Shown here: in pieces, positions 1 to 60,613 of the stretch
Numbering within the stretch: the stretch's first letter is position 1
Layout of the letters: each line of letters starts with the position of its first letter
Origin: Girardia tigrina
Taxonomy: Eukaryota
NCBI GenBank assembly: GCA_001938485.1
Contig: MQRK01243983.1
Location: 1 to 60,613 of the forward strand
DNA length: 60,613 nucleotides
Direction: 5' to 3'
The notes under the pieces: model-generated
The model's database searches: none
Seen by the model: only the letters and a program-made list of their open reading frames with translations
What the model was told of the DNA's origin: nothing
Program-made: the position numbers and the translations under genes

Positions 1-300
1 CACCTCGAGTACGTTGTGTCGTTTCTGTCTTTTACGAATTCTGAACGTCTTGCCCATTTTTCTCTGATCATCATCTTAAGTTCGTCTAGGTGCCCATCCA
101 ACCACCGCTGATTGATTGGAGCTCTTTTCCTTTTTCTACTCAGCCTTTGTATCTCGCTTCTGATTGCATGATTAAGGGAGTTCCATGTAGTGGTGTCTGA
201 AACAGTAAGATGCGGAAGTGATTCTATTATCGCCTCTTTCTTCTTGACTGCCACTGTGGAGTATTTTCCAGCCGTTGTATTCGGTTGTTTCATTTCCCCG
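1..300 (-). mobile_element. non-LTR retrotransposon (RTE-like) ORF2 fragment, endonuclease-RT linker region
   Basis: Minus frame is open to the window edge: ...TWNSLNHAIRSEIQRLSRKRKRAPINQRWLDGHLDELKMMIREKWARR, matching the W..L..AI...KRKR...WxD pattern of the LINE EN-RT linker. Confidence 0.45.
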
Positions 301-1403
301 ACAGTGAGGATATTATGATAAATTATGATTTAGGATAATTTCTTATAATCGATTTGGCATGTGAACGAGTTTTGTGAAGAAGATCAATTTTCGGAGAAGT
401 AACTTATATAACATAAGTATGGCATGATTTTTTAAAAGAGGATAGTAACTATTTAGTAACATTAGATTTTAAAAAAAGTCTTTAAAATAATATTGCAATT
501 CAGACCTTGAACCTTACAAGGTTTCCTTATAAAATCATACCTTACACACAAATGAATAACATATGATGCGCTTCTTTTCGTTACCTATCAGAACATACAA
601 ATTGATCCAGCTTTAGTATCATCATTTACCTAAAAGATTTAAGGATCAAAAACTTGAAAAAGTATTAGCTGTTGCTTTGATTGAAATGGTCTAAATATAA
701 AAAAGTCAATAGCTTTAACTGCGCAATAAACAGAGTCATTTGTATCCGTCTTTTATAAGGTTTACAATAATTAGCAAATTTGTCAATATTAAATATTCTT
801 CTATACATTGAATCTGTGGATCCGATTTTTCATGATAAACTAATGTTTTCTTTAGTTTTTTTCTACTTGTTGGATTTCAATCGCTTTCAGTTGCTTGTAA
901 GGTGAGGAAGATAAGATCTTATAAAATTTATTTCTTTACGTCTTAATAAGCGGACAAAATGTAGCGACTCTCCATAGCTTCTTAACACGATAACTACAGC
1001 AATGGTAAAAAGTTGTAGCATTGATCATCAGGGTATGATTCTCTGGACGTCTTGTAAAGGATGTAAATTTTTTAAGATATTATTAAAAATTAAAAATCTT
1101 ATTTGAGATATTTAATATCGGTTTGGTTTAAATAACAATGTCTTCATTTAACCTTAAGTTAGATCTTGTTTTATGGAAAAATAATCAAAATTTGATGTTA
1201 ATTTCAACTTTGAAAACTTTATTAATATTAAATACAGATGTATTGAATAACAGTTATTATCTCTATCTAATACCAGACAAATTATATAAGAATGAGGGCC
1301 ATGATTGAAAGAGTGACGAGTGAACTGAGGCGAAAGGAAGACTCCGGATAAGTCCAAAAAGCCTAAACCATTTGACATTAATTAATGTGGTTTATTAATA
1401 TTA

Positions 1404-1486
1404 CAGTCGAACCCCGGTTTAACGAAACACACGGGATCGAGAAAATATTCGTTAAAACTGTGTTTCGTTAAAGCGGAGTTTGACTG
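1404..1486. mobile_element. 83-bp pogo/Tigger-type MITE
   Basis: TA|CAGTCGAACCCCGGTTTAACGAA ... TTCGTTAAAGCGGAGTTTGACTG|TA: imperfect ~23-bp TIRs with CAGT ends and a TA TSD. A related right end lies at ~3565-3588. Confidence 0.75.
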
Positions 1487-1644
1487 TAATGGCTGATCCA
1501 TCCCCAAGTTTATTTACTATTCATTTTTAAAATTAAAAGAATAAAAATCCATATACTTTATTGAAAATATTTAGTTAATCAAAACACAAAAAACCGTACA
1601 GTGTGGCTTGACATCGTTCACTTAAGGCAGATTTCGCCAGAGTA

Positions 1645-2760
1645 CATTGGCGTCCCAAAGGGGGGGGGCAAAGAGGGCTGTTGCCCCCCCCCCTGGAAAC
1701 TTGAATAATTTATCATTTTAATTGTACTATGTCGATCTCCCATAGTCTCAGAAAAAAGTTATTTTAGTCTAAAATCTAAGTAAAAGGCTTTTAGTTAATT
1801 TTTTTTGATAGTAATATTTTGAAATTAGGTTACAAAACGGAAGTCGAGCCTTAAATATTATTAGAATTTCTAATTTAGAAAATTGAAATTGTAAACTTTT
1901 TATTCATGAATCATGATTTATATAAAATTACTTTGGTAAAATTTTTTAATCGTATTATTCCTCTCCTTTTAGAATGGATATAATAAAATATTTATCCTGT
2001 GACAAGCCCGAAAATAAAAAGAAGAAAATACAGACTCTAAGTGAACCTGAATCTGTACCATATACTGAATTTAGTGACCATGCAGAAATTACTTATCCTG
2101 TGAATGATCGAATAGAAGAGTCAACTACACAAGAAACACAAATGAAAATATGTACGATATTGGTGCACATATCAGTGTTTCTTCTATTCCATTTGATTTA
2201 AAATTAAAGATTCTCCTAAACACAACAGTTCCTAAAAAAGAATACAATTTTAAAAAAGATTCAACTGGGAAAAGGGCTTTTCGATTTCCTTGGATAGAAG
2301 AATATTCACCATGGTTGTGTTATTCAATAATTAAAAAGGTGCATTTTGCAAATATTGTGTCCTTTTTCAACCATAGATTCATCGATGTCTTCAAGGGGCA
2401 TTTATAAAATCAGCATTTATAAACTATAAAAATTTTCATGAAGCTACTAGATATCATCTGACGTCGCAATGGCACAAAGAAGCAACTATTGATGCGCAAA
2501 ATTTTATTACCGTTAACAAATATCCCGAGAAAGATATAATTAGTCAAATCGATTCTGCAGCACAGGCGACTATAAAATCGAATCGAAAAAAACTAGGTTC
2601 AATTTTGTCTTCGATTATATTTTGAGCTACTCATGACTTACCCTTGCGGGGAAAACATAGCAATGAAGGGAATTTAAAGGATTTATTTCGATTTCGAATT
2701 GAAGCTAGTGATGTTACATTACAAAAACATTTGACCACAGTACCTGCAAACGCAAATCAA
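1645..2760 (+). mobile_element. 5' part of a decayed hAT (Tip100/Blackjack-type; ZMYM1/P52rIPK-like transposase)
   Basis: Terminus CATTGGCGTCCC followed by G/C tracts. Frameshifted ORF: KRAFRFPWIEEYSPWLCYS..GAFCKYCVLF (TTF-type zinc finger) ... NRKKLGSILSSIIF*ATHDLPLRGKHSNEGNLKDLFRFRI (DUF4371-like). Confidence 0.8.
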
Positions 2761-5664
2761 AAAAAGTAAATCAAACGCAAATTAATCGATTAGCAAAAAC
2801 TCTTCATGGTAAAGAAAAAATGAGCTGACATTATTGGTAAAAATCATGGTAAAAACTAATTTATTTGATAGATTCCATTATTTCTCAAATCAACTCAAAA
2901 GTTCATTGGGGAGCTGGAAAGATTCCATTCCAAGTCTTTAGAGTCCCCCAAAAAAGCCTTTAATTCCCATTCAAAATATTTAAAGTTAATCGAGAATGAG
3001 GCCGAAAACACGAAAAATAGAAGAGAGTTCCGAAATTGAGAATACTCAGCGCTGTAATTTAAATTATTCCAGTCCAGAAAACTCAGAAGACACCTGAAAA
3101 TATTTCAGAAATTACAGTTGGATCCATAAAAAAATTAAAAATCTAAACACAAACGAAGAAACATTTAAATTTGGAAGTAGAATAAAATTTATTAATTTGA
3201 TATGTTTATTTCCTATTAGGTTTATAGAAGTAAAATAGAGCTTAAAATGAAAGCCCACAACAGCCCATAAATTTACCATTCAATGTACACATTTAAAATT
3301 ATCTTAAATAAATTCACCTAAAAATGTAGGTCGATCGAACATTCAAAACAGAATGTAATTTCACTAAATTGTAGTTTTGATATTTGAATAATCTATCAGT
3401 TTAAACTATTTAAACAAAATAAGATTAATGAATTTAATTTTATNATTTAATTTTATTAATTTGCGTATAATAAAAAGAGAACGAGTGTATCATAGGTAAA
3501 TTTTCGTTTATTTTGTAAAATGTGAAGGCAATGTTCGTAAAAGCGAGGTTTCCATTAAAATGGGGTTCGTTAAATCGGGTTTCGACTGAAAATGAAATGA
3601 AAACCAAGTTAAGAGCGTAAGTAAAAGTATAAAATTAGATAAGACACGAGTTTTTCTCAAAATATTTATGATCAAAACAAACCCATAAATTCAGAGATTT
3701 TCTAAAGAAATAATGAAAACTACAGAAAATTATTTGAAAAAAATATTATTTATATTAAAATGTCAAAAGTGTTTATCTGGTAAAAGATTTTAAAATTTTA
3801 TTAATAACTCTCTCAGAATTGGAATTCATAAATATTTTAAAGAGTTTTATAACAAGAAAAAAGAACAAAGTACAAAACAGACTTTAAATAATAGCGACCA
3901 TTTTTGGAGGCAGAAGAAAATACGTTATTTATTCACAAAATTCAGAACGAGATTTGTCTGTTCATATGTCAGACCTTTTGATATGCGTCAAATACCTGAA
4001 CGGAGAAACTGCCCTTCACAAGGGTCAATAAAAGAATTTCGACAACAAAGCATGTTAATTAATAAAAATTCAGTTCAATAAAAATAATTCATTTATTTAT
4101 TTATTAAAAAACAAATATTATTTATAATGTATAGTATATATATATATATATATAATCTTAACTATAATATATAAATTATTAATAAATAAAAATCTTACCA
4201 GATTGTAAAACAATAGCGCAAAGATAAGTTAATGCAATTTTGCACTGTGCTTTTATTACTGTAGCAAGACCTAATGAGCTCTATCTATAGCACATCTCAC
4301 TTCATAAATAGTGATCGATCAATAATTTTAGATTTTTTCTCATCAAAATAAAAAGCATTCTATATAAAAAAAATTGTATTCTAATTAAAAATTACAGAAA
4401 ATTTTGTTTTTTAAGACTAGTCTCTTAGTAAATAATATGTGGACAAGACATGTTTCGCAATTACGTAATGATTAGTGAAGAGATTATTCAGAATACAAGT
4501 CATTTATAATGCACATTAACTATTGCGTAATTCATAAATTTTACAAAAAAATCTTTAGTATAATTGGACAACTCACTTTGCAAATTTAAGCATGGTTTTA
4601 AATACTTTATTAAAAATGCCTTAGTGAATATATGCTCATAAAATGCTTCTTCAAGACAATAAATTTAGACTCATCGTTTAATTTTTCTTTATTTTTGCAT
4701 TTTTTATGTGATCAAGAATCGAGCTATTTCTACTCGATTAAGTAGGCTCAGCTATACCAGTGCAGAGATAGTGATTTATTTCTTAAATGTGAATCTCGCA
4801 TCTCTTTCAATGATATTGAGCTTAAGGCACTTCAGAGGGTCCATCCAAACTTAAGGGACTAGCAGCTCTATGATAGGATTCCTACGAAGTCTTCAACCTT
4901 CCGTTGACGAAATATATTCAGCCCCCTCAGAAAAATGACCAAACATGTTTGGATGTTCCATGGTTTTATATTCCTCTGGCTGATCTAGTGAAAGTAGAGC
5001 AGCTGATTTAAGACATTTTAAGTTTGATTTTTCTGAAAGTCGAGGTAATCGAAAACTTGCAACTAACCAGAAGATATTGCCGTAGACTGTCCTCCGATTT
5101 TATAAGTCTGATATCAGCTCTCCGGCTTTCGTATTTTTGAGAGAAATGAAGCAAAGGCCAGTTTATTGCTCACGTGGAAGAATCATGAAATTTGAGTACA
5201 ATTGCTGAGATATTGGTTGCATCGGCAATGGGAGCGTCTTTATTTTCAGATATTTGTAACATAATCTCTCTGTGGATGACAATAGCAGTGATCTTTAGAT
5301 CCTTTAAAGATATTAAGCCTTAGGCTTTTTTGGAGGTCTGAGACGCTTATTGCTTCAAAAGGCACTCCCCATATGGGGATTGACATGCCAAAGCTCCACC
5401 GCTGGACAGGCTTCAGAACACCCGTCGCCAATATTAAAAACCTTGGATCATTGCGATGCAATCGACCAGACGACTGAAGGGTCAGACGAATCCACAACAG
5501 CCTGACACTCAGGTTAGTGCTAAGCATTGTAAGTGGTTTGCAAGCCCCTGGTACTACAATAATCTGTCGGCGCAGATTTCAGCTTGCTTTCAGACACTTT
5601 AGCCTAAAGACGGAATCGTACCCAATTTAGTTTCCCAGGGATACTACGTGGAAGTATGTCTGCC

Positions 5665-5775
5665 AGGCTCTCACAGGAATCCCCACAATACCAGTAACAA
5701 CTTCAACACCCAAACGTTCTTTTTCTGTCACGAGGAGACTCAAGACGTACTTACGGATCTCAATAATAGAAAAGT
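5665..5775 (+). mobile_element. hAT C-terminal dimerisation-domain scrap
   Basis: Plus frame reads IPTIPVTTSTPKRSFSVTRRLKTYLR, close to the hAT consensus IPVTSxxxERSFSxLRRLKTYLR. Confidence 0.6.
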
Positions 5776-6859
5776 GTTACGCTGGGTGAAAATACAGGAG
5801 TTATTCAAGAAATTACTTTGATCCTTAGTACAATCCCGCATGCATAAAAAATCATAAAATTAGCAAGAGAACAAAGATGAAACATAAAAATACTGAAATA
5901 ATAAATTGAAAAATATATTGAATTAAGTCGAGTAAAACATCCCGAGAGATGTTCGCAAAGATGTAAGAGGTGCGCAAAGAAGCTTGAGGATGACTCTCAA
6001 AGAAGCATTGCGGACTAAAATTCAAATGATAATAACCCGATTTATAATAGAGGATAAGACTTACCCAAGAGTCTGAAGAGGCGATGACAAACATCACTAG
6101 TGAGGACCGTCTCCTCGAGTTGAGCTCCGACACCGGTCGACGAGGAGCAACATCAGAAAGCTTCATATAACCATTCGAAGGCTCTGTGGGAACAAACAAG
6201 GGAAATTAATTTGATTATTAATTATTCAAAATTAATTAACCAAGAGTTCTAAATAAAGGTCACTGTATGAATCATCTATGATTCATCTTTCCTGTGACTT
6301 GAAAAGTCCGAAAAAAAGAAACACCCCTCTACAAGTAATTATCGATAAATTCGGAATAACCGCCGGGGAAGATTGCTATCTGACATATCTATTGCACCCT
6401 GAGCCGTGTAAACAAGAGCTCCGTTGATAGTCATTCTGAAAATATAAAGATGAATAACAAGGGCACCCCCCTCATGAACAATTATTAGTCTGACGATAAT
6501 GAGCATACGGAGAAAGAAATAACCAGATACCACACAGACAGCTGGAGGCATAAACAGTTAATCGAAAACGGGTAACGATTTTATACCGATGACTAGGCGA
6601 CGTTGGAAATCTGAATAAGCAATTATTAATAGAAATCTAATCCAATTGGAAAATCGGCTGTTTTGAAGTAATACATCACTATGGTAGGTTTAGTGACAGA
6701 TCAGTTGAGTGACAAAGAAAGTCATAAAACAATGCAGATGTGCATGTATACTCGAGCGCACCGGGTAATAAACATGAGCGGCTGGCTATAAATACCAGCG
6801 TTTTTTACAGTCGCTGTCATTTATGTATAGCCTCTTATAATAAAAGTGACCCCCTAGAT

Positions 6860-8660
6860 CAGGCATGTCAAACTCATTTCGGTATACGGGCCAAATTCAT
6901 CAAAAATTGTCTTCAAAATCTTTTTGCGGGCCACATCTGCTTAGGTTTATTAAAAATTCAAATTTTGAGTGTTAATTGAATATAAATTTACCATAAAGAA
7001 AACAAAAAATTTTTTTATAGAAACATATTTATTAATAAAAANNNNNNNNNNNNNNNNNNNNNNNNNNNNNNNNNNNNNNNNNNCATTTTTCAAATCATCA
7101 AAATTTGGTATAAAATTTTGGCTTGATGTAATTTTTAAAATTGATGCTAAATGTTCTTCAGTCAATCTAGTTCGCTGTGCAGTTTTATTCATCTTCATTT
7201 GTGAAAAAAGCTGTTCACAAATATATGTGCTACCAAACATGGATAATATGCGAATAACAAAATGTCGAATTCTTGGAACACGATCTGCGGGTAAGTATCC
7301 GTAAAATTCTGAATACCAATTTCCTTATATTTTTGGTTCAATAAAGTGTCACATCGTAGTTCTATAAACTCCATTTTCAAATTTTCATCAATATTTTCAA
7401 TGTCAACAGACATCGGAGAGCAAAAAAAATATTTAAATGAGACTCGCTACTTTGAAAATCCGAAAACCTCTTTTCAAAATCTTCTTCCAACATCTTTAAT
7501 TATTTCTCAAATTTGTCAAATTTTAATTATGAATGTTCAAGCAAAAGAGTCTTACAAATTGAAAAATTTGATAAATTTTCTTTTTTTATTTGTATTTGCC
7601 ACAAGGATATCTTTTGCTTGAATGTATTTATTTGGTCATACAATGAAGGTATGAGCAAGTTTCTACCCTGAAGATTAATATTGAGTTGACTGAGATGCCC
7701 AGTAATGTCAACTGTGAAAGCCAAATCCTGTATCCAATTAACATCTTTCAGTTCAGAGCAGTCATAACCTTTAATTTCTAAAAAAAGTACGATTTCATAC
7801 AACAGTTGTAAAAATCTTCTTAAAACTTTATGACTTGAAAGCCAACGAACTTCAGTATAATATGGCAAATCTTCGTATTCAGATTCCACGTCATTCAGCA
7901 ATGATATAAATTCCCGATGGTTTAATCTGCGTGCTCGAATAAAATTAACAACTTTAGCAACTGCTTTAAATACATTATCAATTTTAATTACTTTTGAGCA
8001 TAAGACTTGCTGGTGGATAATACAATGGAAGTGTTGAACAGATTTATTATGATGGGTTTTAACATAAGTTTTTAGTCTACCAACGACACCACGTGAACCT
8101 CCAGTCATAGAAGGGGCCCCATCAGTTGCCAAAGATACCAAGTTATTCATTGGAAGATTATATTTTTTAATAGAAATCATAAGTGCATCGTATTCCAATT
8201 ATTAGAATTACTTCTAATAGCTCTTCAGTTATTGTCATATTCCGATCACATCCTCGAATAAAAACGGCTAACTGTGCTACATCTGTTAAATCAGTACTCT
8301 CATCGATTGAAATTGAAAACACTTCAAAATTTAATGCCACTGAGCGAAGTTGGTCTCTTAAATTTGAAGCAATGTCAGTGATTCTATTCGCAACTGTATT
8401 TCGGGATAAACTAATGCTTTTAAATTTATTTATCATATGGGGGCATAACTCTTCACTGCTATTATTAAACATTCACTGATGAAATCGCCTTCCATAAATG
8501 ATTTTGATTTTTTTTGCAATTGCATGCGATAACCGATAACTAGCTGTTACGGCGGCCACATTTTCTGCAACTGGTTTAGTGAAAATGCTTTGTTGTTTAC
8601 GAAGAACTGCTTTTAATTCGATCAACTTTTCCTTACGAATTTTTCCAACGATATTTTTCT
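6860..8660 (-). mobile_element. hAT Buster/Charlie/SPIN-type element with frameshifted GTF2IRD2-like transposase; 5' end missing
   Basis: ORFs 8167-8472, 7527-8198, 7195-7413 and 6950-7240 give ISLSRNTV, SIDESTDLTDVAQLAVFIRG, ATDGAPSM, HCIIHQQVLC, EVRWLS, MFGSTYICEQLFS. TIR CAGGCATGTCAAAC at 6860 is preceded by an nnnTAnnn site (CCCTAGAT). Confidence 0.9.
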
Positions 8661-11132
8661 AATTTCTTTTACTTAATATATTTTATTGGAACAATTAATT
8701 TTGTTACTCATTTATATATTTATACCTAAATTCATTTTATGTAATATATTTTATTGAAAGAATTCGTTTTACTACTTGTTTATTCATTTATATATAATTT
8801 TATTTTACCCTGTCGGTTCTCTTTTAGTGGCTTTATTTTGTTATCTTAAGAGGCAAAATGAAGGAACGTTCTCCGATTATCGAGGATATTGAATGAGGCA
8901 GAGTTAAATCAGACGATAGCGGCACGAAGGTGATGAGAAAGACCGTGAAGTAGGAGATAGGATTCACTTGTAAATATTGTAAATTGTAGTTGAAGTTTAG
9001 GGAATAACGGCGTTGTAAATAATATTGATGGAGCTGTTTGAAGATTGGTTGGAATTTATTGGCAAGATTATCTGAGTGAGATGAAAGTATGATAATGTCC
9101 CGGAGGAAGTTCGTATCGAGGAGTAAGGGGTTCGATGTATAAATTGTAAATAGGGGACTTGCAGATAATATTTTGATAATAGAGTTAATTTAGTGGTAGT
9201 GTAAATATAGTAAAGAAACTAGAGTCATGAAAGCAGCACCGAGTAGAACTAAGGGTAGGAAGACGGCGAAGTAGTCGAGATATAGAAAGATGCGTTATCA
9301 ATGATAAATGATTCCTTTAATTCAGGAATATAAACACTTACGGTTAATAATAGTTTATCAATTTTGTTTTTTCTTCGTCTGTTAACATGCATAAATAAAT
9401 CTTGAATCTTTGAATCTTGGCAGAAGAGAGTCAATATAAATGTCGAACTAGGTGAGGTCGTACGCCTGAATAAACGTAAATAGTAATCTAAAAGTTTAAC
9501 TATTGATTGACAATTCGGCTAACGACTGAATAGTAATAGTTTTAACGGATAATGATAGAAGGAAAATAATATGAAATAATTTAAATAATTTAAACGAAAC
9601 TGCGAATGAGTCAAAGAACCTTTTGGAGGTGAAGCGGGTCGTTCCGTAGCATGCATAGGGACACGCCGTTCGATCGTCGTCTATTTTCTAGAGGCTTTCT
9701 TCGCTCAGAGTGTTGGACACATTCAGATAATGTAATCATAAAATAAATTAAATAATGCTTAAATATTTCTTCCCCTATGAACACTGCAGCTACCGGTCGG
9801 GCAATACTCATTACCAGTCTGAACCCGAAGCCCCTCGAAAGAGACGCGTTCGTTCCCCTGAGCAATAGCAAAAAAATGTAGATGCCAGTATGAGTTGCCG
9901 TTAAGTTCAGAAAATGACTGGGGGCTCTGAGTCCACAAAAATGTTGTAAAGAGAGGGGAATGCAAGAAAAGCCTTTTAACAATATCATGTTGCTACAAGA
10001 AAAGAACAGAAAAATTTGATCTTTTTACAATAGCAAGAGACTTTGTGACTGCCAACCCTTGTCGGAATGACTTTTTGGAGGAAATTGTTAATTGTATCGT
10101 TTATATAAAATTTAATTAGTTTCTTGGCTTCAAAAATAAACTCGATCCTGTTCTTTGGGAGGGTTCCATTAACTACTGTTTCTCAGGAATGTTTGTCTTC
10201 TTTTCAGCCCACCCAGGTGTATAACCGTTCCGGCACCTATGGTTGTAAGGTATGTTGTCTTTCCCAAATATCATTGCCAAATTAGTAATTTAACGTTTAA
10301 ATAGTTTGACGAAATCAAATTAAATTTAACAGAAGTTAAATTTAATTAACCATTAAAAACACCAACAGTGGCCGAATTGGCCACATACGAATTTCAAATC
10401 TTGCTTCCCACTTTAATATAATAGGAAAAACTATGAAATTTTGTGAATATGTCTAACTTTTTATGCTCTTTCTAATGTTGTATTAAAAATTAATGTGTTT
10501 GCTATGTTCTTTGACCTGAATGTTGTATTAATTTAAAATAACACTGGCGTCTAAAAAGGACGAATCAGCCACTTTATTAAAAACAACAAACAAAAGATTT
10601 CAAATGTACATCTTTTCAACATAATGGACAAGTTTATGAAACACAGTGAATAAACAGTGCTTTCTGACACTTTTTGTAGGTTTGAATAATCTAACCAGAT
10701 TTCATCTACTGGTAAGACATGTTCATCTACTGTCTTTGAGAGCAACTGCTGGCTGAATCACTTTAGTTGAACCCAAACGAATGGTTTCACAATGTTTAAA
10801 ATAAAACTAAATTAATGTTTGTTTAAAATTTAAACAAAAGAAAGTCATACTAAGTATTCAACACCGTTCGAGAATGAATGCTCTGAGAAGTTATTTTCTC
10901 TTTTGTTTCTCTCTCAGTTTGTTTGTTTTGAGATATTTTGAAAATTGATTAATTTTCAAGTGTTAAAACGATTTATTGAAATTATATGTTTTTATCTTTA
11001 TGCATTCGGTGTATACGTGGTGAATAGTGTTTCTTCTCGAGACAATTTCAATGTAACAATTTTGTTTTTCTCAAGAAATCTTGATATTTCTCGAGAAAAA
11101 CAATGTTAAAAATATATTTAAAAAACAAAAAA

Positions 11133-11644
11133 CGATCATCAGAATTTATTGTGATTAATTTCGACGGATCAACCGTCATCATCAGACTGAATTAACAATG
11201 ATATACTCGCGTTTATATATCAAAGTAATGTTTATACAATCATTATGTCATTTAAATCATGAAAATACTTTCAATAAAGTTGAAGAGGATGGTGTTTGGA
11301 CATTGATTTAGGATCAAAAGATTTAATCAACAATGCTTCACACATCGCCCTCTCCCAGTAATTATCAAATTGTGAACATAAAATCTTAAAATTACTTACG
11401 TCAACTTTACTATTCAAACAGTTCTTCTTATGTTGAGCAATATTGCTATCACTTTCCCTGCGATTATGTTCCTGAACCCGTTTACAGAGATGACGACAAG
11501 TCTCTCCGATGTATGTGGCGTCACACCCATTACATTTATATTGATAGACTAAATTGGAACATAACCCAGTTGGAGTGATAGATTTACTACTAAACAAACT
11601 TCCTATCTTACATGATCTAGATACAATTTTTAAATTGTATCTAT
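11133..11644 (-). mobile_element. Penelope-like element 3' fragment (GIY-YIG endonuclease) nested in the hAT
   Basis: ORF 11271-11597: NLVYQYKCNGCDATYIGETCRHLCKRVQEH...EALLIK. Followed by a hammerhead motif typical of PLE terminal repeats. Confidence 0.85.
11147..11190 (-). ncRNA. minimal type-I hammerhead ribozyme motif
   Basis: Minus strand reads CAGT-CTGATGA-T-GACGG ttgat CCGTC-GAAA-TTAA-TC^AC: intact core boxes, 5-bp helix II, palindromic ATTAAT helix III and an AUC cleavage triplet. Confidence 0.7.
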
Positions 11645-13440
11645 AATGAGCGATGGTGCTACTGTTATGAAAAAATTTGGAAGATTATCTCCAGCGATTC
11701 AACAACTCTGCTATAATCATGGGTTACATTTAGCCGTTTTGAAAGTTTTTTTTATGGGAAGGATAAACATAATAATAATTTAATCAATGTTAAAGCGTCA
11801 GAATTGGATAAAGAATCTGAAATGGAATTTTCAGAAAATGACATTTTCGATTCCGATACTGAAATCTTAGAGGAGTACATTGGTGTTTCTTTACAACCAA
11901 ATATTGAAAAAAAAACAATTAAATTTATTAGAAAAATTGCAAAAATTTTCAGATATTCGCCAGTCAAAAATTCTATATTACAGAAATATTTAGGGAAACA
12001 AGAAAACCAGGAGTTAATGTTAATTTTAGATTTTAAAACCTAGTGTAATACCATGGAGGTGATGGTAGAAAGATTTCTAACGATTTCTACACCAATCGAA
12101 AAAGCATTATTCAATTTATATTTGGCAAATCTGTGGGATAAGAACTACATTGCAATCGCTAAGCATGTAGTGGAAACGTAAAAGCCACTCAGAATTGCCA
12201 TAGAAAAGACTCAGACTCTCATAGAAAAGACTTAGCAGAGAAGACTCAACATTGTTAAGTGCTGACGGAGTGCTAAAAGTTTTATTCAAAGCCTTGGAAG
12301 AAAGCAACTCAGATTTGAGTAATCAATTATTAAAAGTAATTAAAGAAGAAATATCTAAAAGAAGAGATAATACTTTAGTTTCTCTGATTAGACTTATTCA
12401 CAACCCTCATAAAATTTCCCAAAGAATCAGATGTGTTTTTCAATATGTCAGCCAGAAATGGTATATATAAGTTTGCCAAAACTATTCAATCAAGAATTTT
12501 TGGAAAAAACATTTTGGATTTTTCGGAAAACAGAGAAGGTGAAATAACTCAAATTACTCTCGAAAGTGAAACAGAAATTATGGAAGAAATAGAAAGAGAA
12601 GAAAAATTAAAGAAACAACTAAATGCATCGGTCATGGAAAGTTTGAAAGAATTCCAAATTCCTGATGCTGCTTATTTTAAGAGTTCAATACAAGAATTTA
12701 AGTTATATGAGGCAAACGGAAAGTGAACGTCTAATTTACAACAACTTTTGGATGTTCTTCTCACAATCAAACCAAGTTCGACTCAAAATGAGCGTAATTT
12801 CTCAATTGCTACAGATTTTATTACTAAAAAACGAACAAGAATATTAGGATCAACTTTAAATGCTCTATGCTTTCTCAAAAGTTATTTAAAGAAAAATTAA
12901 AATTGAACTTTGCATAAAAATCTTTTTAATTTTTTTAATAAAATTTTGACCGAATTGTTATCTTTTTTTATGTTATATTTTTACCTTTTGTGTTTTAAAT
13001 TTTTCAATAAAAATGTGATTTACAATTATGATTTATTTTGATATTTTATTATGTTTATCGAGATTTCTCGAGAAATCAAAATTTTTTCCCTTCTCGAGAA
13101 ATGAAAAAGGTTGAGAAATCAGGAACACTAGTGGTGAATCAGTGACAATTTCGTATTTATATATCAATAGTATTTTGCGTAGCATAAAAATCTTTTCACC
13201 AAAAAATTGGGTGTCAAAATCTGCTCGAGTGTTATAAACCGAAGTTTCTATTAAATTTATCTTTAAAACTAGCAAGTTATTTATAATTGATACAAAGATA
13301 TTATTGTCAAGGGAAAAAGTATTATTATTATTTACAAAAAGAAAAGATTTATTATTTAATGTGAAAATTAATAATATGAAAATTATAATTGTCAGAAAAT
13401 TATGTTTTTGTTTGAATAACTGGAATATAGAACTAGAACT

Positions 13441-13738
13441 ATCCATTTTTTATGCAGACAGAACTTCACTTTGTCAACAAAGTTTTTAACATTTAACAAA
13501 TTTTAATTAAAAAACACATTAATAATTAATATAAACTACTTATAATTTATAAGTAGATATCTTGCAATTAATATTGTTCGAAAACTCCGAATTTTCCGTT
13601 TTCCCATTTTGGGATCTTAAAAAAATTTTTTTGATCAAATTTTTACATAATCATTTATTGTCGTCGAGAATGAATAAGTGTGCAAAGTTTGAAGAAATTT
13701 GATTAAGTAAAAAGCCTTCAAAAACAGATTTCTAAATT

Positions 13739-13740
<2 letters not shown>
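13441..13740. repeat. ~300-bp dispersed repeat, copy 1 (direct repeat of 15885-16175)
   Basis: ATCCATT..TTATGCAGACAGAAC...CCCATTTTGGGATCTTAAAAA...GTGTGCAAAGTTT...TTTCTAAATTCC is shared by both copies. Confidence 0.85.
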
Positions 13741-13769
<29 letters not shown>

Positions 13770-14371
13770 CTTTTGTTGTCAATTAAATATATCAAATCGG
13801 ACAATTAAATATATAACTTAATGTATTTATTTATTTGCTTCAAGAATCAACCAATCAAATCGCATATACTACATGCCTATTTAGCCGAATTCGGACAATT
13901 AAGCATACAATCTGACAATTAAGATGTATAATTTATTATAAAAGTTGTATGCAACAACGTTTTCTAACCCCAAACATATATAATTACACACAAACATACA
14001 TGAATACATATAAACATACATGCAGACAAGTGCTAAAACACACATACACATTTGGACATTTAATTATATAATTGGACATTTAAGATTATGTGTCTATTGT
14101 AAATCAATTTTTAATAAAATTTTCATATTATAAAATTTCGTGAGGCATTTAATCATAATGTTACCAAAATGACAGGAAAAATAAAATTTATCCTTTCCGA
14201 AAATGGTTTTTTAATAATGCCTAAATGTGATCTTAGATTTTGAATCGTTTGATTCAGCTAAATATATGCGATTTGATTGGTTGATTCTTGACGCAAATAA
14301 ATAAATACATTAAGTTATTTTATTTAATATTATTTAATTGTCCGATTTGATATATTTAATTGACAACAACA

Positions 14372-14372
<1 letters not shown>
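13770..14372. mobile_element. ~600-bp MITE with ~100-bp TIRs inserted in a (TA)n microsatellite
   Basis: CTTTTGTTGTCAATTAAATATATCAAATCGGACAATT... and ...AATTGTCCGATTTGATATATTTAATTGACAACAACAG; both sides are flanked by (TA)n. Confidence 0.85.
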
Positions 14373-14408
<36 letters not shown>

Positions 14409-14458
14409 NNNNNNNNNNNNNNNNNNNNNNNNNNNNNNNNNNNNNNNNNNNNNNNNNN

Positions 14459-14514
<56 letters not shown>

Positions 14515-14658
14515 TTTCATTCATCAAGCTCGTTGTAATTCACTTAGTTTAAACACTCATCCTAAGAATAAAACAGTTGAAAGTCGGTTATGTAGAAGGT
14601 ATCACTTTGACGAAGAAAATGTATTGCGTCTTTTACAAACCTGCAACTTTGTTAAAAC

Positions 14659-15325
14659 TAGGCATGTACCGGTGTTACTTTTTCAAAACTGGCCGGCATT
14701 TTTTAAAAGTAGCAAACCCGGCTGGTGCCGGTGCCTGTTTTGAAAAATAAAAAAATATCAAAAAAGAAAAACCAACATTGAAACGAAATAAAATTTTTAT
14801 TTTGTATATTTAACAGAAATATTAACTTCATCATTTAGATGAAAATTAAATTTCAAGAGAATTAATCTCTCTGCGTTCTCCGGTAATAGCCTTAATTTTT
14901 GGTCATCCAATGTTTTTCCTGCAATGCTAAAAACTCTTTCAGGAGAAACACTTGTGGGCGGAGACGCAAGATAGGTACGAGCGATCTGTTATAGTTTTGG
15001 GAAACGATGATTATTGGAGCCCCACCAATGAAGTGGATTTTCTTGTCTTGAAATAAGTCCTTCAGATAAATAGATATCAAATTCTGTTTTCAACGCTAAT
15101 GCTGGAGAAACAGACAACTTTGTCTGACAGAGCGATAAAATCTCGTCAAAACTTGACCAGGGGATGAGATCACAATTTTGAGAAATGTTCATTAAAGTTT
15201 TTTCAGGTTCTAAATGCTCGACGTTTGTAGGGTTTTCATTTAGACACTAAAGTGTAAAAGCAAGAAGAAGGTTATCTTTAGCTTGTGCAGCTACAAACTC
15301 AGAAAAGCATCGATGTTTAAAATGG
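14659..15325 (-). mobile_element. hAT (Ac/ZBED-like) 3' fragment
   Basis: DIYLSEGLISRQENPLHWWGSNNHRFPKL plus a dimerisation-domain remnant; terminus TAGGCATGTACCGG at 14659. Confidence 0.7.
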
Positions 15326-15519
15326 AGTTTGTCCTATAACTGAGTTTTATTTTTATTTTTGATTATTGTTTTTTTAATAACGTTAGTTTGCAATTAGGTT
15401 AATCCAATATTGTTATACCTTTTGGATTAGCCTAGTTTGAACACTGTTTATCTATTTTTTTATTTATAGTAAAAATAGTGAATTTGGTAAATCGGTGAAT
15501 TCATTATTTTTACAATTTT

Positions 15520-15745
15520 TAATACGATAAAATCTAATACGAAAAATATGTATTTAATATGAAAAAAATAATTTAATGTGAAAAATATCAATTTTATTAT
15601 GGAAAAATATTGATCTATTAAGAAAATTGTTTTTAATACGAAAAATATCGATTTAATATGAAAATTATCGATTAAATATAAAAAATATCAATTTAATACG
15701 AAAATTGTATTTAATATGAAAAAAATATTAATTTAATATGAAAAA
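15520..15745. repeat. AT-rich ~20-bp minisatellite
   Basis: Repeated TAATA(C/T)GAAAAATATC(G/A)ATT-like units. Confidence 0.75.
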
Positions 15746-15884
15746 TGCTTTTAAAATGCAAACGTTTGCAATTCAGCTTGCCACCAAGGAAGAAGTAAAA
15801 ATAACTATGAATAAAAATTTTACATTTGTAAAATCAAAAAATAGTAAAATCAAAACTAGTAAATCAAAAAATTAATTTTTTTAT

Positions 15885-16175
15885 ATCCATTCTTTATGCA
15901 GACAGAACTCTACTTTGTCAACAAAGTTTTTTAAAATTTAAAAAATTTAATATTTAAAAAATTTTAATTAAAAAAACAATAAAAATTAATATAAACTACT
16001 TATAATTTATAAGTAAATATCTTACAATTAATATTGTTCAGGAACTACGATTTTTTTCTTTTTTCCCATTTTGGGATCTTAAAAAGTTTTTTTCGATCAA
16101 ATTTTTACATAATCATTTGTTATCATCGAGAATGAGTGAGTGTGCAAAGTTTAAAAAAATAGGTTTCTAAATTCC
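15885..16175. repeat. ~300-bp dispersed repeat, copy 2
   Basis: Direct repeat of 13441-13740. Confidence 0.85.
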
Positions 16176-17182
16176 CTGGACAGCATATATAAATATACTG
16201 TAATGACCACTTTTTATTTTGACATCAATGTGAAGTTGGTATGTGTGTGTATAAGTGTTTTGCTGGTGTAGGTGTGCATGTGTTGTTTGATTTGTTTGCG
16301 GTGTGTGATTTGATGGGGACATTTATTTGGTGTTATTTCCATTGTCATGTGTTTGGTTTTGTAGTGGTGAGAATTATTATTTGTTTCATGGTGATCTTTG
16401 TAATTTGGAGGACAGCTATTTTAATACTAAAAAATTGTTAATTAAGAGTGTCTCAATGGACTGATAGGGAAAATATCTGAAATAAGAATAAAAATTAGAA
16501 GATGGATAAAAAATGAAATTAAAAAAACCAATAAATAAATTAATTAGAAACTGCGAAAATTAGATAATAATAATTATTATCCACTGCAGTATTCTAATGA
16601 AAAAGAAGACATGAAAATTTCTGTTCACAGAACAATAATTGGATTAAAAGAAAAGTGGAAGAAATTTTATTTTTAACAAGGAGTGGAACTTTTGGCTTAT
16701 CATTGGTTTTGACTTTATTTTAACTTTTGATTGCGTTGGCGTATTACACCGGTTGTTTGGCTTAGGTTACTTTATTTGTTTTTTTAAAGAAAATACATTT
16801 TTTCGATCACAATATTATTGATCAATTGTTAATATTGTTTTTTTAAGTATAATTCAGACGAATATTTTTTTGAACAATTAGAGTTCACAGATTATTTCTC
16901 TTGAATTATAACATAGTCCTATATAGAAAGTAAGCTAATAAAAAGAATGAAATAAAAATGTTCTAATTTTGTTAACATTTAAATTTTCATTTATACTCTC
17001 ATATTAATTCACGATCTTTTTATTTTTTATTTATATGGAAGTATAAATTTTATAAAAAATTATAATATAATACAGACAATTAATATATTTTCATGTGAGA
17101 TTGTTTTCTTTCAGAATACAAAAACATAAAAGTTGTGCATTTAGTTCAACAAAATTTCAAACAATATTATTCTTCATTCTCA

Positions 17183-17665
17183 TTATATCTTGGATTGCCT
17201 AATGTCTTTGATTAGAATGACAATGTCGTAAATGAGGAAACATATGGCCAATATTGATGACACTAGTGAATAAGAACTGAAAATTGTGAATAGATACAAT
17301 AAACTAACCAGATAATATACAATATTACAAAGAAAAGATAGAAAAGATAGAATGTCAAAGACAAGAGAATTTATTAAACAACACCTATTGTTGTTCCATC
17401 CTCCATGAACGGATGTTATACCCGCGATTATAAGAAAAAGGCCTCCTCCGAAATTAAGGAAGGGTACCCTAATCATTAGTGGTAAAAGTGGATCAATTAT
17501 TACTAAAATCGTTCCGAATATAATAGAAAATATTCCACTATTAACGTGTTGTCTTTTATAAATGAATGGTTTCGGTTCATTATTGACTGCTTGATGTATC
17601 AAAATTGGTTGATAAAAATTATTTGGAGCATTATAATTTTGGATATTTTGAAAGGTATAGGTGCT
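17183..17665 (-). CDS. MS4A/CD20-like four-transmembrane protein, main exon
   Basis: Four hydrophobic segments with the MS4A-like pattern GIFSIIFG...PFLNFGGGLFLIIAGITSV...RCCLINSLVFDILS. The frame extends upstream to a phase-0 TTTTTAG acceptor at 17666. Confidence 0.6.
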   Translation of the reverse strand, partial: STYTFQNIQNYNAPNNFYQPILIHQAVNNEPKPFIYKRQHVNSGIFSIIFGTILVIIDPLLPLMIRVPFLNFGGGLFLIIAGITSVHGGWNNNRCCLINSLVFDILSFLSFLCNIVYYLVSLLYLFTIFSSYSLVSSILAICFLIYDIVILIKDIRQSKI

Positions 17666-17680
17666 CTAAAAATGATTTAA

Positions 17681-17684
<4 letters not shown>

Positions 17685-17715
<31 letters not shown>

Positions 17716-18062
17716 TATTATTATTATTATAATTATAATTATAATTATAATAATTGGTCACAGTGTGATCATTACAATACCGTTGCGAAGCTCCGCCATC
17801 GAGATCATCTTTGCCTTGAGGACCTCTGCAAAAGAAAAAAATATTGCTTCGTTTCCTCTATCTGATCCCACTCCCCGAGACATGGAACTAGGCTTTCTGG
17901 AGCTGATCTGTCAAGCCAGAGAATAACGGAACTCCGCCTTGGCATTTTCATTGAGATTGATGGTTCCGTTACTTCCAATATTAGTCAGAGAATAAATTGA
18001 TTGAGAAATATTCATTATGCTTTCGTTGGATAAACTGACCCGTACTCTCCCGTCACACCGGG
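17685..18062 (-). mobile_element. probable LINE 3' remnant ending in an (ATT)n/(AAT)n microsatellite
   Basis: GC-richer block running into the trinucleotide tract at 17685-17752; minus frame PCLGEWDQIEETKQYFFFC weakly resembles the LINE C-terminal zinc knuckle. Confidence 0.35.
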
Positions 18063-18075
18063 TTTAAGGTTTTAC

Positions 18076-18141
18076 ATGATAATTGGAAATAACAGCAAAA
18101 CGAAACTGATTATCAAACTTAGAGTTCCTTGTTGATTTCAT
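18076..18141 (-). CDS. candidate first coding exon of the MS4A-like gene (MKSTRNSKFDNQFRFAVISNYH)
   Basis: ATG at 18141, 22 open codons, then a phase-0 GTAAAA donor compatible with the acceptor at 17666. Confidence 0.35.
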
Positions 18142-19799
18142 GACTTTAACACAAAAAGTGCTGTTTCATGTAACAAGGAGAATGTTGAGATTTGAAAGTT
18201 ATTGAACAATTTAATTATAGTCGTATTATTCGGATTATGTTGATGAAAATTCACACTTTAACAAAAACAAAAGCTTTTTACAAAGCCAAAACTTTTATTT
18301 GGTTATTCAAATTTCTCCTTCCAAAACATAAATTTACAATTCCAAATTTAACACAACTTCTACAAGAATTATTAGTTTGAATACAGAAATCTTGATTCTC
18401 TTTTGTAATTGCGAAGTAATTTTTTAGAATCATATGCAACTTTCTAGCGCCTAGTTGAGATAGTAACCCGATCCACGGTCTCGAGTAACGGAATCAGACA
18501 GGAAAAAGAAGAAAAAGGCCACTAAACTCTCAAACCAATTCTTTTCCCGAATAATACATTAACTTCTGAAATTTTTAGTAAACTAGGAATTTTTGTTATA
18601 TTTCTGAAATTCTCAACTCCTGTCCTTTTACGTTACGTAGTTAGCATTAAATAAACCTTTTCTACTATAATTGTAGTGCATAAAGGTTCGAAATGAGCTA
18701 GTGGTACAATTATGCCATGATTTCGTTATTCAGTACAGGAAAAATTGATTGTCACAGCGAGAAAAAATAGAGCATTGATAATTTTGTTGAAAATATTGTC
18801 TATTAAGGCTGGCGAACTTCTGGATTTTTAAATTTTTAAAAATATAAAATATAAATTATTTAAAGAGAATATTATTAAAGGTGTTAATAACAATTAACAC
18901 ATAATTTATTAAAATAAATTATATTCTAATAAATAGTTAATAAGTTAAAAAAATATAACGTTATAAGATAGAAATATTTCAAAATTTTAATAAACATAAA
19001 ATAACGTTTTAATAAGAAATAAGAATTTAAAATTAATTATATTGCAATAAGATTTGAATAAAAATAAAAATGATTTGAATTTAATAATTTACGATACGAT
19101 TTTAATAAAAAAAATAATAATTTAATATTATTAAAATTAATAAGTTGAGAAAAAGTTTGTAATAAAAAATATTTACATAAATTTATGACGATTATAAAAT
19201 CAAATTTATATTTATACTTATTTATTTCAAATTCGTACAAAATAAGAAAATAGACCCTAGAAAATTGTTTTAAAAATCATCTTTGTTATAGAAACATATT
19301 TATTACTTGTTATAACTTCAATTAATGATTCCGAACATAACATTGCCAAAGGGTTCTAGCTGATAGGGTCCTCTGGAAATTTGCAAGTCACCAAGAGTTA
19401 CGATTTTTCGGATATTTCCGGTGATTTTTAAGCAAACCACAATCAAAGATCGAAGAAATTCAGGCCTGGATATCAATTATCAAGGCCTAGATGAACCAAT
19501 CTACGTTGCAAATACATAAACATTAAGAGCACATTCCCAAAATGTGAGGAAGTTTTCGAAACATTCGGAATGCTGCATTTTGTATGTCGGTTTTGGTACT
19601 TTTCTCACCTAAGCAGAAGGTTGATATCATTTCGATATTTTTCTTTGATTTTAAATTAAAACTGATATCGATGTTTGACTGTCTTTCTATGGATTGTCGA
19701 AAGAATGATCCAACCTAAAAAGGTTGTAAAAATGGGAGTTCTCTTTAAACCGATGAATATAAATTGTATTTGGTTTGGTTAATTTGTACTAAATGCAGG

Positions 19800-20547
19800 C
19801 TGTGTCAGACAAAAGTTTTGGTTAACGTCCTCGATATTCAATTCAGTGTTGGAATGTATATGACCGCGTTATTTCTCATCTACCAAGTACAAACAATGCA
19901 ATAGAAAATTGGCATCGTGCGTTTCAAAATTCTAACCGCTTGCAATCACCCAACTGTTTATAGCTTGATAAATCAATTTCGTTCTGAACAAGATTTTGTT
20001 GAACTAATTTTGCAGCACATTAAAATTCTATTTAGAATTGAAGAATTCCCACAATTCTCATCGCAAATTTATGCCAAAGTAAGTGAGAAGATTGAACGTA
20101 TCGTTGAGCAATACATTAATTTACCAATATTGGATTATCTTAGAGGCATTGCTCATAATTTAAATTTTTTGGATTAAAGTATATATTTACTATTCCATTA
20201 TTTTAATATATCAGTTAAATATTTTTGTACCTTTCTCCTATTTACACATCACATTTTTTTGGTGTGTTATTCATTTGTTCTAGAATGTTATTTGAATTTT
20301 TTTAATTAGGAATTTACTAATTATTCGTATGTTCTTTGTTTATTTTTTATATTAAAAAGAATAATTAAATGTCGATCTGAAATTTTCTATCCATTTATGT
20401 TTTAAAATTAAATCCGTGCATGATTCATTGTTTTATCATAACATAATTAAAAAAATTTATTCATATTTTAGATGATATAGTTAACTTATTGACAATTTTG
20501 TTGTAAATTTTCCGAGGTAAAGTTGTCTGCGGTAAAGTCGGCGTACC
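19800..20547 (+). mobile_element. MULE-type transposase 3' fragment with right terminus
   Basis: PRYSIQCWNVYDRVISHLPSTNNAIENWHRAFQ..HPTVYSLINQFRSEQ..ILDYLRGIAHNL; structured end ...GGTAAAGTTGTCTGCGGTAAAGTCGGCGTACC. Confidence 0.75.
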
Positions 20548-22050
20548 AAAGGAGAGTATTACGGCAGGGTTTTTGTTTCTTACTTTCATAATGTGTGATG
20601 GATCTCTGAATTCAAAGTCAAAGAGAATTGCAAAGTCATATGTAGGTGCATTTTTCAGCCCCATGGTCTTTGAATATCATTGTAGTTCTCTGCCAGTGAC
20701 TGCCCATTTGCGTATGTGCCAACGAGTGCCAACAATACTTTATTCATAAGAGTAGATAGTCTACTCTTTGACATTTCCATAATTCTGATTAAATCTTTGT
20801 CATGATTTTTCTGGCAGATGAGCTGCTCACAGAAAAGATCAATCATCTCCAGTCCTTTCTTATTAACGTTAAGATTGTAGTTGAAGAATGCTTCAAATGG
20901 GTATGTTGTTTCATTTGAAGCATTAGATACGATTATCACTTTCTTCAACTCTTTCTTCGACGAAGTTTTCATACTCAGGATCAGTCGCCCTGACAAACTC
21001 TGCAAATGAATAATTATTCGGATTTTGTTTTTCATGCGTTTGTTGTTGTTTTGTATATTGTACCAGTGTTTGCTTATTTGTTGCATGTGTATGTTGTTGG
21101 TGTATTTGTGAGTTTTGTGTTGAGTGATTGTTTGTGTTTGTTGTTGTTGTTTCCATTGTTATGCTCCTTGTGCTTCCTGTTGTTGTAGTAATTTGTGTTG
21201 CAGTTGCTGTTTATTGGGTTGTGTCTCTTGAAATTGCAAAAGTTTAGCCATGTCAGAATAACTGGTATGACTATCTGGGCTAGATGGGCGTGATGTCAGC
21301 ACTGGAGCATCTAGAGTATTACTCTTTCCATCAATAGCTGCAGCACATGTACATGGACAGGTGCATCCATCTCGTCGAAGTGATTCCCAATTGAAATTAG
21401 TCTGATTACTTGTATTGTGTGTCAGAGCGGAAGCCACGCGCCCTCGCCCCACCAACTGGAACGAAATGATGAGGGTAGACACTGGCCGTGGAGGCCAGTG
21501 CGCGTGATGCGGGAACCGCAGCCCATTCATAATGCGTGGGCTTTTACAATATTTTTTCAAATTATTTAAGTTAATAATTACGCAGTTTTTGCAACTAATT
21601 ATTTTTGAATTATTCGAATTTATCTCTATCACACTGGTATTTTTGTTGAAAGAAATCCGGCAGAAATAACGCGCATACTTCTCGCCATATTTGATAATTT
21701 TATTCGCATTTGAACACTTAAATTGTTTTATACAATTTACACGAAAATTATTTCGTCTCGCACCAAAACCGTCAATAGAACTTCATCAGTATTCGAAAAA
21801 AAATTTTACAAAATTCACAATGGATGATCTCACTCTCGCAGATTTTTCTCATATTTTTGTCGATTTTTCCCCTCGTACAACAATTTGAGAAAAATAATTT
21901 TTCTCCCCACGCAATTCGAATTCTTCATCCTTTTCTATCAAATTTCTTTTACAAGATTCACAATTCATTTCTGCGATGTTATTCGAATTTTTCATATTTT
22001 TACCACATTTTCTAAGCCAGAACAGTCACGACAAAATGGTTGCACCCCTG
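20548..22050 (-). mobile_element. unclassified element starting CAGGGGTGCAACC with a decayed Q/T/N-rich orphan ORF
   Basis: Overlapping minus ORFs 21159-21632, 20923-21156, 20655-21086 and 20461-20664 join by stops or frameshifts; DNA-transposon-like terminus at 22050; truncated at the MULE end. Confidence 0.4.
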
Positions 22051-22627
22051 CACCAGTAATTAATTCAATTTTATTATTAAATTTAATTAATTTATCACCA
22101 ACTAATTTCGAGGAAATATTAGTTAAATTAATAGCATTATTGTCGCTCGTATCGTTCGATAAATTTCATAAGGAAATGCATTCGATGCAAATAAGTTCGA
22201 TCATATTATCAATATTTAATTTAATACATTTAGAGCTAATATTTAACAAATTATTGCATATTTTACATTCATATTTTAAGTCGTTAAATGAATTAAAATT
22301 TTATTTTCACCTTCCCCTGCAATCATTCTGTCCGAAAGACAAATATCCGATTTTTTGCTTTCCTTCATATCAGTATCGATAATTTCATATAAAGTTTTTC
22401 TACGCTTCACCGTTTTTAAACTCGTTCCAATTTTATTAAAATGAAAGAATAATCGATGAAGCATTATAAATCATGTCTTAATGTGCAAAGTGATTCTTCT
22501 AATCATATAAAAATATTCTATTAGGTGCGAAAATTGCTAATTGACTATTTTTAAAAAATATATCATAAATCTTTGTTTATATAATATCTTAATACTGATG
22601 ATGTCTGTAAAGGTAAAATTGGTATAT

Positions 22628-23367
22628 TATAATAAATATTTGAATAAAATAAATATTCAATTACAAATAAAAAATAATAATTTCAAATCAAATTATAAAA
22701 TTTCTAAACATATTAAAAAATCTGATATTAAAATTGCCGCTTATCGCAATTTTGTTTCTTCAAACACTTTTCAAAGTAAAAGAAAGATGTTTTCGGTGTT
22801 TTGAATGCAGACAAAGAAAAGAGGATTTTGAAATTTTGAGACAATTGAGAAGGATAATAGTTTACGGTTGACCCGAAAAATCATCATTAAAATTGTCTTT
22901 TAGTTTTATATGCCTCTTGTGTAATTTTATTTTTGTTTAATTTAGTTTATGTTTACGAAATATTAAAAAGAACGAATTAATTATTCTAGAATACTTTTTG
23001 ATCAAACCACATTTGATCAAAGATTACAAAGTTGCACGTAACAGAAATTCATATTTAACCTTTTTGACCAAAATTATATTGAGCATATTGATTATACATC
23101 ATTATAAATTTGGAAGTGCTTCATCAGCGGTTTCTGCGAGGTGTAGATTATGGTTTCATGACAACTCGATACAAGAAGGGTTAGGGGTTAGGGTTAGTTT
23201 AGGGTTAGGGTTACTATGGTTCCGTTAGGTTTTAGATAAATAATATGGAAATAACAACATTTAAATAATTTTAGATTACTAGAAATTGTTGCAAAATATG
23301 TTTAAAAGTGATTTAAAATAGAACAGTTATTATAAAGATTTTTATAATGTATTTTGAAGATTTTTAT
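22628..23367 (+). repeat. ~740-bp cassette containing a TTAGGG-like tract (inverted copy of 35075-35828)
   Basis: Near-identical to the reverse complement of ~35082-35822; ORFs 22998-23228 and 35210-35452 are near-identical translations. Confidence 0.95.
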
Positions 23368-23649
23368 AAAATAATAAAATCTTATTATATAAATTAACGT
23401 ACTCAAAAAATAAATTCAATTTTAATTAATGTTTTAATAAATAAGTTATCAGTATTATAATCCAGTATTTCTATGTATAATTAATCTGGTGAAAAACAAA
23501 AAAAGAAAACAAAAGAAAAGTTCCTCAAGAAAAATTGTTTAAATAATTGTTATTGTTACAGAAATAAAATTTGGTGTTAATTAATTATAATTTTGATCAA
23601 GAACACAACAAAGCCAAAGTGTACTGCAGAGATCTGAAAAAATAAAAAT

Positions 23650-24330
23650 CTGATGGATTTAGATCTGAAGACTAGACTGAATATGCAAGAACTACCCATC
23701 CAAAATCTAAATTTGTATTTTTAGTTGCTGCAGAAGATAGGGATAAGCATTGACATGAATGTGGATGATTTTCTTTGCCCTATAACAAACTTGAGGTCCA
23801 GTTCATTTTTATCACTCAGTTTGAGAAATTTTTAGTTGTGGCTCTGGGATGTAACTCTTTGCCATTTGCATCCCGTCATATGCATAACAACATATTCTCA
23901 TGAATATTTAGTTATGGAGTAGAGGTTATTGCTTGGCCAGGGTCAATCTATAATATTTGCTACTCTGGATTCTCGTAATGTACCCATTTCTTGTCACCAG
24001 CAAAGATTTGGCAGAAACAATTTTCACTGATGACCTGCATAAAGCAAGATTTATAAACTCAACCTTTTAGCAATATTTACTATAAATAACTGGTGTAGCA
24101 CACATCTTGCAACCTTCATAATTTCAATCGTGGCTTGAATTATCATTAGAATAGTAGATTAGATTCATCCAAATTGTATAGTCAGTTCACGTGTGGTTTT
24201 TAAATAAGAGATAAAAAACGCAGTGCAAACCGCCAAAATGTTACGGGATCTATTTTGTAAAGAAGCCATTAAATAGATCCAATACAATGCTGAAATTTGT
24301 TTAAAAAATTCTGTTGTGGAGATTTTTTTA
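23650..24330. mobile_element. highly decayed mariner fragments (catalytic part on minus, N-terminal HTH on plus)
   Basis: Minus: FCQIFAGDKKWVHYENPE*QIL*IDPGQAITSTP*LNIHENMLLCI*RD. Plus ~24210-24330: KNAVQTAKMLRDLF...FKKFCCGDF. Confidence 0.6.
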
Positions 24331-24929
24331 CTTCTAGATCTAGATTTATTTCATTGAAGGTGATTATTATGTGCCGATCGGACCGAATGTCCGACTGATA
24401 ATAAAAATCCAATTTCGCCCGACTGGCAAATCTCGAATTTCATAAAAATTATTGAAATCAACCTTAAAATTTTAAACGCTCGATAAAAAAATTTTAATCA
24501 TTAAAACAAACATTTTATTTACAATTTTTTATTTTAATTATCTGTAACAATGTTCGTCCAATTATTTCGATCACCAGTTTCGAGGAAACAATCAAATTAT
24601 AGATCAAAAGAGGATAAAGTTAAATTGAATTAGAACATGTGAATATCGGGAGTCAAATTCCACGGGGAAAATTTAAATCAATTAATTTAAAATTTAAATT
24701 AAAATTTTTGAATTTGTAGGCACTACAGTAATAGTTGAAACCGGACTCGTCAATAGAAAATATTTTCTCTCTTTTTTGAAGTTTATTTTAGGAGTAGTTA
24801 AATACAAATGATATTTGATGTGTATTTGTGCTTTCAGAATTTAGTGAATCACAATATAATGTAACACATTTCAGTGTATTGGATTAAAAATCAGCTTATT
24901 GTTGACGCAGCTGTTCAGGAATATTTTGA

Positions 24930-25525
24930 CTGAGAGGAATATTTTGAATGTTTCGTGTTTGAATGTTGTATGTTGATTTGGAATTGTGTCTCTCCTAACC
25001 AAATGGATGATTAATATTTTAATTCTTATTATCTGAAAATATGCGATGTTTAAACTTATTTCTAATTTAAAATAATTGTAAAATTTTAAATAGGTTAATT
25101 AATTTTATTAACAATTTTAAAATAAATAGATTAAATTAATATTTTTTAAATAACTAATAATCATTTTATTTTTATCCAATAAGTTTTGAGTAAATATTTT
25201 AACAAATTATTTATTTCTGCATTTGTTCAGATAATAAGATTAAAGTTATTAATTAATAGACTGATGCAAAATTACGAAAGCTTTGACAAAGATTGTCCTG
25301 AGGACAATCGAACTTCTTGTAATAATAAAAATGTTAAAAGTCATATTGGTGTTATTAATAATTACTGCAATGTATTTCTTTATATTCCCTACATTTAAGC
25401 AGATTCGGTTATAGTTTTTCTTTCTTTGTTTTGAACTGAACCGATTTTCGTATAATGTGGCCAACGATAATTAAGTGAATCTTTTTACTGTGATATTTCC
25501 GAATCAAATGAAGAATTTCGTATGG
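24930..25525 (+). pseudogene. decayed multi-exon gene fragment of unknown family
   Basis: Exon-like 25260-25348, 51-bp GT-AG intron 25349-25399, 126-bp exon 25400-25525 ending at GTAAGT; phases are compatible; three in-frame stops. A paralogous exon lies at ~27203-27290. Confidence 0.4.
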
Positions 25526-27623
25526 GTAAGTTTCTGAGACTATTTTCTTGCGGCAACGAATTTGATTCTCGAGTAGACAAACTAAATATTGCGTTGATTA
25601 CTTTAATGCTTTATAATATAAGTAACTTATCATTTAAAACAAATAATTTAGTTAAATAATTTTAATTACGATAGAAATAATGAAGACTAACAAATGTTGT
25701 CAAAATAAAAAGTTTTAATTTCTTAAATTTTAAATTAAAAAGTATAAAAATGAATTTAATGTTTAAAAATATGAATTTTAAATTAACAAAAAATAAATTT
25801 TATAAATTTCTGGAGGAAACATTTTATCTGGATTACCAACCCCAAATCAAATAAATATTCATCTACATTTTGGTCATTTTTTATTCAAAATTTATTTAAC
25901 TTAATTTTTTTTTTCACGAAAATTTTATTTTAATAATTAATCATATTAAAATTAATTTCATTTATCAAACTTTTTAATTCTATAATGACGTCCATTTGTA
26001 ATTTAAAACTAAATAACAAATATTTTCTAAAAACCTGAATAAAACTGAGAAAAATATTCTGTTTTGTTAAAGGAACATTTGTTGGTGATTCTACATCCTC
26101 CTATTAAGATGGCACTTAGACATTCGTGATCCGATATTTGTACAAAAAAATAATTGGACAGTTAAATTAATAAAAAATAATATTGAATATAAGGAATGAA
26201 TATTGTTTGAAAACAATAATTCTTTATTGAAATTTTTAAGTAGAAAATTTTTACTTTTAACTTTTTTTTGTAAGAATGATTGAAAAGTTTAAGAGAATCT
26301 AATAAATTATTTAAATAAAAAATATTATTTAAAATAAAATATATTTTTTAATTTTACAAACAATTACCTCTGACATATTTCTGAAAACAAAACAGTTGAC
26401 TAAAACTCTTAATCGATTTTCCTCATATTATTAATAAATTGAAGAGAAGGAAATTTTTTCCCCTTTTATATGCTTCAAATAAATTTGTTTTTCCACTTCG
26501 TATTTTCTTCTTTACCTTCATTGCTAGAGGAAAACAACACAATGGTTTAACGAACAATGTGCCTATGAGTCTCCACAGTCAGTCGGGGTACACCATTCCT
26601 TACATCCCATGGTTACGTATACAATTATAAATATTCTCCATCATTATTAGTTTATTTTTGTACATAAAAGAATAGTATAATCAATATTAAAGTATAAGGA
26701 GAATTGAAATACTATTTTATTAAACGAACCAAAAGTATCAATAAGAATTACATGAAAATAAGTTATTAGAATTGTGAGGAATATTTTAAATTTGGTATGT
26801 TGATATTGGTTTGTTGAATTTTGTATGTTGAGTTTAGTATTTGGAAATGTGTTTCTCCCACCAAGATGGAAAATTGATATTTTAGATGTTCACGATGAAT
26901 AATTATTCGAGTATAATTTACATTTTAAAGTACAGCATAAGATATTTAAAAACATTAAAAAATATTAAATCGTTTCAAATTTTCATATTAAAATTTAAAT
27001 AAAATAAATAGTTTTAACTAAGTTTTGAATTAAATAAATGTTCTTTCTTTACACAAAATAATTTTTAAATAAAATCAATATGTAGATAAAATTATTACTA
27101 AAATTACAAAATTTGAACTTTAAAAATAAAATCAGAAAATAATGAAATATTTGTTCGAATAATTGTTTATTAACAAACATTAATAAAAAATTATCAATTT
27201 AGAACGATGTCGAATGACGAGAGTTTTGCTGAGAGTTNTCCAAAAGACAATTCTAATTGTATTGAAAATAAAAGTCGAAAACCCATGTTGGTGTTCTTAA
27301 TAAGAATAAATGTCCTGATTTTATATATTAATGTCTTTTTTTCATTTTATTCTATTACAATTCTACTATCAATAATTAAATTATTTTCAAAACAAAATAT
27401 TTTTTCGTAATATTTAATTTTTATGATATTTTTAATGATAAACTTTTTTTCAAATAGATCTGATAATTTTATGATGAGAATAATCAATATTATGATTTCT
27501 AGAAATTGTGTGTTGATTTGGGTTGTGTGTCTCTCTTACCAAGATAGCTGATTAATACTTTAATTTTTATAATTTCAAAATAATTAAAATTAACATATAA
27601 TATTGGATAAATAATATTATTAA

Positions 27624-27863
27624 CCCATTAACGCTAAACAGGAACTAGAAAGGGTATGATGTAAAATGATGTAGTTTACAAAAACATGTAGTTTAGATTA
27701 TAAATCTCAATCAGTCATATTTAATGCAAAGTAAGGTCATTGACTATTTACTTTGTTTATATAGACGTGATAAAACTTAACAAAGTTCATAAACATTCTT
27801 CTCAAGTCACTGAATGTTTATTTTTTCAAGCGTCCTCAAACAAGGACGGCCGGCGTAAATGAG
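27624..27863. mobile_element. 240-bp piggyBac-type MITE
   Basis: TTAA|CCCATTAACGCT ... GGCGTAAATGAG|TTAA. Confidence 0.6.
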
Positions 27864-28289
27864 TTAAATAAAAAGGATTAAAGAAAATTAAATAAATTAA
27901 CAAAGAATTAAATTATTTAAATTAAATAAAGAAATTAATTAAAGCAAAAAAAGAATTAAATAATTTAAATTTGTATTTTTGAGTTCAATTCAATTTATTT
28001 GAATTATGGTAATTTAGGTGAATATTATTGAAATACATTGTCAGTCATGTGACTCTTTTTTTACAGTTCTTGAGTGTTTTTGGTATCGATGTCGGCAAAA
28101 AAAGAACGAGAACAATAATAACTCAAACAAAGACGCCTTTGTTCGGGTTTCTGAACTGAATTATATTTTTAAACAATGCAATTTTCGTGATTTTTAATAT
28201 GATTTATTTCTTTGAAATATAATTGAGTTACTACAATCGTGATGATTCAGGAATGATTTGGTATATCCCAACCGAAAAGAACTTTTTTC

Positions 28290-28956
28290 AGGACCAGAAG
28301 ATAAACCTCAAAAATGATCGGTAGCAGTGTAAAAGCCCTGATTAGGTATCTACTGCCATGCATGCAAAATTTTTACCATCATTGATTGCTCTCGGTGTTG
28401 TTAGTAGTGAATGTGATGTGATGCCTCCCCATTTTTATTTAAAGTGCCAAAGTCAATGCTGTTGCTTACATCACAGTGTTAGCCACTATTGTAAAGCGTT
28501 GCATTGCTACTGTAGCACGAATCAGGCCATATATTTTTTAACAAGACTCAGCACCATCTCATTCAGTTAGAACAACCCAAGAGTGTATGGATGAGAATTT
28601 TCACTTCTATATCACACCTAGTGTTTGGCCAATCAACTTACCAGATGTCAATCTACTGGATTTTATATGTACGGCGTAGTTAACAGATACTCAAATAGCC
28701 ATTACTTCAACATTGTTTCAGCTCCCATAGCTTCTGTAGTGAATTCAATGGGAATCATACCGAAGACCCATCTTATTGCAGCCTGCAGTCGGTTTCGACA
28801 GAGTATATAAGCTGTTATTGCTGTTGGTGGCGGGTTCATTAAATAATGTTGTCGTTTATATTCACTGTATATTCACATTAATATGTAATAAATGATTTTT
28901 TGTCTATTCAATTTCCCATGGACATCATATTATTCTTAAATAGCTGTCAAACCCTG
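28290..28956 (+). mobile_element. Tc1/mariner maT (DD37D-like) 3' fragment
   Basis: MHAKFLPSLIALGVVSSECDVMPPHF..QDSAPSHS..WPINLPDVNLLDFYMYG..AACSRFRQSI*AVIAVGGGFI; ends ...ACCCTG|TA. Confidence 0.8.
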
Positions 28957-29819
28957 TAAAATGAATGTCGAATAGTTAATAATTTTCATGATAATGAATG
29001 GTCAAAACTCCCTGTAATACTTGATTTCATCGTTTTGTATTCCATTGATACTTGTCATCTGGATTTATAATTTTAAATTCTGACTCTTACAATATTAATA
29101 TCAAATATTAATCAACTATCTGGGTTGAAGAAACACAATCCCAAATTAAAACATAACAATAATGTAAGCATTACATTTTTTTAATAAAATATGCTATTGA
29201 TAACTATTTTAGGTTACCGATTTTAAAATATTTCTTATAAAACGATAAATTTTTTAAACATTAAAATTTAATATATAACTTAATATTGGAAAATTTCTAT
29301 TTTTATGATAAAATTAACATCAAATTAGTCAATACTATTTCCAAAAAATAATTCTAATAATATTAAAAAAATGAAAATTAATTTGCAACAAATTGAAAAA
29401 TATAAAAAAATATTTATTATATATAAAAAAAATTATATAAAAAAAATTAAAAAATATTTAATTATTTATTTTTAAAAGTGAAAAATATATAAATAAATTT
29501 AGTTTTAATATTAAACTTGAAAAAGATAATCAATCAGATTTTCATTCAGTTTTAGCAAAAAGAAATGGAAATTTATCACATGGAAAAAAAGACGACGAAT
29601 TTAATTAAAAAGCGTCCAATGGGAAGAATGTGCATTCCTACTCCCTAAAAATTCTCTGAGATTTCCCTCTTTTTCCTTCCCATCATTTGACGGCGTGTAT
29701 TGGGCTTATCTGAGGCTGGGTTGTCTTGACAATGGTATCGAAACTCTATTTCTTAGATTCTTTCTGATTGAAGCCCATGATTTTATCGATTAAAAACAAA
29801 TTTTCCCAATGTTTTAAAA

Positions 29820-31340
29820 ATGAATTCGAAAGAGTCGCGGGATTTTTCAGTTGATTGTGAGAAGGATGAATTATCAAATGTCGAAATTCGCAGTTCACAC
29901 GAAACTTCATCCATTAAGTTTTTTCCTTGGATCATTCTTTTCTTTTCCACTCTTAATGTTATCTTTCTTGGTGGCAAACGTCGAGCGTTTGGGATATTTG
30001 TTGCTGAGTTACATAATTCTGTGTTTAATACAACTTCTTTAGCCGAGTTGAACTGGATTGGCGATTCTTACGCCGCCCTCGGCTATTTGACGACAACTGT
30101 TTCGACAACATTGATAATATATTTCCAAAGAAATTATCGGATTTTTCAGTTTATTGGAGCGTGTTTTATTTTATTAGCCTGCGTAACGTCTGCCTATGTT
30201 TCAAGTGCTCATTGGCTCTTTTTGACTCATACAGTATTTCATGGGATCGGATCAAGTTTGATCTTAAGTGTGGTGGGACTTGTTGTTGGAGAACATTTTG
30301 ATTTGAATCATAAATATCATATTTTGGCGACAACTTTAGTTTCCGGAGGTTCCGTTGCGTCAATAGTGTTCATTCAATTTTATGCTTATTTAATTGTTAG
30401 ATATGGTTGGCGAAAAGCGTTCATTGTGTTGGGAATTATTTATTTTATTATTAATTGCACAGGAGTCGTTTTTTTCCAGAGAAAATCAACTACAAAATCT
30501 TCGAATAGCCGACTTACGAATCTTTCATCAAAACTGAGACAATTTCTTAATAAAGAAACGTTGATCTTACTGATTTTGTGGACAATGGATCGTATTCTTA
30601 CGAGCATCGTAACGTACGGGATTTTATTGAATCTCGCTGATTATTTGCGTAGACATACGAATAGTCTAACCAACAGCACTCCTTTGATGACTTTATTTGC
30701 GTCTGGAGAAGCGTCAACGTATGTAATAGGAGCAATAGCGAGCGCTGTGACGAAGAAATGGTTCATCTCAAGACTGAAGTATCTCTTACTTATAAGCAGC
30801 ATTTGTATGGTCATGAGTTTGTTTTTATGGGAGGCTTTAGCCGATTATTCATTATGGAGTAAATTTTTAGCATATTTATCTGGATTTTGTTTGGGTCCAT
30901 CAATTACATTTTTATTTCCTGCTGGCGAGGAATTGACGACTTTGCCCGGTGAAGTTGCATATCCATTCTCACTTGCTGGTATGGGAATTGGAATGCTTTT
31001 ATCTCCAATTTTAAGTGCGTTTATTGCACAAAGATTTCAATACAAATGGTTCTTTTTAGTCCAAGGTTGCTTGATGTTTTTAAAATGTTTATGTTTATTA
31101 ACAAGCTGTTTTATTCTTTGTCGTTGGAAGACTTTATTGAAACTTGGCAGAAGTAGTCAGGAAGACAGAGAGTTTTTATTAAATAGTGAAAATGAACAGT
31201 TGACGATGATGAAAAGGGAGAAAAGCTCATTTCAACCTCTACCTATTACCGACGATGGACAATCTTTGGATAATGGTTGGGATCACATTGACTTAATAGA
31301 TGCCCAAGAAGTTTCTCATTGCAACGACGATCGTGTTTGA
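29820..31340 (+). CDS. major facilitator superfamily transporter (monocarboxylate transporter/SLC16-like), intronless, 506 aa
   Basis: Long intact ORF with about 12 hydrophobic segments; MCT-like motifs AFGIFVAEL, ELNWIG, LFLTHTVFHGIGSSL, VGEHF, LIVRYGWRKAFIVLG. Confidence 0.85.
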   Translation: MNSKESRDFSVDCEKDELSNVEIRSSHETSSIKFFPWIILFFSTLNVIFLGGKRRAFGIFVAELHNSVFNTTSLAELNWIGDSYAALGYLTTTVSTTLIIYFQRNYRIFQFIGACFILLACVTSAYVSSAHWLFLTHTVFHGIGSSLILSVVGLVVGEHFDLNHKYHILATTLVSGGSVASIVFIQFYAYLIVRYGWRKAFIVLGIIYFIINCTGVVFFQRKSTTKSSNSRLTNLSSKLRQFLNKETLILLILWTMDRILTSIVTYGILLNLADYLRRHTNSLTNSTPLMTLFASGEASTYVIGAIASAVTKKWFISRLKYLLLISSICMVMSLFLWEALADYSLWSKFLAYLSGFCLGPSITFLFPAGEELTTLPGEVAYPFSLAGMGIGMLLSPILSAFIAQRFQYKWFFLVQGCLMFLKCLCLLTSCFILCRWKTLLKLGRSSQEDREFLLNSENEQLTMMKREKSSFQPLPITDDGQSLDNGWDHIDLIDAQEVSHCNDDRV

Positions 31341-33287
31341 TAATTCTCACAATTTATTCTTTGATTTTTATCATTTCTTTTTCTGATTTATCGTATTCCA
31401 TTTTATTAGATTTTGTAAATAGTCATTTAAAAGATATGTGTGAAAGATTTTTCTAAAATAGAGTTTGTAAAGTAGATATATCTTGTGTTTTTAAAATAGA
31501 AATCGGGAGTCTTTTATGTAAAAATGATAACTTCAGATCTTTATTGTTCATTCCAAATTTTTATCATATTGCTTAAACTTACTGTGTGTTGATTATCTTC
31601 TCTGAGAAAGGATCAATACGTTTATGACTTAATAGTGTCTCGATTTTATTCTTGATATATTTCGTTGACAATTCTTACTTCCACTCTAAACTATAATGGT
31701 TTACTGAAAAAAAACATCGCAGAAAAAACATCACAAAAAACATTTCAAATTAAATTATTAAATTATTTAAACAAACGTCATAGAATTTGTGATTACATTG
31801 TTGGCAGTTAATTTCAACGAAAAAACGGATGATAATATTTAATTGAGTTAATATTTAAATTATTGAATTATCTAAAAATACATCGCAAAAACATCACTAA
31901 ATTAACTCCAGCGTGTTGTGAGTCAATACTCAAGTCGGAACATCATAGAAGTCCTTAGAAGTGTCGCACATTATATATCGTATTTAAAAAATTTGCAATA
32001 ATTTTATGATATGTGAAACAATTTTATTCGAATATATTTTAGAATTTGTGTTGTTTTTTTTAATATTTTTTCAACTATATAAATTTTGAATGTTTTGTTG
32101 TCTTTTAGATAATTTAATTTCGTGGTGTTTTTTCGGGATCCCAAATATAACACTCTCTGATAAAATATAAAATCATCAAAATTTATTTCCCCGGAAACAG
32201 AATATGAGGAGAAAATAATTAATTTATTATTCCATAACAAATTAAAAATTCCGCCTCCAGTTTTGGGAAAATATTCCTGTAAATATCGATTAGCTGAACT
32301 CTGGTTGCATAATTAATGGACTTATTTTATATAAAATTAAATATTATTTATATTTTATAAAATAAATACTTCATTTATTTGACCAGAATTAGTGACATCA
32401 GTAAATATCTAACTATTTATCTAAATAATTTGAAGTAAAGTTTAAATTAATCGGTGTTAGTTTCTCCATTTCATACAGAATTTGTGATTCTTTAACAGAA
32501 ATTTGTAGAAATTAAATAAAATGTTAAGTTGTGAAAGAGAGCTTCTAATTAATGAGTCCACTTCTCAAGGGTCCTTGAAGCGATGTCATAAGTGTCAGAT
32601 ATATTCGCTTTAGGTTGCTTGAAAATTATTTTTACTTCATTCCTCTCGAGCTCTTTGCTTTCAAAGGACGCAGAGAATATTCATTGTCATCATTTGATCC
32701 TCGAGTTAAAACTGAAATGTTAATTAAAAGAAATATTTCGGAAATTATAATAATGTAACGATTATATATTCTGTTTTGGGTATAAATATGCAGAAGAATA
32801 AATGTATTACAAAAGAATTAGAAAAAAGCAATCTTCAAGTGCAAAATTAATTATATATTTAAAAAAGGAAACTAAATTTTAACACCAAATTTTATAACAA
32901 ACAATGATTTTTTAAACAAATTTTTTAGGAACAATGTCACTAGTATGATGATAGGGTACTTAGCTCATTACCCAAGGCAATCTTGGGTATAATCTATAAT
33001 TTTATGAAATTTTGAATAAAAATAGTGAAAATAGGGGAAAATCGATTAATTTTGGAGGATTTTTGAGTAAAAATTTTGTAAATTCTGAAAATTTTGATAA
33101 TAATTGTATAAAAATTGGTCAAAATCGATGAAAATAGAGCAAATCGATGAATTTTGGTATAATTTTGATAAAAACATAAAATTATATGAAAAATTGATGA
33201 ATTTTTAGTAGAGTCGGTAAATTTTGAAAAAGAATTTATAATATTCTATAAAATTTAGCAAATTTAAGTTATTATTATTTCATAACT

Positions 33288-33710
33288 GCTTCAGTATGGC
33301 CAAGTAGTCTATGGCTGCGCACTCTAGTATTGCAGAGGTTAGATCGGCTCCCACCTACGAAAAATATTTCTCTAATATTAAAAAATTACCTAATTCATTT
33401 TGAAATTAAAATATATAACCATAACCTTACCCCTAAGCCTTATTCTAACTCTAACCCTAACCCGAACTCTAGTCCTAAACCTATTTAATATTAATGAGTA
33501 AGGTTCTGTATGGCCGAGTAGTCTAAGGTGTTGCCTTCTTGTTGCACACTGTTTTATGGAAGTTGCTTCTGATCTAACTTATGACAAATATTTTTTTTAT
33601 AATTTAATTATTATCTAATCCATTTTTTATATTAAAATATATAGCCATAACCTTAACCCTAAATGTAATACTAACCCTAACCCTTAATCTATTGGTAACC
33701 TTAATTCTAT
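33288..33710 (+). repeat. two tandem ~214-bp units: tRNA-like head + AT spacer + degenerate (TAACCC)n tail
   Basis: GTATGGCC(A/G)AGTAGTCTA(T/A)GG A-box-like at 33294 and 33508; T-arm-like hairpins; CCATAACCTTA..CTAACCCTAACCC tracts in both units. Confidence 0.65.
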
Positions 33711-35074
33711 TTTATGAACATAATGTTTAATAAAAAAAATCTGTTTAGAAATTGGGAAAAAAAGATAGAAAAGCTAAAAAAATTGCTAGAGAAAAAGAAA
33801 AAAAATATATGAATTTAACTTTAAAAGATCGTTTAGAAGTTGGGCAACGAAGTATACGAGATTTAGAAATCGCTCATGCTAGATTAGATTATTCAGTGAA
33901 TATGACTCAAGGGATAGTAAATGATTTATTTTAATTAAAATGAGAATTAAAATCAACACAAGAAAAAATATATGTTGCTGAAAAAAAATTAGGGTAAAGT
34001 AGTAGTAAAAAGTTCAAGTGGAATATTATAGATCATGTTAAGAAAGAGATGAGAAAAATAAGAAATTCCAAGAAAATAATAATGAATGGACATATTGATA
34101 TATATAATTTTATTTAATTTAAGTTTTATAATTTAAGTATAATAAATTATAACATTAATTTTTTTTACGAAAAAATTAAATCCCAATCTGTTTTTTTTAT
34201 TTAATCATAATTTTGTAATTTCTATTTTACATTAATTTTCTTAACATTTATTCACTTTTACCGAAATTAAATTATTCTAAAAATTAAATTTTTACTTAGA
34301 GAAAACTTTAATAATTATTTCAATCTATTGCAAAATTCATTTTTTACAGAGATCAAATTATTCTAAAAAAATAATTTTTACATATAGAAAACTTCTTTAA
34401 TAGTTCATTCTTATTAAAAAATTCATTTTAATTAGTAAAACATTATTTTAACTTATCTTAACTAAAAAATATGATTTTCAATTTAAAAATTTATAAACTT
34501 TTAAGTTTACAAGAATAATAAATTTTTAATAAATAAATTTACAAGAATACAGCAGTATTGTTTGAACCGTGTACCTTTTGAACTTTCAGCAGCACCCGGG
34601 ACGTTTCAGAGAATACTGAATTAATTATTTGAAGATTTGCTATTCTCTGGGGTAGTTATTTACCTAGATGATGTCTTAATTTACTCAAAATCAATGAAAG
34701 ATCATATAAGATTATTAAAAGAAGTATAGAATAGACTGAAAAAAGTAGGTTTAAAAGTCAATCCAGGGAAATGCAAATTCGGAGTGAGGGAGCTGGTATT
34801 TCTGGGACATACAATTAACAAAGAAGGTATCTCAACAAATAAATTGAAAGTTGCTGAAATTCAAAATTTTCCGATTCCAAAGTTCACTCAAAATTTGCGA
34901 GCATTTTTAGGTCTGTGTAACTAATATCGACGGTTTATCAAGAATTACGCATAATTAGCAGCACTTTTGCACAGTGCATGTAGCGAAAAATGTAAAGAAA
35001 TATTTTAGTCAGACGAGTGCGACAGAAGTTTTAACGAGTTGAAGCAAAAGCTATGTGGTGCACCAATGTGAACC

Positions 35075-35828
35075 TATAAAAATAAAAATCTTCAAAATAC
35101 ATTATAAAAATCTTAATAATAACTGTTCTATTTTAAATCACTTTTAAACATATTTTGCAACAATTTCTAGTAATCTAAAATTATTTAAATGTTGTTATTT
35201 CCATATTATTTATCTAAAACCTAACCGAACCATAGTAACCCTAACCCTAACCCTAACACTAACCCCTAACCCTTCTTGTATCGAGTTGTCATGAATCCAT
35301 AATCTACACCTCGCAGAAACCACTGATGAAGCACTTCCAAATTTATAATGATTTATAATCAATATGTTCAATATAATTTTGGTCAAAAAGGTTAAATATG
35401 AATTTCTGTTACGTGCAACTTTGTAATCTTTGATCAAATGTGGTTTGATCAAAAAGTATTCTAGAATAATTAATTCGTTCTTTTTAATATTTCGTAAACA
35501 TAAACTAAATTAAACAAAAATAAAATTACACAAGAGGCATATAAAACTAAAAGACAATTTTAATGATGATTTTTCGGGTCAACCGTAAACTATTATCCTT
35601 CTCAATTGTCTCAAAATTTCAAAATCCTCTTTTCTTTGTCTGCATTCAAAACACCGAAAACATCTTTCTTTTACTTTGAAAAGTGTTTGAAGAAACAAAA
35701 TTGCGATAAGCGGCAATTTTAATATCAGATTTTTTAATATGTTTAGAAATTTTTTAATTTGATTTGAAATTATTATTTTTTATTTGTAATTGAATATTTA
35801 TTTTATTCGAATATTTATTATATTTATT
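35075..35828 (-). mobile_element. 754-bp TTAGGG-containing insertion with 9-bp target duplication
   Basis: ATGTGAACC at 35066-35074 and 35829-35837; interrupts Gypsy pol; inverted copy at 22628-23367. Confidence 0.8.
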
Positions 35829-35846
35829 ATGTGAACCCGAATAATA

Positions 35847-37201
35847 TTTGGTTGGTCGAAAAATAATGGCGGTTTTTGAGCTTTATACTTTGTTTATCTA
35901 CTTTGATATGTATATAAGTTTAAATGCATTAGTGTTAGATATTATTTGAAATCTTATGNNNNNNNNNNNNNNNNNNNNNNNNNNNNNNNNNNNNNNNNNN
36001 NNNNNNNNATTAGTGTTAGATATTATTTGAAATCTTATGCCTAGCTGTATATTCCTATAGCCATTATTAACATATTGCTGTTATTTTTTAGAATATTTAC
36101 GGTGCTAAATTAATAATGGAACAAATTCAAATTCGAGCAATTTTCTTGTACGAATTTAAACTGGGTCGTAAAGCAGCAGAAACGGCTCGCAATATCAATA
36201 AAGCGTTTGGCAAGGGAACAGCTTCTGAGCACACAGTGCAACGATGGTTCCGAAAATTTTCTGATGGAGATGAAAAATTTGAAAATGAAGAAGGTCGTGG
36301 TCGTCCAGTTGCTGTGAACAACGACAATTTGAGGACAATGGTGAAAACAGATCCCCGTACAACAATCAGAGAACTTGCAGATTGGTTGGGCATTAGTCAT
36401 TCAACAGTCCTGTATCATTTAAAACAACTTGGAAAAATCAAGAAACTTGATAAATGGGTTCCACATGATTTGAATGAAAATCCAAAGAACCGACGCTATG
36501 AAATTTGTTCTGCCAATCATCTTCACAATAAAAACGATCCATTTTTTGATCTTATTGTTACATGTGATGAGAATTGGATCTTGTATGATAACCGATGTCG
36601 ATCTGCACAGTGGTTGGACAAAGATGAAATACCGAAACACTTTCCAAAACCGAAACTAACACCCCGTAAGATTATGGTGACAGTTTGGTGGTGTGATGCT
36701 GGAATCATCCACTATAGTTTCTTAAATCCAGGTGAAACAATCACTGCGGAGAGGTACTGTCATGAAATTGATGAAGTACATAAAAAATTGAAAACCCTTT
36801 GTCCGGGATTGGTCAATCGAAAAAGTCCCATCCTTCTTCATGATAACGCTAGACCTCATATTTCAAAAGTGACTCTTCAAAAGCTTAATGAGTTGGGCTA
36901 TGAAACCCTGTTTCATCCACCATATTCATCAGACCTCTCGCCAACGGACTTCTACTTTTTCAGACATTTGTACAACTTCCTACGTGAAAAAATTTTCAAA
37001 AACCAAAACGATGCTCAAAATGCCTTCCAAGAACTCGTCACTTCGAGAACCGATGCATTTTATGCTGATGTTTGTTTCTCGTTGGCAAAAATATATTGAT
37101 GCCAACGGTTCATACTTTGATTAATAAACTTTTGTTTCTGTGAATTTGCACGTCTTTGAAGTTTGTGTCCCAAAACGGCCATTATTTTTCGACCAAACTA
37201 A
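35847..37201 (+). mobile_element. full-length mariner (cecropia/Hsmar1-like), TA TSD, ~30-bp TIRs
   Basis: TA|TTTGGTTGGTCGAAAAATAATGGCGGTTTT ... AAAACGGCCATTATTTTTCGACCAAACTAA|TA. Confidence 0.95.
36116..37124 (+). pseudogene. mariner D,D34D transposase with a C-terminal frameshift
   Basis: WVPHDL, TCDENW, HDNARPH, HPPYSSDLSPTDF are in ORF 36116-37099; the natural end VSRWQKYIDANGSYFD* is in another frame (stop at 37124). Confidence 0.9.
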
Positions 37202-38664
37202 TAATTATATCTTAGATACAGATGCATCATTCGAATCAATAGGAGCAGTATTAAGTCAGATATCAGAAGAGAAAGAAGTAGTAATCGCGTATGCATCGAG
37301 GACTTTAACCACACATGAAAAAGGGTCCTGTGTGACAAGAAAGGAAAAAATAAGCTCTAAAGAGTTCATATTACATTTAAGCAATATTTATATGGCAAGT
37401 GATTTACAGCAAGAACTGATCATCAAGCACTGGTATATATGAAGAGTACTTCAAAACGAATAACTTCTCAATTCCAGACATGGTTGGCAAATATGGCGGA
37501 TTTCAACTTTGTTTTGAAGTATAGAAAAGGTCATGAACATGAAAATGCAGACAGATTATCACGGCCAAATGATTACGTCTGTGCCAAATGTGAAACAAAA
37601 CACGAAGAAACAAAATCAACAAAAGCAAGGGTGAAACACATCAATACAGTGGTGATTCCGTCTTCAATTCAATGGATAAAAGATGAAAAAGAAAAGTGCC
37701 TAAAGTTGAACCAGTTTCAACAAATACAGGAGATAGCAGAGGGTAGAAAGAATGAGATAACCAGTTATTACAACTAAAGGACCAATTAGTTAATCAGAAT
37801 GGGTTATGGGGTAGGAAAAAATGAAATTATGTGTTACCATTGGTTCTGAAGCAAATTTGAAGAGATTTCATCAGGAAAGTACACAAAGATTTATGTCATG
37901 TAGGTAAAAAAGACAAAGAAGTATATCCAAAAAAGTATATCCAATTATGCTACCAGATTTAGCGAAAGGGGTGCAAATAGTTATCAAAGAATGTCAGGAA
38001 TGCATACGCAGAAAAATTCCAATTGAAAAAACAAAGGAGAAGTTGATTCCCTTAAGAAGTAACGAGTTTTCAGAGCAATTCATGATGGATATCGCATATG
38101 TGGGTGACAAGAATAGAATGCACCCATATCTATTGGTCATGGTGGACTAGTTTTCGAAATTGGTCATTTTGACAGACATTAGAACTCAAAACGAAGAAAC
38201 AATAGTTCAATGCGTGTTGATGAAATGGATATTTAGATATGGGAAGCCAAAACAATATTAACAGACAATGGAAAATATTTTACTTGGGGAAAATTTAAAA
38301 ATTTCGCAGGAGATACGGAATTGAACAAAGATTTAGTAGCACATTTCAACATCAATCAAACGGGCTAACAAAAAGAACTATTCGAACAGTGAGAGACATG
38401 AGAGTAACAAGCAGAGTATACACATAGAAACGATCATGGTGGTAATCGTTCCGAAGATAGAATTCTGTTTAAATGCAACAGTACAGAGTACGACCGGATA
38501 TTCGTCCTTCGAAGTTGTGTTTGGTAATTTAAATTAAAGTGTAAATTAAACGAAATAATAAATTACGTATCTCTATTTAAAAATCATTATTTTTATGTAA
38601 AAATAGTTTGAGCGAAAAAAATCGAAATGTATTCTTTGGAAATTAATTCCAAACACTATTTTAA

Positions 38665-40649
38665 CACTATTCCTACCGGGATCGGTCGAATGACCGTTTT
38701 TAAATTTTCAATTGGAATTTCCAACATTCAACGTAAGCGAATCGCCTTTAAACTTTATGACTTTTCCTCATATATATGTATGATACATTTTTCAATAATC
38801 ACTTATTTTTTATTGTTTATTTTCTGAGAAAAAATTGTAGTCTGCCGCACCTACAACGACCGGTTATTTGTACAATTTATACATTTTTTGTAATAGTTTT
38901 TCTCTAAGACTATATGACAAAACTATAAATTCGTAACAAACGAAAGGTAAAGTAGTTGTGGCACGATTTTATCCTATAAGTGCCTTCCATAAAATGGTTT
39001 ACGGCACTTCCAAGTGTTTGCAGTTCTTGCTTGACTATCGGGTTAGAGGTGTTTATTAGCTTGATTGATCTGATACGGTTCATTTCCTCGAATTTTCTCA
39101 CGCAATCTTATCTACTATGACGGAAAAGAAATGAACTCATAACTGAAGGAAATATATAGACGTCTTCTCATGAATTCAAATCATTAGAGTCTTGCAACAC
39201 GAACAGAGCGCATCGAAACGTGAAAGTCACAAAGAGGATACTTGGCAGTCTTTTATTAGAATTATTTTATCATATTTTATATCGTATTACATGTTGTAAG
39301 TGTCATTTTCAAAATAGTGAACAAGACTAATAATACGTCGCAATAAGCTTCACATATGATTTTAATTGATTTTTTTATCTATATTGATTTACATTTTCAT
39401 ATTTTAGTTTTTATTTTTTCCGTTGAATATTTGTCCTCAAAATGTCAAGACGTTTGAGGAGTGCGAATGTATTATTATAGAAAATAAATGATATCGATGC
39501 AGAATGTTCTGAAGATGATCAAGAAATTCTGGATATGGAAATTGACAATACGGAAAATTATGATCCACTTGAAACTGTGTCGAATACCGATGAGAATGAA
39601 GAGAATATTTCGAACGTGTGTAGACGATGAAAGGTAAGGAGAGTTCTAGTTAATTCCGATAGTGAGAATGACGAAGAGGTAAGAGAAATTTCCATATCTG
39701 GGAAAAGATAAAAGTAGAGAACCCTCAGTTCCTCTTGGAGAGTTTGTCACTATGAAATTAGCAAAACTGTATGTACGATCTGGAAGAAATTTAACCACGG
39801 ACAACTTATTTACAAGCCTACCTTTAGCAACAAAACTTTTAGCAAAAAATCTACGATTGTTGGGACAATTAGAACAAATAGAAAAGAACTACCAAGACTG
39901 GCCAAACTGAAAAACGACGGCATGGTACTTTTTCAACCAAACTATATCGCTCAAATAATTGTATGTTGACAGCTTAAAAAGTTAAACCAAAAAAGAAAGT
40001 TCTAATTCTCAGTTCAATGCACAATTCCGTACAAGTTGAAGAAAATGACTCCCGAACACCGGAGACAATTCAGTTGTATAATAGCACCAAATTTGGCATA
40101 GATGTAAGTGACCAAAGGGTTAGAAATTATTCGGTAAAATCTAAATCACGGAGATGGCCTTTGCAAGTATTTTTAATATCTTGGATTTAGCCTGGATAAA
40201 TGCATGGTGTTATATAAAGAAACTATGAGAGGAGAAATTACAAGACATGAATTTCTATTCCAATTGGCAGAAGAACTTGCCATCGAATACCAACAAGAGA
40301 TAGGCAAAGAGAATCAACCAATACCCATCGCAAGTACAAGTAGAGGTTCCCGTGAACGGAAAACATGTCAGATAAGGTATTGTAAAGATAATAGGGCGAA
40401 TAAAATCTGTATAAAATGTAAAAAGTACGTATGTGGAAAATGTACAGTTGAGAAGTCCATTTGTAAAAAGTGCGACGAAAAAGAATAAAATGTAGTTTAT
40501 GTACTCTTGAATAAAAGAAAAAATATTTTTATACTGGTAAACTGGCTATTGGTCTGCATTCAATATTGAAAAATATAAGTTGTGAAATACCGGTCATTTG
40601 ACCGGTCGCGGTAGGAATAGGTATACGTGAAGTGTCGGTAAAAATAGTG
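38665..40649 (+). mobile_element. piggyBac element, internally deleted (PGBD4-like transposase remnants)
   Basis: TTAA|CACTATTCCTACCG ... CGGTAAAAATAGTG|TTAA; remnants VGTIRTNRKELP, YNSTKFGIDVSDQ, SRRWPL and Cys-rich C-terminus CQIRYCKDNRANKICIKCKKYVCGKC. Confidence 0.92.
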
Positions 40650-41600
40650 TTAAGAACACAAATGCAGTTTTATAATGCGGAGATATAATAATCCATTAAA
40701 ATATTTACTAAAAATTCTATTAGTTCAAAATTAAAATAAATATTAATTATTTTAAAAATAAAAATTTATTTAAAAATTTTAAATAAAATTAATCAACCGA
40801 TATAAAATTTTACAATCATTTAAAAATATAAATAAATTTAAACAATACATATTTTCAGATAATAAGAATTAAAATATTAACCATCCATCTGGGTAGTAGG
40901 GACGTAATTCCAAATCAACACAACATTCAAACACAAAACATTTTAAGTAATCCTCACAAGTTATTTTATTATTATTAAATACATGTTTTATACATGTCAA
41001 ATTTTATTTTTTAACTGCCAATTATCACGAACTTGACACATGTTGTTGAATACTAAATCGTAATTCTCATAAAAACCTTTTCAAATTGAATCTTTTTTTC
41101 AAATGTTCAATTTTCATTGAAAAATGGTTACAACAGTAGCACCAACGTTAGTTTCTGCTTTTCTTTCAAAGATTGAAAATGTGAAGAAGGAAATTGAATA
41201 AAAACAGCATAAACACGAAGTTCGAAAAATGACTTCGATTAGAAGAACATTAACAGATCATTTTTTTTATCCTGATATCATTCAAGCAGTTTTAAAATAT
41301 CCAAAGTTGGAAAACGTTTACACATTATTTGTTTATTAGTAATCTTTTTATTGAAACAAAATTCATAAAATGTCATCCAGCGATTATTTCACTCAAAAAA
41401 TAAAAATTTGTGCAGTAATAATTTCAACAACAATTTCGTTTACATTTTTTACAAAATAATTAATTAAACTGAAAATAATTTCTTTTCCAAATAAAACATT
41501 TAATTTCAATTTCTGATTTCTATTAAATTAAAAAAAATACATATAAATATTAAAATAATTATTTTAATTGTCAATTTGTTTAAATGAATCATTTTCCAAA

Positions 41601-41614
41601 TTCGTCATAGTGAC
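41601..41614. promoter_or_regulatory. RFX X-box-like motif upstream of RSPH9
   Basis: TTCGTCATAGTGAC, with a palindromic GTCA-TAG-TGAC core, ends 27 bp before the ATG of a motile-cilia gene. Confidence 0.4.
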
Positions 41615-41641
41615 ATAAACTAATTACTAAATTGCAAAATT

Positions 41642-41868
41642 ATGAATTCGACCGATTTGCACTTGATGATCGATTATTTGGGCAGCAGCGGTATCGTTTT
41701 ATCACCGGAACAAAAATCGGTGCTACAAACGTCACTAGTGATACTGAAAAATGAGCAAAAGTTTAATAAAGTAATGTTTTGGGGATGCATCAAGGGAATC
41801 AAGTCGGAGTATTACATCGTGCAAGGGATCGGGGCCGACGAGATGAGCGACAAGAAGTGCTTGTACAG
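41642..41868 (+). CDS. RSPH9: radial spoke head protein 9, exon 1
   Basis: MNSTDLHLMIDYLGSSGIVLSPEQKSVLQTSLVILKNEQKFNKVMFWGCIKGIKSEYYIVQG; GT donor at 41869, 52-bp intron. Confidence 0.92.
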
Positions 41869-41920
41869 GTTGATGTTGCTGGATTGCTTTGATGAATGAT
41901 TGATGATGTTCTCGTTTCAG

Positions 41921-42089
41921 TAAGGACTGCATGAAGTGGGTCATTCTGCCGCCTCCGTCGGCGGAGGTCAGAGACAAGGCCGTGTTCTTCAAGGGGAGAT
42001 TCACGGGCGATCCAAGCAATGAATTCGAGCACGTCGAGACGAGACAGGTGCCGGGGGAGGGCGACGAGGTCCACGAGGAGCAAGAGACG
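41921..42089 (+). CDS. RSPH9: radial spoke head protein 9, exon 2
   Basis: TTTCAG acceptor; (S)KDCMKWVILPPP..KGRFTGDPSNEFEH..EEQET; GT donor at 42090. Confidence 0.92.
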
Positions 42090-42369
42090 GTTGGGATTGA
42101 TGAGTTGTTGATTAAATTACGAGTTTGATGTCCTCTTATCATGCTAAGTAAAGTCCATTGCATCTCGGTTAATTATATTACAATAAGTACTTTAATAATT
42201 CGCGGGATTCAGTTTTGTCCTAAAATTTAATCGAAAGTATAATCAAATTATAATGAGTGCGTGGACAATGACACAAGGTGAAGCAAAATCAGTGATAAAA
42301 TGTGCAGAAATCATTCAGAGTTTTTATTTTAACGAAAATCAAAATCATTTTTAGACGAACCTCAATTTA

Positions 42370-42910
42370 GATTATAATGGATCACAAGATTTGGTATTCC
42401 AGCGGAGATAGTGACAGACAGGGGCACGCAATTTCCCAGTTCTAATCAATCAAAACAACGGCATATCATCCACGGTCAAACGAAAAGGTTGAAAGGTTAC
42501 ATCGTACAATCAAAGCGCCCACAATGGAAACAGCAATTTAAACTCTAAGCCTACGAAACTGCGTTGATAAAAGCGGAAAGTCACCGGCTCAAAACGTTTA
42601 TAGCGCCAATCTAGCTATTCCTGACGCTATATTTCATCAACCAGAAGATTTAACGGTCTAATTGATAAAAACATTTCCGAAAGCGGAGAGATTGCCACAA
42701 GAAATATTCCAAACAGAGCCAACATCTCGAAAACTATCGAAAACTGAAAATTGTCGACATTCAAAAACAGAAGTTCCGTACTCGGGCCCTTACTAATTGA
42801 ACAAGAAAGATCCGAAATATTTCACTTTAGAGGATGGAAATACAGTATCGGTGGATCGACTCCAACCGGCGTTCATCATCGCCCACGAAAATTCTGAGGA
42901 AGAATTGTAA
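42370..42910 (+). mobile_element. Gypsy integrase remnant in RSPH9 intron 2
   Basis: WITRFGIPAEIVTDRGTQF, TTAYHPRSNEKVERLHRTIKA, PYSGPY, TVSVDRLQPAF. Confidence 0.85.
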
Positions 42911-43343
42911 TATCACAAATAATGTTGTCAAGTTATTTCCATTATTATTGTTAGGGGTTCTTTTTGGTGAACTGTAAATTTTTGATATTTTTAAGTTAAA
43001 AATCATAATTATATTTTAGATAAATTAAAAATAATGTTCGACTAATTAAAATGAAATAAGTTTTTAAAAAAAAATATAGTGTAATGATAATATTTTACTA
43101 ATTACATTGGAACAACTTTTTTATAAAAATTAGGTTTTAAAAAATCACAATTAAAATAACATTTTCGGAGTAAAAGAATATTTCGATATATCTTGTAACA
43201 CTTTTTAAAATAAAAGTCATAATGCTTATTGAAGTTAATAGTCCACGGAAATTCTCATTAAAAAATAATTTATAATTGAATGATTTAAAATTAAAGAAAA
43301 AATTATTTAGGAATTGAATTTTTACAGGACATATCCATTAATA

Positions 43344-43916
43344 TTAGGTGTATAACTTAGTTTTTTGGACTTTTTTGCAGAACAGACAAGTTTATTTATA
43401 TGACATAATAAGTTTTATTCTAATCAAAATATTTTCTATCGTTAATTATGACTTTCGACCATCTTTCAGGCAAATTATGAATTCCATCGAAAAAAAAGTT
43501 TTTGTCTTTTGATGCGATCCATTGTTCCAGCCATTTGTTTATATGTTCCTGGTTTCTGAAGTGCTGGTCCCGAAGAGCGCTTTGCATTGATCGGAGCAGA
43601 TGATAATCTGATGGGGCACAATCTGGTGAATAGGCAGCATGCGGTAGAATTTTCCATTTAAGTGCTTCCAACGTGTTTTTTACTTGTTTTGCGACATGTG
43701 ACCGAGCATTGTCATGGAGCAAAATCACTGTGCGCTTTTTTTTGGCTGGAATAGGATGTTTTTCCTTCAATGCATCGTTCAATTTCATTAACTGTTGTGC
43801 ATTAACAGTTTCATTCGAATTCAGCAGCTCATAGTACAGTACACCTTTCTAATCCCACCAAATGCACAACATAACCTTGCTTCCATGAATGTTTCTTTTT
43901 GCTGTTGACGTGGACG
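43344..43916 (-). mobile_element. mariner (Mos1/mauritiana-like) 3' half, remainder in the N-gap
   Basis: KVMLCIWWD, LLHDNARSHVA, PHAAYSPDCAPSDYHLLRSM, LPERWSKVI; TA|TTAGGTGTATAACT terminus. Confidence 0.9.
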
Positions 43917-46469
43917 NNNNNNNNNNNNNNNNNNNNNNNNNNNNNNNNNNNNNNNNNNNNNNNNNNNNNNNNNNNNNNNNNNNNNNNNNNNNNNNNNNNN
44001 NNNNNNNNNNNNNNNNNNNNNNNNNNNNNNNNNNNNNNNNNNNNNNNNNNNNNNNNNNNNNNNNNNNNNNNNNNNNNNNNNNNNNNNNNNNNNNNNNNNN
44101 NNNNNNNNNNNNNNNNNNNNNNNNNNNNNNNNNNNNNNNNNNNNNNNNNNNNNNNNNNNNNNNNNNNNNNNNNNNNNNNNNNNNNNNNNNNNNNNNNNNN
44201 NNNNNNNNNNNNNNNNNNNNNNNNNNNNNNNNNNNNNNNNNNNNNNNNNNNNNNNNNNNNNNNNNNNNNNNNNNNNNNNNNNNNNNNNNNNNNNNNNNNN
44301 NNNNNNNNNNNNNNNNNNNNNNNNNNNNNNNNNNNNNNNNNNNNNNNNNNNNNNNNNNNNNNNNNNNNNNNNNNNNNNNNNNNNNNNNNNNNNNNNNNNN
44401 NNNNNNNNNNNNNNNNNNNNNNNNNNNNNNNNNNNNNNNNNNNNNNNNNNNNNNNNNNNNNNNNNNNNNNNNNNNNNNNNNNNNNNNNNNNAATATGATT
44501 TATGCAAAATTGAATAAAATAACATATATACATATATATACATCGATATTATTATTTATATTTAGAATTTTAAAATCTGGTTTATTTAACTGAAATATTG
44601 TTCCTCATAAATTTGTTTGAATAATGAAAGTTGTATTAGAAATAAAGTTTGCGAATAATGACTTTGGATTTTAATCACGAACCCAATAATTATTACCTCT
44701 TTACTCCTCGAAAAGGAGAAAACTGAATCAATTTCATGTATTAAATCTAATACATTTGTAAACAGATAAATAAGCAACACAATCAATACAAAAATAATGT
44801 GTCGAAAGTAACAAAAATAGATAAAACAAGTGATAAAATGTCAATGAAATAAATTTAATTAATTTAAAACTAGGAAAATGGTAAACGTATTGTGAATGGT
44901 AAAAATGCATTAAAATTAATTGATGAACCACTCACTTAAGTCAGGGGACTTCGGTCGAAAAGCAAAAAAAAACATCAAAGTTTTTGTAGACAGACGACTC
45001 TTTTTTCAACAAAATTGCTAAAATGACAATGATACATAATTTATGTTTAAAAATTTTTGGGTTTATCAATTTAGAATTGATCATTTTCTAGAAAGTTAAT
45101 TTGAATCTTTACTGAAGAAAATTAATCAAGCATGACTGAAGGGTTGAGTCTTCCTCGAAGAAGATAATTTCGATTAACGTAGACATGTAAATACAGAATT
45201 GCTCAAAAGCAGGAACTGCACCATGTCCCGATTCCAACCCTCTGAGTCAAGTTTAAAGTGTTCTATAGCATCGTCAAAGAAGTAAGGACAAAGATCTCTT
45301 TTCTCACTTACGCCGAGCCACATTGTCACTTAACTGGATGCAGTCTATGTTCTCGGTCTACTTTAGGAATTTTAATTCTTCTGAAATGGGTATTTAATTT
45401 ATTGACGAACATATTTCATTAATAGAGGGTCATTTACCCATTATTAAGTTGTGGGTAAAATGCGATTCTTGTCTTACGAAATCTTAAACAGGTTTCGAGT
45501 ACGCTCATTGTATTTTGCTGTCCGGTTGCGTGAATTCAAGCACGATTTGCATATTAAACAATAATATATGTTGTATTTTATTAAGCTTCTGTAGAGAAGT
45601 GCGAGATATGCCCAGTTCAATACATCGTCATCAGCTTGACATTCAAGGTTCCAATTTAAAGCTTTCCCGTGCACATTGAAAGACACTACAAAATGGCTAG
45701 TGTAAGGCCACTGGGGTAGCAGAATTGACTGCTGATTTTCAAGAAAAATTAAATGAATTTCATTCTTTGCTTTTTTGGTGAATTTCTCTGTAGATAATTT
45801 AGAGGAAAAAATCTGCAAAATGTTATTAATCTTCAACAAATAAAGAAAAGTAACATCATTCTCAAAAGATATCAGATTTCCAAAAAGGTCTTGTGGTCAT
45901 GGAGGAATATAAATAAATAATTAGGCATGTAATACTGTGGTAATCGAGAGCCGATTTTGTATTTATTTAGCAGTCCATTCTACTTGCTTTCTCTCTTTCA
46001 TCCTGTACAATCCTCAAATTATTCTATGCGTATGTATCATTTTTTGGTCTGAACGAAGTTCAATTTAATATGAATGCGTGATAGCTTTTTTATTCACATG
46101 TATCATTTTTATGTGTTATTCTTTATGTTCGAAAAGAGTATAAGATTTTTTTTAGTGAAGAAAGAAGGAGCTAGTTTGAAGAAGCTCGAAAGAAGAATAT
46201 GATACAAGAAGCCAGCAAAGAACGAAGGATCATATTATTTAAATAAATAATAATGATTGTCATATAAACTATGACAACTAATTAGAATTTAAAAATTGAA
46301 ATTTAAAAAAAATTCAATAATCCATAAAATGAATTTATCATAAAACACTATGAATTATTAAGTAGTCCTACGAGACAATAAAACTGTGGTTTTCAATAAC
46401 ATTATTTTACATCTGTGTTCTACTTTTGGTGTTAACTGATTTACGAGTGATTACGGTTATGTCCTTGAA

Positions 46470-46800
46470 ATACTTTTTTTGGGTACCGTAGCTTTTTGGG
46501 CCGTGGGTGCACTCAATTATGCACAATCATATGGCTTGGGTTTGCATATTTTTGAGTGTCTCAGTAGGCGAGGAACCTGGTGGTGCCTATCTCCTCTCCC
46601 GGTATGGATGGCCGTTGGCTCAAAGGAGCTCATCCGCCCTTTGCTAGGTTTTGTTTTTCATCCTGCTAAGTGTCCACACACCTTCACCCAGGTTGCAATT
46701 CTACCAGTAATTTATTTGTCCATCAATTCATCTACCTCTAATCAAGTTTTCCTATCTCGTGACTAAACATTACCCTGAATTCATTGTGTTGAACTGAACA
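46470..46800 (-). mobile_element. RTE-like LINE 3' remnant with A tail
   Basis: Minus strand ends CACGGCCCAAAAAGCTACGGTACCC-A8, similar to the 3' end of the LINE at ~58400 (CACGGCCCAACGGCTAAGGTC). Confidence 0.45.
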
Positions 46801-47665
46801 GTGTTTTGGTTTTCCTCAATTGAGCAGATTGTATCACGTTATAAAAGTTATTATATTCTAATTATTTGATTTTTTAGTTAGTTAAAATACGTCACTAATC
46901 AGTTCCTATTTCATCATATTGTCTAGTATACGTGGATGAGTATTTTTATTATTCATTATAATATTTTGTAATCGTAAAAATTAAAGAAAGCTCTGTCGTC
47001 CAATATATTACACAATAAGGCGAATTGAAAAATTAGGAAGAGCAGCCTGATTATGAAGATAAAGAGTTTTATCCCAAAAATGAGTCAAAGAAGGAAGAAA
47101 CATCTCTCAATTTTATCCATCGAACGTTATTCGTTCTAATCTTGGCAGTTAAGTTTCCGAATGGTTTAGCAACAGGAGATTGTCAGTTTTTGCCAAGAAT
47201 TAATTTTGTTAAATATTTTTTAGTGTTAATTAATAAACTATAGATATCGATATATAGAGAAATATAATTTTGTGAATGTGAATAAGGATGTAGTGACCAT
47301 TATGGCAGTAACGTCCGTGAAGTCTCTGATGGAGGAAGGAGGATTGAGGTAGGAAGAGTAGGAGCCATTAATCTCGCTAACATTCTCTTTTGGGCCGTCT
47401 GATTAAATTGAGCATTTTATTTTGCTTTTATTTGCGAAAGTTAAATAATTATCATTTAAATATATATCATTTTTAATTATTTTTTATTTATAATTTTCAT
47501 GACAGCTTAGTTACCAAGTATTAATATTGTATTGGCCCGTTGTTTTTTATTTTAGGTAATATAATAAAAATAATAAAATAATGCAATAAGAAACATGCAT
47601 TTATACAACCGTTTAAATAAGAATTTAAGAATAAGCCTTCTTCAGGGGTTTATTTATTACCATTT

Positions 47666-47990
47666 GGGAACATCCATATATTATGTACGCACTGAAGGGG
47701 GAGAGGGGTATTTAAATTTAAAAGATTTTGCGTATGGGTGCGAATGATAATGGAGGTGGGTAATTATTAAATATGTAAACATGCAATGGTTTTCTATAAA
47801 AACATCTTTTTATTTTTCTGCTCTGTGAACACACCATCATTCTATCAACAAAGGTGGAATATTTTATAAAAATGGTGGTTCGAGACTCAATTTGTATGTG
47901 CTTATGGTAGTTCAAAATGTACATGGTGCAATGGGGGGGGGTAGGAGGGGGTTAAAATATTAACTTNTTTTGNGTATGTAATAAATGGAT
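47666..47990. mobile_element. PIF/Harbinger-like MITE
   Basis: GGGAACATCCATATATTATGTACGC...G-tracts...GNGTATGTAATAAATGGAT imperfect TIRs. Confidence 0.5.
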
Positions 47991-48391
47991 ATAATAATAA
48001 AAATAATAAAATAATGCAATAAGAAACATGCATTTATACAACCGTTTAAATAAGAATTTAAGAATAACCCTTCTTCAGGGGTTTATTTATTACCATTTGG
48101 GAACATCCATATATTATGTAGTTTAGGAAAATATCTCATGTGTGAGATCTTTGTAACTCTTGAAATTACCCATTTATTTAAGGTTATTTGTGACGTGTCA
48201 TTCCTTTTAGACTCCCTCTTTGATTGAACGTCCAAATCTTTGTGTATACGAATGGATAAAAGATACACCTACATAAGTAAAAAAACCTTTTATTACAAGA
48301 CTTTAGAAACTCTTTACCAAATTCAAAATTATTTTGATACAAATGATCAATTTGAGTCATAAGAAATAATCGTATTATCTTTTACCTATAG

Positions 48392-48521
48392 ATAACGATC
48401 AAGGAAGAAGACAGATTGGCGGCGGTGATCGCGGAAATCGATCACGATGTTTTCATTGTTCCTCGTGGATCGTACATTAAGCTCCCAACCGGACAAGTTA
48501 TAACAAACCGATCTTTTGAGG
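48392..48521 (+). CDS. RSPH9: radial spoke head protein 9, exon 3
   Basis: CCTATAG acceptor; ITIKEEDRLAAVIAEIDHDVFIVPRGSYIKLPTGQVITNRSFEG; followed by a 48-bp intron. Confidence 0.92.
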
Positions 48522-48569
48522 GTATAAAGCTTTGATTCTTGTTTCAATTTGTTCATAAAATACATTTAG

Positions 48570-48877
48570 GCCTTACAGTTTCTGAGTCGGCTAAAATGTC
48601 GTCTTATTTTCATTTTCGAGAGCCGATAGAATTACAAAAGAAACAGTTAATGGATTTGGCTAAAATGGATAAATCAATTGACTTTCTCGACTCAATTGAG
48701 ACGGATTTGCCACAGTTGAGCTGGTCGCTGCAATTCGACCGCGGCAGCAGTCTCATAATTCTCAAGAGTCTCTTGTGGCCTGGATACGTGTTTTATCAGG
48801 TCCCGGATACTCGGAATTTCGGTTCTCTTTACATCGGTTATGGAGAATACAATATTGACCTTCCTTTCATGCTGTAA
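48570..48877 (+). CDS. RSPH9: radial spoke head protein 9, exon 4
   Basis: LTVSESAKMSSYFHFREP..DFLDSI..WSLQFDRGSSLIILKSLLWPGYVFY..FGSLYIGYGEYNIDLPFML*. Exons sum to 834 nt = 277 aa. AATAAA at ~48905. Confidence 0.95.
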
Positions 48878-49349
48878 AAACAACAAACCATTTTTTAAAG
48901 ATTAATAAATGATTAATGCTGATTATTAATATATTATTATTATCATTATTATAATTATTATATTTTTTATTAATATTTTCACATGGCAGTAGAACATTGA
49001 CCCCCACAGCATCAAATTTGTCTCATTGAGAAGAATAAATGAAGCCCCAGGAGAGGCAACCAAAATTGGACCACAGAAAATGAAAGAAAATGGCTCACCA
49101 AAGTCCGATCAAAATTTTGGAAATGGATAAATATTTCATATATATATATATAAAAGTATAAACAATGATAAAAACAAAAAAGGAATTTAAAAACAAAAAA
49201 TAAATTATTACAAAAAATTATGATTGCAAAAAAATCTTTAAATAAAAGAATAGTTTTTGATAAAAATAGAAATTAAAAAAACGTTAAAAAATATGTATAA
49301 AGGGATTTTAAAAATAATAACTTGATTTTGCTTACATCGATATTGTTAA

Positions 49350-49787
49350 TGATTTATGGCTGTTTGATTGTAAAATGAGGAGGGTGACCCGACCGACATC
49401 AACAGCAACGAGAGTGTTCAATCGATTTAATGAAATAACTGACAATCCAAGTGTGATAATTACATGGGCACAGTGTTGTGTCACAGTTTGAGGGGCGGTA
49501 CTGGCGCTGGATTTGGTAGCAGGCTCACTCAATCTATACGAGACGAGTTTCAACTACATAAAATCTTCAATTGCACCACAGCGCCGTCTGATATCGGTGG
49601 TGACTCTCCCTTACAGTATTACAACATCCTATTGACTTTGGCCACTCTCAATCGTCTCAATGATGGAATATCCTTATTCCATAATAATTCTCTCCTCAAT
49701 CGACTGGGACATGATTTATCATACCCAATCAAATATCCGTACAGGGAATTCGATAACACTCATCATATGGGTTCTCTCCCACATTAA
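49350..49787 (+). pseudogene. divergent tubulin fragment, zeta(eta)-tubulin-like; possibly one exon or a pseudogene
   Basis: KCDNYMGTVLCHSLRGGTGAGFGSRLTQSIRDEF..APSDIGGDSPLQYYNILLTLATLNRLNDGISLFHNNSLL; tubulin signature plus a GDSPLQxYN motif. Upstream continuation needs a frameshift or splice at ~49445. Confidence 0.7.
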
Positions 49788-51851
49788 TCTGTTTCCGTAA
49801 TGGATGCACTTAGCTGGGTTAGCACCACATGATTGACACCGCACATTATTACATGCATACATTATATCATCAAACTCTCAATCCTGTTACTCAATTTCAT
49901 TCTCCATAATCACGCATACTTTCCACATACATCTAATAATGATAATAATATGTTTATAATAATAATCTCAATAATAATTAACAACCATAATAATAATAAT
50001 TCACACATCCTTACAATATTGTTGAATAAAAATTCAATAATGTTGAATGAAAAAATTATATTATTGAATAAAAAAATTTTTTTTTGGAATAACACTGTAA
50101 AAACAAACATCCTTCCATTACTTTTGGAATACCCTATGTAAGTAGCGTTTATGCCACTTTCATTATTATCACATTCTAAAGCCATAATTNNNNNNNNNNN
50201 NNNNNNNNNNNNNNNNNNNNNNNNNNNNNNNNNNNNNNNNNNNNNNNNNNNNNNNNNNNNNNNNNNNNNNNNNNNNNNNNNNNNNNNNNNNNNNNNNNNN
50301 NNNNNNNNNNNNNNNNNNNNNNNNNNNNNNNNNNNNNNNNNNNNNNNNNNNNNNNNNNNNNNNNNNNNNNNNNNNNNNNNNNNNNNNNNNNNNNNNNNNN
50401 NNNNNNNNNNNNNNNNNNNNNNNNNNNNNNNNNNNNNNNNNNNNNNNNNNNNNNNNNNNNNNNNNNNNNNNNNNNNNNNNNNNNNNNNNNNNNNNNNNNN
50501 NNNNNNNNNNNNNNNNNNNNNNNNNNNNNNNNNNNNNNNNNNNNNNNNNNNNNNNNNNNNNNNNNNNNNNNNNNNNNNNNNNNNNNNNNNNNNNNNNNNN
50601 NNNNNNNNNNNNNNNNNNNNNNNNNNNNNNNNNNNNNNNNNNNNNNNNNNNNNNNNTTTTTAATTTTTTAAAATATTTAATAAGCAAATTAACATAAAAA
50701 TATTTTACCCTTTAAATTAAAAAAATAATAAACTATTCAGGCGAGATAAAAATTTAAAATTAACCCCTCATACCCTATATATATATATTCTAATTTAATT
50801 TTTTATTAAAATTAAATATATAAAGTATTCAGTCGGAAAGTAAATTTAAAGTCATTAAATGTAACATAGCTCGTTACGGCAAACATTGAAATTAACGAGC
50901 CTTATAATAAATAACTCTTACTTTTGCAGAAAGTTGCCGCAACGGATATTACTTTCTAAAAGTAGAACAACTGTGAAACTCAAAATTACAAGTGACAATT
51001 ACGTTTACGTCATTATTTTGAGTACAATTTTTAATGAATATTTTAATGGATGGTTTTAGTGGAAAGAAGATAAAAACGGGAGGATGAGTGTCATTAATAT
51101 TGCGGCTTTTATTGACATTTAAAGAAAGTAGCGCAATGAAACGAAAGGCGTAAATATATTAGTGATAGTGAGATGTTAGCGAACCATGAATTTGTCCTTT
51201 GTTATTATTATTCAACTCTAACATTATGATTGCGTACATATTTAATTAACAAAAAAAACTGAAGCTGGCGCCGAAAACTTGGCTTTTCGTTTTACGACAT
51301 GAGATTTGCAATTGCTCAATACCCATGGGTATAATAAATTTAAACGTTATGATTTCATTCTTTTTATAGTTAAATAATAGATGAAGAAAAGGGGATTCTT
51401 TTACTTCGTCCCTTTTCTCTTACAAAGTTACCAGAAAAATTTAAAATTGTCAAAGTCATCATTTCACAAATGAGATAAAACCTTTTGCTTTGAAAAAGAA
51501 AAATTCATTGATTTTTTAAAATAAACAGAAGATTCAAAACTGGTTGCACATCAATTTATCATAACGGCAGAGATTACTAATCCAGAAAAACTGCTCTAAA
51601 GAGTATAAGTGGATCAAAGATTCTATAGCTCTTAACGCCAGCTGAGTAGCTATGGACTACTACATGCCTTTGTTTTGCGAAAATTGTACCCACGATTTGC
51701 AAATTGTTTTCTATGTGAAATAGTACTGGAATGTTTAGGCAAAACCTATGAAATAAAAATATCGATATCTGGAGGCTGTATGAATAACACATATATCTAC
51801 AGGTATAAATAAATTTTGTATAAATCAATGCACCGACAAATTTGAAATTTT

Positions 51852-54800
51852 TTTAGACAAAGAAGTCTTTACCTCTATTATATGCAGAATTTGATGCTAA
51901 ACACGAATATGATAGTCGTTTTTCTCCTATACGTCCAGATTTTTTGCTATCTTATGTTTTTATTTACTTTGAAAAAGTGCAATAGTCCGAGGTCGAAAAC
52001 CAGTAACACAGTACTTATGAAGAAGTAATTTATATTTGAGGACTGCAAATCATCTAGCAATAGTCAGTCATCATTCTCGGATCTGCTCTTCCTTGATATC
52101 ACTGTTCCAATGTTGAAAGGGTCTGGTGAAATCGTTCACCATGTTCATCTGTAACCTGTTCCATTTCAGATGGGAAAAAGTCAATGTGACTTTCTAGAAA
52201 GTGAATTTTTTTGAGACATATTCACTTTCATCAGTTCAAATACATCCAGCATTTCTGAAACTATATCTCGGTAATCAGGAGATCGATGTTTGCTGATAAA
52301 AAATAAAAATAACAGAATTTTAAAAAAAATACTAAGCACTTTTCATAATGCACTCAAAAGGACAAAATAACTTCTCTGGGTCAGAAAAGACAATTTTAGT
52401 GTACCCTCAGTTTTCAATNNNNNNNNNNNNNNNNNNNNNNNNNNNNNNNNNNNNNNNNNNNNNNNNNNTGGGAAAAAGTCAATGTGACTTTCTAGAAAGT
52501 GAATTTTTTTGAGACATATTCACTTTCATCAGTTCAAATACATCCAGCATTTCTGAAACTATATCTCGGTAATCAGGAGATCGATGTATGCTGATAAAAA
52601 ATAAAAATAAATAGCAAATACCATTTAATGTTATCGTACGTATGTTGTTCAAGTGATTTAAGTAGGAAAACATACCAAGAAAGTTTTTCACACACTTTTT
52701 TATGGCATTCAAGGTACGCAATTCAACTGGGGATAATGCATCTTGAAACTGCTGACTTTTCATTAATTTCCTCGTATCTTGCCCAACAAAGACACCTTCT
52801 TTTATTTTGACTGCTGACAGTCGGGAAAAATATTCTTCAGTGTTTTCATTGGCTCACCTTCCGAATCCAAAGCCTTGACGAAATTTTTGAAAATCCCAAG
52901 CTTGATATGCAAAGGTGGTGAAATTACTTTTCCCGGTGGTACAAGAGCCTCGTATAGGACATTTAGTACTCCTGGTGTTCGATTTACTCGTTCTGGCCAA
53001 TGGTTTCTGTTGTAATGCTGCTGACGCACTCTGCTATCCCATAGACAAATAAAACAATTGTACTTTGTGTAGCCACCCTGTATCCCAGTGAGCATTCCTA
53101 TGATTTTTAAATCAGAACAAACTCTAATTTGAAGTTGTCATAATGAATTAGCTCAAATATCAATTTCAATGAATAGTAAGATTCTTTAACCTTCCTGCAA
53201 TAGGCCACTGGCAGTGAGGAAACTTATTGTCCTTATGGAAGAACACACCCTTCATATTATTGACACTACCAACGACAAAGAGCCACCAGTCCTCTTTCAC
53301 ATTCATGTGAATGTTCATTCTCGAAAGAAGACCTTCAATGTCATCGCAGTAGACCATCTTATCGCCTTCACTTGTTTTGAAGAATTCCACGAACATTTTA
53401 TCCCTTGCCATGTAGGCCGTCGCGTTCGTTTCTGCTTCTAAAACACCAAATTATTTAAGCATGGTTGCAGCAAGATAGGAAACATCTTTCGATAATCCCA
53501 ATTATCTGACCAAACTAACAAGTTGATCTTGGTTGATGATTTTACATGTGTGTTATAAAATTCATCCGGTCTCCAGTTGGCTTCCATGTCATAAGGTGTT
53601 TCTGATACTTCATCATCGCTGTCAGAAAGAATGTTTAAATCCTTCGGTGGAACAGAAGGCTCTTCTCCTGGTTCATATGGTCTTGGCAGGACTACTGACG
53701 GTAAATCAGGATAATAAATAATTGAGCTGTCTTTTTACTGTGACCACGAACATTTGTCAAAGAGAAGTAACAATCGTTAACATGATCCATCTGCTCACGC
53801 CAAGCCATTGGAGTTGAAAATGGCATTTATTTCAGTTTTCCAGAGGACCATAAAGAGAAATCAGAAAAACATTTCTGGCAGACGCAATGAGGCGCAAATG
53901 ATTTTTTCTGGTCTCCTATTTTCATTTTAAAGTAGTGAAAAAAAGGCTTTGGATTCTGAGAGTAATGGATCTGGATGCACCTTTAAATATAAATTCTCCA
54001 CAAATATAGCAAAATTATTTTGGATTGTTAACAAATTGACGTCTATTCGACATAACCTGAAATAATTATAATTGTTTAAGTATTAATTAGTTAATAATAT
54101 TAAAAATAACTTTAACGAGAATTATAAAACAAATTGCAGTAATTACACAATTTGAAGTACAATGATTACTCGTTAAAACAATAGAAAAAATTAAATGTAA
54201 ATATAGTTTACAATATTTGATTGTTATTAAAGTAATAATTAATTACCTGTAAATTGTATTCTTAATATATATTTGATGCAATATTATATATTTTCTATTA
54301 TTTTACTATTTTAGAAATAAATTTCTTTTAAGTTATAATTTGAAATATAGAAAAATATTACATGAATAATAAGAATACAATTTAAAGGCAGCTAATTATT
54401 ACTTTAATATTACTATACTATATTTACAATTAATTTTATTAGGTTCGTAATTAAAATTGGAAGTCATAATTTGTAAACATTATTTCTACTACAATTTTCA
54501 TTATTGACACAAATTTATGAGGAACAATATTTCAATTACATAATCCAGATCTCAAAATTATAAATATAAATAATAATATCGATAAATATATAAATATGTT
54601 ATTTTATTCAATTTTGATTTTTTTTGATTTTAAATCATTCGATTATAAATTTCTTTCTTTTTTTTGTTTTTTAATGAAATTTCAAAAATAACTTACCAAT
54701 TTAAAATACAACAATATTTAGCAATATTGAAATTTATTATTATTTAACAGAGATTCATTAATTATAAAATTTATTTGTTTTTAATAAAATTGCAAAAATA

Positions 54801-55521
54801 ACTTACCAATTTAAAATACAAAAATATTTAGCAATATTTAAATTTATTATTATNNNNNNNNNNNNNNNNNNNNNNNNNNNNNNNNNNNNNNNNNNNNNNN
54901 NNNNNNNNNNNNNNNNNNNNNNNNNNNNNNNNNNNNNNNNNNNNNNNNNNNNNNNNNNNNNNNTTTTTTTATTACATCTCTGACAACAAAAATTTTAACA
55001 AAAAATTCTTCCGAATAACTCTTAAAATAAATGCTAAACATATAAAATTCAATTATTTATGATATTAACTTTTTTAAAATTAACTAAGATTTTTTTACTA
55101 ATAACTGTTTTAAACTTTTGATTTTATTTTAGAGATTATTTATAACAATTAATTATTTCCAAAAATTTAAAGAATGAGCTTGTTCTTTTTTTTTAAGAAT
55201 TTAAAAGGTTTTTTATTTTAAAGAATTATTTCATTTTAATTAATCGAACATTACTTTAATTTACTTAAAATATAAATATAATTTTTAAAAAATATCAAAA
55301 ATTTAAAGTTCACCAAAAGTAACCCCAACAAATTTATTCTATTCTTTTAACGTGTGAGCATCGAACGTTGCTTTAAAATTTATATAATTATCAGTTTTTC
55401 TCAATTTACAAAATATCTGGACTTATATGAGGAAAATGACTTTCATATTCGTGTTCAGTATCTAATTCTGCATATAATAGAGGTAAAAACTTCTTTGTCT
55501 AAATTTGAGTGTTGAGTAGTG
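51852..55521 (-). mobile_element. Chapaev3-type (CMC) DNA transposon with ~100-bp TIRs and a decayed intron-containing transposase
   Basis: TIRs 51852-51945 / 55410-55505; right end ...GAGTAGTG. Transposase from ATG 54053: NNPNNFCYICG..APHCVC..PMAWREQMDHVNDCYF..QGGYTKYNCFICLWDSR..PPLHIKLG..SHIDFFP..DEHGERFHQ; GT-AG intron ~52594-52674. Confidence 0.9.
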
Positions 55522-56001
55522 TAATAGCTGGATGAGAAAATGTCATTTAAGATAAAATTTTGAGCCCCTCTTTTTACGAAATGTTTATGCTTTTCCTTTT
55601 CAGAGAAGAAATAAGTAGTACATATAGACTTCGGTAATAAATCTATTGGCCACGAAACATTGTTAATTCACGTCAAATACTAGTACGTTACTAGTACGTG
55701 AGAGACTACTGTAATTCAAAAAAATGACGTATTACTACATCATCTGCTAGTAATGAGTTAAAGTTTAGGGTGATTATTACAGTAACGCTGTAGTAACCAG
55801 AAAAGTAAAATATTTTAATATTTAAAGAAGGGCTTGGTTCCAGTTCTACTTATATAGTAATCCAAATGTGGTTTGCTGTTAACTGCTATGAATCAACGTA
55901 ATGAATGCCAATATGAATATTAATTAACAATTGATTTTTATGAAATTTTACATTTCTATGCATCACTTAAAAATAAAATTTTATTTATTATTTATCAAAA
56001 T

Positions 56002-56009
<8 letters not shown>

Positions 56010-56047
<38 letters not shown>
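56010..56047. repeat. (TA)n microsatellite
   Basis: Seen directly in the sequence. Confidence 0.95.
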
Positions 56048-56050
<3 letters not shown>

Positions 56051-56599
56051 AGTAAATTTATTGCCTCAATCACCATAGATAACTGACTTTAAAATGTAGT
56101 ATACAAAGAATGTATTTGTATGCCGATAAAAATTTGTTACATACTTGTACTCCTCCTTGGCCGACAGAAGTTCAATCTTCTCTTTAAGTACGATAAATCT
56201 TTTCTGGTGACTGATTGTCAGGAGGTCAGGGTAGGAAATTCGTCATTTCTACCCAGACCTTCCTTGTAAATTTCGCAAAAATACCTCAATTACATTGATG
56301 AAAGGTGAATAAGATGGCACATTATATACATTATTGGAAATATTATTTGAATGTATACGAGCATAATATTGTATAAGCTAAATTTTTTGGCCCAAGTATA
56401 AAAAAATTTTTTTGCATAAATATAGATTAGTTTTGAATTGAAATATAAAACGTTTTCATAAACATAAGTAATTTTTTTAACAATATAAATGAATACAAAA
56501 TTTAGAAGTTGTAAAACAAAAACTTTATTTAGCAAATACTAAAAATACAATAAACAGAAGTATTATAAACAATAATAAATTTTTTAATTTGCTTTTTTT

Positions 56600-57779
56600 C
56601 ACAAATATAAAACTTGTAAAAAAGCTATAACCAATAAACTTTTAATAAAAAAGGCTGTCTAACTTCTGCGGGCGCTAGTAAAATTTTATCTTTTTGATAA
56701 TACACGATAAAACTACCATTGACACCAAACAAAACTGATTCAATTAGAGCTAAAACCTCTGATCGATTTGTAGGTATGGGTCTTGAAGTTCTGTATTGTT
56801 TTTGTAATACACCAAAAAATCCTCAATCGGGTTTAGCAATAGGCTATACGGAGGCAAAAATTTATATTCTATTCCATTACCAGCGAATATTCTTAGAATG
56901 CCAGCTCAGTGATGAAATCGACAGTTATCCATAACAAGAACATGAGTTCATCGACGTGAAAAAACTGAAGTAAAATACACTCAAAAAATCCTTTGAAACC
57001 TTCGCCGTTATATGTACTGTGTTTTGTTTCACACCCTAGAACACAGGTTTGTGTTTTACAGCACAGCAAAGAAATGATGACATCTTTGTTGGCAGGAACG
57101 CGTACATATGCATTCGTATTTTTAAGAGAGTATCAACGATATTACATAGTGTGCAGATTAAATCCTGTTTCGTCTAAAATGACCACGTTGTCTGATAGGT
57201 ACATGTGCATTGATCTGGCATATTCAGCTCAAAGATCAATAACTTGAGGTGAGTTTCGCTCCTTTGGTACAAATAATAAATGTTTTTTCGTGATTTCCAT
57301 GGCTTTAAGGTGTCTTGAAATTGTACTTTGTCATTTTCTTACACCCAAAGGCTCTATTTCATTTATTATTCCTTGCAAAGTCAGTGCATTGTTTCTTTCA
57401 ATAATATTTGCAATTAAAATCTTGATTTTAGATTGCTGGGTTTGTGGTATACCTTTCTTTCTTTTTAATAAGAACAACCTGCTCACATTCGATCAGTTTA
57501 TTAGTTTTTCTTCTTACTGTACTCACCGACATGTTTGTCAAAGCAACAATTTCTTTAAAAATTTTACTAGAGTCAATGTTGATTTTCATAAAATTTGCTA
57601 TATCCCATGTAAGTATTCGTCTTGATCTTCTCTTTTCGAATAGGGGAAAATGTTCCTTCTCCATTACTGCCCCGGGAGGGCAACTGCACATGTACTAATC
57701 GATATAGAACGTGTGCACTATGGTAATGTTGCCATCACCATGGCAACAGTACAAAAAGTCCTAATCGATCGCTGTACAG
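56600..57779 (-). mobile_element. decayed IS630/Tc1-like (DDE_3, DD34E) transposon
   Basis: HTH ORF 57428-57691; VILDETGFNLH, VLVMDNCRFHH, KFLPPYSLLLNPIEDFF; terminus TA|CTGTACAGCGATCGATTAGGAC at 57779. Confidence 0.85.
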
Positions 57780-57781
57780 TA

Positions 57782-58447
57782 CCCAAATGTACTAAAAGCA
57801 AATAATGGTTTCAGGAAGCCATAAAATTGACATTAAAGGGCAAAAGCTGGAACAAGTAAGGAATTTCAAATACTTTGGCTTTTGTATCACAGAGAATGGG
57901 GAAACCAAAAAAGAAATCAGAGACCGGATTGGTATGGCATCAAGCTCAATGATTCAGCTTAGCACGATTTTTAACTTCAAAGAAATCCATCTCATGAACA
58001 GAATAAAGATTACTAAGAGTAACACTTCTCTATGGATGCGAGAGTTGAACAATAAATCAGAAGAGCATGGATAAACTTAACGCGTTTGAAGTGAAGTGCT
58101 ACAGGAGGATGCTGAAGATCACGTGAAAAGAAAAGAAGACCAATGACTTTGTTTAGAGGAAAGTGACAGAAATACTACATTAAAGACTGGAATCATTTGA
58201 AAAAAACCATCAAGAGAAGACAGCTGAAATTATACAGACACCAGTAAAGAAAAAAACGGAAAAAATGTCTTTGTTTATCATAAAGAGGAAGACCAAAGAT
58301 ATAATAATATACTTAAAAGAATGGAGAGGATTGAACATGGAATGTCTGAGAAAAGAGACTACAAATATAGAAACGAATGCTTAGGCATAATTTGGTACAT
58401 TCACGGCCCAACGGCTAAGGTCAAAAAGAAACGAAAGAAAGAAGAAA
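57782..58447 (+). mobile_element. 5'-truncated RTE-like LINE (RT C-terminal region)
   Basis: IKGQKLEQVRNFKYFG..ENGETKKEIRDRIGMASS, LYGCES, AFEVKCYRRMLKI; GAAA/GAA-rich tail. Confidence 0.8.
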
Positions 58448-60613
58448 TATTACAATGAAGTGACTAGAATAGAATTTAACTTCACGTGTTCTCTCCTAGG
58501 CTTCATTGATAAGCAAGGAGAGCATATTTTTTATACTTTCAAGTCAATAGGGGTCACAGATTATCCGAGGCAACTTTGATTAAATATCTTCGGATTTCTC
58601 AATTCTAATATGGATTTCATTGCTTGATGATTCATTGAAATCATGAATACAAGTCTGTGTTGTCCATTATATTTTAACGGTCCACCTTTTTCTATCAGAA
58701 AAAGGTAATTTTGATGAATTCCGTTTTTATAAGAAAAAAGAATAAAGGTATATCGATATATGTATTAAAGTGGCAAACAATACTTTCAAATTACAATCAA
58801 ATAGTTAATAATAATTAAATAAAAGAAAATTCAGAAAATAATTTAAACGGGTTAATTTCAATTTTTTTGCAGATTTTAGATTTTGTTTTTGGCTTCGAAT
58901 AGTGGATTTCTGAGTTGTTGTGGGAGGAACACTTTACCATAACAATGGTGACCTTTTAACAATATGACCTTTTTATTTTTTACACGTTTTTTATTTATTT
59001 GTCTTCATTAGTTTGAGTTCCTTTTTTACAGAATGTTTTTCGATTGAAATCTTTTTACTTTGTTTATATAATTTTCGGAATGTTTATTGCATGAATGGAA
59101 AATGGAATGTGTTATATTTATAGTTTTTGAAATTTTTGAAAAAAAGTGTCTTGATCTATCATATAAGATACTATTTGTGCTCCTTTGGGAAAATTATTTT
59201 CAGAATCGGTGATTGATTTTAAAACATTTAAGATAAGAACCTAATGTATTTGTAGGGTTTGATTGGTATGAGCTACAAGGAGAACACATCGTTTTGCTAA
59301 ATAATATTTTTTTATTTTTTCTTTCTCTTTCTCGTCCATAAATATCTTTCTGTGATAGCACCGCGCTAATTGCGTCTGTTGGGTTCTTGGTCAAGAAAAG
59401 AATTCAGTAGAACGCAAAACTTTATTTCTATTACAATGAACAATTATTCAAATATAACTCCTTTTCGAAATTTGAGTATGCTTTCTTACATTCTTCCGTC
59501 AATATTATTTTTTTATCTTTATTCTTTCCACACATACCTTCCATTCCGTTTAATTTTATTTTTGTTGAATGCCGATTTTTTGTCGAAATCGAATTTAATT
59601 TTTATCAAAAAAAGTTATTCAAATAATTGTTGTGAGCAAAACGATTCATTATTAATATTTTTTACGAAAAATAATTACAATTAAATTATTTTGAATGTTT
59701 TTTGGTTGATATTCAATTAAAGATTTTCTGATAACGAATTTAAATTTCTCGAATATAATTTTTTTTATTTTGATTACAATGGTCAGTTTGCATGATTTCA
59801 TAACAACATGTTCCGAGCACTTTGAATTATCAGAGCTCCTTACATATTCGCGAGCTTCCGCTACCACTGTCCGGTATTCGGGGCAACCTGGGGTTCGGAC
59901 CGAGCACCTGACTTAAAAAACAATCGCTTTCGTTAGTTGTTCTTTCATATTTATTGGTAAATGTTTAGATTATCGTAAAGTGTATTAAATTTTTTGATGT
60001 TTTTCTAATTTCGTTAAGACCATCCCTGTGAGTGAACGTCGTCGATAATAGAGGCCCTATAATTCGATGCAAAGACATATTCCTGTTAACTGGATCAATC
60101 ACCTTTAATTTTGGATATTTCATTTAATATTTAAAATTGCAAAAATTGATTTCATAAATCTCTCATTAATAAGCATATAGATAAATTACTAAAAGTACTT
60201 TTTCTTCAATTATAGTACAAATTAACGTACTTTTCACAGAACATCCCAAAAAAATGTCGACTAAGAAAAAACATCAAATACTATACCTCAACTCCCACAA
60301 GGTGCAATAAATTACAAAAGGATAATAATTATGTATAATTTGCATTCGAATTTTTGCCCGTAGCACAATTATTGAATCTGCCTGAGTCTTGTAGAGTCTT
60401 ACAATTTTCTTCCGTTGTTGATTCCAAAAAAACATCTTTTTAATTGTTGTAAATATCATAAAGAATAGGTTGCTATTCCTTCTACCGAAGCTGTTGTTGG
60501 TGACTCTAGGGAAACTTGTATCATATTATAATCTGAAGAAAAATAAAATTATCAATTATTCTGTTGCCACTTTAACAAAATATATTTTACACCTCAAAAC
60601 TTCTGGTGGGTAC

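Follow-up and report, generated by a model that had tools for sequence, protein, structure and literature searches.

Does the tubulin-like sequence that lies about 500 bp downstream of RSPH9 in Girardia tigrina, on the same strand, belong to a working ciliary gene pair, to a gene in the course of being lost, or to something carried in from elsewhere in the genome? Both sequences lie in the window analysed here (the whole 60,613-nt stretch of contig MQRK01243983.1; GC content 30%), and the original prediction had offered three readings of the second: zeta-tubulin caught during pseudogenisation, a partial duplicate, or a gene co-transcribed with RSPH9. The features on which the answer turns are listed below in window coordinates.

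41642..48877, + strand: RSPH9 gene, the neighbour outside the element (exons 41642-41868, 41921-42089, 48392-48521 and 48570-48877; an open 277-aa, four-exon model with homologues)
48904..48909, + strand: AATAAA right after the RSPH9 stop, read from the sequence
49356..49360, + strand: left flank, where the 5-bp target duplication is expected from the sibling copies; the right copy was lost with the element's 3' end
49361..49438, + strand: 5' end of a BEL/Pao LTR, with TG as its first bases and the beginning of a small-Tim-like piece within it; this 5' start is common to 32 further rows
49439..49450, + strand: fixed capture point, formed by the final 12 nt of a coiled-coil segment whose end reads CAATCCAA
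49451..49654, + strand: copy of zeta-tubulin exon 5, complete from its first base (parent C225056:10872-11075), with the GGGTG signature changed to RGGTG
49655..49798, + strand: zeta-tubulin exon 6, copied for its first 144 nt, the 3.56-kb intron absent (parent C225056:14638-14952)
49815..50010, no strand assigned: unrelated repeat in place of the 3' part of the LTR (95% match to L139)

The tubulin fragment, the zeta-tubulin gene and RSPH9

The motifs by which tubulin had been recognised (KCDNYMG, HSLRGGTGAG, GDSPLQYYNILLTLATL and DGISLFHN) do follow one another in a single forward frame (49443-49781), which a TAA closes at 49782-84, and the block matches Pfam Tubulin above cut-off (E = 6.8e-13). 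The original prediction saw no N-terminal tubulin exon next to this block, and tblastn with nine zeta-type proteins likewise finds none in the whole window; a GNQ-like frame at 49030-49130, considered as a hidden N-terminal exon, was dropped for want of a tblastn match. The upstream TRVFNRFNEITD segment is, as had been noted, out of frame, and it comes from a retroelement rather than from tubulin. When the window peptide was searched against longer proteins, no homologue turned up, and the best 60 matches listed for the PDB are gamma, beta and prokaryotic tubulins only.

The species' own genome (1.43 Gb) yields 29 matches, of which 8 reach at least 76% identity. Among the checks proposed earlier was a tblastn search for an intact zeta copy elsewhere, and one is present: contig C225056 carries a zeta gene of eight exons from position 3969, with an open 427-aa frame (start MSSVIFVGIGQCGNQI) and seven introns, six of them GT-AG and one with a GC donor. 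An identical second copy of exon 6 lies on C169757. Given this intact gene, the species has not been caught losing zeta-tubulin by pseudogenisation, contrary to one of the three earlier readings, and the Girardia protein can be tested in the multiciliated skin.

Set against this parent, the window copy covers 49451-49798, that is, exon 5 joined directly to part of exon 6, the ~3.6-kb intron between them being absent, and the exon 6 part may reach ~49814, past a 6-nt deletion. Similarity had been said to fade at ~49710, which holds when the comparison is with distant homologues; the match to the parent gene runs on to 49798. Altogether 19 of the 348 bases differ (5.5%), comprising 6 silent changes, 12 replacements (GGGTG to RGGTG among them) and 1 stop, the premature TAA of the exon 6 copy standing at 49782-84. 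Tested against a silent fraction of 0.23, these substitutions show no departure from neutrality (P = 0.25), and the sequence fits a copy that has decayed neutrally. The parent has both a full-length open frame and an intact GGGTG; the window copy has RGGTG, a stop and neither exons 1-4 nor exons 7-8, and a tubulin product from it is probably absent. Of the three earlier readings it is the partial duplicate that is borne out, as an intronless, two-exon, diverged copy with a stop and a damaged signature.

Four further intronless zeta copies exist (on C223639, C175987, C57562 and C181929; 4.3%–5.3% from the parent), so that five are found at five unlinked places, with exons 5 and 6 joined without the intron in all. 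The sibling copies have about five differences from the parent in common, and the right junction is common to the two that reach it, which makes a single zeta capture the likely origin of all five. Likely-RNA contigs over the tubulin stretch (their RNA status guessed by a tool) match the parent's letters; one extends into the parent's exon 4, and three run on in exon 6.

A search of 1.84 billion representatives puts animal proteins of ~420 aa at the top, and the automatic names of most of these are delta or delta-like. A quick tree, built without bootstrap, has 54 rows chosen among 150 hits, the parent, the copy and one alpha-like frame from the same genome; it holds no epsilon row, none labelled epsilon having been identified among the hits. 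A set of 19 rows (SH-aLRT 96) unites parent and copy with P0024, "tubulin zeta [Halisarca]", and this set is nested in one of 40 rows (97), with rows named tubulin delta or Tubd1 outside and a long branch (1.38). The zeta rather than delta identity first proposed is thereby upheld, the tree placing both sequences with a labelled tubulin zeta and apart from delta. The motifs cited for it, G(E/D)(S/T)PLQxYN as against the delta-type GEVxVQxYN, largely sort with the two tree sets, their attribution to zeta and delta having been checked against source labels. Tree and motifs together support a zeta type for the tubulin stretch and its parent. Zeta-tubulin is part of the ZED module (PMC4741028, in the part of the article drawn on here), and the parent gene resembles ZED zeta in grouping with a protein of that label, apart from delta. 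The window copy is unlike it, being a fragment with a stop, and the basal-foot function would apply to the parent only.

RSPH9 is real and does lie upstream on the same strand, the element beginning 483 nt past its end. Its last exon has up to 64% identity to named RSPH9 proteins, its last intron is skipped in likely-RNA contigs from 3 runs, and in a quick 37-row tree it groups with trematode proteins (SH-aLRT 95), which supports the earlier guess of a flatworm host. The AATAAA at 48904..48909 is likely its poly(A) signal. The idea of a co-transcribed ciliary pair, in which zeta-tubulin is freed from RSPH9 read-through by spliced-leader addition, would suit two cilia-related sequences 483 nt apart on one strand of a flatworm genome, and yet it is hardly credible, since the tubulin piece is retroelement cargo present at five unlinked places. 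The copy is without exons at both ends and has a stop and a broken signature; the fetched flanks of the four siblings contain no RSPH9; the intact gene lies elsewhere; and the likely-RNA contigs show the parent's letters and the parent's flanking exons. A spliced-leader operon would have a short constant leader and a complete downstream gene, and what stands here is a variable LTR arm of 90 to 825 nt upstream of an incomplete one. The RSPH9 contigs, which show presence only and whose RNA status is guessed (none of the listed runs is on record as RNA), speak neither for nor against read-through; they end at 48916 (X1 and X2, one sample) and at 48895 (X5). Among the pieces listed from four runs (at most three samples, again presence-only contigs), none bridges RSPH9 to 49361 and none has the window-specific tubulin letters. 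The original prediction had itself allowed that an intact zeta gene elsewhere, with no linkage, would make the adjacency incidental; both are found, and incidental it likely is. This removes a false lead, as Girardia has neither an RSPH9-zeta operon nor a zeta loss.

The LTR that carries the copy

The stretch immediately before the tubulin copy, 49361-49450, is a repeat. It gave 469 first-look candidates, 40 of which were scored, and 32 of 41 rows match 49361-49450 only. Sequence upstream of the repeat copies is unrelated, duplicates excepted. Complete copies are mosaics of 0.5–6.8 kb that start with TG and end with CA; in the 13 copies with both ends, the 5-bp target duplication is exact in 6, agrees at 4/5 in 3 and at 3/5 in 1, and agrees at 2/5 in the other 3. 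Longer copies have small-Tim-like and coiled-coil pieces before the slot that takes the cargo (zf-Tim10_DDP scores 1.6e-6 in a longer sibling of the LTR leader), and CCAAT repeats and a SAICAR-synthetase piece after it. The window copy retains only the 5' 438 nt of the LTR, about 735 nt of the longer arm having been deleted at a short repeat (49439..49450), and probes for the element's promoter, PAICS and 3' end found no match anywhere in the window; its status as an LTR comes from 90 nt (49361-49450) together with its siblings.

Those siblings connect the repeat to a retrotransposon. On C248265 and C218711 the window's leader is preceded by a polypurine tract and internal sequence of the family, which on C248265 is Pao gag-pol (Peptidase_A17, 9e-42; integrase absent, frames broken). 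Of 25 loci with the internal 3' region, 24 finish in a polypurine tract followed by TG, and most diverge within ~20 nt after it. A full-length relative on C254813 has LTRs of ~1.86 kb that are 97.3% identical, a 5-bp duplication without mismatch and, 4 nt past the 5' LTR, a TGG as primer site, and between its LTRs come ubiquitin, DUF1759, protease, RT, Peptidase_A17 and integrase in that order, the frames broken. It belongs to another subfamily (73% identity over the last 410 internal bases) and is without the capture slot; host-like pieces, seen as weak Pfam hits, lie within the repeat common to both its LTRs. Because of this two-LTR relative, and of the polypurine tract and Pao internal sequence, the carrier is an LTR of the BEL/Pao family, and a gene-collecting repeat is now tied to a known kind of retrotransposon. 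The cargo is placed between the polypurine tract and the 3' end of the LTR. At the 3' ends of 30 loci, downstream sequence is common only to duplicates, which makes full-length copies the smaller share; the majority of copies are solo LTRs, without an internal coding region.

Other kinds of carrier agree less well with these ends. A LINE or Penelope 3' end and a TIR transposon were rejected on the fixed 5-bp duplication and the Pao neighbours, and an L1-type processed pseudogene on the fixed 5' end, the absence of poly(A) and the 5-bp duplication around the complete zeta copy on C223639. Capture at the level of DNA, by a Helitron or pack-type DNA transposon or by segmental duplication with the introns lost later, would account for the internal coding region that is missing in most copies, and mosaics of many host fragments are typical of Helitron and pack-type elements (PMC6431247, in the portion used here). 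This is nonetheless very improbable, as the cargos are intronless wherever parent exons can be mapped and the copies have TG..CA ends, 5-bp duplications, and a polypurine tract with Pao gag-pol before the 5' end; the two-LTR copy on C254813 largely refutes it.

The capture point, its cargos and the probable route of capture

The point CAATCCAA at which the zeta exons begin recurs, in the fetched loci, in 30 distinct copies with 8 cargos (31 census rows, one locus appearing twice; one additional known copy was missed by the seed). The cargos have 9, 7 (USP), 5 (zeta), 3, 2, 2, 1 and 1 copies; the one with 3 matches Pfam Dynamin_N, and we take it to be mitofusin-like. Six of the eight could be traced to host loci, and all six start on the base right after a CAG or TAG (YAG occupies a fraction of 0.02 of window positions), the upstream intron of four of them (USP and three unnamed) being judged by the YAG, an AT-rich context and an abrupt end of homology, not by RNA. 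The AAG at 49449-51 had been put forward as a splice site in the window; it consists of the element's last AA and the first G of zeta exon 5, and is no host acceptor. The true exon 5 acceptor in the parent gene is a CAG. Introns have been removed inside the zeta, USP and mitofusin-like cargos and in one further cargo, and a fifth consists of two host segments joined at AG/GT edges. The cargos are of RNA origin, they lie in an LTR, and the six traced ones start exactly at acceptors.

The right junctions have another character. In the three clearly resolved cargos they fall mid-exon, with ~7–11 bases in common between the two sides; that of zeta lies 4 nt before the exon-6 donor and may reflect microhomology or a slipped exon end, and one mitofusin-like block ends on a donor. 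Since left ends follow YAG and right ends fall mid-exon at microhomologies, capture by splicing followed by template switching is suggested, and this base-exact signature argues for splicing over template switching alone. We consider it likely that the window holds decayed, intron-free zeta exons 5-6 in the 5' remnant of a BEL/Pao-family LTR, captured when a transcript was spliced from a fixed point in the LTR onto a host exon, and that a Pao-family LTR has in this manner picked up pieces of at least eight host sequences at that one point.

Such a capture would begin with an element that has a splice donor in the U3 of its 3' LTR and inserts, in sense orientation, upstream of or inside a host gene. 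Read-through RNA, bypassing the LTR's own poly(A) site, would be spliced from the LTR donor onto exon 5, at its acceptor, and from there to exon 6. Reverse transcriptase, starting from a normal co-packaged RNA, would cross over to the host exon where a short homology allows it, and the right junction would be set there. The cargo, now within the LTR, would be copied along with it and dispersed, for the most part in solo LTRs, and one copy would have landed 483 nt past RSPH9, lost its 3' part and decayed neutrally.

Template switching at both junctions, as in the model of Tan et al. 2016, between element RNA and mature mRNA and with the fixed point acting as a hot spot, could draw on the microhomology at the right junctions and on that which the internal arm deletions of LTR copies also show. 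Against it, six of six left junctions fall exactly on an exon's first base, and the native upstream exon ends of zeta and of the mitofusin-like gene have no homology to the element side; we find it distinctly unlikely as the whole explanation. A different kind of splicing, in which LTR transcripts donate an exon in trans to the acceptors of host pre-mRNAs made elsewhere and no insertion beside the host gene takes place, would account just as well for the six starts placed exactly at acceptors. By its RSPH9 the host falls with flatworms, where trans-splicing exists; the family leader is absent from the 48-kb parent contig; and in one report a flatworm LTR transcript uses a trans-splice acceptor in cis (PMC4558846, in the part drawn on). 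This too would seem unlikely, however, as an insertion that causes a capture need not be fixed in the population, a donor is required here as well and none was found, and the documented retroviral route is read-through and splicing in cis (PMC4276931, likewise in part). The present data fit cis- and trans-splicing alike.

For capture by splicing, the donor is the weak step. A search with an exact 15-nt pattern brought up no copy in which an intron-like donor follows the fixed point (seven matches, being three zeta copies and four unrelated sequences; control, six). Either a donor-bearing ancestor may have been lost or left unassembled, or the first bases of the zeta exon may have supplied the donor for later captures. 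Zeta exon 5 begins with GT, and in the census GT stands right at the fixed point in only the five zeta copies of 30. It is conceivable, if doubtful, that the Pao LTR is a self-renewing exon trap, in which the GT of zeta exon 5 re-created a donor at the same junction and zeta-bearing LTRs went on to splice to exons of further genes, from which the other cargos arose. Donors are lax in this genome (one in the parent gene begins GTGT), which counts for such a trap, and several other cargos keep right-arm sequence that is missing from the zeta copies, which counts against it. Shared mutations form a star-like pattern and are too few to order the cargo lineages.

The coiled-coil arm ahead of the fixed point has a probable host source of its own on C249331, where there is a 54-nt intron that is absent from the element. 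The coiled-coil exon of that contig enters a 2-kb assembly gap (C249331:5173-7189) 12 nt short of the fixed point, so that any native donor at that place would fall within the gap, and contigs on the locus confirm one intron and show the message continuing. A homologue search with this exon gave no match, so the gene is left without a name. None of five cargos compared maps past the gap in C249331, and a separate comparison of copies gave only distant repeat matches there.

Comparison with known captures

The nearest precedent is the set of LTR-mediated retrocopies described by Tan et al. 2016 (PMC5131818), above all those of the Drosophila Gypsy element BLASTOPIA. Of 29 junctions, 25 show microsimilarity, and BLASTOPIA has a fixed switch site near exon junctions, at ~1775 in the internal region between 276-nt LTRs. 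Cases of BEL18 in a mosquito and of MAX (Pao) in Drosophila are listed there too, and the word "splice" has no match in nine of the article's supplements. The Girardia cargos resemble those of BLASTOPIA in that partial, intron-free host mRNA sits in an LTR element, one site has served several genes and further rounds of copying have followed; partial mRNA, loss of introns and flanks of LTR element, by which Tan et al. recognise a retrocopy, are all seen. Of two further marks of theirs, microsimilarity at both switch points is present on the right in three cargos and absent on the left in the two that can be checked, and replacement of the internal coding region by cargo is not seen. BLASTOPIA cargo takes the place of an internal part of the element, whereas the Girardia cargo is inside the LTR and has spread as solo LTRs. 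The junctions differ too: most of those of Tan et al. show microsimilarity, and in Girardia the 5' junction lies exactly on an acceptor and is free of homology in the cases with a known native junction, at least eight cargos having used the site. The same acceptor and microhomology criterion makes the unexplained fixed BLASTOPIA site testable in Drosophila.

Retroviral oncogene capture takes place by splicing first and template switching afterwards. As in Girardia, the 5' junction is defined by splicing and the 3' junction by recombination. Capture there follows promoter insertion, with read-through and splicing between viral and cellular sites (PMC4276931). According to the part of that article drawn on, it is very rare and usually falls in the coding interior, whereas the Girardia case is repeated, germ-line and in U3, with cargos that decay. 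Because LTR cargo survives solo-LTR formation, one capture can scatter host exons widely.

In SVA_F1, it is the element that supplies the acceptor. SVA_F1 gained MAST2 sequence by splicing (PMC3287187, in the portion used), and the likeness to Girardia is that a host exon is added by splicing and the retroelement then multiplies as a subfamily. SVA_F1 is a non-LTR element, mobilised by L1, with a single host gene, whereas the Pao element is an LTR element and supplies the upstream side of the junction. In the literature searched (titles and starts of abstracts, with subscription journals outside the search), we found no description of host exons in flatworm Pao LTRs. What is different here from these precedents is a cargo within a Pao LTR, at least eight cargos joined at one base, and a left junction free of homology where this can be checked.

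Host-like sequence in the LTRs

The mitofusin-like gene was captured at least twice, since in another subfamily (loci L123 and L125–L129) the 5' portion of its mRNA lies downstream of the promoter block. At loci L216–L240, the first 1.3 kb after the polypurine tract carries differing host-like sequence in most 3' LTRs, including candidate Rab-, SMC-, phosphatase- and GTPase-like pieces, judged by eye. The sequence is TGTAAG/GTGAGA in L233 versus TGTAAG/ATTAGG in L219 and L237; the former is possibly a second donor slot near the LTR start.

Promoter-like block and a complete element

L022:2095-2330 and siblings: conserved block of the LTR, in which CCAAT repeats accompany a TTTGGCGCGA-like motif
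G000:C254813:43777-53975 (loci L274, L275): complete Pao-type element, own genome

The TTTGGCGCGA-like motif is presumably E2F-like, and its occurrence with CCAAT repeats suggests a putative promoter for dividing cells. In the complete element, as in locus L205, a ubiquitin domain precedes gag; its LTR gives weak matches to IBR and methyltransferase, and downstream of the promoter block is what we take to be a U1A/U2B''-like start.

Tubulin sequences in the genome

G000:C31554:2405-2680 (locus L009): divergent alpha-like tubulin with a long acidic tail, in a single open frame of 447 aa

The own-genome search also returned several further long uninterrupted tubulin frames. The last intron of the zeta-tubulin parent (G000:C225056:15221-15299) apparently uses a GC donor.

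Other repeats in the window

36092-37096, +: Mariner-like transposase frame, by eye
43848-43423, -: Mariner-like transposase frame, by eye, within RSPH9 intron 2
34730-34921 and 37403-37774: Gypsy-like pol scraps
47561-47687 and 47994-48120: near-exact 127-nt direct repeat, also within RSPH9 intron 2

The direct repeat is possibly an assembly duplication.
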